Part shown: piece by piece, positions 1 to 64,000 of the stretch | Layout: each line of letters begins with the position of its first letter | Numbering within the stretch: position 1 is the stretch's first letter | Source of the DNA: Candidatus Spongiisociaceae bacterium | GTDB lineage: Bacteria > Actinomycetota > Acidimicrobiia > Spongiisociales > Spongiisociaceae | NCBI GenBank assembly: GCA_965262915.1 | Contig: OZ253564.1 | Location: 32,001 to 96,000, forward strand | Direction: 5' to 3' | DNA length: 64,000 bases | The notes under the pieces: generated by a model | What the model saw: the letters and a program-made list of their open reading frames with translations, nothing else | Databases searched by the model: none | Told to the model about the DNA's origin: nothing | Program-made: the position numbers and the translations under genes

Positions 1-131
1 ATCTTACGGATGGGCCACTCGTCAAGCTCGCGCATGAAGGCGACCGGATACCAGTACCGGCGTAGTAGCTCGCCCATCGGCGTACCCGGACCGACCCGGG
101 TCAGCCGTTCGTTCTGCTCCTTGGAAAGGAT
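1..131 (-). CDS. 5' end of a Rieske aromatic ring-hydroxylating oxygenase alpha subunit (phthalate dioxygenase/LigX-like); runs off the window edge; start codon reads ATC
   Basis: Minus-strand translation ILSKEQNERLTRVGPGTPMGELLRRYWYPVAF matches the typical N-terminus of this family; SD-like GGAAGGAGAGG lies just upstream; not in the ORF track. Confidence 0.75.
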   Translation of the reverse strand, partial: MLSKEQNERLTRVGPGTPMGELLRRYWYPVAFMRELDEWPIRK

Positions 132-193
132 TGCCCCTCTCCTTCCCGTGTCCCCTCGGGGTAAACCTCGTTCCTTCTGCCGCCGCTCGTGGA

Positions 194-710
194 TCAGCCG
201 ATGACCGTCACCGTGCCGGAGCTTCCGTCCACCCGCAGCATCGTTCCGGTCTCGATGTCCGTCGTGCCGAAGGCAGTTCCGGTGGCGGCCGGCAGGCCGT
301 ACTCCCGGCACACGATGGCGGCGTGGGACATCATCCCGCCGATATCGGTCACCGCGGCGCCGATGGTGCCGAAGGCCGGCGCCCAGCTCGGCGCGGTGAT
401 CGGCGCCACCAGGATCTCCCCGTCCTGCAACCGGCCGATGTCGTCGGCCGACATGATCACCCGGGCCGGGCCTTCCGCCACCCCGGGCGAGGCAGCAAAG
501 CCGCGCAGGCCGCCGTCGGCATTGTCACCGGCGCCCAACCACATACCGATGCTCTCGGATGTGATGCCCCACAGCATGATGGTGAACGGCTCGGTGACAA
601 CCTCCGGGGGCTCACCGAGGGCGGGCGGCGGACTCCAGTGCCGGAGGGCTTCCACGATACCCTTCCGCCTCGCAACCTCCCTGGGCCAGTACACCGGGCC
701 ACGTGAGGCG
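194..710 (-). pseudogene. C-terminal fragment of a PEP-utilising enzyme (phenylphosphate synthase alpha/PpsA-like, swivelling His domain)
   Basis: GFAASPGVAEGPARV, VTDIGGMMSHAAIVCREYGLPA and EPFTIMLWGIT motifs; N-terminal two-thirds absent. Confidence 0.75.
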
Positions 711-789
711 GCGCGATTTGGGTGTTGGTAGGAGTCAAGCCTCGTGATATCCTTGTCGGTACCACCCCTATCGCTTCGGCGGTAGGGCC

Positions 790-822
790 GAGACCGCCTT
801 CCCCCGGCGGTCTCTGTCTTTC
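790..822 (+). terminator. intrinsic terminator-like hairpin, orphaned
   Basis: GAGACCGCC-loop-GGCGGTCTC followed by TGTCTTTC. Confidence 0.5.
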
Positions 823-933
823 TCGGGAAGTCGCGATCGTTCAGCAATCCTGCCGTGTCGGTGGCATTCGCAGCAGTTGACCGTTACCGAGCTGCTCAAC
901 GACGTGAGTAGTCATTCCATACCACAAGACCGG

Positions 934-1230
934 GTGGAAACCGGCATCGACCCTATCTCCCTGATCGAGGTGGCCGACGATGCGGTGCGTCCCATCCAGC
1001 CCGAACAGGGCGTCATCGACGGTGACGGGCTGCTCCTCGGATACGCCGGCGTATACAGTTCTTTCCTCCTCCACGCCAGGCGGGCAGCCGAGCGCTACGG
1101 AGTACCGACCAGGGACATCCTGCTCGAACTAGGGGAACGCAAGGTGGTGGGGGGCCAGGAGGACATGATCATCGACGTGGCGATGGACCTCCAGCGCTGG
1201 GCGGCGGCCGCCCAGCCGGTAATCGCCTGA
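934..1230 (+). pseudogene. dmpG: C-terminal (communication domain) fragment of 4-hydroxy-2-oxovalerate aldolase
   Basis: [23 protein letters not shown]...[18 protein letters not shown]; the TIM-barrel catalytic part is missing. Confidence 0.8.
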
Positions 1231-1242
1231 GAGGGGCTGCCG

Positions 1243-2031
1243 ATGGATCACCAACCCCCCGCCCGCGGCCTGATTGAGCGGTTCGCAGCCCGGCTCACGG
1301 AAGCCGTCGCTAGCCGGTCGGCTATCAGCCCCCTGACCGGAGAGTACCTCTTCACGGTCGAGGAGGCCTACGACATACAGGAGGCGGTACTGGCTCGGGC
1401 AACCGGCGCCGGCGAGAGCATCGTCGCCGCCAAGCTCCGGGTTGACCAGCCGGGCGAAGCAGGAGCAGATGGGGGTGTCGGAGGCCCTCTACGGTTGGCT
1501 CACCGACCGCCACCGGCTGAAGCCCGGAGAACCCCTCGACAGCGGTCGGCTCATCCAGCCGCGAGCCGAACCGGAGATCGCCTTCATCACGTCACGGCAT
1601 CTTGAGGGACCGGTGGGACTTGACGATGTTCTATCCGCTACCGCGGCTGTAGCGCCGGCACTCGACATCCTCGATTCCCGCTTCGCGGGCTACGCGTTCA
1701 CGTTGGCCGACGTGGTAGCAGACAACTGCAGCGCCGGCGCGTTCGTGCTAGGTAATCCCGTGCCTCTGGATAGCTTTGATCTGGGGCTGGTGGGTTGCGT
1801 ATTCGAGAAGAACGGCGAGGTGGTGGGAACAGCTGCGGAGCCGCAGTGTCGGGACACCCGGCGACGGCACTGGCCTGGTTCGTGCGGAAGCTGGCCGAAC
1901 GTGGCAAGGGCCTCCCCGCCGGATCTCTGGTGTTGCCCGGGGCACTGACCGGCTCGGTGCCGATCGGGCCGGGGGACTCGGTGGTCGCCTCTTTCGACCG
2001 TATCGGATCGGTCGGGCTGTCCGCAGCATGA
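1243..2031 (+). pseudogene. dmpH: 4-oxalocrotonate decarboxylase / 2-keto-4-pentenoate hydratase (FAH fold) with two frameshifts
   Basis: Three consecutive frames join: EEAYDIQ..AAKL / (G)LTSRAKQEQMGV..QPRAEPEIAF..DVVADNCSAG / GAAVSGHPATALAW..LPGALT; single-base shifts near 1438 and 1838. Confidence 0.75.
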
Positions 2032-2175
2032 GCGGACCCGACGTGGACGCCATCACCTTCACCGGGGAGTCGGCCACCGGCAAGGCCATCATGACCACCG
2101 CCGCCCCCAACCTCAAGAAACTCTCGTTCGAGGTGGGCGGCAACTCTCCGAACATCGTCTGCGCCGACGCGGATC
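2028..2175 (+). pseudogene. internal fragment of an aldehyde dehydrogenase (2-hydroxymuconic semialdehyde dehydrogenase-like)
   Basis: PDVDAITFTGESATGKAIM..LKKLSFEVGGNSPNIVCADAD, only about 49 aa. Confidence 0.7.
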
Positions 2176-2607
2176 CACGAACGGATCGAACTTGTCGAGC
2201 ACGTCCATGCGTTCGATCCAGGAGGGGTCGTGGAAGCGGCTGAGGTCGTTGGTCAGCGCGGCTACCCGCAGTCCGCTTTCGATCAATGTCCGGCGCAACT
2301 GCCAGGTGTCCGGGCGTAGGACCTCGTCCCTCGGTGCGTCGAAGAGCGAATCCATCAGGCTGCGCAACCGGTCTTCGCCGGCCCCGATCATCTCCGCGTA
2401 CCGGTCGGCTTGGCGGTGCCAGTATCCGAGTCCGGTGAACTCCCCGGCCCGGAACCTCCGCCAGAGTGAATCGCTGGCCGGGTCGAACGGACCGGCCAGG
2501 TCGATGCCGCCCGGCGGCAGACCGAGGCGCCGTTCACCGGGCGCCATCTCGAAGGGCGTGCGGATCACCACCCCTCCGAAATCGAACACGACTGCCTGGA
2601 TCGCCAT
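2172..2607 (-). pseudogene. HAD-family hydrolase, C-terminally truncated
   Basis: AVVFDFGGV motif I and ALTND motif II; motifs III/IV are lost where it collides with the ALDH fragment. Confidence 0.7.
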
Positions 2608-2621
2608 AACCGACGACCGCG

Positions 2622-2954
2622 TTACCCCGATGCCGGACCGCGACGAACTCCGGCGTTGGTTCCTTCACTGGAGGCCCTCTGCGAGAGCACCACGGTGAGT
2701 TCGGGAGGCATGGCGAATCCGACGCCCTCGAGCACCCGGAGCGTGCTCAGAAGCGCCGTAGCAACTCCCGACACCAGGTCGGCTGCCTCGGGGCTCACAA
2801 AGAATCCCTGGTGCGCCCGATTCAGGTGGCGGTAGATCTCCCGTCTCACCTGTCGCTGGGATCCGCTCTCCTGCAGCACCGCACCGGGTAGCTGCTCCGC
2901 GAGGCGAGCATCCGGGAAATCCGGAATCATGATCTGTATCTGCCATTGACTCAT
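2622..2954 (-). CDS. hypothetical protein, paralogue of 5155-5457
   Basis: Shares WQ..PD, EIYRH...GFFV and P.ELTV motifs with the 5155-5457 product; AT-rich upstream region. Confidence 0.65.
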   Translation of the reverse strand: MSQWQIQIMIPDFPDARLAEQLPGAVLQESGSQRQVRREIYRHLNRAHQGFFVSPEAADLVSGVATALLSTLRVLEGVGFAMPPELTVVLSQRASSEGTNAGVRRGPASG

Positions 2955-3063
2955 AACAATATCTATAAAACATTACATGCGTCTGAACAAGGCTTTCGTC
3001 GCCGTAAATCCAAGAGGTCCCCACCCAGGTCGAGCGACTCCCCTCCCCGCCGGTGAACTCCGA

Positions 3064-4143
3064 TCAGGCTCTGGGACGGTCGAGCAGCCGGGCGGGATTC
3101 TCGACCAGCATCTGGTCCAGGTCCCCGGAATCAACTCCGAACTCGTCCTTCAGGGCGGGGACGATCCTGCCCATCACATGGGCGTAGCCCATGCCTCCGT
3201 AGGCGGTGAGCATCATCTTGAGGTGGACATCGCCCGCCAGCACCAGCCGGTCGGAGTACCCCTCGGACACGAGCAGCGCTATCGCCTCCATGCGCTCGTA
3301 GTCGGTGGCGTAGTTGCCCCGTCCGGGGTAGTAGAACTCGGTGCCGAACAGGTCGTACTCGACGGTGGCGCCCCCGTCCATCAGGCTGCGGTGGTTGCAG
3401 AGGTCGAGGATCTCGTCCGAGTGGCCGAAGACGATCCGGGTCGGGTCGGCGCCGTGCCCTACCAACCACTCAAGGATACGCGGAGCCTGGTACTGGCCCT
3501 GCGGGTCGAGGTGGACGCTGATGGCGGCACCCGTCCGCTGAGCGGCGAGGGCCGATCCCTGGAGGACCTTCCACTCGTTGTCGGTGACAGGATCGGTGGT
3601 GCCGATCTCCCCGATGATGGTCGGCCTGATACCGGTGCCGTCCACGCCGTTCTCCAGCTCGTCGATGAGGTAGGCGGCCACATCCTCCGCCGATTTGTTG
3701 TCGATCCAGGAGGGATGGCTCGGTCCCCGGTAGAAGCCGCAGCCGACCATGATGTGGACCCCGCTCCGCTCCGAGATGGCGGGCAACTCCGCCACCCGGC
3801 GGCCGATCCCAAGGGGGGTGACGTCGACGATCCCCCGGCCTCCCGCGCGGCGGAAGCGGCGCAGTTCGGAGACCGTGATGTCAGGATCGTCGAGCGACAG
3901 GTTGAACTTGTTCGACACGGCATTCCATCGAAGGTCGCCGATCTGGTCGATGGTGATGGGACGGTCGATCATCTCGGTGTCCGGATCGTCCAGGGCCTCC
4001 ACCGCGTCGATCAGCAGGTGTTCGTGCATGGTGGTGGGCCCCAGATCCCGGGGATCGATCGGTCCGAGAACGGTGCTTACCGGCAATGGGTCTCCAATGG
4101 TCGGTGGTCGGTTGTCCGTGCTCTGCAATACTGCGTCCTCCAT
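3064..4143 (-). CDS. phosphotriesterase-related (PHP/PTE-like) amidohydrolase
   Basis: TVLGPI, MHEHL, GGRGIVDVTP, IIGEIG, VH/GH and AGD metal-ligand motifs. Confidence 0.9.
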   Translation of the reverse strand: MEDAVLQSTDNRPPTIGDPLPVSTVLGPIDPRDLGPTTMHEHLLIDAVEALDDPDTEMIDRPITIDQIGDLRWNAVSNKFNLSLDDPDITVSELRRFRRAGGRGIVDVTPLGIGRRVAELPAISERSGVHIMVGCGFYRGPSHPSWIDNKSAEDVAAYLIDELENGVDGTGIRPTIIGEIGTTDPVTDNEWKVLQGSALAAQRTGAAISVHLDPQGQYQAPRILEWLVGHGADPTRIVFGHSDEILDLCNHRSLMDGGATVEYDLFGTEFYYPGRGNYATDYERMEAIALLVSEGYSDRLVLAGDVHLKMMLTAYGGMGYAHVMGRIVPALKDEFGVDSGDLDQMLVENPARLLDRPRA

Positions 4144-4179
4144 CGCCGGTCGTCAACCTAGAAGTGATGGACCCCCATC

Positions 4180-4280
4180 AGGAGGGTGCTGAAGAACCCC
4201 CGTTGGCCCGACGGTCGATGACGAATGCCTCGTAAGCGGACGGCGGGCCAACCGCTACCGCTGTTCTTGAGCACCCTCCT
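4180..4280. mobile_element. MITE family A, copy 1 (about 100 bp, terminal inverted repeats)
   Basis: AGGAGGGTGCTGAAGAAC ... GTTCTTGAGCACCCTCCT; related copies at 6864 and 13918. Confidence 0.7.
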
Positions 4281-4289
4281 AAGCTGGGG

Positions 4290-5105
4290 GTGATGGGTCC
4301 GGATGTTGCATACGACGAGCTGATCCCCGACCTTCGCCTCGATGGCAGGGTGGCCGCCGTGACGGGGGCCGGACGCGGGATCGGCCGGGAGACGGCCCGG
4401 ACGCTGGCCGCGGCCGGGGCTCATGTCCTGGTGACCGACATCGATGAGGCCGCCGCCCGGTACGCCGCCCGGGGTATCCGCCGGGAGGGCGGCTCGGCCG
4501 GCCACTACACCCTCGACGTCACGGACGAGGAACAGGTGAGGGGGTTCGCAAGGGAGGCGGAGCGCGCGGCGGGGGTCGCCCAGATCCTTGTCAACAACGC
4601 CGGGATCGTCACTATGGCCCCCTTCCTCGAGTTGGCGGAGGACGAGTTCGACGCGGTGGTGGCCGTGAGCCTGAGAGGGACCTACCTCATGACCCGGGCG
4701 CTGCTCCCCGCCATGAGGAGATCGGGCTGGGGTCGTGTGGTCTCGCTGTCCTCGATGCTGGGCAAGACCCCCGCCCCGTATGCGGCTCACTACTCGGCGG
4801 CCAAAGCGGCGATCATCGGCTTCACCCAGGCAATCGCCAAGGAGGCGGCCCCCGGAGTGACCGTCAATTGCCTGTGCCCCACCAATGTGGAGACCGGGAT
4901 CATGGAGGAGGACTTCGAGTTCTTCGGGGAGAAGGAAGGGATCTCCCCCGAGGCGCTCATGCGGCGTTGGATCGCTGCGATTCCCATGGGTCGACTGGGC
5001 CAACCCCTCGACGTGGCCCGGGCCGTGCTGTTGCTGGTCGGAGAAGCGGGAGCATTCACCACCGGCCAGGCCCTGAACGTGAGCGGGGGCGAAGAGGTCC
5101 ACTGA
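4290..5105 (+). CDS. SDR family NAD(P)-dependent oxidoreductase
   Basis: TGAGRGIG, NNAG and YSAAK motifs. Confidence 0.92.
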   Translation: MMGPDVAYDELIPDLRLDGRVAAVTGAGRGIGRETARTLAAAGAHVLVTDIDEAAARYAARGIRREGGSAGHYTLDVTDEEQVRGFAREAERAAGVAQILVNNAGIVTMAPFLELAEDEFDAVVAVSLRGTYLMTRALLPAMRRSGWGRVVSLSSMLGKTPAPYAAHYSAAKAAIIGFTQAIAKEAAPGVTVNCLCPTNVETGIMEEDFEFFGEKEGISPEALMRRWIAAIPMGRLGQPLDVARAVLLLVGEAGAFTTGQALNVSGGEEVH

Positions 5106-5154
5106 CCGACCTCGGGCGGCCGGTAGCCGGTCCGAGCAGCGCGGGTCGTCCCCC

Positions 5155-5457
5155 TCAGAGCTCCTCGTCCGCATCCACGGCCGTCGTGCGCACGGTGAGT
5201 TCGACCGGAACCGGCAGACCCTCGACCTCGAAGGCCCGGGTGGTTGCCAGCACCGCGGAAGCCGCAGCCGTCCCCGGGTCGGGAGCATTGATCCTCACGA
5301 AGAAACCGTAACGCTTCCGGCCCCGGTGGCGGTAGATCTCAAGGCTCACCCGCTCCAAGGCTCGGGCTTCCTGCTGGAGGGCTCGGGCGATCCGCACACC
5401 GACCGGAAGGGTGGCCCACGGGTCCGGTACCCTCACATCTACCTGCCAGTTCTCCAC
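5155..5457 (-). CDS. hypothetical protein, paralogue of 2622-2954; probably leaderless GTG start
   Basis: Similarity to 2622-2954; TGTG-TACATT -10 box lies 7 nt before GTG 5457. Confidence 0.65.
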   Translation of the reverse strand: MENWQVDVRVPDPWATLPVGVRIARALQQEARALERVSLEIYRHRGRKRYGFFVRINAPDPGTAAASAVLATTRAFEVEGLPVPVELTVRTTAVDADEEL

Positions 5458-5624
5458 CCGGCACAATGTACACAATTCGGAGATGCGGTATCCAAACATC
5501 CGGACCCTGGGGTGGCTGTTACCAGTAGGCCCGGCGAACAAATAACGTGCTGAGCAAGGGCAAGATGGAGCGAGGACACCTCGAAAGCTCGCTTCCACCC
5601 ATCCGATTGTTAGAGAGGAAGAAC

Positions 5625-6764
5625 ATGTCCCGTTTCATCACAGCGAGAGGGATACTGCTGGCAGCCTTGATGCTCGTCGCGATGGCCTGTTCCGATTCGT
5701 CCCCGGAGAAGACCACCACCGACGGTACCCGAGTCCCGACGACCGCGGCAGCCTCCGACGCGGTGAACGCCGAGGACGTCACGGTCCCCTCGGAGCCATC
5801 GACCTCTACCACGCAGCCCGATGAGACACCCGAGACATCGACACCCGGCACAGCGCCCGAAAGCGAACCCGAGACGACGACGCCCGACACGGTGCCGGAA
5901 AGCGAACCCGAGACGGCGACACCCGACACGGACTCCGATGCCGCGGCCCTGCTGACCGCCGCCGGCCGGGAAGCCACCGGACGTTCGGTACGCGGTGAGT
6001 TCAAGCTACAGATAGGCCCGGCTGATTCCGGTATGGCTCTCGAGACGACGACCTTCGAGACCGACGCGGATGGGAACACCGGTCTGATCGTCTCGTTTCC
6101 GGATCCTTCCTCGAGCAGCGAGCTCAGGTACGTCGACGGAACGCTGTATGTACGCCTGCCGCAGGAACTCCTCTCCTCGTACGGTGTCGATCCGGCCTCC
6201 GGAGCAACATGGCTGACCGTCGACGAGGAGACATCGGGGCAAATGGGATTCACGTGCGTGTCGCCGCTGTCCTCCATGGGGCCGGGCACCGCGTCCGCGG
6301 ACTGCGACCCGATGGGCGACACCGCCGCGCTCCTTCCCGAGTTCGCCGACAACGCCACGATCGTCGGCCGGGCGGTTGTGCGGGGGGTAGATACGTCGGT
6401 GGTGCGGCTCGCCGTCTCGATCGGAGACCTGCTCGCCGGCGTCGCAGGGTCCATGCCGGACGCGGAGGACGAGTCCGGCGAGGTGGACGCTCTGGCCGAG
6501 GCATTCTCGTTCATCAGCGGCGACATCCACATCGACGTGTGGATCGACGACGACAATCGCATACACCGCCTCGCTGTCGACGTGGCGTCGCTCATGGCGG
6601 GGATGGCCGGCGCCGCGGGCGAAGACCCCGACGAAATACCCCAACTCATGGTCGTGGTCGACTACTACGACCACGACGCGGATTTCACCATCGAGGCCCC
6701 TCCGGTCGAGGAGATACTGGGCGACTTCGCCGACTACGTGGGCCCCGGTCCCGACACGTTCTGA
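5625..6764 (+). CDS. lipoprotein with Pro/Thr/Glu-rich linker and LppX/LprAFG-like C-terminal domain
   Basis: SD GAGAGGA, lipobox LVAMA-C, ELRYVDGTLY and DVWIDDDNRIHRL motifs. Confidence 0.75.
   Translation: MSRFITARGILLAALMLVAMACSDSSPEKTTTDGTRVPTTAAASDAVNAEDVTVPSEPSTSTTQPDETPETSTPGTAPESEPETTTPDTVPESEPETATPDTDSDAAALLTAAGREATGRSVRGEFKLQIGPADSGMALETTTFETDADGNTGLIVSFPDPSSSSELRYVDGTLYVRLPQELLSSYGVDPASGATWLTVDEETSGQMGFTCVSPLSSMGPGTASADCDPMGDTAALLPEFADNATIVGRAVVRGVDTSVVRLAVSIGDLLAGVAGSMPDAEDESGEVDALAEAFSFISGDIHIDVWIDDDNRIHRLAVDVASLMAGMAGAAGEDPDEIPQLMVVVDYYDHDADFTIEAPPVEEILGDFADYVGPGPDTF
5829..5931 (+). repeat. 39-bp coding tandem repeat (about 2.6 units; PESEPETTTPDTV)
   Basis: GAAAGCGAACCCGAGACG recurs with a 39-nt period. 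Confidence 0.8.
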
Positions 6765-6863
6765 GAGTTGCACGCTCCTGAGGGTCGACCGGTTGCCGGC
6801 CTCTGCCGTGCTGAACGGGGGAAGGGGCAGGAGCGACCACCAGCCTGTTGCACCCGCAGTTCC

Positions 6864-6950
6864 AGGAGGGTCGTCAAGAACCAACGGTTGGCCCGCCGGG
6901 TCGATGACGGGATACCGCGTCAGCCGACGAGGGGCCGCCCATCTCAACCG
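6864..6950. mobile_element. MITE family A, degenerate copy
   Basis: AGGAGGGTCGTCAAGAAC..GTTGGCCCG..GGTCGATGACG aligns with the copy at 4180; right TIR eroded. Confidence 0.5.
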
Positions 6951-7079
6951 TTTCCCGGCCTGCAAGTCGGAGACCCCGACCTTGCAACGGAGAAACCCCA
7001 AGTCGCCGGCTGCATCGATGCAACCCCGGACCGCGATAGGTCCAATGATCAGGGCTGCTCTGTTCGTATCATGTCCGTC

Positions 7080-8462
7080 ATGGCAGACAATTCCCATCCG
7101 ACTGTCTCGGAGGTCCTTGCCGAGCGGGTAAGCCGTTCACGACCCTCGGATCTCCCTTCCCCGGCTATCGAAGCAGCCAAGATATTCATCCTCGACACCA
7201 TCGGAGTCGGCCTGGCCGGAGCCAGGACATCAGAGAGCTGTAGCCTCGTGGAAACACTGCGCACATGGGCCAGCACGGGAGCAGCGTCGGTGTGGGGAAG
7301 GAACGTGTCCCTTCCCCCGTGGGGAGCCGCGATGGCCAACAGCCATCAAGCCCACTGCTTGGAGTTCGACTGCGTGCACGAACCGGCGGTTATACATCCG
7401 CTGACCGTGGTTCTCCCCTGCGCCATTGCCGAAGTCCAATCCCGCGCCCGGCGCGGGGAGAAGACATCCGGAGCGGAACTGATCACCGGGGTCGCCCTGG
7501 GGGTGGAGATCGCTAGCGGGTTGGGAACCGCCACCACGACGGCCTTGCGGTTCTTCCGGCCCTGCACCAACGGACTATGGGGAGGGGTGGCCGCGGTGGC
7601 GTGGCTCCGGGGTTTGGATGCGTCGATGACCGCCCATGCCCTGGGGATAGCCTACGGGCAGCTCTCGGGAACCATGCAACCCCACTCGGAAGGATCAGCC
7701 CTTCTCCCACTGCAGATGGCGTTCAGCGCCAGAAATGCCCTGACCTCGGTCGACCTTGCCGAAGCAGGACACGCCGGGCCACGGGAGGTGATCGAGGGCG
7801 AGTTCGGGTTCTACGGGCTGATCGAAGGAGCAGGAGACACCGCCCGGCTCCTCGACGAATGGACCCGCCCCTGGCGGATCACCCAGGTCTCCCACAAGCC
7901 GTTCCCCAGCGGACGCGCCACCCACTCGGCCATCGACGGGACCCTCCGGCTCCGACGCCGGCACGGCTTACACGCCGACCAGGTGCAAAGCGTCCTCATC
8001 GAGGTTCCCTCGATGATCAACCATCTGTGTGCCCGTCCCCTCATTCCCGACCCCACTCCTAACTACACCAGGCTCTGCATCCCCTACCAGATCGCCGGCG
8101 CCCTGGTCGACGGGTTCGTCGACCTCACCACTGTGCGTCCGGAGCGTCTCGTCGATCCGTTGATCGGAGAGCACGCAGCCAAGGTCGGAATCGCGTTGAA
8201 CGACACCGCCGACCCCAACGCCTTCAGCCCCCAGACCGTCACCGTCTCGCTCGCAGACGGCGCCGTGCATACGGTCACCGTCACCGAACTGCCCGGCTCC
8301 CCGGCCGCTCCACTCAGCCGGGCCGAGTACCTGGGCAAATTCAGGTCGTGTGTCGAGTATGGGGCCGAGGGGTGGGACTCCGACCGGACCGAGCGGGTGA
8401 TCGACCTGGTTGCACGCCTCGAGGACTTGGACGACGTAGGTCCGTTGACCGATCTCCTATGA
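7080..8462 (+). CDS. MmgE/PrpD family protein
   Basis: ILDTIGVGLAG, AHCLEFDCVH, HKPFPSGRATHSAID and PGSP motifs; TATCAT -10 box lies 7 nt before ATG 7080. Confidence 0.9.
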   Translation: MADNSHPTVSEVLAERVSRSRPSDLPSPAIEAAKIFILDTIGVGLAGARTSESCSLVETLRTWASTGAASVWGRNVSLPPWGAAMANSHQAHCLEFDCVHEPAVIHPLTVVLPCAIAEVQSRARRGEKTSGAELITGVALGVEIASGLGTATTTALRFFRPCTNGLWGGVAAVAWLRGLDASMTAHALGIAYGQLSGTMQPHSEGSALLPLQMAFSARNALTSVDLAEAGHAGPREVIEGEFGFYGLIEGAGDTARLLDEWTRPWRITQVSHKPFPSGRATHSAIDGTLRLRRRHGLHADQVQSVLIEVPSMINHLCARPLIPDPTPNYTRLCIPYQIAGALVDGFVDLTTVRPERLVDPLIGEHAAKVGIALNDTADPNAFSPQTVTVSLADGAVHTVTVTELPGSPAAPLSRAEYLGKFRSCVEYGAEGWDSDRTERVIDLVARLEDLDDVGPLTDLL

Positions 8463-9828
8463 GCCATCCCACCTTTTTCGAGACTCTCGATGTCTCTCGC
8501 CTGTTCCGGGAGTATCCGCTGGGCGAGGATTTCACCGACAGGTACGGGCGTATGAGCACCGACGAGCTGAGGGCCATCCAGAATCGGCGGTTTCGCAGAG
8601 TGATGCGGAGGGGCTGGGCGACTCCTTTCTATCGCCGACTCTGGAGTAGGGAGGGCATGGAACCCGGCGACATATCGGGGCTGGACGATCTCCATCTCCT
8701 GCCCACCTACGACAAGTCCGACATCATGGCCTCGGTCGAGTCCCACCCTCCGCTGGGAGACGCAACGGGGATGGAGTCCTATGCCGAAGGTGAGGCTCCT
8801 CCCATGATCCTGCACACCACGAGCGGCACGACCGGCGCTCCCCAGCCCCTGGTGTTCGGACCTTGGGGACGGGAGGTGGCCAATCTCTTGGTGGGCAGGA
8901 TGTATACGTGGCAGGGTGTCGGGTCCGACGATGTGGTGCATTCCGTATACGGCCATGGGATGGTCAACGGCGGGCACTACATACGGGAAGCCGTTACCCA
9001 TTTCACTCCGCCACCTTTCTCTCCGCAGGGACGGGGGCGGAGACCCCTTCCGTTCGCCAGGTCCAGATCATGAAACGGTTCGGCGCCACGGTGCTGGTGG
9101 GGTTCGTCGACTACCTGCGTCGCTTGGCCGAAGTTGCCACCGACGAGGGCCTTCACCCCCGAGCGGACATACCGGTGCGCATGATCGTCGGTCATCTCGG
9201 AACGGGCGGACGCCGGGAGGTGGAGAAGGCCTGGGGAGGGGTTCCGGCCTATGACTGGTACGGGGTGGCCGACACCGGCTCGGTGGCCGGTGAAGGACCC
9301 GAACGGGACGGGATGTACGTATGGGAGGATGCCCACTTCCTGGAAGTGCTCGATCCCGAGACTGGGAAGGCGGCGGCTAGAGGGGACATGGTGGTCACCT
9401 GTCTTTACAAGGAGGACTTGGGGCCGGTCATCAGGTTCAACACCCACGATGTCACCGAGTGGCTGGCCGGACGGGGCGCGTCCGGCCTGGTGTTCCGCCG
9501 CATCCGGGGCTTCATGGGGCGCTCGGACAACATGGTGAAGATCCGGGGAGTCAGCATCTACCCCGAGTCCCTGGCGGGGTGGGTCGCCGCCCAGCCAGGG
9601 TGCACGGGTGCCTACTACTGCCGGTCCACCCGCCGCTCTTCGGGCAGGGAGGAGTTGACGGTGGTGATCGAACGGTCCGGAGGTGACGCTGCTCACTTTG
9701 CGGAGGAGTTGCGCCGCATCCTGGGAGTCGCGGTGCAGGTGGACTTCCAACGCCCCGGAGCAACAGCCGCGGTGACCGGGGTCGACCGACGGCAGAAGCC
9801 CATCCGCCTGGTCGACGAACGCCGGTGA
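8459..9828 (+). pseudogene. phenylacetate-CoA ligase (PaaK)-like AMP-binding enzyme with one frameshift near 9007 (may be a sequencing error)
   Basis: HTTSGTTG P-loop in frame 1; YDWYGVAD, IRFNTHD and GRSDNMVKIRG in frame 2; ATGA/GTGA coupling with both neighbours. Confidence 0.8.
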
Positions 9829-11099
9829 TCGCCCAGCTAGCCCGCCGCTTGGAAGCGGGAGATATCACAGCCACCGAACTCGTAAAGGCCTGTCTAGCCG
9901 AGATCGCCACCCGAGACGCCCATCTCCGCTGCTTTCTCGAAGTCGACGAAGCCGGGGCCTTGGCACAGGCCCGGGACTCGGACCGGCGAAGAAGGAACGG
10001 CCAGGCTCTGGGTGCCTTGGACGGGATACCGGTTGCGGTGAAAGCCAACCTGGCAGTGAGTGGATTCTCCTGGTCCGGGGGGATGGCGACCCGGACACAC
10101 GTCAGGCCGTCCGAGGACGCCGCGGCCGTGGCGGCTCTCCGGGCAAGCGGGGCGGTGATCGTGGGAACAACCAACCTCCCGGAGGCGGCGATGGGGGCGG
10201 TCACCGCCAACCCCGGGTTCGGGACATGCCGCAACCCCCGACTTCCCGACCGTCACGCAGGAGGGTCGAGCGGCGGCTCGGGGGCAGCCATAGCGGCCGG
10301 CATGTCGTGGCTGGCGCTCGGCTCCGACACCATGGGCTCGGTGCGGATTCCAGCCGCCTGGTGCGGCATAGCCGGATGGAAGCCTTCAGCAGGGATCGTC
10401 CCGACCCACGGACTCCTTCCGCTGTCGGCTCGCCTCGATACGGTCGGCTTGCTGGCCACCAACTCGGACGATGTCATGATCGCTGCGCAGGCTGCCGGAT
10501 ACCTCAACTCCTCGACACCCGACACCTGTCCACCTTATCTGCTCGTCCCACTGGATCTGGTGGAAGGCACTCCTACCGAGATACAGGAGACCTTCTGGGA
10601 AGCAGTGTCGGAGATCGGATGGACGCTGGAGAGGATCCGTTTGGGATTCGACCCGGCTCGGGTGCGCCGGGCGGGGCTCCTGGCTGTGGAGGCGGAGGCT
10701 TACCTGTTCTACCGGGAGGCTCTCAGAGAGAACCCGGGAGGATTCTCGGCGCAGGTTCGCTCCATGCTGGAGTACGCGGAGGTGGCGCCGGCGTGGAAGC
10801 TGGCTCGCTCCTATCAGATCCTGGATGAAGTGCGCCGCCGGATGGCTGGGCTGACCTCGGCGGACCATCACCTGCTTGCTCTTCCCACCACTCCTCAACC
10901 ACCTGTCTCGCTGACCGAGCCCGAGCCCGCCCATCTCGGAGACCTCACCGCCTTCGTCAACGCAGCGGGCGCCTGCGCCGTCTCCATACCGGTCCTGTCC
11001 GTTACCGACGGCCCGGTGGGACTGCAACTGGCCGGTCGTCCCCGAGCCGACCGGGTTCTGCTGCAGGCCGCTCAGGAAGCGGAGAACCGCCTCGGATAG
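9825..11099 (+). CDS. amidase signature family protein
   Basis: GIPVAVK, GGSSGGS and GSDTMGSVRIPA motifs. Confidence 0.92.
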   Translation: MIAQLARRLEAGDITATELVKACLAEIATRDAHLRCFLEVDEAGALAQARDSDRRRRNGQALGALDGIPVAVKANLAVSGFSWSGGMATRTHVRPSEDAAAVAALRASGAVIVGTTNLPEAAMGAVTANPGFGTCRNPRLPDRHAGGSSGGSGAAIAAGMSWLALGSDTMGSVRIPAAWCGIAGWKPSAGIVPTHGLLPLSARLDTVGLLATNSDDVMIAAQAAGYLNSSTPDTCPPYLLVPLDLVEGTPTEIQETFWEAVSEIGWTLERIRLGFDPARVRRAGLLAVEAEAYLFYREALRENPGGFSAQVRSMLEYAEVAPAWKLARSYQILDEVRRRMAGLTSADHHLLALPTTPQPPVSLTEPEPAHLGDLTAFVNAAGACAVSIPVLSVTDGPVGLQLAGRPRADRVLLQAAQEAENRLG

Positions 11100-11147
11100 T
11101 GCTGAGGAGACCGCCGGCGGCCCACCCCCAATCCCAGCGTGCCGAGA

Positions 11148-11930
11148 TCAGCGGAAGCTGAACCGGGGCGGGCGGCGTTCGAGGAAGGCGGTCACTCCTT
11201 CCAGATGGTCTTCGCCCTCCAGGGCCTGGATGGCCAGCCGGGCGGCCTCTTCGTTCTCCTCGGTGAGGCCGTCTTCTATCAACCGGATGATCCGCTTGGT
11301 GGCTCGCACCGAGAACTGGGAGGCGGCGGTGATCTTGCGGCACAGGTCGGCAACTTCTCCGTCCAACCGCTCGGGTTGGGTGAGGCCGTCGAGCAGACCG
11401 ATTCGCTCCGCCTCTTCGGCATCGAACACATCGCCGGTGTAGAGAAGGCGTTTGGCAGCCCCCGCGCCGACGGCCCGAACCAGCTCCACCGTTCCGGGGA
11501 AGAGATAGACCATCCCCATTCGAGACGGGGAGATGGAGAAGAAGGAGGTGGTGTCGGCGATGCGGAAATCAGTGGCCAGCGCGATCGCCACCCCGCCCCC
11601 GAAACAAGCTCCCCTGATGGCGCTGATCGAGGGCTTGGCCATTTCCCGGAGAGCCACCAGTGCCTCGGAGACCCGCCGGCGACTGTCGCGGCTCCAGTCC
11701 GCATCACCCACCTGCGCCCGGTACTCGTTGAGGTCGGCGCCTGCGCAGAAAGCGTCCGGAGTGGAGCCCCGGATCACCAGCACCTTCACTTGGGGGTCGG
11801 CGTCGACCTCGGCCACCAGCTCGGGAAGCCGTCTCCACATGGCATCGGTGATGGAGTTCTTCTTCCGGGGTCGGTTGATCACCAGGGTGGCTACGCCATC
11901 GGCTTTGGATATGTAAAGAGGCTCGTCCAC
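11148..11930 (-). CDS. enoyl-CoA hydratase/isomerase family protein
   Basis: AFCAGADL, GACFGGG and EGVTAFLERRPPRF motifs. Confidence 0.92.
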   Translation of the reverse strand: MDEPLYISKADGVATLVINRPRKKNSITDAMWRRLPELVAEVDADPQVKVLVIRGSTPDAFCAGADLNEYRAQVGDADWSRDSRRRVSEALVALREMAKPSISAIRGACFGGGVAIALATDFRIADTTSFFSISPSRMGMVYLFPGTVELVRAVGAGAAKRLLYTGDVFDAEEAERIGLLDGLTQPERLDGEVADLCRKITAASQFSVRATKRIIRLIEDGLTEENEEAARLAIQALEGEDHLEGVTAFLERRPPRFSFR

Positions 11931-11959
11931 ACCCCCAGGCTATATAACCTTCAGCTTGG
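11931..11959. promoter_or_regulatory. 29-bp bidirectional promoter with back-to-back -10 boxes (both genes probably leaderless)
   Basis: Near-palindrome AGGCTATATAACCT gives TAGCCT 6 nt before GTG (minus strand) and TAACCT 9 nt before ATG (plus strand). Confidence 0.55.
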
Positions 11960-12829
11960 ATGACTGCTGCCGCTGCCTACCGCTGGCCACAGGGTGCTCT
12001 CCTGGCGCTCTCGGTGGTGATCAACGTGGAAGAAGGCGCGGAGATGTCGGTGCTGGATGGGGACCGCGGCCCGGAACCGGTCGACGAGATGGGGATCGTG
12101 CTCAAGCGTCCCATCCGCAATCGTGCGAACGAGACGAACTACCGCTATGGGATCGAAGAAGGGTTCAGGCGGGTAGGGCAGGCGCTGGATGAGCACCGGA
12201 TTGCGGCTACCTGGACGGCCGCCGCTCTGGCACTGGAGCGGGCACCCGAAGTTGCCCGATTCATCGCCGGACGCGGTGACGAAACCGCCAGTCACGGATA
12301 TCGCTGGTCCCACCAGTTCCGCATGGACGAATCCGAAGAGCGAGAGTTCATCCGAAAGGCGGTACGCTCGATCGCCCGTACCACCGGCACCCGCCCGGTC
12401 GGGCATCTGTCCCGGTACCTGGTGAGCGACAACACCCGGCGGATTCTCGCCGAAGAGGGGTTCCTCTACCACATGGACGACTACTCGCGAGACGAGCCCT
12501 TCTGGGACGTCGTGGACGGGAGACCCCTGGTGATCATGCCTTATGCGCTGGACACCAACGACATGAAGATGTGGGCGGAACCCTCCTACACCCCGAGCCA
12601 ATGGTTGGAGTACGCGGTCCATACCTTCGACTGTCTCCATGCGGAAGGCGCCGACCGTCCCCGGATGATGTCACTGGGTTTGCACCTGCGGGTGATCGGC
12701 CGTCCGGGACGCATCGGGGCACTGCACCGCTTCTTGGAACACGTAGGTTCCCGTTCCGGGGTCTGGGTTGCCACCCGCCGCAACATCGCCGAGTGCTTCG
12801 CCTCCCAGGTTTCGCCACCCAAGCCGTGA
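11960..12829 (+). CDS. polysaccharide deacetylase family protein, PuuE/allantoinase-like
   Basis: VINVEEG, YGIEEG, SHGYRW, PYALDTNDMK and MMSLGLHLRVIGRPGR motifs. Confidence 0.85.
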   Translation: MTAAAAYRWPQGALLALSVVINVEEGAEMSVLDGDRGPEPVDEMGIVLKRPIRNRANETNYRYGIEEGFRRVGQALDEHRIAATWTAAALALERAPEVARFIAGRGDETASHGYRWSHQFRMDESEEREFIRKAVRSIARTTGTRPVGHLSRYLVSDNTRRILAEEGFLYHMDDYSRDEPFWDVVDGRPLVIMPYALDTNDMKMWAEPSYTPSQWLEYAVHTFDCLHAEGADRPRMMSLGLHLRVIGRPGRIGALHRFLEHVGSRSGVWVATRRNIAECFASQVSPPKP

Positions 12830-13884
12830 ACCGTCCTACCGTATCTGAATTGAGCCGGGCACCCAAGGTGCTCTTGCACGACCACCTCGACGGTGGGCTT
12901 CGTCCCTCCACGATCGCGGAGTTGGCGGACCGGTGCGGGTACCGGGGGCTTCCCACCCGCGACCCGGAAGCCCTGGCGCTCCATATCCAGCAGGGGGCAC
13001 AACGTCGCAGCCTCGAGCTCTATCTGGACATGTTCCGGTACACATTCGGCGTCATGCAGACGGATCGTGCTCTCTACCGGGTGGCGGCCGAGTGCGCCCA
13101 GGACCTCGCGGATGACGGCGTGGTGTATGCGGAGGTGCGGTTCGCCCCCGAACTCCATCTCGAAGGCGGACTCCGACCCGACGAGGTTGTACGGGCGGTC
13201 GTAGCTGGGTTCCGCGACGGTAGCGAGGGGCGCAACATCCGCATCGGCGTACTCGTTACAGCCATGAGAACGGCCTCGCGCAGCCGGGAGATCGCGGAGT
13301 TGGCTCTACGGCACCGGGACCGGGGGGTGGTCGGGTTCGACGTCGCCGGCGCCGAGGCCGGGTATCCACCTTCCCAGCACCTCGAAGCCTTCGACCTGTT
13401 GGGTCGCAACGGGCTTCCTTTCACCATCCACGCCGGAGAAGCAGACGGTCTGCCCTCCATCCGGGAAGCCGTCCACACGTGCGGCGCCCACCGGATCGGC
13501 CACGGGCTCCGCATCGCTGATGACATCGGATCCGGCGACGTTCTCGGCTCGCTCGCCGCCTACATCCGCAAGCGACAGGTCCCTCTCGAACTCTGCCCTA
13601 CTTCGAACACTCACATCGGAGCGGCGCCCTCGATCGCCGCACACCCGATCAGCCAACTGTTGGACCTCGGCTTCCGGGTCACCCTCAACACGGACAACCG
13701 TCTGATGGGCGGGATCTCCCTCACGGGAGAGTTCGACCGTTGCTGCAGTGCATTCGGATGGTCATGGGCCGACGTGCACCGGTTGACCATCAACGCCATG
13801 GACAGCGCCTTCCTCCCTGCCGACGAGCGCAACGACATCATCGCCAGAGAGATCGAGCCCTGGTACGCCGACCGTCCCGCCTGA
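12826..13884 (+). CDS. add: adenosine deaminase
   Basis: PKVLLHDHLDGGLR, YAEVRFAP, TIHAGE, RIGHG, ELCPTSN and NTDN motifs. Confidence 0.93.
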   Translation: MNRPTVSELSRAPKVLLHDHLDGGLRPSTIAELADRCGYRGLPTRDPEALALHIQQGAQRRSLELYLDMFRYTFGVMQTDRALYRVAAECAQDLADDGVVYAEVRFAPELHLEGGLRPDEVVRAVVAGFRDGSEGRNIRIGVLVTAMRTASRSREIAELALRHRDRGVVGFDVAGAEAGYPPSQHLEAFDLLGRNGLPFTIHAGEADGLPSIREAVHTCGAHRIGHGLRIADDIGSGDVLGSLAAYIRKRQVPLELCPTSNTHIGAAPSIAAHPISQLLDLGFRVTLNTDNRLMGGISLTGEFDRCCSAFGWSWADVHRLTINAMDSAFLPADERNDIIAREIEPWYADRPA

Positions 13885-13917
13885 CCCGACCGTTCCCACC
13901 ATTGGACGGGGCCGGAC

Positions 13918-14022
13918 TAGGAGGGTGGTGTAAAACCCCTTCACGGCCCGTCGACCGATAACATAACGCCTGTTCAGAGGAAGACGGGCCGTTGCTCACC
14001 ACCGTCTTGGACCACCCTCCTA
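13918..14022. mobile_element. MITE family A, copy 3; supplies the panB stop codon
   Basis: TAGGAGGGTGGT ... ACCACCCTCCTA TIRs with an internal GGCCCG/CGGGCC stem. Confidence 0.65.
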
Positions 14023-14940
14023 CGAGACCGCTTGGACCTCGGGCCTCTTGGTCTGCATCCGACGTTGCCGCTGTTCCGCAATTAGCTGCACGGCAGCCGC
14101 CTCGATCATGTGATAGGACTCCGCGTCGCTGGGAAACCCACCTGAGCGCACGTCGGTTACCCAGTTGCCGATGGCTCCGATGGCCTCGTCGGCCAGGCCC
14201 GCGTAACGTCTGACAAATTTCGGGTAACGACCGAAGTTGAACCCGAGCAGATCGTGGGTGACCAGCACTTGGCCATCGGTGTGCGGCCCGGCCCCGATCC
14301 CGATGGTGGGGACGGTCACCTGCTGGGTGATCACCTGTGCGAGGGTGACGGGAACACCCTCGAGTACCAGGGCGAATACACCGGCCTCGTCGAGCGCCCT
14401 TGCGTCGCCGATCAGCCGGCGGGCGTCCTCGATACCCCGACCCATGACCTTGTAGCCGCCCATGGAGTGCACCGACTGGGGAGTCAAGCCAATATGGCCC
14501 ATCACCGGGATCTCCGCCGAGAGGATCTTGCGGATCATCTCCACCCGTTCCGTGCCTCCCTCCAGCTTCACCGCCTCGGCGCCTCCCTCGCGAACCAGCC
14601 GGGCCGCGTTGCGGAGGGTCTCTTCGGGACTGACGTGGAAGCTCATCCAGGGCATGTCACCGATCAGCAAGGACTTCGGCCTGGAACGGGCTACCGCGGC
14701 AGTGTGGTGGATCATGTCTTCGAGCGTCACCTCGTTGGTGGTCTCGTATCCGAGGACCACGTTGGCCACGGAGTCGCCCACCAGGATCATGTCCACCCCG
14801 GCCTGATCGGCGATCTTGCCGCCCGGATAGTCGTAGGCGGTAACCATCGCTATCTTCTCGCCGCCCTTGCGGGCCTGCACCGCGGGTGCGGTCACCTTCT
14901 TGCGGACGGCTGGTCCACCGTTGGGAGTCGGTTGCGACAT
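14020..14940 (-). CDS. panB: 3-methyl-2-oxobutanoate hydroxymethyltransferase
   Basis: TAYDY, LVGDS, DMP, VKLEGG, MGHIGLTPQ and TIGIGAG motifs. Confidence 0.97.
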   Translation of the reverse strand: MSQPTPNGGPAVRKKVTAPAVQARKGGEKIAMVTAYDYPGGKIADQAGVDMILVGDSVANVVLGYETTNEVTLEDMIHHTAAVARSRPKSLLIGDMPWMSFHVSPEETLRNAARLVREGGAEAVKLEGGTERVEMIRKILSAEIPVMGHIGLTPQSVHSMGGYKVMGRGIEDARRLIGDARALDEAGVFALVLEGVPVTLAQVITQQVTVPTIGIGAGPHTDGQVLVTHDLLGFNFGRYPKFVRRYAGLADEAIGAIGNWVTDVRSGGFPSDAESYHMIEAAAVQLIAEQRQRRMQTKRPEVQAVS

Positions 14941-15072
14941 GGCTGCTCCGTTTCTCCCCACCTTCGAGGTTGGGGGACACCTCCCGGCCCAGAGCCGGAG
15001 AGCAAATCGATCTGGTTGGTTCCGGTCCCCGGACTCGCCCGCCTCGTTGTGGTCGCGCTGTCCGGCCGGAAT
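14941..15072 (-). promoter_or_regulatory. structured panB 5' leader, candidate pan RNA motif
   Basis: TAGAGT -10 box, then stem CCGGGG-(bulged A)-CCGGA/TCCGGCTCTGG and a second hairpin near the RBS. Confidence 0.4.
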
Positions 15073-15097
15073 ACGCCAACTCTACCGGATCAGATCC

Positions 15098-15715
15098 TCA
15101 CCAGCCTCGGGCAATCCATTCGGGAAGTTCGGGGCGTTCCGTTCCGATGGTGGTAGCCGTCGGACCGTGCCCCGGATAGACCTCGGTCGAGTCGTCCAGA
15201 GCGAACAGGTGCTCCTTGATGCTCTTGATGATGGTGTCGAAGTCCCCGCCCTCGTACTGGGTGGCGCCGGGGCCTCCCGGGAAGAGCGTATCTCCCGAGA
15301 AGAGCACCCCGGGGCTCAGGAAGCACACCGACCCGGGAGTATGTCCGGGGGTATGCATGGTCAGCAGGCTGGTCTCGCCGAGCTGGACCACGTCGCCGTG
15401 GGCGAGGGGCGTGGGGGTGATCGGGGTGGTACGGGCCGCCAACTCGTAGTCGGCCGGGTGAAGCAGGAACGGTACCCTCAGAGCCTCGACCACCGGAGCC
15501 ACCGCCCTAAGATGGTCGTAGTGCCCGTGGGTGGTCAGGAGCGCTTCCACCTCCACGCCGTCAGCCAACTCGAGGACCCGATCGGGTTCTGCAGCCGCAT
15601 CGATGATCACGCCCTTGCCCGTGTGGGCGCATGCCACTACGAAGGCGTTGTTGTCGTACTCGCCCACCAAAGCTGCCTTGGTCAATATCGTGCCGTTGTC
15701 GAATGTCCAACTCAT
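15098..15715 (-). CDS. MBL-fold metallo-hydrolase (glyoxalase II-like)
   Basis: THGHYDH, HTPGHTPG, FSGDTLF and PGHG motifs; TACAGT -10 box lies 7 nt before ATG. Confidence 0.92.
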   Translation of the reverse strand: MSWTFDNGTILTKAALVGEYDNNAFVVACAHTGKGVIIDAAAEPDRVLELADGVEVEALLTTHGHYDHLRAVAPVVEALRVPFLLHPADYELAARTTPITPTPLAHGDVVQLGETSLLTMHTPGHTPGSVCFLSPGVLFSGDTLFPGGPGATQYEGGDFDTIIKSIKEHLFALDDSTEVYPGHGPTATTIGTERPELPEWIARGW

Positions 15716-15742
15716 AGTCGCCACTGTAGCCAGTGGCCGCCA

Positions 15743-15979
15743 TCAGGTGGCCGGGTGGTCCTGGCCGGCTGCCGGGGTCTCGCCGGCCGCGGGTCTGGTC
15801 GGTGCCAGACCGGCGGGTCGGGCGGACCGGACCGTCGAAGCCGGCAGCGGACCGGATCCAGCCGTCTCCCCGTCGCAGCACTCCGCCTGGTTCAGCCCGA
15901 ACATCGGGCACCGGCCGTCGAGGCACGCCGCGTGGCCGTGAATGTATCCGAGGGGTGTGCCACACCAAGCGCAGTTCAC
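15743..15979 (-). CDS. small Cys/His-rich putative zinc-binding protein
   Basis: CAWC..HGHAAC..RC..ECCDGE pattern. Confidence 0.6.
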   Translation of the reverse strand: MNCAWCGTPLGYIHGHAACLDGRCPMFGLNQAECCDGETAGSGPLPASTVRSARPAGLAPTRPAAGETPAAGQDHPAT

Positions 15980-16075
15980 CGGGTTCTCTCTTCTGGGGTG
16001 GAGGATCGACCTTACCCTGACGTGGCGTTCGCACCACGGATCAAACTGTTTGCCTGCCAGGCATTCAGGCCAGAA

Positions 16076-16110
16076 CTTGATATGTACAGACTCAGATTTT
16101 ATGGTATAAT
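16076..16110 (+). promoter_or_regulatory. HAIR (HspR operator) overlapping the extended -10 promoter of clpB
   Basis: CTTGATA-N7-ACTCAGA compared with the consensus CTTGAGT-N7-ACTCAAG; TGG-TATAAT at 16102-16110. Confidence 0.75.
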
Positions 16111-16173
16111 CAAACGTAGTTCGGTGTTGGACCAGATGGCAACCCCCAGCACCCGGCAGGAGATAGGTAACTC

Positions 16174-18771
16174 ATGGACGCAGCCAGGTTCACCCAGAAG
16201 TCACAGCAAGCCTTGGTTTCGGCCAGGGATGCCGCGGTCGGCGCCAACCATCAGACTGTCGAGCCCGCCCACCTGCTGGTCGCGCTGCTGGGGCAGCCCG
16301 ATACCGTCGCCCTACCCCTGCTGGCCAGGCTCGACGTCAATCCCGCCATCCTTCGCCGGGAGGCCGGCCAGCTGGTCGATTCCCTGCCGAAGGTCTTCGG
16401 AGGGACCGAGATCGGCTACTCGCGAGACACGATCCGGGTGTTGGAGGACGCCCAATCGGAGATGGCCTCCGCCGGAGACAGCTACACGTCGGTGGAGCAC
16501 CTACTGCTGGCCATGGCCGCTTCCAAGACCGCCGCCGGCGAACTCCTGCGTTCCTCGGGTGTCACCCGTGAAGCCATCGCCACCGTGCTGGAAGAGGTCC
16601 GGGGAGCCCGGCGGGTCACCACGGACAACCCCGAAGCCACCCAGGGCACTCTGGAGCAGTACGGGCGCGATCTGGTGGCACTGGCAGCCGAGGGCAAGCT
16701 CGACCCGGTGATCGGACGGGACGGCGAGATCCGCCGGATGATCCAGATTCTCAGCCGGCGGACCAAGAACAACCCGGTCCTCATCGGGGAGCCGGGGGTA
16801 GGCAAGACCGCCATCGCCGAAGGGCTCGCACTCCGGATCCTCGACGGTGACGTGCCCGAAGGCCTGAAGAACAAGCGGATCGTGGCCCTCGACCTCGGCG
16901 CGATGGTGGCGGGCGCCAAGTACCGGGGGGAGTTCGAGGAGCGCCTGAAGGCCACCCTCGACGAGATCAAGGCCGCCGATGGCAGGATCATCACCTTCAT
17001 CGACGAGATGCACACGCTGGTGGGCGCGGGCGCCGCCGAAGGCGCGATGGACGCCTCCAACATGCTCAAGCCCCTGCTGGCCAGGGGCGAGCTCCGCATG
17101 ATCGGCGCCACCACCCTGGACGAGTATCGCAAGCATGTGGAGAAGGACGCCGCGCTCGAGCGCCGGTTCCAGCCTGTGATGGTCGAGCCGCCTACCGTCG
17201 ACGAGACGGTCGGCATCCTGCGCGGTCTGAAAGAGCGCTACGAGGTTCACCACGGGGTACGGATCACCGACGGCGCGCTGATCGCCGCGGCTGTGCTGTC
17301 GGACCGTTACATCACGTCACGCCACCTGCCCGACAAGGCCATCGACCTGATGGACGAGTCCGCTTCCCGGCTGCGGATCGAGATCGACTCGATGCCCGAG
17401 GAGATCGACACCCTGACCCGTCGCGTCCGCCAGCTCGAGATCGAGTCCAATGCCCTCGAGCGGGAACCCGATGAGGGATCCAAAGCCCGGCTGGCTGCCG
17501 TACGCCAGGAGATCGCCGAGCTGTCGGAGGAACTCGACCGTCTCATGACCCACTGGCAGCACGAGAAGGACCAGATCGAAGCGATCAGGACCACCAAGCA
17601 CCAGATTGAGGACGCACGGGTCGAATCGGACCGCGCCACCCGGGCGGGGGACCTCCAGCGAGCGGCCGAACTCCAGTACGGCATCCTGCCGGGCCTGGCT
17701 TCCGAGCTGGTCTCACGTGAGAAGGAACTCGCCGATCTCCAGGCGGTGATGAGCATGCTGGCTGAGGAGGTGACCGACGAGGACGTGGCCTCGGTCGTGA
17801 GCCAGTGGACCGGCATCCCAGTATCCCGCCTCATGGAGAGCGAGATGGCCAAGCTGGTGCACCTCGAGGACCACCTCCACGAACGGGTGATCGGCCAGGA
17901 CGCCGCAGTCGGGGCGGTGGCGGGCGCGATCCGTCGTAGCAGGGCCGGGCTGGCCGATCCGAACCGCCCGATCGGCTCCTTCCTGTTCCTAGGCCCCACT
18001 GGAGTCGGCAAGACCGAGCTGGCCAAGGCGCTGGCCGCGTTCATGTTCGACGACGAGCGGGCCATGGTGAGGATCGACATGTCCGAGTACATGGAGAGGC
18101 ACTCGGTGAGCCGGCTGCTCGGCGCTCCTCCCGGCTACGTGGGCTACGACGAAGGCGGCCAACTGACCGAGGCGATACGGCGGCGCCCCTACGCGGTGGT
18201 ACTGCTCGACGAGGTGGAGAAGGCTCACGCCGATGTGTTCGGCGCCCTCCTCCAGGTCCTCGACGACGGCCGCCTCACCGACGGCCACGGGCGCACGGTC
18301 GACTTCACCAACTCGGTGCTGATCATGACTTCCAACCTGGGCTCGGAACTGATCACCCCCGATCTGCCCTACGAGGCGGTCCGCAGCCGCGTCATGGGGG
18401 TGGTGCGGCGCCACTTCCGCCCGGAGTTCCTCAACCGGATCGACGACATACTCGTCTTCTCCCGGCTGACCGAAGAGGACCTGCGGCAGATCGTCGACCT
18501 CCAGTTGGCGAGGCTCGCCGAGCGGATCAAGACCCGTGACATCACCCTGGAGTTGACCGATGCCGCGGCGGCCTGGCTGGCGGCCGAAGGGTACGACCCG
18601 GCCTACGGCGCCCGGCCGCTCAAGCGCCTACTCCAGACCGCCCTCGTCGACCCCCTGGCCCTGGGTCTGCTCGAAGGACGTTTCGGGCCCGGCGACACGG
18701 TGACCGTGACCACCGACAACGGAGGACTGGTCCTCTCCACCTACCAGTGGCCGATGGCCGTCGGTCAGTAA
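16174..18771 (+). CDS. clpB: ATP-dependent chaperone ClpB
   Basis: Two AAA+ modules ([16 protein letters not shown]), coiled-coil middle domain, 865 aa. Confidence 0.98.
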
Positions 18772-18861
18772 ATGGGCCCTCCGTAGCCCGCGCCCGCGGC
18801 CGGTCGTTCCGTGGCCGACTGCCGTGACCGGCCGCCGGCGGAGAGGGGACGGGTCGTTGCT

Positions 18862-19167
18862 ATGGGGGTTGTCCTGACCGTCGACCTCATCCCATCCCTA
18901 AGACCCAAAGTGCACCAGGCTGAGGTCCAAGCAGCCGTGAACGCCTTCTGCGAAACCTGCGAGACAGAACCTGTGGACGGCGAGACGTTCGCGCGGACAC
19001 ATAGACAAGTCGAAAAACTCGCCTTCTACCTAAACGCCGACCAGTGCCAACGCGTCAACCACGCCTACGAGGCCGAGATGCGCCGCCGACTCGAAGCCGG
19101 AGGAATCGCTGCCCATCGGCCGCCGCTCCGGCCTCACCCCGACATGGACAACTCCTACTTCCACTAA
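18862..19167 (+). pseudogene. C-terminal fragment of an unknown protein (possibly the tail of a DisA_N/diadenylate-cyclase-domain protein)
   Basis: TVDLIPSLRPKV...FYLNADQC..HPDMDNSYF; the family resemblance is from memory only and unverified. Confidence 0.35.
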
Positions 19168-20423
19168 GCCCTACCCGACGTGGAGTTTCAAGCGGGCAGC
19201 GACCTAGTTCGGGTCCACCGGTGTCCAATATGTCGGGTCCCGTGTTACAGGTTCCTCGGAATATGTCCTCCCTCCAGAGCGTGCTTCCTCGGAGTCCCTA
19301 CGGTGTGTAGGGCTGCTCACCCGAAACGGGCATTGGCTGCGGCTGCGTACTGGGATACCCCGGCGGGCCACCCGGAGGGGCTTAGGAACCCGACTACACA
19401 AAGAAGTTGTCTAACCACCAACCGGGCGGATTGTCGAGGTTGCCGAGCTCGCCGACCACCCAATCGGGTATCGGGCCTGCGAGCAGGTCACTAACAAGGT
19501 CAAAGTGCCCGACGAGAAGATGTACTGCAGCATGCACTGCGGCGGCGTGAACCGGCGGCCTCTTGATCCAGTCACCGAGCAAGTAGACGGGTAATAGGCC
19601 GAAGACACAGTCGGGTTTGTCCTCATAAAGCGTCCTGTAATCGCCGAGGTTGACTACCCCGCTCAACCAATCGGCGATCGGTCTGTCGGTGACCTGCGCC
19701 AGGTATTCTGACGTGGAACGGGTCTGCTACTTGGAGGGCGTGGGGCAGCACCCTGTCATACGCCTTCCGATACGAACCGGACATGTCCAACACCGCCCAG
19801 CGGATACCCCCAAGCCAATCCGCCGGTTGTGACCGGAACCAGGCTGCGGCGCTTTCTGCTGTTTTACCAGGGACTATGTCGATCAGCTGGTGGCCCCCAA
19901 CGTCGACGACAGAGGTGCACCAGACTTTGGTGCGCCACCGGCCTTTCCGCCAGAACAACGTCTCGTCGATGCCCACAGCTTGGACCTCGCCTATCCGATC
20001 GGTGTCGGCTTCCAACAGGGCTTCGCCCCAGCGGACGACCTCGTTGTTCACCGTATGCCAATCACAACCCAACTCCGCGGCGACCTCGTCGACCGAACGG
20101 CCCCGCCCACCCACCTGGATGGTCACCCACCGCGCCGCTCGGGATGTCAACAACGCCCGTTGGGGACCAATCGTGGGGTCTTGTTCGATGAACGACCTGA
20201 GCGCACAGTCGGTGTTCGGACACGTCCAGCGCCGTTTCCGCCACCGCAGCCGCACAGGCCGACCGAACGCCGGTAAATCCACCAACACCACCCTCCGATA
20301 GCCCTTCGACCACACCGACCCGCCACATGCCACACACACCGGGCGGGCCTTGCGGGACCCGATCACCACCTTGAACCGCACCGGGTTTTCCGGAGACTCG
20401 ATTAGTTGGGAGATAATGGAGTC

Positions 20424-22815
<2,392 letters not shown>

Positions 22816-23647
22816 CAATATCTGTCCATTCGCTACACGAACCGGCTGGCGGAAGCCGGCATCGAGCCATCGGTCGGCTCGGTTGGGGATTCCTACGATA
22901 ACGCCCTCGCGGAGTCCGTCATTGGTCTGTACAAGACAGAACTCATCCACAAACGCGCTCCGTGGAAGGACCTCGACCAAGTCGAGTACGCCACCCTCGA
23001 ATACGTCGACTGGTTCAACCACCGGCGGCTTCTCGAACCCATCGGAGACATCCCACCAGCAGAAAAGGAGGCCAACTACCATCAACAACAGGAACGAGTC
23101 CAGCTAGCTGGACTCAAGTAAAACACTCTCCGGCAAACCCGGTACGGTTCACCTCAAGAGGTGCACCCTCGCCCGGGTCGTTGATCCCCACCAGATCAAC
23201 CTCACCTAGGCCTACCAACTTCTCGCACATGCGCGCAGGGATCAGCTTCCACAGGGGTCCTCCTGCCTCGGATGTCATTACCAACACCCGATTATGGAGG
23301 ACCCCTCCTCACTTCTGGTGGATTCCAACTCCCCCTGGCAGATCCCCTACTCCCCACTCATTTCCGAAGAGCCACATATCAAGCGTTGTGTAGCTCCCGC
23401 CCCCCTGTCGTCTAAGAACCGGAAACGACCACAAATATAGAACGCCCCTAGGAGTACCCCAGCGGAAGGGCTGTCCGCTGCCCACAGCGGGGAAGGGCAT
23501 GGGTTTGGCTCTTGCGGACACCCGGATGGGGGTGCTCTCCGCCGCTACCGGTCGGCCGGTAACGGCTGATCCTGCTCACCGGTTGTCGGAACCGTGTATC
23601 CGGGAACTGAAGTTATCGTGTCTTTGGGCAAGAGAAAAGGGGGCAGG

Positions 23648-23869
23648 ATGATCCTGCGACGATTCTTCCGCCTGCTGCTGAACAAGAACTGGCAGCCTTC
23701 CGCTTCAACCGTGGACGACTCGCTCGCCAAGACTGCCATGGACGCCCTGGACATACGGAGCGGACCGGGAGCGGGGGGCGCCGCCTTTCCAGGTACCAGC
23801 CAAGCGCACGAACGTATCGCCGAGGGCCACGAGAACTACACCAAGTCGTTCAAGAAGAAAGACAGCTAG
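23648..23869 (+). CDS. small hypothetical protein (73 aa)
   Basis: SD-like AAGGGGG before ATG; lies between repeat copies 1 and 2. Confidence 0.55.
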   Translation: MILRRFFRLLLNKNWQPSASTVDDSLAKTAMDALDIRSGPGAGGAAFPGTSQAHERIAEGHENYTKSFKKKDS

Positions 23870-24386
23870 CTAGCCCCGATTCTTCACCGGTTGGCGGTTC
23901 GGGAGTGTAGGCAGGCAGGGCGCCGCCCTGCTTCGCCCCTGCGACCCGTCGAGGGGGCCTCCGGGGTTGCCTGGCCGGTTCACAGGCGTGCTCACCTAGT
24001 CGGCAACAGGGCTCAACAGGGTCAAGGTCCTTCTTGGCTTATAAGGTCTCATGCAGTTCGGTCTGGCTCGACAAGGTGTTTCTCCCTTTCGAAATCGGGG
24101 CTTCTTTCATCGTGCCACTAACAACCCGACGACACCAACCCGAACGAAAGGGAACCCGCCAGTTGCCACCGGTGCCACAGCCACAGCGCCTGAGGCTCCA
24201 CAGCGGAAGGGTGCTCCGTTACCGGTCTTCCATGTCGGGAGGGCTAGCTGACACTGGCGCCGTCTCGTCAAGCCTGCTTACATCCGAACCTGCCCCTCCG
24301 AAGAATCAGGTCGTAGACTTGGGTGAACGGAAAGCACCCGGCCGTCCTGTACGGGGGACGCCGACGGTGGCACGACACGAGGAGTC

Positions 24387-24752
24387 ATGAACATGCTGCG
24401 CGTACCGATGATCATCCTGGCCGTTCTTTATCTTGCCTTCTCAGTATTCACCGCATTGGTGGGGGCCTTCGCCGACGGTGGCACGATTCCCGAGCGTATC
24501 CTCGTGAGCCTCATCCACCCGGCAGCAGCCATCCTGCTCCTCTTGGCGGTCGTCTCCTTTTCGAAGCCCATTTCAACGAGGCGTCGCGGGTTCACCCTGG
24601 TGTTGCTGCTGGTCGCCATCGCAGCAGACCTCGTGCTCGCCGTACTGATAGGCCTGGGTGTGGTAAAAGGTGATTGGTTCCTACCGCTGGTCTTCGCGGT
24701 CGTCCCCGTGATCGGAGTCGCCTACCTGACAGCGGGCGCCAAGACCACCTGA
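24387..24752 (+). CDS. 4-TM hypothetical membrane protein
   Basis: SD GAGGAG, four hydrophobic segments; lies between repeat copies 2 and 3. Confidence 0.75.
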   Translation: MNMLRVPMIILAVLYLAFSVFTALVGAFADGGTIPERILVSLIHPAAAILLLLAVVSFSKPISTRRRGFTLVLLLVAIAADLVLAVLIGLGVVKGDWFLPLVFAVVPVIGVAYLTAGAKTT

Positions 24753-24886
24753 GAAGCACACCGCCCCCAACTCTTCAAGAGGATGGGGTAGGTAGAGGCA
24801 CGCTTAGCCGAAGCCATGCCAAACTCCCCCCGGAGTCCCCCCAGCGGAAGGGTGCTCCGTTGCCGGTCTTCCTCGAGGCGCTGCCG

Positions 24887-25030
24887 CTACGGTCTCTTGC
24901 GCCATTTGTTAACCCAGCGCCAGGTCTTCACGACCCATCCGCGAAGCGTCGGCAACGCTAGGAGCGCGGTGGCCACCAGCACGCCCCCCGCTGCAGTGAG
25001 CACTCCCCAGATCAGATCAGAGCGTTCCAT
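24887..25030 (-). CDS. small single-TM protein with basic Trp-rich tail (47 aa)
   Basis: MERSDLIWGVLTAAGGVLVATALLALPTLRGWVVKTWRWVNKWRKRP; lies between repeat copies 3 and 4. Confidence 0.45.
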   Translation of the reverse strand: MERSDLIWGVLTAAGGVLVATALLALPTLRGWVVKTWRWVNKWRKRP

Positions 25031-25726
25031 TTTCAACTCCGGTTTGTTTGCCAGACCCAGATCACCACCAACCGAAACGGTCAACTGAGATGAGCAAAGG
25101 ACACCAAGGGCCCCGGCCTCTTATGACACGGATGTGATTCTAGAGATGGCCGTACCGGGCCAGGTCCAGGGTGGGCGGGGCTGAGCCTCGTTAACGGAAG
25201 GGTCCCCCGCTGCCGCCGCCCGGGCGAACAGCGAGGTAACCGGATCCCCCAGCACGCTATGCATGATCACTGCAGGCATCATCGTGCACCTACGGGCAGC
25301 TTTGCCGCAACTGAGTATCCCTATAAGGAGCTCGCACCATCGTCGTAATGAAGTGAGGCCGTCACCGTCAACACCGACGGACAACTTCGCCGAATCCGGG
25401 ATCATCACTACGCCGGCGGCGACCCCGACGGGGACCGTGGCGCCGGCTGTCCTGAGACGCCCAGCCTGCCTAACTCCCCCCAGACGCCCTCCAGGCGGAA
25501 GGGGATGTCCGCTGCCACCAGCAGTGGAAACCCTGGTCAAGGCACGACTCAGGACCGATTCAGGTGCACAAGTCCCACAGGCTGTACCACTGTCCACCGG
25601 AATACCCGACGCAGCCACGGGGCTAGATCGTCTCGACCGTCGTCCATTTACCCATCTTGCATTCGCGGAGGCCGGCCGGGTTCGAAGGGTCAAACCCGGG
25701 CGCGTCACGACTCGAGATGACGCGAC

Positions 25727-25761
25727 ACGGCTTCCCCTGCCCGAGCGGCAGGGGAAGCCGT
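25727..25761 (-). terminator. hairpin terminator after the substrate-binding protein gene
   Basis: ACGGCTTCCCCTGC-loop-GCAGGGGAAGCCGT, 14-bp stem. Confidence 0.7.
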
Positions 25762-25780
25762 CTGCGCCTTTCCTCAGGCT

Positions 25781-27079
25781 CTAGCTAGCGATGTCTCCGT
25801 TCGGGCCAACGCCGCTTCCGAGCGGCTGATTGATGAAGTCCACGAGGTCCTGTCTTGCCATGAGATCAGCGAAGACCTTGGCCTCGAGCTCGTAATCGTC
25901 CCAGGTCAGTTCCGGCATGGACGCGAACGCGGCCTGGCCGGGGATTCCGAACCACGTATCAGCGTTCTCGTCGTACAGGAGCGTGGCTGCCTCCTCGAGC
26001 GTGAAGAAGTGATTCAGCTCGGTGAGGATCTGGGTCGTGAGAAGCTCGCCCAGGCTTTCGCCTCCGGTCGCTGCCAGAGCGTCAGCCGTAACGAACTCCC
26101 CGACGATCTCCGGGTAAGCCTCGAGGTACCGGGCAGCCCGGTACCACGCGGCCACCGTCCTCAGCACGGTCTCGTAACAGCAGTCCAGGTAGTCCTGGCT
26201 CACTCCTTCGGTGCTGTACCACAGCGCCCGGCCGCCGAACAGCTCGAGCGGTCCGACCACGACGTACTGCCCGGCAAGCTCCTCTGAGTAGAGCATTCTT
26301 GCCTGCCGGTTCAAGGTCCCCAGGTAGAGATCGAACTCGCCGGCGAGGAACGCCTGCCCGAGGGCATCGCGGTTCGCGGGGCGCGAGATCACGACGTCAT
26401 CGAGGGTGAGGCCTATCTCCTCGAGGAAGATCCGGATGGGCGCCACCGATCCGCCCTCTTGGCGGGGAATGTCCTTGCCGCGGACGAACTCGGCTAGGTC
26501 CGCTTTCGCAGCCTCAACGTCGCCGTTGTTGTCGGCGAGAGCCTGTTCCCAGGTGAGATCTCCGGTGCGGCCGATGACCACGAAGCCCTTGTAGTGGTTG
26601 GTGATCAGGGGCGTGCGATACCCCGGGAACTCCTCCAGCACTGCCTGGTAGCAGAACTGGCACGAGAACAGCCAGTCGACCTCGCCGAGCGCGACCTGCT
26701 GGAACGGGATGTCCACGAACGGGATCAACTCGAACGTCAGGCCGAGCTGCTCCGGAATGCCGATGGCATCTGCGTATGCGAAGAGCCGATCGTCGTAACT
26801 CGGCGTGGTCCCGATGCGAACTACGCCGCCCCGACCGTCGTCGGGTGGCGTGGACAGGTCGTCCATCGGCTCCTCTGCCATCGTCGTGGCCGTCGCATCG
26901 CGCGCCACGGTCGGGATGGCCGCGGTCGTGGCTGGATCCGTGGTCGCTTGGGTTGGCTCGTCGTCCCCGCACGCCGCGGCAACGAGTGCCATGACCGTGA
27001 GGACGGCAACGAGTGGCAATCGGCGGTCCCAGACCCTTCTTCTCTTGGTTCTTCTCTCGGTCGTGGCTCGACGGTCCAT
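25781..27079 (-). CDS. ABC transporter substrate-binding lipoprotein (NitT/TauT/SsuA-like)
   Basis: Lipobox LVAAA-C, Thr-rich linker, ETVLRTVAAWYRA; downstream of a TauC-type permease. Confidence 0.75.
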   Translation of the reverse strand: MDRRATTERRTKRRRVWDRRLPLVAVLTVMALVAAACGDDEPTQATTDPATTAAIPTVARDATATTMAEEPMDDLSTPPDDGRGGVVRIGTTPSYDDRLFAYADAIGIPEQLGLTFELIPFVDIPFQQVALGEVDWLFSCQFCYQAVLEEFPGYRTPLITNHYKGFVVIGRTGDLTWEQALADNNGDVEAAKADLAEFVRGKDIPRQEGGSVAPIRIFLEEIGLTLDDVVISRPANRDALGQAFLAGEFDLYLGTLNRQARMLYSEELAGQYVVVGPLELFGGRALWYSTEGVSQDYLDCCYETVLRTVAAWYRAARYLEAYPEIVGEFVTADALAATGGESLGELLTTQILTELNHFFTLEEAATLLYDENADTWFGIPGQAAFASMPELTWDDYELEAKVFADLMARQDLVDFINQPLGSGVGPNGDIAS

Positions 27080-27167
27080 AACGTCCTCCCGTCTGTCGGT
27101 GCTGTTTTCTCAGATGCCCCTTGTTCCCGTTTTCTTCCGGCGCTGAAAGCAACTCGCTACACGAGCG

Positions 27168-28073
27168 TCACTGCCGTCCTATCAGTTCACCGGCGATGCC
27201 GGTTCCCTCGCCGCGAGGGCTCCATCTCGTTGCTCTGCGAGTGATCACCCTGATAATGTAGTCGGACACGACCGCCATGAAGGCGAAGATCAAGACGATC
27301 AGGACAACTCCTGCGGTGTCCAGATAGACGTTTCGCACGAGCATGATGTAGCCCAAGCCCTCGCGTGAGCCCATGAACTCGGCCGCGACATCGAGACCCC
27401 ACGCGGACATCACCGCAAATCGGATGGCAGCCAGCATGTGGGGCACGATCGCGGGAATGACGACCGTGCGATAGATGTGGAAGCGGGAAGCCCCGCTCAC
27501 GAGGGCGGCCTTGATGTATATCAGAGGCACGTTGCGGGCCGCCTCGGTGGTGTGGATGGTCAGGATGAGGAAGACTCCCGTCGCGATGAGGGCGATCTGT
27601 GGAGTCTTACCGATCCCGAACCAGAGAATGAACAGCGGAATCAGCGCAAAGAGAGGGATCGGCCTTACGGCATCGGTCGTAAACTCCAACAGGTTCCGAG
27701 CCCACCTGCTGTACCCGAAGGACAATCCGACCCCCAGCCCGAGCACTCCGCCGATCAGCAGGCCCAACCCGACCATCTCCATGGTCGTCAGCCACGCATC
27801 CGGGAGGATCGGCCAGAGCGCGACCAGGATCTTCCGGACCCGCTCCGGTTTCGGGATCACGATCTCGCGGAAGAGATCGAGAGCGCTCACAGCCCACCAC
27901 AGGAGCCCCAGCGACACCGGGAGGACGAACGGCGCGATTTTCCACAGGTTCCACTTCGGCTTGGATCCCGCGGTGGGGCCTTCTTGAGGCCGCGCTTTCC
28001 CGGTGGTCGCGTCGTATGCGCCGCTGTCTGTATCAGGAGACGGCCGGCCTTCGACTTTGACGCGTTCTGACAT
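27168..28073 (-). CDS. ABC transporter permease (NitT/TauT, SsuC/TauC-like)
   Basis: RPIPLFALIPLFILWFGIG, KAALVSGAS and VAAEFMGSREGLGY motifs. Confidence 0.9.
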   Translation of the reverse strand: MSERVKVEGRPSPDTDSGAYDATTGKARPQEGPTAGSKPKWNLWKIAPFVLPVSLGLLWWAVSALDLFREIVIPKPERVRKILVALWPILPDAWLTTMEMVGLGLLIGGVLGLGVGLSFGYSRWARNLLEFTTDAVRPIPLFALIPLFILWFGIGKTPQIALIATGVFLILTIHTTEAARNVPLIYIKAALVSGASRFHIYRTVVIPAIVPHMLAAIRFAVMSAWGLDVAAEFMGSREGLGYIMLVRNVYLDTAGVVLIVLIFAFMAVVSDYIIRVITRRATRWSPRGEGTGIAGELIGRQ

Positions 28074-28225
28074 GGTGCGCTCTTTCAGCCACGAACGAGG
28101 ACCCGCGTTCTGCGCAGATGTTCGCACCGGCACTACGGGGTGTCAACCCCCTTGACGTGTCGTCGCTCCCCCGAAATGCGGCAGCCGTCCCCCGAAGGGG
28201 TGGAAATCTGGGACGCGCCCTGCCT

Positions 28226-28330
28226 TAACCCGGTCAACACATCCTCAAGGCCCAACAGTTCCAGACGCTCCTCATCCATCCGGTCCATCAGCCGATCCAG
28301 GGTCTCATCGTCGATCACACGGCGTGAAGG
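28226..28330 (-). pseudogene. N-terminal relic of an IS256-family transposase
   Basis: VIDDETLDRLMDRMDEERLELLGLEDVLTGL resembles actinobacterial IS256 N-termini. Confidence 0.5.
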
Positions 28331-28358
28331 GTGCCTCTATCCAGCAACGTTGTGGGAA

Positions 28359-30590
28359 TTAGTCATTCTCGACGGTGCTGATGATTTGTTCACGCAGATC
28401 TTCGGGCTCGGGTTGGCTGAGGTCCTCGCAAACAACGCGTTGAATGTGTCCCGTGAACGGAAAGGGTGGTTGGTAATCGTCGCCCACTGGTGTCCCATAA
28501 TCCCGACCGACTAGCAACCTCCCTAGTCGAAACTGCACGCGAAGAAGGTCGTCCGAAAGGTCCATGGCGCCCACCTCTCGACCATTCAACGCCAAACTGA
28601 TGGTGTGGTCGTTCACATCCGAGCCCTCGGTGTGCAAGAGCCCAAGCTTGTGTGTGCCTGCTGGAATCCGTTCGCTGGCCACGAGCCGTTCTGGTGTGCC
28701 TTGTAAATTGAAGGTCACGACTAAGTGGCCGTCCAGAAAGTAAAGAGCCCACCCATAGTCGGTGAAATAGTCCATCAATCCAAGCCGCTGAGCGCATATG
28801 ATTCCGGCGGCATTCCGATCTCCCCCTATTTCAATATCGGCAACAAGGCGGAAGCTAGACACAAGAGCGGAAGTAAGGATGGGCCCCCCCCCGGGCAGAT
28901 AAACGTATCGACGCCGACCAACGTACGGAGGCGGCTCCATGGCCGTGGCTTGGTTCGAGTCCCAGAAACCATCCATAAGCGGTAGAACTTGATTTCGGCC
29001 TGCTTCGTACCACCAGAGCTCAACGAGGTGACTCAACCGCCCGGGGTACGTCTCCGCGACGTCATTCGCCTCCGAAAAATCCTCCTCCAGGTTGTATAGC
29101 GACCACCGATCGGACTCGAAGTCATCGCTACCCTCCATGAGTTCGCGCTCGGCTCCAAGCATGCTGCCGACATGATCGGTCGTTGCTTTCCAGCCCTCGT
29201 GGTAGATCGCGCGAGACCCCAACATCTCGAAATACTGGGGAGTCCGTTCTATTCGGGCGTCCACTTCACGGAACGTCGACAGGAGGCTCTCTCCGTCGAG
29301 GGGCTGCTGACCGACACCGTCGAGCACGGCGGGACTGTCGACTCCGGCCACTTCGAGAACCGTCGGCATCAGGTCGATGGCGTGACAGAACTGTTGGCAC
29401 ACATCGCCCTTGTTCTCGGCCGCGATGCCTACCGGCCACCTCACAATGAAGGGAGTTCGAACCCCGCCTAGCCAGCTATATCGCTTCCATAGCCGAAATG
29501 GGGTATTGCCGGCCCAGGCCCACCCCCAAGCGTATTGACTCGCTACGCCTATCCCCCCGAGGTCGTCGATATGACCCACCATGGAGTCGATGTCATCATT
29601 GCCTGGTCGCTGCCCGTAACGGCCAACCATGCCGTGCGGCCCTCCGTCGGCGCTGGCACCGTTGTCGGACAGAAACATCACAAGGGTGTTGTCCGTTACG
29701 CCCATTGCAGCAAGAAACTCCATGAGGCGCCCTATCTGGGCGTCGGCATGTGTGACAAACCCGGCGTACACCTCCATCATACGTGCATAGAGTTGACGTT
29801 CCTTGAAGGGCAGATCCTCCCATGGGGCCACCCAGGAGGGGCGCCCAGTGTCGGTCGTGTCGGGTGGTATAACGCCCAGCTTCTGCTGCCTCAGGAAGGT
29901 GCGAGAACGCGTAGCCTCCCACCCGTCGTCGAACTGTCCACGGTAGGGCTCAATCCAGGTGTCCGAGACTTGGTGAGGTGCGTGAGGAGCCGCAGTGGCA
30001 AAGTACAGGAAGAAAGGCTTGTCGGGTGCTCCTTGCTGTTGATCCTGCACCAGCCGGATTGCCTGAGACGCTAGGTCCTCGGTCAAGTGATAGCCCTCCT
30101 CGGGGGTCAGCGGCGGTTCGACGAACCTGTTGTCGCAGACGAGATGTGGAGTCCACTGATCGGTCAATGCGCCGAGAAAGCCGTAATAGCGCTCGAAGCC
30201 GAGACCGAGGGGCCAATGCTCGAACGGACCTGCTTGATTGCGCTCGAAGCGGGGTGTTAGGTGCCACTTGCCCACCGCAAGAGTGCTATAGCCAGCGTCA
30301 CGCAGCAGCCTAGGAAGGGTTCCTGCAGACCTCGGTATCCGCCCGGTATAGCCGGCGAATCCCATCGGGACCTCGGGACCGATCCCCATACCAACAGCGT
30401 GGTGGTTGCGACCTGTCAAGAGCGAGGCTCTTGTTGGTCCACATAGTGATGTAACGTGAAAACTGTTGTAGCGGAGGCCGTCGTCCGCGAGCAGGTCGAT
30501 GTTGGGAGTGGCGATCTCGGCGCCGTAACATCCGAGCTGTGCAAAACCTAAGTCGTCAAGAACGATCATGACGACGTTCGGAGCATCCAT
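28359..30590 (-). CDS. arylsulfatase (AtsA/AtsD-like, Cys-type)
   Basis: PNVVMIVLDDLG, CGPTRASLLTGR (CxPxR), GKWHL and SDNG motifs. Confidence 0.95.
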   Translation of the reverse strand: MDAPNVVMIVLDDLGFAQLGCYGAEIATPNIDLLADDGLRYNSFHVTSLCGPTRASLLTGRNHHAVGMGIGPEVPMGFAGYTGRIPRSAGTLPRLLRDAGYSTLAVGKWHLTPRFERNQAGPFEHWPLGLGFERYYGFLGALTDQWTPHLVCDNRFVEPPLTPEEGYHLTEDLASQAIRLVQDQQQGAPDKPFFLYFATAAPHAPHQVSDTWIEPYRGQFDDGWEATRSRTFLRQQKLGVIPPDTTDTGRPSWVAPWEDLPFKERQLYARMMEVYAGFVTHADAQIGRLMEFLAAMGVTDNTLVMFLSDNGASADGGPHGMVGRYGQRPGNDDIDSMVGHIDDLGGIGVASQYAWGWAWAGNTPFRLWKRYSWLGGVRTPFIVRWPVGIAAENKGDVCQQFCHAIDLMPTVLEVAGVDSPAVLDGVGQQPLDGESLLSTFREVDARIERTPQYFEMLGSRAIYHEGWKATTDHVGSMLGAERELMEGSDDFESDRWSLYNLEEDFSEANDVAETYPGRLSHLVELWWYEAGRNQVLPLMDGFWDSNQATAMEPPPYVGRRRYVYLPGGGPILTSALVSSFRLVADIEIGGDRNAAGIICAQRLGLMDYFTDYGWALYFLDGHLVVTFNLQGTPERLVASERIPAGTHKLGLLHTEGSDVNDHTISLALNGREVGAMDLSDDLLRVQFRLGRLLVGRDYGTPVGDDYQPPFPFTGHIQRVVCEDLSQPEPEDLREQIISTVEND

Positions 30591-30730
30591 GGGTTGCTTA
30601 ATGATGGAGGTACCCCATGAGATTCTTACAGCGCGCCATGCAGCGACAACCGGATTTGGTCAAGCTCACCTCCAGGATGGTTCCACAAAGGGCGCCGCCG
30701 TGCGAACGACGACCGACGCTTCAGCGTAGC

Positions 30731-30839
30731 GGGGTTGTTGACACTCCGAAGCTCGGGTCGAAGCCCTGTCTAAACGTGAGGCTGAGCCCTCGTTCGAATC
30801 ATGAAGTTCGCACCGGGGCTCAAGGGTGTCGACGGCCTC
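30731..30839. mobile_element. possible MITE in the divergent sulfatase/CocE intergenic region
   Basis: Imperfect TIR GGGGTTGTTGACAC ... GTGTCGACGGCCTC. Confidence 0.35.
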
Positions 30840-30931
30840 TTTCCACCGGCAGGTCGCTCACCGCGGCCGGGTGGGCTGAGCCTCTCCACCCGTCTCGACC
30901 AGCAGCGACCTCGGCCACGTACACTCATGAC

Positions 30932-32713
30932 ATGCGCCGGCGGGCACCAAGGCAAAGTGAGTTGAGGGCGATGTTCGATGTCCGGGTCCCGATGCGAGAC
31001 GGGACCCTGCTGTCGGCGGACGTCTACCTTCCTGCATCGGAGGGGCCCTTCCCGGCCCTTCTCTGCCGGACGATCTACAGCAAGGACAGCAACCCGGAGA
31101 CCGACGGTGCCAGACCCGCCGGTTACGTCGGTTGGGCTGCGACTTTCGCCGAGAACGGCTATGCCGTGGTGATCCAGGATTGCCGGGGGCGCTACGAGTC
31201 GGATGGGGTCTTCCAGGTGTATCTCGAGGCAGAGGACGGCTACGACACGATCGAATGGCTGGGGGGCCAGGACTGGTGCGACGGCAACGTCGGCGGATTC
31301 GGCATCTCCAATCCCGGCTCAACCCAGACCCAGGCGGCGCGCATGGCGAGCCCTTATCTGAAAGCCGTCATGCCCGTCGGTGCCTCGGTCGAGGCCTACG
31401 GCGCCGTGTGGGACGGGAGGGGCGTGCTTTCCCTTCAACTCGCCATGCACCACGGGTTGCAGACGGGCAGAAGGGCCATGCACCCTCGAGGAGTAGCCGT
31501 GCTGTCCGGTCTTCCACCGGGAAGCGTGGGCGTCGGGGGCCTCGACGCCCGTGGCCCGTCCGCCGACCTGTCCTACCTGTACAGGCGGCTGCCTCTGGCG
31601 GCGGCCCTCGACGAGTTTGGTGACGCTCACCGCTGGCGTGCCGAGTTCCTCGCGCATCCACGGTTCGACGACCACTGGCGAGCCCGGGGAATGAACGATC
31701 GCTATGAGTCATTGACCGCCCCGGCCTATTTCGTCACCGGCTGGTACGACTGCCTGGCGAGGGAAGTCATCGACAGCTTCGTGAAGTGGCGAGCGACGGC
31801 CAAAACCGAGGAGGCGCGTCGCCTCACCCGGATCATGGTCGGCCCGTGGACGCACACGAGGATCGGCGTGAGCGATTACGTGGAGGGTGTGGATTTCGGG
31901 AGCGAGGCGGCCATGGATCTCACCCACCTACACCTGCACTGGTACGACCAGAGATTGAAAGGGATCGACACCGGAGTCGATGCCGAGGCCCCGGTGCAGA
32001 TCTTCGTGATGGGAGAGAACACGTGGAGAGGCGAGCAAGAATGGCCCCTCGCCCGAACTTCGTACACCCCCCTCTACCTGAGCAGCGGCGGGAAGGCCAA
32101 CTCCGCCTCCGGAGACGGGGCCCTGACCTGGGACGAACCCGGATCAGACCCTCCGGACGGCTACGTCTACGACCCCGAAGACCCGGTGCCGACCTGGGGC
32201 GGGCAAAGCGCCTACGTCGAGACGAGCGGCCCGAGCGATCGGCGATCGGTCGAAGATCGACCGGATGTTCTCGTCTACAGCGCCCCAACGGTTTCCCGTG
32301 ACACCGAGGTCACCGGGCCGATCACGGTCGTCCTGTATGCAGCGTCGGATTCCGCCGACACGGACTTCACCGCGACTTTGATCGATGTCTGGCCGGACGG
32401 CAGGGCCACCCACATCACCGACGGGATCATCCGCGCCCGCTATCGGGTGTCCACCGAGTCCGAGAGCTTCATCACGCCGAACGAGGTCTACGAATACGAG
32501 ATTCAGCTCTCCCCGACCAGCCACGTTTTCCTGTCCGGCCATCGGATTCGTCTCGAAATCTCGAGCAGTGACTTTCCCCGATTCGACCGAAACCTCAATA
32601 CTGGCGGCGAGATAGGAATGGAATCGGAGGGACGAGCCGCGAGCCAGCGGGTGTTCCACGACCGGGAACGGCCGAGTCGCATCGTCCTCCCGATCATTCC
32701 CCGCGACCGGTAG
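30932..32713 (+). CDS. CocE/NonD family hydrolase (peptidase S15)
   Basis: VPMRDGTLLSADVY, QDCRGRYESDG, GISNPG, GWYD, GPWTH and SSSDFPRFDRN motifs; TACACT -10 box lies 6 nt before ATG. Confidence 0.92.
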   Translation: MRRRAPRQSELRAMFDVRVPMRDGTLLSADVYLPASEGPFPALLCRTIYSKDSNPETDGARPAGYVGWAATFAENGYAVVIQDCRGRYESDGVFQVYLEAEDGYDTIEWLGGQDWCDGNVGGFGISNPGSTQTQAARMASPYLKAVMPVGASVEAYGAVWDGRGVLSLQLAMHHGLQTGRRAMHPRGVAVLSGLPPGSVGVGGLDARGPSADLSYLYRRLPLAAALDEFGDAHRWRAEFLAHPRFDDHWRARGMNDRYESLTAPAYFVTGWYDCLAREVIDSFVKWRATAKTEEARRLTRIMVGPWTHTRIGVSDYVEGVDFGSEAAMDLTHLHLHWYDQRLKGIDTGVDAEAPVQIFVMGENTWRGEQEWPLARTSYTPLYLSSGGKANSASGDGALTWDEPGSDPPDGYVYDPEDPVPTWGGQSAYVETSGPSDRRSVEDRPDVLVYSAPTVSRDTEVTGPITVVLYAASDSADTDFTATLIDVWPDGRATHITDGIIRARYRVSTESESFITPNEVYEYEIQLSPTSHVFLSGHRIRLEISSSDFPRFDRNLNTGGEIGMESEGRAASQRVFHDRERPSRIVLPIIPRDR

Positions 32714-32731
32714 GCCACCAAAGGAAGGCGC

Positions 32732-33826
32732 ATGGAAAACGAAGGGCAGATCATCACCGTCTCGGGCCCGATCGACCCGGCAGAGGCAGGGATCACTCTC
32801 ATGCACGAGCACATGCTCTTCGCCGGATTCTGGCTGTTCGACTACTCCGCCTGGGTCGATAGCGAGGGCCAGTCGGGGTTCGACGAGCGCTTCGACCTGG
32901 GGATGTACGGGCCGGTCACCCGGGAGAACGCCGTCTGGCTGCGCTATAACCCCTATGTCAACAGGGAGAACCTGGTCAACACGGACTGGCGGCTGTCGGC
33001 AACGGAGCTGCGCCGGTTCAAGCTGGCCGGCGGGGGAACCATCGTCGACGCGTCCCCCCGGGGGAGGCGAGACGTCTGGGCACTGCGCAAGATCTCGGAG
33101 GACGTCGGCATGCACGTCGTCGCCGGAACCGGCTACTACGTCGAGAAGGCCCACCCCTGGGACACGGATGAAAAGACCGTCGCCCAGCTCTCCGCCGAGT
33201 TCGTCCAAGACATCGCCCGCGGCGCAGACGGCACCTCCATCCGATGCGGGATCATGGGCGAGATCGGCACCTCGGACCCGGTCACGAAGAGCGAGTGGAA
33301 GGTGCTTGAAGCCTGCGCCGCTGCACACCAAGAGACCGGGGCCGCCATCCAGGTGCACTCCGCGCACGCGACGCGTTCCATGCCGCGGATCATCGAGTTC
33401 CTGACCCAGGCCGGGGTTCACCCGAGCCGCGTCATCGCCTGCCATCTCGATCTCGTGCACGATGACTGGGACTACACGATCGACGTGGCCGACTCTGGCG
33501 TCTTCATCGAATACGACGGCTTCGGGCACCTCCAGCCGCTGGAGGGAGTGCCGGCGCGAGACCGCGATCGGGTTGCTGCTCTGATGCGGCTCTTCGAGAG
33601 CGATCGTCATGGGCGGCTTCTCCTGAGCCACGACATCGGGCTTCGGTCGCGCTTCGCCGAATACGGCGGTCCGGGATGGTCCTACATCTTGACGGCAATT
33701 ATCCCGCGTCTCAGGGCCGAGGGAGTGCCGGTGAGCGTCCTGAGAAGAGTCCTCGAGGCGAACCCGCAGCGCGCCCTGGCCCTGTCGAAAGAGGTGGGGT
33801 CATCGACCCGGACGCGGGAGAGCTAG
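32732..33826 (+). CDS. phosphotriesterase-related amidohydrolase
   Basis: TLMHEH, GGGTIVD, IMGEIG, VH, CHLD and SHD motifs. Confidence 0.9.
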   Translation: MENEGQIITVSGPIDPAEAGITLMHEHMLFAGFWLFDYSAWVDSEGQSGFDERFDLGMYGPVTRENAVWLRYNPYVNRENLVNTDWRLSATELRRFKLAGGGTIVDASPRGRRDVWALRKISEDVGMHVVAGTGYYVEKAHPWDTDEKTVAQLSAEFVQDIARGADGTSIRCGIMGEIGTSDPVTKSEWKVLEACAAAHQETGAAIQVHSAHATRSMPRIIEFLTQAGVHPSRVIACHLDLVHDDWDYTIDVADSGVFIEYDGFGHLQPLEGVPARDRDRVAALMRLFESDRHGRLLLSHDIGLRSRFAEYGGPGWSYILTAIIPRLRAEGVPVSVLRRVLEANPQRALALSKEVGSSTRTRES

Positions 33827-33831
33827 CAGGA

Positions 33832-34884
33832 GTGGCACGCGTCCGGACCGTTCTCGGCGACATCTCACCCGACGAGCTGGGCGTCACGCTGAGCCACGAA
33901 CACCTCGTTGTCGACACCACCGACCTGTTTTGGACGCCGCCTGCCACCGATGATCCTGCAGAGTTCCACGCCCTCGTGGAGAAGCCGGTGCGGGCGGAGG
34001 ACTACGACCTGCTCGTCGCGCGGCCGTTCATCTCGAAGGACAACCTCGACATGACGGATTTGAGCGTGGCGATCAAAGAGCTCAAGCTCTATCGGGATGC
34101 CGGCGGGCGAAGCCTTGTCGATGTGAGCGGCGGCATATCGGGCTGGCATCCGGACTCGCTCGTCACCGCCAGCAAGGCGACCGGGGTCAACATCGTGGCC
34201 TCGACAGGCTGGTACATCTCCCCTTCGCATCCCGCCGAGCTCGCAAATGCCTCCGTCGACGAGATGGCGGCCATGATGACCAGCGACATCGAGGTCGGGA
34301 TCACCGGGACCGATGTCCGTGCGGGTGTGATCGGCGAGCTCGGGATGAGCGATCCTCTCCATCCAGTCGAGGAGAAGGTGCTGCGGGCGGGGGCTCGCGC
34401 CCAGCGCCGCACGGGTGTACCGATCACCGTGCATGCTGCGGTCTACAAGAAGGAAGCGCATCGGTACATCGACATACTCGAGGAAGAGGAGGCGGACCTC
34501 GCCTCGGTCTACATCAGCCACATGGACGGAAGTTGTCCCGACTTCGCGTACCACGAGTCCGTCATGGACCGCGGGGTGTCGATCGACTACGACCTGTTTC
34601 GCGGAGCTCCCTGGAACGACTCGCACGTGCTGTTTGGAGGCGACCATTGGATCTCCGACGAGGAGCGCTGTGAAACGCTGGCGCAGCTGTGTGCCGACGG
34701 CTACGGCGACCAGATCATGCTGGCCCAGGATGCCTGTCTCAAGATCCGCTGGACCGAGTACGGCGGAAAGGGCTATGCCTACATTCTCCGGGAGATCGTC
34801 CCCAAGCTCCGTGCACTGGGAGTGACGGAGCAGCAGGTGACCGCCATGCTGGTCGACACGCCGAAGCGCATCTTCGCGGTATAG
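33832..34884 (+). CDS. phosphotriesterase-related amidohydrolase
   Basis: RTVLGDI, TLSHEH, VIGELG, VH, SHMD and AQD motifs. Confidence 0.9.
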   Translation: MARVRTVLGDISPDELGVTLSHEHLVVDTTDLFWTPPATDDPAEFHALVEKPVRAEDYDLLVARPFISKDNLDMTDLSVAIKELKLYRDAGGRSLVDVSGGISGWHPDSLVTASKATGVNIVASTGWYISPSHPAELANASVDEMAAMMTSDIEVGITGTDVRAGVIGELGMSDPLHPVEEKVLRAGARAQRRTGVPITVHAAVYKKEAHRYIDILEEEEADLASVYISHMDGSCPDFAYHESVMDRGVSIDYDLFRGAPWNDSHVLFGGDHWISDEERCETLAQLCADGYGDQIMLAQDACLKIRWTEYGGKGYAYILREIVPKLRALGVTEQQVTAMLVDTPKRIFAV

Positions 34885-34921
34885 CGCCAGGATCCCGCGT
34901 GGCCAAGATCCCGAGCAGGCA

Positions 34922-35755
34922 TCAGATCCGGATTATGCGCGGATCTCCGCCGACGAACACTTTGCCCTTGAAGCCCCGCCGGACCTCACGGGCCATGCGT
35001 CTCACCGCCCTCCGGCCGGTGGCATCACCGTTCCCGCCGAAGTGCACGATTGCCACCATCCGCACGCCCGCCTCCGAGGCGATCCGCCCTACCTCCGTCG
35101 ATGACGTGTGGAATTCCTGGAGACCCTTTTCCCGGATGATCTCCTCCGTGGCCGTGCACTCGTGAATGAGCAGGTCGGCTCCCTGCGCCAGCCGTATCAG
35201 CTCGTCCGACGGCGCCGTGTCTCCCGAATAGGCCACTGACCCTTGTTCGGTGTCCAACCGGTATGCCCAGGCGTCGAGAAAGCGGGAGTGGGGAACGGCG
35301 GCCGCCGTGACCTTCCAGCTCCCTCCCTCGTGGACGACCCCGGGGGCTTCCACGTCGCCGGCCAGCACCTCGATTCCCCCCGGATCCATGCCGACCGAGC
35401 CGTCGGTGCGAGAGGCGATGTCACCGGCATAGAAGCCTTCCGGGCCGACGAGGGACCCGATGAGCGCGGCCGTGCCTTTCGGTCCGTAGACGGGGACCGG
35501 TTCGGTACGCCCGGTGAGCCACGAACCGAACAGAAACTCGACCAGGCTCATGTTGTGGTCGAAATGGCTGTGCGAGATGAAGAGCGCCGATACCTCCGCC
35601 GGGGGGATTCCGACGCGAAAGAGACGGCTAACCGCCTTTCGGCCGCAGTCGAACATGACGTTGGTGTCCCCGAAGGACACGACATGGGCCGGGCCGCCTC
35701 GGGTGCGGTGCCACCACCCCGAGCCCAGAATCGCTACTCGCATGTTCGATGCCAC
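34922..35755 (-). CDS. MBL-fold hydrolase, RNase Z/ElaC/AtsA-like
   Basis: ILGSG, FDCG, SHSHFDH, YSGDT and LIHECT motifs. Confidence 0.88.
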   Translation of the reverse strand: MASNMRVAILGSGWWHRTRGGPAHVVSFGDTNVMFDCGRKAVSRLFRVGIPPAEVSALFISHSHFDHNMSLVEFLFGSWLTGRTEPVPVYGPKGTAALIGSLVGPEGFYAGDIASRTDGSVGMDPGGIEVLAGDVEAPGVVHEGGSWKVTAAAVPHSRFLDAWAYRLDTEQGSVAYSGDTAPSDELIRLAQGADLLIHECTATEEIIREKGLQEFHTSSTEVGRIASEAGVRMVAIVHFGGNGDATGRRAVRRMAREVRRGFKGKVFVGGDPRIIRI

Positions 35756-35771
35756 AGCTCGGCTCCCAGGT

Positions 35772-36071
35772 TCAGCCCGGAGGGTTTCTAACCGGCGACA
35801 CCCTTTGGGAGATCATACCCCACACGATGTCGCGACGACGCCTCTCCCGGCGAGTGATGCATCGACACGTTGTCGACCCTGCGCGAAAACGTGGGTTGGG
35901 TGGGGTGAAATCCTTGGAGTGGCGGGTGAGGCCTCGGGGACGGCCCAGCCAGAACACAAACATGCCCAAGAACCCTACGGCCAGGCCCATGGTCCACCAG
36001 GTAGCGGAGATCAGGTCGATCTGCCAGGCGACCAGCAGAAGAACCACCCCGCTTAGGACAGCCTTCCTCAT
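35772..36071 (-). CDS. small hypothetical membrane protein (2 TM)
   Basis: Two hydrophobic segments; tail may be frameshifted. Confidence 0.4.
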   Translation of the reverse strand: MRKAVLSGVVLLLVAWQIDLISATWWTMGLAVGFLGMFVFWLGRPRGLTRHSKDFTPPNPRFRAGSTTCRCITRRERRRRDIVWGMISQRVSPVRNPPG

Positions 36072-36259
36072 GTCATCCCCCGGCCACAGACGCGGTCGGG
36101 CCCTCTCACATAGCCATACCCAAAGCTGGCGCGCCCGCGGGCGGCGATCACCCACCTCCGTCGTAGCCGCCAGCGAAGCTGGGAACGGCCATACACGCTC
36201 CTTTCCAATAAGTGGTCGTTTGGATTATGTCTTAGCCGACGGGTGTGACATGCCCTCTT

Positions 36260-36846
36260 GGGGTTAACGGAATATGTGGACGAAATGTAACGGTTTCGAG
36301 TCGTCCTACAGCATGGGGGTCTCCTTCGCGGTGATCGGGTGGGGGCGTCCCGTCGGATGCGGACTACGGGGAGGTGCTGTGGCGTGGGGAGTAGAGGGGT
36401 CAGAGTCTTGGTGGAGGGAACGACCGCGGCGGTTGTGATGGCGATCCGGAGGGTTTGAAGGCTCAGTGCTCCGAATGGTTCCAACGCGTACCCACGCGAG
36501 GTCGCAACGTCAGTCGAACAAGAGATAGCAGAGATCAAAGACGCCGCCGTCCGCCGGCGAACCAAGGACAACTCCGCCGCCGACACACCGACGGCCAAGA
36601 CATCCAAGGTGAAACTCTCACCCTGCTCACCGGACGCCATCATCGCCTGGAGCATCACCCACATCGAACCCGCAACCCAACACCTCACAGCCGCAAGGAC
36701 CCACATCCCCACCCGCCATGCACGAACACATCAACCTCTACGGACGATACGACTTCACCAACCCCGCGCCACCACCCACCGGCCAACTCCGACCCCTACG
36801 AACACCCTGAAACCGTTACATTTCGTCCAAATATTCCAGAGACCCC
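36260..36846 (+). mobile_element. Tn3-family internally deleted (non-autonomous) element, 587 bp, with transposase C-terminal relic
   Basis: IRs GGGGTTAACGGAATATGTGGACGAAATGTAACGGTTTC / GGGGTCTCTGGAATATTTGGACGAAATGTAACGGTTTC; relic peptides LTLLT..AIIAW and HEHINLYGRYDF; no 5-bp TSD. Confidence 0.8.
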
Positions 36847-37888
36847 AACTCCTCGAGTACGAGGTCGGAGCCAAGGTCCTCGACCACCGTCCCCAGGGTG
36901 TGGACGTAGCTGCGTCGCCCGTTGGCGGACAGCCGTTTGGCCGCTAGCCCCAATTCTTCAGGCATGAACGGCTACGTCCTCGAAGGTGGTGGCACAGGGA
37001 CCTCTGACCTGGGATTATTGAGGGCTGGCGAGCTCCGGTGTCCCGTACAGGCGTTTCACCCGCAGGGTGAGCGGCGACTGAGCGCACTTGTCGACTTCAC
37101 CCGGCCGGTAGTGGAACATCGGCCCGTGTGTCTGAAGAATCAGGGCTAGGAACTGCTCGACGGCTCGGCCGCGGGAGGGGACACGGTGTGGGAGGGCCAG
37201 GACTTCGGCCACCGTGTCAGCCTTTACCAGAGATATCCGACAGAGTTCACGGAACTGCAGGCTACCCGAACCGCCTGCGTATCCGGGGTTTCTCCTTCGA
37301 GCTACCAGAGATACTCCGCCAATATCTCCACTCGGATGGCGGGCCGTAAACAGTAGTGGCCCCGGGGACGGTCGGATGCGTACCGCCGCCAACCCGTCTA
37401 GCTCCGACCCCGCAGGTATGTGCCCGATACCTGCACTAACGGATTGGGTCACAGGGAGTAGGCTACCGCTTTGCCGGCGTGTCCGCTCATACCCGCCCGT
37501 TCGTGTCGGTATGGTGGCCCAGGTAGGCCCTCAAACCAAGTGTCAATAACCTCCATAGGAAGTACACCTAGCCTCCGAATCGTCGCGCTGGAGGGGGTGG
37601 GTAATGGTTGATGATCGATGCGGCCCCTGAGTTCTGGGTTCTTGGCTCCAGGAGCCCGATTGGGTACGTGGTGGGTACCCGTTGATGATGATCTCAACGA
37701 TGACGGCGACTTTGATACGTTGCCGCAGCGGAGGGAACCGGGTGTTCTGTTGCCCAAGGCCGACGATGGGTGGGCGCTGCTGCTGGCACGGCAGTTGCCC
37801 GCTGAGGGTGTCTCGGCCCGCGAGTCGGTGTCGTCAGGCCGTCGGGAATGCGACCTCATGTGGGGGGATGTGCTTGGTTCGGCTATTA

Positions 37889-38032
37889 GAGGATGCGCGG
37901 ATAGCTCCTTGCCTGGGGGAACAGTGGCTGCGCGGGTTGACGAATCCGCGGCGATGACCAGGGCTTTTCCGAACGGGAAGCGGGTTGAGTTTACCCGTGG
38001 GGGCGGCCGCTTCTAGCTATCCGCGCACGCTC
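37889..38032. mobile_element. 144-bp MITE
   Basis: TIR GAGGATGCGCGGATAGCT ... AGCTATCCGCGCACGCTC; flanks TTA/TAA. Confidence 0.75.
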
Positions 38033-38036
38033 TAAG

Positions 38037-39778
38037 CCTGAATCCACCGATTGATGCGTGGGGTGGGGTGGTTGGCCGGGTGTGCCGGTGCGGTTGAGGG
38101 TTGTTTTGGGGGTTGGTTGGCGGCTGGTGGGGGTTGGGGGGTGTTGTCGGGTTCGGGGTTGATGGTCGGGGGTATTTTGGGGGTGTGTCGGGACGTGTCG
38201 GGGTGCGGTTCCGGAGCGGTTGGTTCAGAGGTGGGTTTGTGTGGTTGTGGGGGTGGCGGTCAGGCGAGTTGGGGTAGGTTGCGGAGGTTGGCGAGGGCGG
38301 TGTGGTAGGTGTGGGCCCAGGGCCATTGGGCGGGTAGGCGCAGGATGTGTCGTCCGCTGTGGTTGACCAGCCGTGCGGGTATGCCGAATAGCCGGTTGCG
38401 GATGGTGGTTCCGGCGGTGAGTTTGTTGGGTGGTTGGATTCGGCCGAGGTGCGCGATCCACCGGTAGAGGTTATGGGCGAGGGTGGTGATAGCGAGCCAG
38501 GCGGCGTTGGCCCAGAACCGCCCTGATGGTAGGTGGGCGAGACCGGCCGCTCCTTTGAGGTCTCGGATGGCGAGTTCGATCGTGGCGTGCCGGCGGTGGT
38601 GTCGGTCGGCTTCGACAAGGCGTTTACGGTCGGTGTCGGTGTGTTGGTGGGGGTGGTGTCGGTCGGCTTCGGTGGTGGGGTGGTCGGTGTCGGTCACGAA
38701 GGGGTGGTAGCGCCAGTCGGTCCATAGCTGTAGCTGGGCTTGGTCCTGGTCTGTTAGGCGGGTGCGGCGCACGACGAGACGGAGTTTTATCTGCTGTTTG
38801 CGCTTGGTGCGATGCGTTACCCAAATGGTGGTCTCCGCGACTTGGGCTTCGCCACCGCGGCGATAATCGATAGAGGTCCAAGCCTTCTCCGCGATGCCGC
38901 CTATCGCGGCCCGCACGTTGGAGTACAGGGGCACGGTGATCGAGTAGTCCACGCCCAGGTCGTTCAACGTCGCCACCATGTTGTAGGAATAGAACCCCGA
39001 ATCGGCTCGTAGGGTGATCGGCCCCGACGCCCCGGCCCGGCGGACACGGCCCACAGCCTCGGCCACGAAACCAACGTTGCCCCGCTGGGAACCGCCCTCG
39101 CGCAGGCGGGCCGCAATTATCTCGCCGGTCTCGGCCCGTGTCGCCAACAGCGGGTGGTAGCTCAACACCCCGTCGTGCCCAAACCCGGCGCCTTCTTTGG
39201 CCTTGCCGCACACCCCACACACCGTCGAGTCCACATCTATGGTCACCCCACCGTCGCCCGGGCCTGCCCCCGCCGCCCACACCCGCCGCAGCGTCTCCTC
39301 CAACGCAGCATCGACAAGGCCCATGTCGTCGCGGCACAACGAACGCAGAAACGTTCCCAACGTGGAAGGGGCCATCACCCGATACGGCAACACCCCGGCC
39401 GTGGCTCCGGCCCGCAGCCGATCCGCGTGATCAATATGGGTGCCACCCACCAGCATCGCAGCTACCAACGACAGCACCTTACGACCCGGGTTCGCTCCAC
39501 CCACCCGGTCGCCCACCCCCAGCATCTCGTCCCACAACTCTTCCAAACCCAGCCGGTCCATCAACGTCCCCGCCGCTAACAACCCCCCATCAGCCACCAG
39601 CGACTCGTCGTCGAACACCACCTCAAGCCGGTCAATCCTCCGTGATACCCTACTCATAGGAAGTGCCTCCCCGATCCAGGCCAAAACCATTGCTTTCTTA
39701 CGGCTATTGTCCCAGATCAGAGGCACTTTCTACGCCAATCCACCAACCACCAACCCCAACCCCATCGGTGGATTCAGG
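38037..39778 (-). mobile_element. IS1380-family element with 5-bp TSD CTAAG
   Basis: Perfect IR CCTGAATCCACCGAT; CTAAG at 38032-38036 and 39779-39783. Confidence 0.93.
38260..39657 (-). CDS. IS1380 transposase (DDE_Tnp_1_4)
   Basis: APSTLGTFLRS, IDVDST, YHPL, RADSGF, HATIELAIRDLK and ANAAWL motifs. Confidence 0.92.
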   Translation of the reverse strand: MSRVSRRIDRLEVVFDDESLVADGGLLAAGTLMDRLGLEELWDEMLGVGDRVGGANPGRKVLSLVAAMLVGGTHIDHADRLRAGATAGVLPYRVMAPSTLGTFLRSLCRDDMGLVDAALEETLRRVWAAGAGPGDGGVTIDVDSTVCGVCGKAKEGAGFGHDGVLSYHPLLATRAETGEIIAARLREGGSQRGNVGFVAEAVGRVRRAGASGPITLRADSGFYSYNMVATLNDLGVDYSITVPLYSNVRAAIGGIAEKAWTSIDYRRGGEAQVAETTIWVTHRTKRKQQIKLRLVVRRTRLTDQDQAQLQLWTDWRYHPFVTDTDHPTTEADRHHPHQHTDTDRKRLVEADRHHRRHATIELAIRDLKGAAGLAHLPSGRFWANAAWLAITTLAHNLYRWIAHLGRIQPPNKLTAGTTIRNRLFGIPARLVNHSGRHILRLPAQWPWAHTYHTALANLRNLPQLA

Positions 39779-41364
39779 CTAAGCCTGTTCGACGGCAGGA
39801 TGGGCCCTAGTAGCACCAACTTTGGTTCCTTCTCACATTCGGTGTGGCGGGGCGAGTGGTACGTCGAGTCGCCCACGACTTGGGTCGAGACGTCTAGCAA
39901 AGTTCGGCGAGTCGATATCGAGTTTGTTGCTGGATCGGCGTGGAGCGAGCGTCCGCCGGGTGAAGGACTCGACATCGACTTGCAGCGCCAGTGGGACGAG
40001 ACGGTCGCAACTTTCACACGTCCCGAGCCGATCGTCTACGAAGCAGTGGTAGGAGACGCCACTGTACAGCTGCGTCGAGAGACGGAGTTCAAAATGCCGA
40101 GTGACGAGCTATTCCTGCGGCTGGCGACGGTTCTGTCGGTCGAGGATGACGTAGAACTTGGCGATGTGCGCGACAAATGGGTGGTGCCGCTGCACGACTT
40201 GGTCAGTTTCTTTTGGTTGAAGAATCCGGGAGTGGTGTGGATTCGCGTGCAGTTGGCCGAGAGCGGGCGGACTGCGGATGTGCATTACGCAGGAGTGCTC
40301 GCCCGCGTCGATGAGGACTACAAGCCTCCGATGTCTGACAGGCTCGCACAATTAGCGACCGTACAGGGCATCTTGGCGCATGGGTACAGCTTCGAGGACC
40401 TGATCTGTGGGTATTGGCAATGGCGGGAGCGAGGCTACGGACGAGCACTCGACCTCCTCATTGAATCGCAGGACCCCCAGTTGGACCAAAGCATCGACGC
40501 CCGGCTACTGAACGCCGTCAAGTCACTCGAATCGTACGTGCGCACACAGACCGGCCAGTCGGGCCGAGTAAACCTAAGAGGTGCATCGAAGCAGTTTCTC
40601 GACGGTGCAGGACAGATCGGCGACGATATCCGAGGCATATGGCGAGAACGCGGTCGGCAGTATTTCGAGAACTCAATCGCGCGACTGCGCGACAACTACG
40701 CAGCGCACGAGCAGAGCGGCACCACCGACACATCACGCAGCCGGGATGAACTTTTGGACCAGTACTGGCATCTTGTCGCACTGCAATGGCTGCTTCGTCG
40801 CACATACCTCCAAGCAATGGGCATCGCCATCAAGGCCGCTAGCGATCTGGTTACCGACTCGCTGGGCTACAAAAAGGATTGCCGTGAGATGCGCGATCAC
40901 TACCGGATCTCAGCGACGCCAACCAAATGACCCGCACCGGGGGGGACGAGCCGCCGCCACCCAGGGTATCCAAAACGGCTATGTCGGGGACAAACCCCCA
41001 CAGCCGAGCGGTACCTGCCGGTCATGTGCCGCCGACAGGAGCGTCTCAGGCGGTAAGCGTGACGGGTTGGGCGGCGGTCAGGCCCGCGCGGGTTTCGCTG
41101 CCCGGGCGGGTAACCCCCCAGTCGGGTGGATCACCCGAATCGGAGGCCGCTAGAAGCCGACTTAAGGGCCGTCGAGCTGGTCGGCGCTGAACATTGGCAC
41201 CATCCCGATGATCAGGTGCGGTTCGGGCTTCGGATTGTCCGCCCGCCCCGCGGACGGGTCTCCCGTCGGGTTGCGGATAGGGGCGTGGATCTCTGCGGTG
41301 ACGGGGATTCCGTGACCGGATAGGTTTCTTGCGGCATGAACATCGGAAGTGCGCGGCGGGCGGC

Positions 41365-41600
41365 TCAACCCTGGCGCACCACTCGTAGCAGCTCCATCTG
41401 CCGGTCGATAACGGCTTCGACAACCGACCTCTCGACCTCGTACCAGTCAAGGAATTCATCCAGCAGCACGCCTTCGTTGAGGTTGTAGAACAGGTCAGCT
41501 ATCGGCAGTCGGGTCCCAGCGAACACCCACTCCCCCGAGCCGGGCCGTGTGTCGCTCAGCCGCGGCGGACATCTCCCAGATCGACTCCCGCTCCAACTCA
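41365..41600 (-). pseudogene. DUF433 (VapB45-like antitoxin) domain, start unclear, no cognate toxin
   Basis: SGEWVFAGTRLPIADLFYNLNEGVLLDEFLDWY. Confidence 0.65.
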
Positions 41601-41922
41601 GTTGCTCCGGGCGTGTGGGGCCGAACCTAGCCACCGGTGCTCGCGCAGCCACGGCTCCCACACATGGCGGACATGTGAAGGGAAGCTGAAGGTACCCCGT
41701 CGACCGCCAGCACCGTCGGGCTCGAGTCAACCGCCTCGCACCTCTCCCAACCTTAGGAGCCGCGGCGGGCAGCCACCCACGCCGACATCGGTGATGCTGG
41801 TTAGTAGCGACGCCGTAAGTAGCTCTATCGGTGAAGTAGAACTATCCCTATGTTGTACTTCCATACCTGAAGGGGTACCGAGCCGACCTTAGGGGAGAGC
41901 CCGGTACCCTTACCCCCTAACC

Positions 41923-42195
41923 ATGGGACTGAGTACCGACCGGCTGCCGGCGAGAGTTCTGCTCTGGGCAGCGTTTGTCGTGATGGTCGCACTCCTCGGG
42001 TCCGCTTGCAGGAATGAGGGGCCTGCAGACGACCTCGACTACCTGGTGTGGGAGGTGTGCCGGCAGGTCAGGGCCGAGGGCGTGACGGCAGCGGAGGTGA
42101 GCGGCATCCTCCACGATGCCTCCCGGCACGGAGCGGTCATGGAACGAATCGAAGCGGAGTGCGGCGAGGAGATCGCTTCGGTATTCCGCCAGTGA
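41923..42195 (+). CDS. small hypothetical lipoprotein
   Basis: Signal peptide with lipobox LLGSA-C and two further Cys residues. Confidence 0.65.
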   Translation: MGLSTDRLPARVLLWAAFVVMVALLGSACRNEGPADDLDYLVWEVCRQVRAEGVTAAEVSGILHDASRHGAVMERIEAECGEEIASVFRQ

Positions 42196-42268
42196 CTAAT
42201 GGCCGGTCATAGCTGGTTATCGTAGATAGTATATGACAGTAGGCTCACTGGTAACCAGCAGCCGGCAA

Positions 42269-43030
42269 CTACAGGCGTTCGCGTAGCCAGGCGAGGTCGG
42301 CGCGGTGTTGCTCGGCGTCCCCCGGCGTTTCGATGAGCGCCGGTGCTCCGGCCGCCCGCACGACCTCCACCAGGAGATCTCCCGGTATGTGCCCCTGGCC
42401 GAGGTTGGCGTGGCGGTCGCGCCGGGAGTCGAACCCGTCACGTGAATCGTTGAGGTGTACCAGGTCGATCCGGCCCGTCGCCTTGAGCACCCGTTCGACC
42501 AGGCCGTCCATCGATTCGCCACCCGCCCAGGCGTGGCAGGTGTCGAGGCAGAACCCCGGATCCAGATCACCGATCACATCCCACAGGCGGGCCAGATGAT
42601 CCAGACGCCGGGCCTGGGCGTTGTTGCCCGATGCGGTGTTCTCGATCAGGATCGGGATGTCGGTCTCCAGCGTCTCCAGCGCCTTGCGCCACCGGGGGAA
42701 CCCGTCCTCGACCGCTTCGTCCTTGGTCACGTGTCCCCCGTGGACGATGATGCCGGCCGCTCCTATCTGTTCGGCGCCCTCCACCGTGTTGGCAAGGATC
42801 TTGCGGCTGGGGATACGAATGCGGTTGTTCCGGTTGACGACGTTGACCAGGTAGGGGGCATGAATGTAGATCCCGATGGGCGAGTTGCGCAGTTCTTCTG
42901 CGTCCCTTCGCGGTAAGGGCTTCTTCCACGACCGGGGATTTCCTAGGAAGAACTGGACCACTCCGGCGCCCCTCGCCTCGGCTTCGGCGAGGGGGTCGGC
43001 GGCGGGGACGTGGGCGCCCAGGGTGATCAA
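42269..43030 (-). CDS. nfo: endonuclease IV
   Basis: [38 protein letters not shown] and IETP motifs; TTGA coupling. Confidence 0.93.
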
Positions 43031-43710
43031 TCCGACCCGCCTTCCACGACCCCGGCCGGAGTCACTGGTCCGGCTTCGGTCTCGGGAACCTCGGGTGGCG
43101 CCGGCGTCATGTCGGTCTCCACCAGCCCCTCCCGGGCTGCCGGGTCCTCGGATGGGGATACGGACCGTGACGCCTGAAGCTCCACCAGGAGTACGGCTAC
43201 CTCTCCAGAATCGACTGCCCACTCCTCGGCCGAGATGGAGAGCACCCCGTCCTCGACCCATCTGGCGCCCCAGGGGCTGGAACCGACCAGGCTCGGGTCG
43301 GCTACCTCGATGTCCAGCGCCGGGAAGGTCCCGTAGTCGCCCGAGGCCACACTCGCGGACACCTCGCCCACGTCATCCCACGGGATCAGGGCCGGACGCG
43401 TGAAAGGGCCGCCCAGTGACAGGAGAATACCTTCGGCGCCGGCCCGCACGACGGGCCGCCGTCCCGCCAGCCGTCCGGCCGTCCACACGATCAGGAGCAC
43501 GCCGATGATGAGGAAGGCCCATGCCCACGCATGGTCGCGGCTCTCGAGCACGGGTGGCTCCTTGCCCGGGTAGATGAGCTCCAGGATGCGCCGGGTGGGC
43601 AGCCACCCGAAGAGGACACCACCGGCATGGAGGACCATGACAGCTCCCACCGGGGCCAGGTACCACTGCCCGGGAAACACCCTGCGGACCGTGACGGGGT
43701 ATTCGCTCAA
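43027..43710 (-). CDS. hypothetical membrane protein
   Basis: Two TM segments, IPWDDV motif; translationally coupled within the operon. Confidence 0.75.
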
Positions 43711-44282
43711 CCCTCGCTCCCTCGGGCATCGGTCCCGAGCCCCAGGTCCTCGGGGTGGAACACCGCGGAGTAGCCGATGCCGAGTTCCGCAACCCGCCGG
43801 GCCGCTTCACCTCGTGACCGGTCGACCAGCACCACCGCCTGGATCACCTCCAGACCCTCTGCCCGGGCGACTTCTATGGCCTCGATGAGGCTCCCCCCGG
43901 TAGTGGCGGTGTCCTCCAGCATCGCCACCCGGTCGCCGGGACCGACCGGCCCTACCAGGCGACCGCCCGTTCCGTGCTCCTTGGCGACTTTTCGGATCGA
44001 GAACGCCCTGAGCGGGCAGCCGAGGCCTGCCGCGTGGATGGCGGTGGCGACGGCGATCGGATCCGCTCCGATAGTCATGCCCCCCACCGCATCGGCGGCT
44101 CGAAGGTAGGTCCATACCGCCGCCCCCACCAGGCGGGCTCCCTCGCCGCTGAACGTGGTCTGGCGGGCGTCGAGGTACCAATCGCTCATCCCGCCCGACC
44201 GCAACGGGAACGGGCCATCGGTCCTGACAGCATGGGAGCGTAGGTGATCAGCGACGGCTGCCCGGGGGGCTGAGAGGTTCAC
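43707..44282 (-). CDS. pyrE: orotate phosphoribosyltransferase
   Basis: LRSG..SDWYLD, GADP, IRKVAKEHG and MLEDTATTGGS (PRPP motif). Confidence 0.93.
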   Translation of the reverse strand: MNLSAPRAAVADHLRSHAVRTDGPFPLRSGGMSDWYLDARQTTFSGEGARLVGAAVWTYLRAADAVGGMTIGADPIAVATAIHAAGLGCPLRAFSIRKVAKEHGTGGRLVGPVGPGDRVAMLEDTATTGGSLIEAIEVARAEGLEVIQAVVLVDRSRGEAARRVAELGIGYSAVFHPEDLGLGTDARGSEG

Positions 44283-44382
44283 GGGACCAGGTTACCAAGC
44301 CCCGGATCGGCAGATTCGAGAGTGCACCGGAACGCGGTCGATCCGCAGGCGGATATCCGGAGGTTCCGTCGTATCATGGTTC

Positions 44383-44616
44383 ATGCCGCGTCCCAACCTC
44401 AAGGATCTCCGCAACAACTGCTCCGGTGCGGAAGGACCTTGGCCCAAGAAGCTGCGCCGAGCCGCCGCCAACTTCGCCATCAAACTTCGGACCGGCTCCA
44501 ATTGCTGTGGCAATCATGGAGATGTCGGATGCTGCATAGCTCCCGGACCCGACTCGGGCACCCACCGGCCACCGTTAGCGGCCGAACCGGCGGTCGGCCG
44601 CCGCGTAGTCGCGTAG
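44383..44616 (+). CDS. small basic protein with CCGNHGDVGCC motif
   Basis: TATCAT -10 box lies 5 nt before ATG; Cys/His cluster. Confidence 0.55.
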   Translation: MPRPNLKDLRNNCSGAEGPWPKKLRRAAANFAIKLRTGSNCCGNHGDVGCCIAPGPDSGTHRPPLAAEPAVGRRVVA

Positions 44617-45366
44617 CGCACGGATGAAGTCCACGCGGCGGAAGGCGGGCCAGAACACGTCGACGAAGGCATACTCCGCATAGGCCGCCTGCCAGAGCAG
44701 GAAGCCCGAGAGGCGGGACTCGCCCGAAGTACGGATAACGAGGTCGGCATCGGGCTGGTCCGGCTCGTACAGGTGAGCCGCGATGGCGTGGGCATCCACG
44801 TGCGCCGCCATGTCGCTGATCGGTATCCCCCGTCCCGCGAGTTCCTCCACCAGAGCCCGGCAGGCGTCCACGATCTCCTGGCGGCCCCCGTAACCCACGG
44901 CGATGGTGAGTTGCCGAGATCCGGACGCAGTGGCCTCGACGGCTCGCTTGGCGCTCTTCAGCAGCCGGGCGGGAAGCAGGTCGAGGCTTCCGATGAAGTT
45001 GACCTGGAAGCCGAGGTGGCCGGCGTGGGCAGGAAGCCGCTCGAACATCTCGATGAGGGTGTCGAAGTAAGGTTCGATCTGCGCCCGAGGGCGTCCCAGG
45101 TTCTCGGTGGACAACACCCAAGCCGTTATCAGGGGAATGGGCAGTTCGGCAGCCCAACCGACGAACTCCTCGAACCTTCGCATCCCGCTCCGGTAGCTGT
45201 CGGTGTACGTCTCCAGACCTTCGGCCCGTGCGTACCGCCGGTGGCCATCCAGGATGATCCCGATGTGCCTCGGCAGGCGCTCTGCATCGAGACGACGAAG
45301 GAGGCGATGCTCGTAGATGCGGTACAGGGGGGATGTCAGTCTCGGTTTTCGCACCGCGTTGTCCAT
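44575..45366 (-). CDS. uppS: cis-isoprenyl diphosphate synthase (short-chain Z-FPP synthase/UppS family)
   Basis: HIGIILDGHRR, STENL, GYGGRQEI and RTSGESRLSGFLLWQ motifs. Confidence 0.92.
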   Translation of the reverse strand: MDNAVRKPRLTSPLYRIYEHRLLRRLDAERLPRHIGIILDGHRRYARAEGLETYTDSYRSGMRRFEEFVGWAAELPIPLITAWVLSTENLGRPRAQIEPYFDTLIEMFERLPAHAGHLGFQVNFIGSLDLLPARLLKSAKRAVEATASGSRQLTIAVGYGGRQEIVDACRALVEELAGRGIPISDMAAHVDAHAIAAHLYEPDQPDADLVIRTSGESRLSGFLLWQAAYAEYAFVDVFWPAFRRVDFIRALRDYAAADRRFGR

Positions 45367-45423
45367 CGTCTCCCTCCGGACATCCGTGGATTCACGTGGG
45401 GGCGTCGGCTGCCACGTTGAATC

Positions 45424-45490
45424 CTAGTGTTATGTCTGCAAGACAACTTGCCCCGGGTGCCATCCACGCCATTTCACGGACAGACCACTA
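45424..45490. mobile_element. MITE family B, short (TIR-only) form
   Basis: CTAGTGTTATGTCTGCAAG ... ATTTCACGGACAGACCACTA. Confidence 0.6.
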
Positions 45491-45648
45491 CTGCCCCCCG
45501 GAGCACCACCTCCACCGCCGCCGGCGGGCGATCACCTCCCCCGGGCCGGACACGCATCTCGTGGCCGGCGGTTCCCGAACCGGTCTCTCCGCAGGGAGAA
45601 CCAGGGGTTCGGGGCGGCCATGAAGTAGGGTGATCGTCCCATGGGCCA

Positions 45649-45813
45649 AGTGGTCTGTCTGTGAAATGGTGATGGGGCATGCGCCGGCAGCGGCGTTCCT
45701 CGCAAGGCTCGCCGACGAAGGCGTACCCTTAGCGTACGTCGAGGAGGCGGAACGCAGCGAGGGGCGTCGATGCAAGCAGGGCACGCCGAATCATCTTGCA
45801 GACAGACCACTAG
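45649..45813. mobile_element. MITE family B, long form (about 165 bp)
   Basis: TIR AGTGGTCTGTCTG/CAGACAGACCACT(AG); core GCGTTCCTCGCAAGG..CGACGAAGGCGTAC..GTACGTCGAGGAGGCGGAACGC shared with 51054 and 56198. Confidence 0.85.
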
Positions 45814-45838
45814 ACCCGACCGCTACTCCCTGTGATAC

Positions 45839-47329
45839 ATGAACCTCCTGTCCGGCTATATCCATCTCGATGCTGTCGAAGTCGGCGCGCTGATCCGCGC
45901 GAAGGAGGTGCACCCGAGGGAGGTCGTGGCAGCCGCTCTGGGCCAGATCGAGCGGTACGAGACCAAGTTGAATGCCATCTCGTGGCGCCGCTACGACGTG
46001 GCTCTCGAGGAAGCGGAACGTGCCCTACCCGACTCCCCCGTCTCGGGGGTGCCGTTTCTCATCAAGGGTCTGTCCCAGACATTGGAGGGAGCGCCGCATA
46101 CATTGGCCTCCCGGATGCGCTCGGACGTGGTCGCCGATCACGACTCCTCCCTGGTAGCCCGCTACAAGGCCGCAGGTTTGCTCGTCCTCGGCCAGAGCAC
46201 CTCACCCGAGTTCGGGGCGTCCCCCGACACCCGCTCCTCCCTCTACGGAACGACTCGCAACCCGTGGGATCTGGAACGCTCGCCGGGCGGATCCAGCGGC
46301 GGGGCCGCCACGGCGGTGGCCGCCCGCTACCTCCCGGCGGCGCACGCCAGCGACGGAGCCGGCTCGATCCGTATTCCCGCCTCGATGTGCGGATTGGTGG
46401 GCCTCAAGCCCACCCGCGGCCGGACTCCCAAAGGACCCGACGCGGCCGAAGGGTGGTTCGGACTGTCGGTCGAGCATGCCCTGACCAGGACGGTCCGGGA
46501 CAGCGCGGCGCTGCTCGACATCTCCCACGGACCGGATCCGGGTGCTCCCTACTACCCGCCGCTTCCCGACCGGCCTTACCTCGAGGAAGTGACCCGCCCG
46601 CCAGGGCGGCTGAGCATCGCGGTTTCGACGGAGTCCATGCTGTCGGACCGGATGGATCCCCGCTGTGCAGAGGCGGTGAACAGGACCGCCGGACTGCTCG
46701 AGGAACTCGGGCACCGGGTCACCACGGCTCGCCCGGAAATCGACCGGACACCGTTCAAGGAAGCCCTATGGATCATGATCGCCGCCGACCTCTCAAGCGC
46801 CATCGACGCGGCTGCCCGGGAGGCCGGCCGCCGACCCTCCGACGACCTGTTCGAGACATCGTCGTGGTTGATCGGTCTGGTCGGCCGGCGCCTGACCGCG
46901 GGCGACCTGGTCACCTCGCTCCAGTACGTCTGCAACATCGGTAGGTCCACGGCTCCGTTCTTCGACGAGTACGACGTCTTCGTCGAGCCCACCATCGCCC
47001 GCCCACCCTGGAGAAGCGGGACCTTGTATCCGAAGGTGAGCAAGCGAACGGTGGCGGCCAATCTGCGGCTGCGGGGACGCCGCTCCGCCATCAGGGCCGT
47101 AGCGGCGCTGGGAGAACCGTCCTTCCGGGCAATTCCCAACAACGCCCTGTGGAACGCCACCGGCCAGCCGTCGATGTCCCTGCCCCTGGGTTGGGCCGGC
47201 GGTCTGCCGATCGGGGTCCAGTTCACGGCCCGATACGCCGACGAAGCGCTCCTGTTCCGCCTCGCGGCCCAGATCGAGGAGGCCCGCCCCTGGATCGACC
47301 GCCTACCACCGATCCTGGCCTCCGGCTAG
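45839..47329 (+). CDS. amidase signature family protein (6-aminohexanoate-cyclic-dimer hydrolase-like)
   Basis: GVPFLIK, TRNPWD, GGSSGG and SDGAGSIRIPA motifs. Confidence 0.93.
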   Translation: MNLLSGYIHLDAVEVGALIRAKEVHPREVVAAALGQIERYETKLNAISWRRYDVALEEAERALPDSPVSGVPFLIKGLSQTLEGAPHTLASRMRSDVVADHDSSLVARYKAAGLLVLGQSTSPEFGASPDTRSSLYGTTRNPWDLERSPGGSSGGAATAVAARYLPAAHASDGAGSIRIPASMCGLVGLKPTRGRTPKGPDAAEGWFGLSVEHALTRTVRDSAALLDISHGPDPGAPYYPPLPDRPYLEEVTRPPGRLSIAVSTESMLSDRMDPRCAEAVNRTAGLLEELGHRVTTARPEIDRTPFKEALWIMIAADLSSAIDAAAREAGRRPSDDLFETSSWLIGLVGRRLTAGDLVTSLQYVCNIGRSTAPFFDEYDVFVEPTIARPPWRSGTLYPKVSKRTVAANLRLRGRRSAIRAVAALGEPSFRAIPNNALWNATGQPSMSLPLGWAGGLPIGVQFTARYADEALLFRLAAQIEEARPWIDRLPPILASG

Positions 47330-47375
47330 CAGTCTATGTGAAGCGGCGGCACGGCATGCGCCGGCGGCCCGAAAG

Positions 47376-48872
47376 CTACAACTGCCGGGTGGCGAGGAAC
47401 GGCAATCGGGGCTCCGCGGCGCATAGCGCTTCTACTTCCTCGGGATCAGTAGGTACCCCGGCGGTGAGGTTCTCGTGGCCGGTGGCGGTTATCAGGACAT
47501 CGTCCTCTATCCGGATGCCGATTCCCCGGAAGGCCCCCGGAACCCGGTGCGTGACGGTCGTCGCAGACTCCCGTTCCTGCTTCTCCAACTCCTTCGCCTT
47601 GGCGACACCGAGGATCATCCTGCGCTCGGTCCACTCGTCGAGGTCGTACTCGAGCATCGGCAACTCGACCTCGGCCCGCTGCGGATCCACGTAGATACCC
47701 GGCTCCACGGTGAACGCCATGCCCGGTACGAGAGGGCGGGGTTGACCCGCTACGCCGTAGGCACCGGCGTCATGCACGTCCATACCCAGCCAGTGACCCG
47801 TTCCGTGCATGAAGTACTCGCGGTAGTGATGCATCCGAACCACCTCGTCGGCCGGTCCCGGCAGCAGGCCCAGGTCGACCAACCCCTCGGCAATGGTCTC
47901 GACCGCCGCCTGATGGAGGTCCTTCAGGGTCGATCCCGGTCCGGCAAGCTCCAGTGCGGCTCGCTGGGCCCTCAGCACCACGTCGTACAGCTCCCTCTGC
48001 TGACCGCTGAAGGCGCCGGAAGCCGGGAAGGTCCGGGTGATGTCGGCGGAGAAGTACCCGTACTCGGCCCCGGCATCGATCAGCACCAGATCGCCGTTCC
48101 CGATCCTGCCGTCGTTGTCGGTGTAGTGCAGGATGCAGGCGTTCTCGCCTGAGGCGACGATGGCAGGGTACCCGTCGCGGCGGGCACCCCGCGCCCTGAA
48201 GACGTACTCCAATGCAGCTTGGACCTGGTATTCGTAGTGGCCCGGCCGCGTGAAACGCATCGCCTCCGAGTGGCCCTCGGCCGTGATCTCGCAGACGGCC
48301 TCGAGGTGCGCCACCTCCTCCGGTGTCTTGTGGAGGCGTAGCTCGGCCAGCACCGGCTCGGCGTCACGGACCTCGGCGGGCACGACCCTCCCGTACCGGT
48401 TGGCCAGACCACCCACCGCCCGGACCATCCGCACCACCCTCCGGTGGAACCCCGCACTGCCGAACGGCAGGTAGACCACCCGGCGGCCCACGAGCCTGCG
48501 ACGCAGGATCCCGTCGAACTCCGAAACGGGATGGGCGGCGTCGGCGCCGAAGCGCTCCCTAGCCCCCTCGACACCGGCCCGGCGTCCGTCCCAGATCTCC
48601 CGCTCCCGGTCCCGGGGCCGGACGAACAGCACGTACTGCTCATCGGTGGCGGCCGGGTCGATGAGCATGACGGCGTCCGGCTCGTCGAACCCGGTGAGGT
48701 AGTAGAAGTCCGAGTTCTGGCGGAACGGGTACTCAACATCGTTGTTGCGGGTCACCTGAGCGGCCGCCGGGACCAAGGCCATTCCGTCGCCGACCAACCC
48801 TGCGAACCTCTCTCGGCGGTCCGCGTACAGGACCTGGTGGGATGGGATCTCCCGTGATCGGCTCTCCGTCAT
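47376..48872 (-). CDS. pepP: Xaa-Pro aminopeptidase
   Basis: FRQNSDFYYLTGFDEP, DAG, DITRT, HGTGHWLGMDVHD, EPG and RIEDD motifs. Confidence 0.95.
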   Translation of the reverse strand: MTESRSREIPSHQVLYADRRERFAGLVGDGMALVPAAAQVTRNNDVEYPFRQNSDFYYLTGFDEPDAVMLIDPAATDEQYVLFVRPRDREREIWDGRRAGVEGARERFGADAAHPVSEFDGILRRRLVGRRVVYLPFGSAGFHRRVVRMVRAVGGLANRYGRVVPAEVRDAEPVLAELRLHKTPEEVAHLEAVCEITAEGHSEAMRFTRPGHYEYQVQAALEYVFRARGARRDGYPAIVASGENACILHYTDNDGRIGNGDLVLIDAGAEYGYFSADITRTFPASGAFSGQQRELYDVVLRAQRAALELAGPGSTLKDLHQAAVETIAEGLVDLGLLPGPADEVVRMHHYREYFMHGTGHWLGMDVHDAGAYGVAGQPRPLVPGMAFTVEPGIYVDPQRAEVELPMLEYDLDEWTERRMILGVAKAKELEKQERESATTVTHRVPGAFRGIGIRIEDDVLITATGHENLTAGVPTDPEEVEALCAAEPRLPFLATRQL

Positions 48873-49014
48873 TCCCCGAAGGCTAACCGGCCCGCACCAT
48901 CTCGCGTTCGCGACGGTAACGGGCAAGCCGGATCGCCGACAGCACGATCGGCGGCGTCCGTGGGGATGGATGTGCCGCAGGTCCTAGCGTTCGTCAAGCG
49001 CTTCTGGCGACACC

Positions 49015-49203
49015 CTAACCGGCCGCGATATGAGCCTCGATCCTGGTCAGCCGGTGCTCGACTTGGGAGATCCGTTCACCTTGCTCAGCGAGCCGTTCAC
49101 CCTGCCGGTCGATCTTGCGGCTCAATGCGAGATGGCTCTGCCATATGGCGCCCATCAGCGAGACGTACACGAACGCCACTGTTCCGATCAGTGCAGGGTC
49201 CAT
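49015..49203 (-). CDS. small TM + coiled-coil protein (62 aa)
   Basis: N-terminal TM, QGERL/QGERI heptads, RLTRIEA; TACAAT -10 box just upstream. Confidence 0.65.
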   Translation of the reverse strand: MDPALIGTVAFVYVSLMGAIWQSHLALSRKIDRQGERLAEQGERISQVEHRLTRIEAHIAAG

Positions 49204-49253
49204 GATTCGCCATTGTACACCAGCAACAGCTCCGTTGTGAAGTGATATGTTGG

Positions 49254-50126
49254 TCAACAACCGGTAGCGTGGTGACACCAATCGGCAAGCGCGGCACCGA
49301 TCAGGCCGGGCGAGTCCTCCTGGACGAAGTGGATGCCGGGCACCGTGATCTCGGTCTGGTTGGGCCATGAACGGCAGACCTCGCGAGCGCGTCCCACCAG
49401 GATCGAACCGGGGTCGGCATTGATGAACAGCTTGGGTACGTCCCAGGTCGCCAGCCTCGTCGCGCAGTCCTCGACGATGTCATGCACGTCGCGCGGATGT
49501 CCGTCGATCGGGATCTCGCGCGGCCAGGTGAGCATCGGCCGTCTGTCCTCTCCGGGCCGGCGGAAGGGGCGGCGGTAGCGGTCCATTTCGTCGGGAGTAA
49601 GGTCGCGCAGGATCGAACCGGGCAGGATCCGCTCGACGAACACGTTCTTGTCGAGAACGATCTCCTCTCCGGCATCGGAGCGCATGGCCTGGAAGATCCG
49701 CCGGGCCGCGGTCGGCCAGTCGTCCCAGGTCAAGGGTGTGACGATCGCCTCCATGTAGGCGAGACCCCTGACGGAGCCGGGATGCCGGACCGCCCAGTCG
49801 AAGGCCAGGACCGAACCCCAATCGTGGCCCACAAAGGTGACGTTGCCCCGGACATCAAGAAGCCTGAGCAACTCGTCGAGGTAGCGGCGGTGCTGAACGT
49901 ATCGGTAGGCGCCGGGACCGGAGCCGATCAGCTTGGCCGAGTCGCCCATCCCGATCAGGTCGGGGGCGATGCAGCGGCCCAGCTTCGCGACCGCAGGGAT
50001 GACTCCCCGCCACAGATACGACGATGCCGGGTTCCCGTGGAGGAACACGATCGGGTCTCCGGACCCCACCTCCACGTATGCCATTTCGAGATCGAACACC
50101 CGACGGGTGTACTTTTCCAGCCTCAT
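49254..50126 (-). CDS. dhaA: haloalkane dehalogenase (LinB/DhaA-type)
   Basis: HGNP, GHDWG (Asp nucleophile + Trp), YMEAIV, TWPREIP and GIHFVQED motifs. Confidence 0.92.
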   Translation of the reverse strand: MRLEKYTRRVFDLEMAYVEVGSGDPIVFLHGNPASSYLWRGVIPAVAKLGRCIAPDLIGMGDSAKLIGSGPGAYRYVQHRRYLDELLRLLDVRGNVTFVGHDWGSVLAFDWAVRHPGSVRGLAYMEAIVTPLTWDDWPTAARRIFQAMRSDAGEEIVLDKNVFVERILPGSILRDLTPDEMDRYRRPFRRPGEDRRPMLTWPREIPIDGHPRDVHDIVEDCATRLATWDVPKLFINADPGSILVGRAREVCRSWPNQTEITVPGIHFVQEDSPGLIGAALADWCHHATGC

Positions 50127-50265
50127 GAGTCCCCTTGTCGGATCCCCGGCAAGCTAACCGGACCGCTCCGGATCGTATTCCGGACCCCCATTAGGGAGCG
50201 CCAAGGAACGGTGAGATCGGTTGCGCGCGGCCCCGCTCGGCGCGGTCGTCAGCGATCCCATCCCA

Positions 50266-50928
50266 TCAGCCGGTAAACCCGACTTTCTTGTGGGATCCGT
50301 CGCAGAGTGGCTTGTTGGCGGAATGACCGCAGCGGCACAGGGTGACCCGGTTCCGGGTCTCGAACGGCTCGTCGTCCGCCCGCCGGACGGGGATACCGCC
50401 GGTCAGCCAGAGGGGGCCATCGGCGATGACCGAGATCTCGAGGGGCAGGGTCGGTTCGATCTCGGCGCCGTCGACCGAGTAGGCGAGAGCTCCCGAGGGG
50501 CACCGCTCGATCATGGCCATCACCTGGGCTCGAACCACGCTGTCGTCGGTCCCCGGGGTCATCCTCCAGACGTTGGATATGCGGTTGCCGCAGAACCCTG
50601 CATGGACACAGATACTGCGGTCGTCCGATACCTCTATGCCGACCCCGCCCAGGTCGGCGCACCGTTCCCTGAAGGAATCGGCCGGCGCCGTTTCCGTACC
50701 GTCGAAGCCCACCTTGCCGTGCGTTCCGTCACAGTACGGCTTTGTGGACGACTCACCACACCTGCACAACGCGTAGACCGGGTTCTGATCGCTCACGTCT
50801 TCGGTGCGCCATGTGAGAGGTTCGCCGTGTTCGGACACCACAGCACTTCTGACCCTCAACGGCACCGATCCCGAAACCAGGTAAGGACCGTCGGGTCGAA
50901 CGCTGACGGTCACGGGTTGCTCGGCCAC
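50266..50928 (-). CDS. CDGSH iron-sulfur protein (two CDGSH domains + YjdI-like 4Fe-4S domain)
   Basis: CRCGESSTKPYCDGTH, CVHAGFC, CPSGAL and CRCGHSANKPLCDGSH motifs. Confidence 0.92.
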   Translation of the reverse strand: MAEQPVTVSVRPDGPYLVSGSVPLRVRSAVVSEHGEPLTWRTEDVSDQNPVYALCRCGESSTKPYCDGTHGKVGFDGTETAPADSFRERCADLGGVGIEVSDDRSICVHAGFCGNRISNVWRMTPGTDDSVVRAQVMAMIERCPSGALAYSVDGAEIEPTLPLEISVIADGPLWLTGGIPVRRADDEPFETRNRVTLCRCGHSANKPLCDGSHKKVGFTG

Positions 50929-51005
50929 TCTGTCCTCCCGGGTGGTTCGCAGATCTGAGGAGACTATACGCAAACCGGCGCCGTTAGCGCGAGTGCGAAG
51001 ATGTC

Positions 51006-51220
51006 CTGGTTGTCTGTCCGTTAAATAGCGGCGTGGTATGCAGACAGAACCACAGTGGTCTGCCTGTGAAACGGCGGCGTGGTATGCGCCGGCAGCGGCG
51101 TTCCTCGCAAGGCCCGCCGACGAAGGCATACCCGCAGCGGTACGTCGAGGAGGCGGAACGCAGCGAGGGGCGTCGGTGGCAAGCAGAGCACGGCAAGTTG
51201 TTTTGCAGGCAGACCACTAG
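51006..51220. mobile_element. MITE family B, short + long tandem; overlaps the argH stop codon
   Basis: Short unit 51006-51053, long unit 51054-51220 ending CAGGCAGACCACTAG. Confidence 0.8.
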
Positions 51221-52578
51221 CCCAGCCGCTCTCCGAGAATCCGGAGTTGCTGCCGCACCGAGGCGAACCCGGCGCCCCCGGTCGACCTGCGCCTGCGGAC
51301 CGATTCGACCGGTTCGGTGAGAGCCACGTCCTCAGGTTCGAAACGGGGATGGATCGCCTCGAGGTCCTCGGCGCCGGCCGCCGACAGCGTCCTTCCGTCA
51401 GCAAGCAAGGTCGACAGCAGCGCTCCCACCGCCCGGTGGGCTTCGCGGAACGGGACACCCCGCTCCACCAGCACCTCGGCCAGGTCGAGGGCGGTGACCG
51501 ACGAGTCGGGCGGCGCCGGATGGAAGTCGGCATTGGCCAGCAGAGCGGTCATCGCCTCCAACGAGCCGGCCAGAGCATCGTCGATGGCGAACAGCGCTGC
51601 CTTGTCCTCCTGCAGGTCGCGGTTGTAGGTCATCGGAAGGCCCTTCTGGAGAGCCATCAGTCCGGTCAGGTGCCCGATGGCGATGGCCGCCCTGCCGCGG
51701 GTCAACTCGGCGATGTCGGGGTTCTTTTTGTGAGGCATGGCCGACGAACCGGTTGTCAGCGCATCGCTGAAGGTGACCCAGCCGAATTCGGTGGTCGTCC
51801 AGAGCACGCACTCGGTGGCCAGCCGCGACAGGTGTACCAGAGCCTGGGCGGCGGCAAAGGCGTACTCGGATACATGATCCCGGGCAGCCACCGCATCCAT
51901 CGAGTTGATGAACCGGCCCTTCATCCCCAACAACTCGGCTGAACGGTCCGGGTCGAGCGGAAGGCTGCTCCCCCCAAGGGCGCCGGCCCCCAGCGGGGAA
52001 ACCTCGATGCGCCGGCCCAAGTCCTCAAAGCGCTCGATGTCCCTCAGCGCGGTTGACACGTATGACAGCAGGTGATGGGCGAACGGGACGGCCTGGGCCT
52101 GCTGGAGGTGGGTGTAGCCGGGGACCACCGTCTCTCCGACCGATTCGGCCGCTGTCATCATCGTGAGGGCGAACTCCCGCAACTGCGCGATCCTCTCGGA
52201 AGCCGAACGGCGCAGGTACAGGCGCAGGTCCAACGCCACCTGGTCGTTGCGTGACCGTCCCGTGTGCAGCTTTCCGGCTACCTCGCCCACCAGTTCGCCG
52301 AGCCGTCTCTCGACGGCCGAGTGGACATCCTCGTCAGCTTCGTGGAACCGGAAGGTCCCCTCGCCCGCCTCGGTCGCGATCTTCTCCAGACCCCGGATGA
52401 GGATGTCGACCTCTTCCCGATCCAGCAGCCCGGTATCCCCGAGCATGGTGACATGTGCGAGCGAACCTACGATGTCGTCGAGCAGTAGGCGGCGGTCGGA
52501 GTGGTCCACCGTGAAGCGCCACAATACTTCATCGGGATCCTCCGAGAAACGGCCTCCCCACATCTGGGCCACGGTCAT
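51217..52578 (-). CDS. argH: argininosuccinate lyase
   Basis: WGGRF, EDVH, HTGRSRNDQ, GYTHLQ, GSSAMPHKKNPD and YNRDLQEDK motifs. Confidence 0.97.
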   Translation of the reverse strand: MTVAQMWGGRFSEDPDEVLWRFTVDHSDRRLLLDDIVGSLAHVTMLGDTGLLDREEVDILIRGLEKIATEAGEGTFRFHEADEDVHSAVERRLGELVGEVAGKLHTGRSRNDQVALDLRLYLRRSASERIAQLREFALTMMTAAESVGETVVPGYTHLQQAQAVPFAHHLLSYVSTALRDIERFEDLGRRIEVSPLGAGALGGSSLPLDPDRSAELLGMKGRFINSMDAVAARDHVSEYAFAAAQALVHLSRLATECVLWTTTEFGWVTFSDALTTGSSAMPHKKNPDIAELTRGRAAIAIGHLTGLMALQKGLPMTYNRDLQEDKAALFAIDDALAGSLEAMTALLANADFHPAPPDSSVTALDLAEVLVERGVPFREAHRAVGALLSTLLADGRTLSAAGAEDLEAIHPRFEPEDVALTEPVESVRRRRSTGGAGFASVRQQLRILGERLG

Positions 52579-52618
52579 GCTCCCCGATCCGACGGCGGCT
52601 TAGGGTCGCTCAGCGCCG

Positions 52619-53815
52619 TCACCCCAGCCCCCGCCCGGCCTGCATGCGGAGACGGAGGGCGTTCAGCCGGATGAACCCCGTAGCGTCGGCCTGGTCGTAT
52701 GTACCACCCTCCTCGAAGGTCACGGTCTCCTGGTCGTAGAGGGTGTGGGAATCCGAGCGCCGGCCGACGACGATGGCATTGCCCTTGTACAGACGAAGGC
52801 GGGCGTCGCCGGTAACCCCTGCCTGGATCTCGTCCATGAATCCCTGGAGGGCTTCCCGCTCGGGAGAGAACCAGAACCCGTAGTAGACCATCTCGGCGTA
52901 GCGAGGCATCAGCTGGTCGCGGAGGTGGGCAAGCTCACGATCGAGCGTGATCGATTCCACCGCCCGGTGCGCATGGTGGAGGAGGGTGCCTCCCGGCGTC
53001 TCGTACACCCCCCGGTTCTTCATGCCCACGAAGCGGTTCTCCACCAGGTCCACCCGCCCGACCCCGTGGGTTCCGGCGATCAGGTTGCAGTGGGCCAGCA
53101 GGTCGGCCGGGGACATCTCCATGCCGTCGACCGCGACCGGGGTTCCCCGCTCGAAGGAGACTATGACCTCCTGGGGATCGTCCGGAGCATCTTCCGGATC
53201 GGTGGTCAGATTGAAGATCCCCGTAGGAGGACTCACCCACGGATCCTCCAGCACACCTCCTTCATAGGAGATGTGGAGCAGGTTGGCGTCGGTCGAGTAG
53301 GGCTTGTCGGGCGTGACCGGAATCGGTATGTCGTGCTTGTCGGCATAGGCAACGAGGTCGGCCCTTCCCCGCATGCTCCACTCCCGCCAGGGAGCGACCA
53401 CCCTTATGTCCGGCTTCAGGGCATAGGCGGAAAGCTCGAAACGCACCTGGTCGTTGCCTTTGCCCGTCGCTCCGTGGGAGATGGCTTCCGCACCGAAGGT
53501 CTCGGCGGCCCTGACCAAGCCCTTGGCGATGACAGGTCGGGCGAGCGACGTACCGAGCAGGTAGTAGTTCTCGTAGACAGCGTTGGCGCGGATCGCCGGC
53601 CACACGTATTCCTCGACGAACTCCTCCCGCAGGTCCTCGGCCACGGCTTCCACCGCACCGGTCGCGTACGCCTTGGCGACTGCTTCCTCGACCTCTTCTC
53701 CTTGGCCGACATCCGCCGTGTAGCAGACGACTTCGTAGCCGCGCTCCTCGATCAGCCACTTGAGGATGACCGACGTGTCCAGCCCTCCCGAGTACGCCAG
53801 CACCACCCGGCTCAT
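52619..53815 (-). CDS. argG: argininosuccinate synthase
   Basis: [23 protein letters not shown] and GVYETPGG motifs. Confidence 0.98.
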
Positions 53816-54276
53816 CCGTGCACTCCTATCTGCTCGATCAACTCGGCAACCGCCCGGCCACCGGTATCTTCGTCGGCGACGATGAGCATCGTGTCATCGC
53901 CGGCCACGGTACCCAGGACGCCGTCGAGTCCGGCGCCGTCGATCGCCGCTGCCACGACGTGGGCGGCGCCGGGCGGAGTCTTGACGACCACCAGGTTGCC
54001 ACTTGCGCGTACCGACTCCGCGTACGTGTACAGGGTCACGGCCAAGGCCTCCCGTGTGCGGGAAGAGGCAGGATCGGGTTCCCACATGTAGCGCATGGTT
54101 CCGTCCGCCGTCCTGACCTTGACCGCCCCCACGGCCTGCAGATCCCTCGAGACCGTGGCCTGGGTGACCGGGAATCCCTGCTCCGCCAGCAATCGGACCA
54201 GATCCGATTGGCTCGTGACGACCTGCTCCGAAAGGATGGTCCGCACGGCCCACTGGCGAGAGGCCGTCCTGTTCAT
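53812..54276 (-). CDS. argR: arginine repressor
   Basis: [17 protein letters not shown] and GTVAGDDT motifs. Confidence 0.96.
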
Positions 54277-54314
54277 GATGCACAAGTATGCACATCGGTG
54301 AATGAATATGCAAG
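54277..54314 (-). promoter_or_regulatory. tandem ARG boxes overlapping the leaderless argR promoter
   Basis: TTGCATATTCATTCAC and GTGCATACTTGTGCAT; TTGCAT-17-CATACT ends 8 nt before ATG. Confidence 0.8.
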
Positions 54315-54639
54315 GTCAGGTGTCAGGTGTGCCAGGTGCCAGGTGCCAGGGGGGCTAGGTGCCAGTCCTGGATGATCGGTTCTGCGGCCGCCGACGGCAC
54401 GGACAGATCACCAACCCAACTCAAACGCACCGAGAATCCTTCAGTCCCGCCAATCACCCCCGACACCCGAAACAGGTGCTAGGTACCAGGTGCCAGGTGC
54501 CAGTCCTCGATGATCGGTTCTGTAGCCGCCGACGGCACGGACAGATCACCAACCCAACTCAAACACACCGAGAAATCCTTCAGTCACCCCCGACACCTGG
54601 CACCTGGCTGGCACCTGACACCTGACACCCGACACCTGG

Positions 54640-54640
<1 letters not shown>
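54315..54640. repeat. ~139-bp tandem duplication bracketed by inverted heptamer (GTGYCAG)n tracts
   Basis: GTGCCAGTCCT.GATGATCGGTTCTG..GGCACGGACAGATCACCAACCCAACTCAAAC occurs twice; (GTGYCAG)n on the left, (CTGRCAC)n on the right. Confidence 0.85.
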
Positions 54641-56109
<1,469 letters not shown>

Positions 56110-56136
56110 GTGGCTTGCTCCTTGGGCTCTCGCTGA

Positions 56137-56362
56137 CTAGTGGTAGGTCTGTGAAATGGCGGCGTGGCACGCTGGATCATTTTGCAAACAGGACCACGGT
56201 GGTCTGTCTGTGAAATGGTGGTGTGACATGCGCCGGCAGCGGCGTTCCTCGCAAGGCCCGCCGACGAAGGCATACGCGCAGCGGTACGTCGAGGAGGCGG
56301 AACGCTGCGAGGGGCGTCGATGACAAGCAGGGCACGCCGGATCATTTTGCAGACAGATCATT
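56137..56362. mobile_element. MITE family B, short + long tandem between the regulator and ahcY; supplies the regulator's stop codon
   Basis: CTAGTGGTAGGTCTGTGAAAT.. short unit, then long unit GGTGGTCTGTCTGTGAAAT..TTTTGCAGACAGATCA. Confidence 0.85.
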
Positions 56363-57319
56363 GGATACGGACATCTGTTGGGATCGGCGGCCGGCGGCCA
56401 CGAACAGGCCGGGACCCGTGGCGGCGCGGTCGGGTGGCAGGGACCGGATCACTACCCGATCGAACCCCGCTCGATCGAGGATCCTCTCGATGTTGGCGCT
56501 ATCGAACCCCAGCCAGACATGGCCCATGCGTTCCGCGAGCGCCTCGTCCTCGTGCTGCTCCATATCGACGATCATCAGCCGGGCACCCGTTTTCATGACC
56601 CGGGCCGCCTCGCGAATGACCCGCGCCGGATCCGCCACGTGGTGCAACACGAGGAACAGCGTGGCTGCGTCGAGGGACCGGTCGCCGATGGGCAGGGCCT
56701 CGAGATCACCGTTGCGTACCTCCACGTTGCACAACCCGGACAGGTTCTTCCTGGCTGCCTGAAGCATCGCGCTCGAGCCGTCCACTGCAATGACCCTCGC
56801 TACGAAGGGCGCCACCATCAGCGACACGTTTCCGGTCCCGCACCCGAGATCCCCGACCGTCCAGGCCGGGTCGAGGAGACCGAGCAGTCCCAGCAGATCG
56901 AACCGGTCACCGAACAACTCCGTCCTCACCCGCGCCCAGGCTTCTCCGGTCCTTGAGAAGTAGGCCTCGGAGGCCTCCCGGCGGGCTGCGAGGACCTCGG
57001 CCAACCGGGCACTGTCCGCTTGAATCTGCGCCAGGTCGGCGACACCCGAACCGACGAGATCCCACAAGCGGCGTCCCCCGTCGTCGGCGGACGCCGGCGC
57101 CAGGCTGTAGAAATGACGGGTGCCCTCTCTCCTCCTGGTCACCCAGCGGTGATCCAGCAGCACCTTCAGATGGCGGCTGGTGGTGGACTGCGGGAGCTCG
57201 AGGACCCGGCACAGATCGCCTACGGTCAGTTCGTGATCCTCGAGCACCGAGAGCAGTCGAACCCGTGTCAGGTCCGACAGCACTGACAGATGACCGAAGA
57301 TCTCCGCCGTCGAAGTCAC
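56342..57319 (-). CDS. ArsR-family HTH fused to a class I methyltransferase domain (SahR/SamR-like SAM-cycle regulator)
   Basis: LSDLTRVRLL, PQSTTSRHLKVL, DLGCGTG, LHH and GHVWLGF motifs; directly upstream of ahcY. Confidence 0.88.
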   Translation of the reverse strand: MTSTAEIFGHLSVLSDLTRVRLLSVLEDHELTVGDLCRVLELPQSTTSRHLKVLLDHRWVTRRREGTRHFYSLAPASADDGGRRLWDLVGSGVADLAQIQADSARLAEVLAARREASEAYFSRTGEAWARVRTELFGDRFDLLGLLGLLDPAWTVGDLGCGTGNVSLMVAPFVARVIAVDGSSAMLQAARKNLSGLCNVEVRNGDLEALPIGDRSLDAATLFLVLHHVADPARVIREAARVMKTGARLMIVDMEQHEDEALAERMGHVWLGFDSANIERILDRAGFDRVVIRSLPPDRAATGPGLFVAAGRRSQQMSVSNDLSAK

Positions 57320-57349
57320 CGCGGCTTGAACCTCCTTACCTTTAGATCA

Positions 57350-57377
57350 ATCCGTATATCCGGGTGAACAGATTATA
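57350..57377 (-). promoter_or_regulatory. TATAAT promoter with a downstream palindromic candidate operator
   Basis: ATCCGTATATCCGGGT (12/16 palindromic) at 57350-57365; -10 box at 57372-57377. Confidence 0.5.
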
Positions 57378-57669
57378 CGGAGAATGCCAAACTTGCGCGG
57401 CAAGCGATCCCGGGAACGAGCGGGCGCGCACTCAAGGTCGGGAGCGTGATCCGGACATCAAAGAGGTGCTCGGGAAAGTTTCCCTCCGGCTGAGAGGGTT
57501 TAGGGACGAGAACCTGCATAAACTTTTATCTTCTTCCCGGCTCAACCGTGGGTCGGGCCGGGGCGATGGTAAGCGTGCTGCTCGAGAAGCGGATCGTACG
57601 TGTTTCACCGGAATCGCCGGTGGTGCAGCCAAGCACCCCGGCACACCGCGGGAAAAAGAAGGAGAATGC

Positions 57670-59148
57670 ATGACACTAAAACTCACCAAGATCTTTGCGC
57701 TCATGGCGACGCTGGCTCTGGTTGCCGCCGCGTGCGGCGGGGACACCGAAGAAGGGCCACCCCCGCCGCCCGAAACCGTGGTCGTGACATCGATCGTCAC
57801 AGAAACCGAGACCATCACCGAGACCGTCACGTCGGTCGTTACCGAGACGGTCACCGAAACCGTCACCGAAACCGTCGAGGTCGAGGTCGAAGTCCCGGTC
57901 GAAGTCGAGGTCGAGGTCGAGGTCGAGATGGAGAATCCCCTTGCCGGTACTACGGTGACGGTGTTCGGACCGGAAAGCTCCGATGCCGAGGCCGGATCTC
58001 ACCAGGCGGCGCTCGACATCTTCGCGGCCCAGAACGGCATGACCATCAGCTACACGGGCGAGAGAAGCTTCTCGGATCTGATCAACGCCCAAGCGGCGGG
58101 CGGTAATCCTCCCGATATCGCGGTGTTCCCGCAGCCGGGGAAGATCGCCGACTTCGCCCGCGAGGGATGGCTGCTGCCCATACCGGACGATGTTCTGGAG
58201 ACGATGAACGCCAACATCGGTGCAGCGTGGAACGCCTTCGGCAACGTTGACGGTATCCAGTACGCCATACCGACCAAGGCCGACCTGAAGTCGCTGGTGT
58301 GGTACCGCCCGGCCGATTTCTCGACCAACGGGTATGCGGTGCCGACTACGTGGGGCGAACTCAAGACTCTGTCCCAGCAAATGATCGACGACGGTAACGT
58401 GCCGTGGTGTATAGGCATCGAATCCGGGGGCGCCACCGGATGGGCCTTCACCGACTGGGTCGAGGACCTGACCCTCCGTTATCAGGGGGCAGATTTCTAC
58501 GACGAGTGGGTGGCCCACACGATCCCGTTCAACACACCCGAGATGAACGGCATCTGGACCGAGATCCTTGAGTTGTGGAATACGCCGGGCGCGGTCTATG
58601 CAGAAGGCGGCACGATCTCCTCCACCTTCTTCGGCGACAACGGAAGGCCGCTGGTCGAGGGCGACTGCATGATGCACCGCCAGGCCTCGTTCTTCTCGGC
58701 GTTCTTCCCGGACGGCACGGCCTTCGGGCCCGACGGAGTGGATATCTTCTACTTCCCGTCGGTGAAGGGTGACCGCCCGGTGCTGGGCGCCGGGACGCTG
58801 GTGGCCGCATTCCGCGACGCCCCCGAGGTGTGGGCCGTCATGGAGTATTACGCCACCGCGCAGTACGCCGACAACCGGCAGCGGTTCCAGAACCTGTCCA
58901 AGGGTGGTGGAGCGGTACTGAGCGGGTTCCTGTCGCCCAACCTCAACGCCGACCTGAGCCTGTACCAGCCCCTGGAACAGTCCTTCCTGGACATCCTGTT
59001 CACCGCAGAGGTGGTCCGGTTCGACGGTTCGGACCTGATGCCGGCCGCGGTCGGCGCCGGGTCGTTCTGGACCGAGTCGACCAGCGCGGTCAACGGAGAC
59101 AAGACGGTCGAGGAGGCGACCCAGGCCATCGAGAACTCCTGGCCCTGA
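57670..59148 (+). CDS. sugar ABC transporter substrate-binding lipoprotein (alpha-glucoside AglE-like)
   Basis: Lipobox LVAAA-C, TVTE/VEVE low-complexity linker, GGNPPDIA, WCIGIESGGATGW and RFDGSDLMP motifs. Confidence 0.9.
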   Translation: MTLKLTKIFALMATLALVAAACGGDTEEGPPPPPETVVVTSIVTETETITETVTSVVTETVTETVTETVEVEVEVPVEVEVEVEVEMENPLAGTTVTVFGPESSDAEAGSHQAALDIFAAQNGMTISYTGERSFSDLINAQAAGGNPPDIAVFPQPGKIADFAREGWLLPIPDDVLETMNANIGAAWNAFGNVDGIQYAIPTKADLKSLVWYRPADFSTNGYAVPTTWGELKTLSQQMIDDGNVPWCIGIESGGATGWAFTDWVEDLTLRYQGADFYDEWVAHTIPFNTPEMNGIWTEILELWNTPGAVYAEGGTISSTFFGDNGRPLVEGDCMMHRQASFFSAFFPDGTAFGPDGVDIFYFPSVKGDRPVLGAGTLVAAFRDAPEVWAVMEYYATAQYADNRQRFQNLSKGGGAVLSGFLSPNLNADLSLYQPLEQSFLDILFTAEVVRFDGSDLMPAAVGAGSFWTESTSAVNGDKTVEEATQAIENSWP

Positions 59149-59184
59149 GCCGGTAACCTGAAGGCTAGATAGACGGTAGTGCTG

Positions 59185-59212
59185 GTGGGCGCCCCGGAGA
59201 CGGGGTGCCCAC
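59185..59212 (+). terminator. intergenic stem-loop after the SBP gene (terminator or mRNA stabiliser)
   Basis: GTGGGCGCCCCG-GAGA-CGGGGTGCCCAC. Confidence 0.7.
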
Positions 59213-59338
59213 TGCCCTATTACATATGTGCCCACACGGAGGTCGAGTTGTCGACAGGATGAGACCCAAATCAGGCGCAATCAAACCCTTAGCAGGCGCG
59301 GTCGCGACGAGACGGCTACGTAGATCGGGGTTCGCCAG

Positions 59339-61438
59339 ATGGTAGGGATTCTCAACTGGGTGGTCAACCTCGTCATGGCTGCCTGTATCGGTGTGGGAGT
59401 CACACTCTGGATCAACCGGGGCGCCAAGACATCGAACGCCCGCAAGGTGGCGGCGGTTGCGACCGGCGTGGTCCTCAGCGGCGCCTCGTTGTGGGGTGTG
59501 ATAGCCGTCGAGAAGCTGGAGAACACCGCGAGGGGGGTAGTGGTGTCAATCGTGGCGAGCGCACTGATATTCATCGCCGCCAACCAGCTCTTCGACCTCG
59601 CACCCAACCGATGGGCCATCTTCACCACCTTGGTCGGCGCGGGCGGGGCCTTTCTGGTCTACGCCTTGTTGTGGGGAAACCGAGCCATCGACGATCCGGT
59701 CCTGCGCACGGTGATCGCAACCCTCGTGGGCGCGGTTGCCGGTTACCTGTTGGGAACGGTCCACCACAAGTGGTTCCGGCTGGCCATCGGAATCGGTACC
59801 GGCGGGGCCTTGGGTGCGCTCGCGGCATCCGGGATGCGGAAGGTGATCCTGGTCTTCGAACTCGAGCGGGGGAACTTCGAGTTGTGGCCCGTCCTTCCTT
59901 ACGTCGACTACGGCGTTCTGGCAGGCGCCACCCTGGTCGGTGCAGTGGTCGGGCTCCTTCTGTGGCAGGCCAGAGGCCGTAGGAACCCGCCGACGCGCCC
60001 TGCGATACTCGGCGCCACGATCGGATTCCTATTCGGAGGATGGCTGCTTCCGAGCCTCGGCTCGGGAACCAAGACGGACGCCCTGATAGCGGCCATCGGT
60101 GTAGGGGTGGGGGTCGGAGCCTTAATCGGCCTCAAACCCATTCCCGACCAGACGGAACGGAGGCGCATCGAGGATGCCTCGCGCGCCTACATCTTCCTGG
60201 TCCCCGCGTTGGGGTTCATCGCCGCCACCCTCATCATCCCGACTCTACGGACCCTGTTCCTCTCGTTCCACGGCTCGCGCGGTCGGGAGTACGTCGGGTT
60301 CGTCAACTACCGGGACGTTTTCACCAGTCCCAACATCTTCAACGTCGAAGGCTGGGCCGGCATCTTCACGAGCAGGCTCTTCGTAGTGGGCGTCATCCTG
60401 GTCCTCGCCGGATTGATCGTGTCCATCCTGGTGGGCCGGCGCAGCGGCTACGCCATCCGTTTCTCGCCCGGCTCGGCCGGTGGCGCGGCCGTGGGTGTGG
60501 TGCTCGTCGCTTTCGCGGTCTTTGCCGCCTTGCGGGGGACCGTGCTCAACAACCTCTGGTGGGTGTTCACCGTGACGGTCCTGTCCGCGTCCGCCGGGCT
60601 GGCAATCGCGGTGCTGGCGGACCGGGCCAAATGGGAGTCGTTCGCCAAGGCCCTGATCTTCATGCCGATGGCCATCTCGTTCGTGGGCGCCGGTGTTATC
60701 TGGCGCTTCATGTACCTGGCGCGCGACGTGTCCAAACCCCAGACCGGGGTGCTCAACACGGTGTGGGTGGGGATCGGCAAGCTGAGCCTTTCTCGCGGAC
60801 CGGGATTCTTCGTGGCGGTCATCCTGTGCGTGGTTCTGGCAGCCCTGCTGGTACGCCTGGCGGGCCGGGCCTGGCGGGCCGGCGAGCGCACGGTCGGGGT
60901 GGGAGCGGCGATCTCCTCGCTGCCGCTCATCTGGTTCGCCTATGCACTAGGGCGAGGGATCGGGGGGTTCGAGGTACGCGACAACGGGGACGTGGTCGCC
61001 TCCACTATCCAGTTCGTGCAGAAGGCCCCGTTCAACAACGTATGGTTGATGCTGGTCCTGATCTGGATCCAGACCGGATTCACGATGGTGATCTTCTCGG
61101 CGGCCATCAAGGCGGTTCCCTCCGACCTGATCGAGGCAGCCCGGGTGGACGGCGCATCCGAGTCGCAGACCTTCTGGCGGGTCATCATTCCCCACATATC
61201 CCCGACCATCGGAGTGGTGATCACAACCCTGATCGTGCTGGTCATGAAGGTGTTCGACATCGTCAAGGTGATGACCAACGGCAACTTCGGCACCCAGGTC
61301 ATCGCCAATGAGATGTGGCAGCGCGCTTTCACCGAATTGAACTTCGGCCTCGGTTCGGCACTGGCGGTGGTCCTGTTCATCGCGGTGCTGCCCATCCTCT
61401 ACATCAACATACGCCGAATGCAGAAGGCGGCCGCCTGA
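59339..61438 (+). CDS. sugar ABC transporter permease (AglF-like) with long N-terminal membrane extension
   Basis: FMPMAISFVGA, WIQTGF and EAARVDGA motifs. Confidence 0.9.
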   Translation: MVGILNWVVNLVMAACIGVGVTLWINRGAKTSNARKVAAVATGVVLSGASLWGVIAVEKLENTARGVVVSIVASALIFIAANQLFDLAPNRWAIFTTLVGAGGAFLVYALLWGNRAIDDPVLRTVIATLVGAVAGYLLGTVHHKWFRLAIGIGTGGALGALAASGMRKVILVFELERGNFELWPVLPYVDYGVLAGATLVGAVVGLLLWQARGRRNPPTRPAILGATIGFLFGGWLLPSLGSGTKTDALIAAIGVGVGVGALIGLKPIPDQTERRRIEDASRAYIFLVPALGFIAATLIIPTLRTLFLSFHGSRGREYVGFVNYRDVFTSPNIFNVEGWAGIFTSRLFVVGVILVLAGLIVSILVGRRSGYAIRFSPGSAGGAAVGVVLVAFAVFAALRGTVLNNLWWVFTVTVLSASAGLAIAVLADRAKWESFAKALIFMPMAISFVGAGVIWRFMYLARDVSKPQTGVLNTVWVGIGKLSLSRGPGFFVAVILCVVLAALLVRLAGRAWRAGERTVGVGAAISSLPLIWFAYALGRGIGGFEVRDNGDVVASTIQFVQKAPFNNVWLMLVLIWIQTGFTMVIFSAAIKAVPSDLIEAARVDGASESQTFWRVIIPHISPTIGVVITTLIVLVMKVFDIVKVMTNGNFGTQVIANEMWQRAFTELNFGLGSALAVVLFIAVLPILYINIRRMQKAAA

Positions 61439-62388
61439 TGACGGCACTCGGCGGCGTAGGTGGCCCGGGCCTCGGCAAGCGGACCTACGCCTTTCTGCGG
61501 TCCATTCCAACGTGGGTGCTGTGGTTGCTCGTCCTCTTGTGGACGATTCCCAGCCTCGGCCTGTTCGTAAACTCGTTCCGGACCAGGAACGCCCAGCGAT
61601 CCAGCGGGTGGTGGCACACCCCGTTCGAGAACTATTCCGAGAATCTAACCCTCGACAACTACATCGACATCTTGACGGCCGGCGCGCAAGGCGGCCTGTG
61701 GCGCGCTCTGCTCAACTCCCTGGCCATAGCGCTACCCGCCACGGTGATCCCGATCGCCTTTGCCGCCTTTGCCGCCTACGCCTTCGCCTGGATCGACTTC
61801 AAGGGACGGGAGTGGCTGTTCATCGCCACCGTGTCCCTGCTGGCCATCCCCGCCCAGATGTCGCTGATCCCGCTCCTGCAGCTGTACAGCGGCGGAGGGC
61901 ACCTGACCATTCCCTTCCTTGAAAAGACCCTGACCCTGTTCCCCGATCTCGACCTGGCGGGCAGGCACATATCGGTGTGGCTTACCCACACCGGCTTCGC
62001 GCTGCCCTTCGCCATCTTCCTGCTCCACAACTACATCAGCGGGTTGCCCAAGGACATCTTCGAATCGGCTGTCATCGATGGCGCCGACCACTTCAAGATC
62101 TTCTGGCGGCTGGTCATCCCGCTGTCGATTCCTGTTCTGGCGGCCTTCGCCATCTTCCAGTTCCTCTGGACCTACAACGACTACCTGATCGCCGTCACCA
62201 TGCTGGGCGGGGCTGGACACAACTTCCCCGCCACCGCTCGCATCGCCGCTCTGTCGGGCGAGTTCGGACAGGCGGAACACCTGCTGACCGCCGGCGCGTT
62301 CCTCTCCACCCTGCTCCCGATCATCGTGTTCTTCGCCCTACAGCGGTTCTTCGTGAAGGGGATCCTGGCTGGCTCGGTAAAGGGCTAG
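61438..62388 (+). CDS. sugar ABC transporter permease (AglG-like)
   Basis: AAYAFAW, ESAVIDGA, FQFLWTYND and LQRFFVKGILAGSVKG motifs. Confidence 0.92.
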   Translation: MTALGGVGGPGLGKRTYAFLRSIPTWVLWLLVLLWTIPSLGLFVNSFRTRNAQRSSGWWHTPFENYSENLTLDNYIDILTAGAQGGLWRALLNSLAIALPATVIPIAFAAFAAYAFAWIDFKGREWLFIATVSLLAIPAQMSLIPLLQLYSGGGHLTIPFLEKTLTLFPDLDLAGRHISVWLTHTGFALPFAIFLLHNYISGLPKDIFESAVIDGADHFKIFWRLVIPLSIPVLAAFAIFQFLWTYNDYLIAVTMLGGAGHNFPATARIAALSGEFGQAEHLLTAGAFLSTLLPIIVFFALQRFFVKGILAGSVKG

Positions 62389-62439
62389 CCTAGACAACTT
62401 TTGTTACATCATCACTCCGACATTTGATGCACTGGCCAG

Positions 62440-63726
62440 GTGTCAGGAGTTAGATCGAGTGTTGTTGGGAAGTTGGACGGGTACGTTCCGCGCGTCGTAG
62501 ATTCCGAGGTTGTGGCAGCACTTCGTTCCGTCCCTGCCGTAGTCATCGAGGGCCCGCGCGCCTGCGGCAAGACAACGACCGGGCGTGAACACACGCGCAG
62601 CGAGGTGATGTTTGGCTCGGACGCCGCTGCCCGATTGGTGGCGGAGATCCATCCGGAGGCGATACTGAATGGTCCGGAGCCCCGCCTCCTGGATGAGTGG
62701 CAGTTGGCGCCCCACGTCTGGAATCAGGTGCGAGCGGCAGGCGATGACGGTCGCCGGCCTGGCAGGTTCATCCTGACGGGTTCCGCTGTGCCTGCGGACG
62801 ACGTCACCCGGCATAGCGGTGCGGGCCGGATCACCCGTGTTCGGATGCGTCCGATGTCCCTCTACGAGTCGGGGCTCTCGACGGAAGAGGCATCTCTGGC
62901 AGACCTGTTCGCCTCTTCCGTCGGCTACGTGGAACGACCTGATGCGACTCTGCAAGACTTGATAGAGGCCGCTTGCCGGGGAGGCTGGCCTGCAACCATC
63001 GATCTGAATACCCGCTCGGCTCAGGACTACGCAGTCTCTTACTTGAGCGAGATCTGCCGTGCTGACATACCGCTACTCGGCGGACCATCACGTGATCCGA
63101 TCGGGGTGGACCGCCTACTACGATCCCTCGCCCGGAATGTATCCACCGAAGCATCGCAGCGCACCCTCGCTCGCGACGCCGGAGGTGAGAATCCACTTGA
63201 TCCGCGTTCGGTCGCAGCGTACCTCGACGCGCTTCGGAGGGTGTTCGTGGTCGAGGACCAGCCGGCGTGGTCGACACGGCTTCGCTCGCGGACCCTCCTT
63301 CGACAATCCGCCAAGCGCCACTTGGTGGATCCCTCTTTGGCAGCGGCAGCTCTTCACGCTGACCCCGAGCGGTTCTGGCGCGACCTGGCTTCCTTCGGTC
63401 TCCTGTTCGAATCGATGGTGGTTAGGGACCTGAGGGTATATGCGCAGTCTATCCGGGCCCGAGTGGCTCACTATCGAGACAGCGCCGGATTGGAGATTGA
63501 CGCGATCGTTGAACGTCGGGACGGTGCCTGGATTGCGATAGAGGTCAAACTGGGGGGAGACGATGCCACCGACACGGCTGCTTCGGCCTTGCTGAAACTT
63601 CGAGACAAGGTAGATCCTGAGCATGCCGGAAAGCCCTCCAACCTGGTGGTTGTGACTGCGAGCGGTTTCGGATATCTCCGGCCTGACGGTGTCCAAGTCA
63701 TGCCCATCACCGTGCTGGGGCCCTAG
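62440..63726 (+). CDS. AAA-family ATPase (AAA_14 + DUF4143, C-terminal PD-(D/E)xK-like)
   Basis: GPRACGKTT, LLDEWQ, FILTGS, GGWP, GLLFES and EIDAIVE..AIEVK motifs. Confidence 0.9.
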   Translation: MSGVRSSVVGKLDGYVPRVVDSEVVAALRSVPAVVIEGPRACGKTTTGREHTRSEVMFGSDAAARLVAEIHPEAILNGPEPRLLDEWQLAPHVWNQVRAAGDDGRRPGRFILTGSAVPADDVTRHSGAGRITRVRMRPMSLYESGLSTEEASLADLFASSVGYVERPDATLQDLIEAACRGGWPATIDLNTRSAQDYAVSYLSEICRADIPLLGGPSRDPIGVDRLLRSLARNVSTEASQRTLARDAGGENPLDPRSVAAYLDALRRVFVVEDQPAWSTRLRSRTLLRQSAKRHLVDPSLAAAALHADPERFWRDLASFGLLFESMVVRDLRVYAQSIRARVAHYRDSAGLEIDAIVERRDGAWIAIEVKLGGDDATDTAASALLKLRDKVDPEHAGKPSNLVVVTASGFGYLRPDGVQVMPITVLGP

Positions 63727-63841
63727 AAAACGTCACCCAGAGCGTCGAGTAGACGCCACCAGAACGGCAAGTGTCCAAAGCCAGGGGTTCCGCCCCCGCT
63801 CCGAGCTGTAGAGTAGAGAGGCGGCACGGTTCCGGCACCGG

Positions 63842-63975
63842 TCAGGCTCTCCGTCCCGCTGTCGGTACTGCACGGACCCCGGCATGCTAGGCATGCTAGA
63901 GGTAGTTCTCTTGGCGCCGCGACTGTCGCGTCAGCGCGATATGCTCGTCGCGACGATAACGACGGGACAGCCTGA
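63842..63975. mobile_element. possible MITE
   Basis: Imperfect TIR TCAGGCTCTCCGTC ... GACGGGACAGCCTGA. Confidence 0.3.
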
Positions 63976-64000
63976 TCACTCACCTCAGGTCCTTGGCCCA

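Follow-up and report, generated by a model that had tools for sequence, protein, structure and literature searches.

Co-oriented inverted-repeat core sites bound small recurrent modules in the genomic islands of a Spongiisociaceae bacterium

A stretch of 64,000 nucleotides from the genome of a Candidatus Spongiisociaceae bacterium (contig OZ253564.1, positions 32,001 to 96,000; hereafter the window) contains five copies of an inverted-repeat core, all in the same orientation, that separate small modules and belong to a larger set of such sites clustered in the mobile and defence islands of this genome. The core is 21–23 nt long, with the consensus CARCGGA, an asymmetric spacer of 7–8 nt, TCCGYTG and then CC. 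A preliminary description of the window had proposed a cassette-like system of serial integration, and we favour this type of site-specific recombination because the sites are clustered, units differ as wholes between genomes and between contigs from natural populations, the sites have the architecture of recombination sites, and they are not attC sites; the acting recombinase, plausibly encoded elsewhere than in the array, remains a candidate. We give somewhat better than even chances to the specific reading that the core is a tyrosine-recombinase crossover site at the edges of modules whose mobilisation in trans would resemble that of Acinetobacter dif modules and integrons.

All five copies listed in the preliminary description were found (Table 1), in a single orientation and at the spacings it gave (741, 641, 350 and about 300 nt), and the array is real and non-random. 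Within the window, the pattern with up to two mismatches gave 9 strand-matches against 2.04 expected, a number reached in one of 100 shuffles; seven of the nine are array sites, palindromic sites being counted on both strands. Genome-wide, the pattern with at most one mismatch has 33 matches, compared with 0 for the same pattern read backwards, and a weight matrix applied at 16 bits or more recovers 59 matches versus 2 in the reversed genome. Copies 2 and 3 are as similar as had been noted, 30 of 31 nt being identical from CAGCGG to TCTTCC. The upstream stretch ascribed to copies 1, 3 and 5 is shared by copies 3 and 5 (28 nt at 82%) and is weak in copy 1, and a supposed weaker copy near 23484 is a piece of a recurrent right-hand flank and no separate site. 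The repeat, described as 21 bp long, is larger than that: the core itself is borne out, but it comes with conserved flanks that reach up to about 140 nt on the left and about 150 nt on the right.

Table 1. Core sites, modules and terminal flank of the array, in window coordinates
Feature	Position	Strand	Description
Core site 1	23460–23482	+	CAGCGGA, spacer AGGGCTG, TCCGCTG, then CC; metagenome contigs diverge just before it, at 23457–23460
Module 1 (composite)	23483–24200	+	Right flank 23483–23530; ORF of 91 aa, 23594–23869; sub-module 24011–24190
Core site 2	24201–24223	+	Spacer AGGGTGC; contig breaks at 24201
Module 2	24224–24841	+	Gene of 121 aa, 24387–24752, with four hydrophobic segments
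Core site 3	24842–24864	+	Spacer AGGGTGC, identical to site 2; contig breaks at 24833–24845
Module 3	24865–25191		No supported gene; only a 65-aa minus-strand ORF, 24887–25084
Core site 4	25192–25214	+	Degenerate: TAACGGA, AGGGTCC, CCCGCTG, then CC
Module 4	25215–25492	+	ORF-less; recurrent right flank 25215–25261, recurrent left flank 25357–25492
Core site 5	25493–25516	+	AGGCGGA, 8-nt spacer AGGGGATG, TCCGCTG, then CC
Terminal right flank	25517–25662	+	About 150 nt, common to genome positions 518.4 kb and 1263.7 kb

The question of whether the core acts as a folded nucleic acid or as a protein-binding site was approached through an alignment of 93 sites, in which the arms CARCGG(A) stand around a 7-nt spacer and vary independently, like half-sites bound by protein; the architecture claimed for a recombination site, two inverted arms about a directional 7-nt spacer, is present. 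Half-sites pair in 86.2% of cells as against 86.1% in shuffles, with no compensatory change, and the variable arm pair is represented by GC 35, GU 26, AU 11 and other combinations 17 times. An Rfam search of window positions 20000–28000 with E-values up to 1 returned only an IS3 frameshift pseudoknot and nothing for the repeats, and 14 right flanks yielded no consensus fold, nor was there any beyond the core. The independence of the half-sites and the lack of an RNA family or fold in these searches are more easily reconciled with a protein-binding site in double-stranded DNA than with a hairpin. An RNA motif comprising the full element was rejected, as its folding on either strand is no better than that of shuffles (z-scores −1.17 and +0.79) and the stem shows no covariation. 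Two further candidates were discarded: a tRNA-like right flank (a T-arm-like stretch followed by GTACCAC), for which ARAGORN reported neither a tRNA nor a tmRNA at the copies and no match to genomic tRNA 3' ends and no fold were obtained, and a MITE, since the outer ends of the full element have no terminal inverted repeats and the only such pair is internal, 11 nt long and placed around core 5.

The genome as a whole carries about 55–59 copies of the core in at least 17 clusters; a profile search gave 54 matches in 17 clusters, with up to nine units per cluster. Transposases, integrases and defence genes abound in these clusters, core copies being confined to such islands, so that the scan suggested in the preliminary description revealed clustering and not single dispersal. 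Orientation is shared by 23 of the 28 adjacent core pairs that lie no more than 3.5 kb apart (p = 0.0009), and the genes between cores are found on either strand relative to the sites. The same description had offered a coding alternative, in which the motif reads RKG.PLP within a gene used as an integration target; this is rejected because 52 of the 55 sites fall between called ORFs and indels distinguish their flanks. The last three positions of the spacer are variable, with 25 spacer types across 55 sites, and only four of the 23 co-oriented neighbour pairs have an identical spacer, a variability that would hamper complete exchange of both strands in most pairs. Polymorphisms within the core gave no consistent crossover point, the examples disagreeing with one another.

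The modules themselves recur, in this genome and outside it, with boundaries at cores. Core site 2 is the exact start of homology to a paralogous module at genome position 657525, and homology to the other end of that module, at 663772, stops at core site 3; module 2 is 84–85% identical to 657525–657874 plus 663459–663772, the paralogous module having been split by insertion sequences. The 121-aa gene, which encodes a four-helix membrane protein, has paralogues there (657.5–663.8 kb) and at 353.8 kb, and the 91-aa ORF of module 1 has one at 1950.1 kb; neither protein has a match in Pfam or PADLOC. The intervals had been described as holding small orphan genes, a view that does not fit these two paralogous genes and fails for the third, since the 47-aa ORF is unsupported as a gene; module 3 has no Pfam match. 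The sub-module at the end of module 1 recurs at 1422.1 kb and 1238.7 kb. Elsewhere in the genome, positions 2848109–2850086 match 1485825–1488956 with boundaries at cores, a DUF4062 module is present at three places, and a serine-protease module (2869374–2870787) has a 90% match in a congener (G001, L019:8476–9885) between different neighbours. Such integrase-free modules, single-gene or gene-less and about 60 nt to 2 kb in size, recur bounded by cores in varied contexts, and part of their cargo is defence-related, with 5 of 29 module proteins matching PADLOC families. Endpoints of low-copy matches are enriched at cores: 34 of 376 fall within 30 nt of one, versus 1.3% of random positions, yet most endpoints lie elsewhere.

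The flanks follow a comparable mosaic, the left- and right-flank types being few and combined in mixed fashion around the same core. The terminal right flank contains two invariant boxes, GTCCCAC (25572–25578) and GTACCAC (25584–25590), now read as a direct repeat with a 12-nt spacing. The left flank of module 4 bears the tail of a decayed reading frame ending in TGA, and codon-like variation in the left flank suggests such a decayed gene tail; the idea that the flank is the end of a real gene was dropped, as upstream frames are short and broken (4 to 206 codons) and no intact parent was found.

Variation in natural populations was followed in assembled contigs from four metagenome runs of four studies. 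Loose ends and joints of these contigs coincide with the edges of core sites (Table 1, and at 24863), and one and the same module is joined to different left flanks in different contigs; the comparison of strains and populations for unit-wise differences, which had been proposed as a check, thus finds them both between genomes and between metagenome contigs. Further break points lie inside module 1 (23494, 24011 and 24190) and inside module 4 (25437–25440 and 25462–25475), and the joint of 24863 to 25437, seen in three of the four runs, is not core to core. As the boundaries at 24011, 24190 and 25437 are not at cores, other processes must also act. A wider metagenome scan gave 85 loci, nearly all of them single chance matches and the rest copies of one known array type.

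These data bear on the proposal that no dedicated enzyme is involved: the core would be a palindrome of the REP or MITE kind, or else an operator or terminator kept within a single family of islands, and the mosaic would arise from homologous recombination or replication template switching at the one sequence common to all modules. Several points agree with such an origin. Where modules have nothing in common but the core, break points are expected to fall there; the assembled contigs showed no recombination intermediate; and the element is GC-rich, intergenic (52 of 55) and set within larger conserved flanks. We nevertheless consider it unlikely. The copies in the arrays are co-oriented, neither alternating nor tracking gene direction, no run of T follows the palindrome, there is no pairing covariation, and the genome has no RAYT or Y1 transposase (0 matches to PF01797, the RAYT/IS200-type family, controls having matched in 6 of 14 genomes). 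Moreover, a shared stretch of 21–23 bp is a poor substrate for homologous recombination, and the core is confined to islands and absent from six congeners. REP/RAYT elements are dispersed among core genes and often alternate, in contrast to the clustered, co-oriented cores seen here.

The distribution of the core is narrow. It was found in two of the eight genomes of the genus, the second being the congener G001 with nine or more copies, and in none of the six others; among 53 other relatives, two had singletons with one mismatch, and a scan of 185,579 species revealed multi-copy carriers in only two further records. A synteny comparison with congeners for an empty site gave only paralogue-level matches of about 70%. 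The arms and the spacer start RGGG are nonetheless kept across distant actinobacterial lineages whose flanks differ, and conservation of the core at the sequence level in different flanks implies specific recognition, which is again at odds with a passive palindrome.

One association so far unexplained comes from Actinomadura barringtoniae, whose DUF222-HNH genes have this core at their flanks: 10 of 12 DUF222 matches have cores within about 0.4–0.8 kb, arranged as inverted pairs around the genes and often followed by tandem 174-nt units with one core each. This arrangement, together with the seven DUF222 genes of the Spongiisociaceae genome, raises the idea that the core is the end of a selfish element driven by a DUF222-HNH nuclease (REP13E12-like) and that the modules are non-autonomous units moved in trans by DUF222-HNH proteins. 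REP13E12/HNH/DUF222 is listed as a class of repetitive elements of Mycobacterium in PMC10589994; the portion of that source considered contains no description of terminal sites. The idea seems to us very improbable, since no core lies within 2.5 kb of any of the seven genes, whose copies share only the gene itself, a core-like palindrome lies beside just one of the seven, and another genome (G061) has a core array and no DUF222 match; a DUF222 link in the Spongiisociaceae genome is therefore unsupported. DUF222 was found in 28 of the 31 relatives searched (27 of 30 without G032), as opposed to cores in two of the eight genomes of the genus. The shared core is a point of resemblance to REP13E12/DUF222-HNH elements in A. 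barringtoniae, and the cores of the Spongiisociaceae genome and of G061, unlinked to DUF222 genes, a point of difference.

With a site-specific crossover at the core as the preferred reading, the recombinases of the genome become relevant. It has 29 tyrosine-recombinase matches, among them two ordinary Xer genes at 2013.5 kb and 2402.7 kb, and no serine recombinase was found. The leading candidate, whose link to the sites is weak, is a 332-aa Xer-like recombinase of rare occurrence (genome positions 1430691–1431686). Its alignment with XerD (1a0p, residues 48–314) spans the conserved catalytic motifs and is collinear, with no large insertion. The gene for this recombinase lies 0.9 kb from the largest array, a 77%-identical fragment is located within another array, and a 70% homologue, carrying two stops, lies midway in the only core cluster of G061; among 400 other genomes of the class, a homologue occurs in only one. 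The correspondence with the sites is imperfect: G001 has at least nine sites and yet only a 50% paralogue, in G005 and G349 the homologues are decayed and core sites are absent, and the best homologue in A. barringtoniae is 31% identical. Weak core-like strings beside the 50% paralogue (G001, contig C68) are intragenic and were dismissed as chance matches.

The alternative candidate is a second, multi-copy tyrosine-recombinase family, with a type copy of 342 aa at 1434917–1435942 and 17 copies or fragments, nine of which are within 5 kb of a core, as against 6.2% of the genome. Fragments of this family lie inside several arrays, with two more in the array of G001. Integrases of other families occur within 12 kb of arrays in 8 of 16 cases, and this enrichment indicates that co-location is partly a general effect of islands. 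Similar evidence can be read as the trace of scars, left by integrase-bearing elements that inserted serially at the same core (tandem accretion) and then decayed, the small modules being immobile remnants. In line with this, a degenerate tRNA-Leu 3' fragment, of a kind typical of island ends, directly adjoins the core at genome position 2838581, a P4-type integrase begins about 620 nt past the core at 1238416, and the repeated boxes of the right flanks could be arm-type sites. As a full account it is improbable in our estimation: integrase-less modules of 0.06–2 kb that recur between cores are hard to obtain by decay alone, and no intact integrase of the second family was found directly beside a core. 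The integrase fragments inside several arrays do suggest that the arrays may partly stem from tandem accretion and decay.

Under the mechanism that we propose, the core would be a double-stranded recombination site composed of inverted arms of 6–7 bp (CARCGGA) and a 7-nt asymmetric spacer starting with RGGG, with strand exchange occurring within it and a tyrosine recombinase supplied in trans as the likely enzyme. The DNA between two co-oriented cores would constitute a module, which could be excised as a circle bearing one core and re-inserted at any other core; modules might also be deleted or reshuffled. Repeated rounds would build co-oriented arrays in genomic islands, to which tandem insertion and later decay of integrase-bearing elements probably add.

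Such a system can be compared with three known types of arrangement. Acinetobacter dif modules, which are delimited by pdif sites for XerC/XerD, are likewise small accessory modules bounded by short sites of two inverted arms around a spacer of 6–8 bp, a feature shared by the core, and there too one module is found in different contexts and modules lack a recombinase of their own. They differ in being flanked by oppositely oriented sites, whereas 23 of 28 pairs are direct repeats here and inverted pairs are seen only around the DUF222 genes of A. barringtoniae; in residing on Rep_3 plasmids and not in the chromosomal islands of an actinobacterium; and in using the host XerC/XerD, where the enzyme here may be a dedicated Xer-like paralogue. 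The core sequence is presumably unrelated to dif sites. According to one abstract, dif modules are unique to Acinetobacter.

Integrons, including integrase-less attC clusters, resemble the present arrays in having co-oriented sites that alternate with single genes or gene-less units, and cassettes shared between genomes in different orders; the defence-related part of the cargo may be compared with a preprint (10.1101/2024.07.02.601686). Nevertheless, this system is not an integron, as it has neither IntI nor attC. The best of 12 matches to the IntI model TIGR02249 in the whole genome scored 63.1 bits against a cut-off of 265, the array-adjacent 332-aa recombinase scored 75.8 bits against the same cut-off, and in its alignment to XerD this protein is missing the insertion of the IntI catalytic domain, the place of which is supported by PMC8138268. 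The statement in the preliminary description that the sites are not attC was correct: attC sites have paired ends and fold as hairpins, whereas paired RYYYAAC/GTTRRRY ends were not seen by eye in the aligned copies and covariation gave no sign of a hairpin. A GCCTAAC box is present in one left-flank type, with no GTTAGGC partner at a consistent position. Other differences are that conservation is concentrated in the middle of the element and not at its ends, and that gene orientation is mixed.

CIMEs and tandem accretion, in which att-flanked integrase-less blocks are mobilisable in trans, are known for streptococcal ICEs. They are similar in that direct att cores separate integrase-less blocks and integrase fragments lie within arrays, but in the present genome the units are much smaller, from about 60 nt to 2 kb, number up to nine per cluster and include recurrent single-gene modules.

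A full-text literature search for cassette arrays of integron-like or Xer-like type in Actinomycetota returned nothing comparable. To our knowledge, two systems keep single genes as a store and rearrange them through short recombination sites, namely integrons and the dif modules described only in Acinetobacter. On a broader interpretation, which we advance tentatively and rate as rather doubtful, Actinomycetota would possess an undescribed cassette platform. Its modules, promoter-independent and in some cases anti-phage, would be shuffled by a dedicated Xer-like tyrosine recombinase at a 7-7-7 double-stranded core, and the platform would rank as a third solution, evolved independently of integrons and Acinetobacter dif modules; in Actinomadura, DUF222-HNH (REP13E12-type) elements would have adopted the core as their terminal site. 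If a Xer-like enzyme recombines these sites, they would represent a new and experimentally tractable cassette system, which would help to account for the traffic of defence and accessory genes within the islands of uncultured actinobacteria, marine or from soil, and could offer a lead on the mobility mechanism of the long-unexplained DUF222-HNH repeats.

Five copies of an inverted repeat of 21–23 nt, all in the same orientation, lie between positions 23460 and 25516 of the window (cores 1–5, starting at 23460, 24201, 24842, 25192 and 25493), with the positions, spacings and common orientation reported in the preliminary description. The consensus consists of CAGCGGA, a 7-nt spacer starting with A/G-GGG, TCCGYTG and a final CC. 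With up to two mismatches allowed, this pattern gave 9 strand-matches in the window versus 2.04 expected; with at most one, the whole 5.06-Mb genome yielded 33 matches versus none for the pattern read backwards, and a weight matrix derived from the copies detected 59 sites scoring at least 16 bits versus two in the reversed genome. The window occupies genome positions 32001–96000 on a single contig with 64.4% G+C. These searches confirm and extend the original observation of an array. Spacers of 25 types occur among 55 sites, the differences lying in the last three positions, and cores 2 and 3 have identical spacers. One core elsewhere (genome 302570–302595; approximately 4570–4595 of locus L001) contains a 12-nt spacer resulting from a 5-nt duplication within the spacer.

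In an iterated profile search of the genome, an element of about 125 nt centred on the core was recovered in 54 copies, so that the repeat first described as a 21-bp unit is real as a core, but belongs to a larger element with mosaic flanks. The flanks represent a few types on each side, combined in mixed ways around the core, and many of the profile matches are half elements, in which a left flank and core, a gene, and a core and right flank follow one another. One left-flank type, about 140 nt long, terminates in the decayed tail of a reading frame, which shows codon-like changes at third positions and a 3-nt indel that keeps the frame, the frames upstream being broken; no intact parent gene of this tail was found. 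The tail (W-L-S, then a stop) is seen at window positions 25400–25460 and in about 10 other left flanks. One right-flank type, of about 150 nt, contains two invariant boxes, GTCCCAC and GT(A/C)CCAC, 12 nt apart, which may be accessory or arm-type binding sites. The boxes are found at window positions 25572–25590 and in 13 other right flanks (alignment A2), approximately 75–95 nt past the core.

In an alignment of 93 sites from the source genome, its congener G001 and Actinomadura barringtoniae, the arms and the opening bases of the spacer hardly vary. The variable third arm position forms GC (35), GU (26) or AU (11) pairs or is unpaired (17), and paired cells account for 86.2% versus 86.1% in shuffles, which indicates that arm positions change independently of their partners. 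The repeat has no match in Rfam, the element folds no better than its shuffles, and the right flanks have no consensus fold. Given this independent variation and the lack of an Rfam match or a fold, the core looks like two half-sites for a dimeric DNA-binding protein, unlike a hairpin held by selection. The core sites of tyrosine recombinases combine inverted arms of 6–7 bp with an asymmetric 7-nt spacer, and their outer bases are asymmetric too. The core matches this architecture, of which the preliminary description had named the inverted arms and the directional spacer. It is unlikely that the palindrome is an enzyme-free hotspot.

The copies form 17 clusters in the genome, and 52 of the 55 sites are located outside called ORFs. 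Of 28 pairs of adjacent sites no more than 3.5 kb apart, 23 are co-oriented (p = 0.0009), and the genes between sites occupy both strands. The 130 neighbouring ORFs scanned include many transposases (ISL3, IS3, IS30, IS110 and others) or tyrosine integrases, primase-helicase proteins, and defence-type proteins (SMODS, KAP NTPase, Fic, AbiEi, restriction methylase, DUF4062 and T5orf172). PADLOC families were matched by 5 of 29 between-site proteins (ZacB, ZacC, PDC-S31, PDC-S57 and a methylase), with no PADLOC match for the other 24; ZacB and ZacC, whose matches are very strong, are encoded as a pair between two cores of a single array (genome 2840067–2845315; L015:6067–11312). At the same locus, a degenerate 3' part of tRNA-Leu(UAA) (genome 2838601–2838680; L015, approximately 4601–4680) abuts a core in the opposite orientation and resembles what is left of an island's attachment site; an integrase lies next to the intact tRNA-Leu(UAA) gene at genome position 1411160.

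To the left of the window array are nested insertion sequences (see table); its right-hand neighbour is a convergent transporter gene. A 224-nt repeat at window positions 23150–23375, with about 45 genome copies of 87–99% identity, coincides, at other places such as genome 656979–657202, with the end at which ISL3-type transposase genes start. On the right, an inverted repeat whose 15-bp arms match perfectly around a 5-nt loop (window 25727–25761) follows immediately downstream of the 432-aa convergent gene in the transporter cluster and is probably the terminator of that gene.

Positions of insertion sequences, candidate recombinases and DUF222-HNH genes
Feature	Coordinates	Setting
Nested insertion sequences	window 19626–23375	directly left of array; ISL3-type split by IS3-type, IS3-type split by IS30-type
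IS30-type element	window 21369–22769	inside IS3-type
IS3 frameshift pseudoknot	window 20702–20818	belongs to IS3-type element
332-aa candidate recombinase, Xer-like	genome 1430691–1431686	0.9 kb from last core of largest cluster
Second integrase family, type copy	genome 1434917–1435942	17 copies or fragments
DUF222-HNH genes, 420 aa	L043:1233–4290; L065:4003–6640; L077:4003–5990	A. barringtoniae; core-flanked (inverted)

The source genome contains 29 tyrosine-recombinase matches; no IntI above the cut-off, Y1 transposase or serine recombinase was detected in it. The 332-aa candidate scores below every curated cut-off (140 bits vs 335 for XerC; 75.8 vs 265 for the integron integrase) and can be aligned with XerD across the conserved catalytic motifs, its putative catalytic residues being assigned by comparison with XerD. 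A fragment 77% identical to this protein is located within another array (genome 2846198–2846443), where fragments of both candidate families are adjacent on opposite strands (genome 2846198–2846749). In another core-carrying genome, G061, in which no DUF222 gene was found, a homologue of 70% identity, interrupted by two internal stops (contig C22, 32953–33954), is surrounded by cores at 28084, 38909, 39070, 40735 and 42140; one further match, with two mismatches, is on contig C13. Among 400 other genomes of the class, a single one, without sites, has a homologue (61% identical, carrying a stop); G001 has just a 50% paralogue, and genome G005 a decayed 75% copy and zero sites, both of which count against this candidate. 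Nine members of the second integrase family lie within 5 kb of a site, versus 6.2% of the genome so placed, and two more belong to the G001 array. Enrichment within 12 kb of arrays is likewise seen for integrases of other families, so part of the co-location signal is a general island effect.

Several modules, that is, segments between neighbouring cores, recur. The core 2–core 3 segment, with its 121-aa membrane-protein gene, is 84–85% identical to genome 657525–657874 and 663459–663772, a copy that is also core-bounded and is interrupted by insertion sequences totalling about 5.6 kb; the homology runs from the first base of one core through the last base of the other. A 2-kb module (genome 2848109–2850086) recurs at 1485825–1488956 with different outer flanks, a serine-protease module of G001 is 90% identical to genome 2869374–2870787, between cores with other neighbours, and a DUF4062 module lies between cores in G001 and in two places in the source genome. 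Of 376 endpoints of low-copy matches, 34 are no more than 30 nt from a core, compared with 1.3% of random positions. Most endpoints are away from cores, and the window boundaries 24011, 24190 and 25437 are not at cores. That the cores are scars of accretion, and the modules have no mobility of their own, is improbable.

At least half of the sampled words of the window stretch are present in 20 runs from eight studies. Contigs were compared for four runs, one each from four studies; being assembled, they show alternative adjacencies, not intermediates, and circles are not visible in such data. Their loose ends and joints concentrate at 23457–23460, 24201, 24833–24845 and 24863, the edges of cores 1–3, with other breaks at 23494, 24011, 24190, 24882, 25437–25440 and 25462–25475. 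Core 1 or core 3 is directly joined to other left-flank types, and in three runs the end of core 3 is joined straight to the short left flank preceding core 5, skipping 573 nt. Summed contig depth over 24011–24894 is two- to four-fold above its neighbours (runs X5, X16 and X20), which suggests extra copies or more carriers in the sampled communities.

The distribution of the core is narrow. Within the genus it is present in two genomes out of eight (33 and 9 matches), with no match in the remaining six; of 53 other relatives, only two gave a match, in each case a lone one with one mismatch, approximately the reversed-control level. When 185,579 species, each represented by one genome, were scanned for exact matches, 58 stretches were returned, almost all singletons, the multi-locus exceptions being one MAG with three loci and A. 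barringtoniae with four; looser matching revealed a real array at locus L045 of G061. A metagenome scan detected nothing beyond copies of an array already seen. In A. barringtoniae (G062), 10 of 12 DUF222 matches, namely all nine 423-aa frames and one frame cut by a contig end, have cores within about 0.4–0.8 kb, one of them upstream and inverted and at least one downstream, often in tandem 174-nt units with a core in each (for example, 6.1 copies in locus L043). With inverted cores on either side of the genes, the core there makes up both ends of a DUF222-HNH element present in multiple copies, which is the argument for a nuclease-driven element of this type in general. However, none of the seven DUF222 genes of the source genome is near a core and DUF222 is common in relatives without the core (28 of 31, or 27 of 30 leaving out genome G032), and we consider this explanation very unlikely.

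In the available text of the sources searched, including PMC10589994, PMC8138268 and PMC13141974, no system like the core arrays was found described in Actinomycetota. The closest functional parallels are the Acinetobacter dif modules and integron arrays; the core system belongs to neither, because defining features of each, when looked for, were absent. Anatomy, distribution and population variation point to a recombination mechanism, and on the best-supported interpretation the core serves site-specific recombination and delimits gene modules, which would be mobilised in trans.
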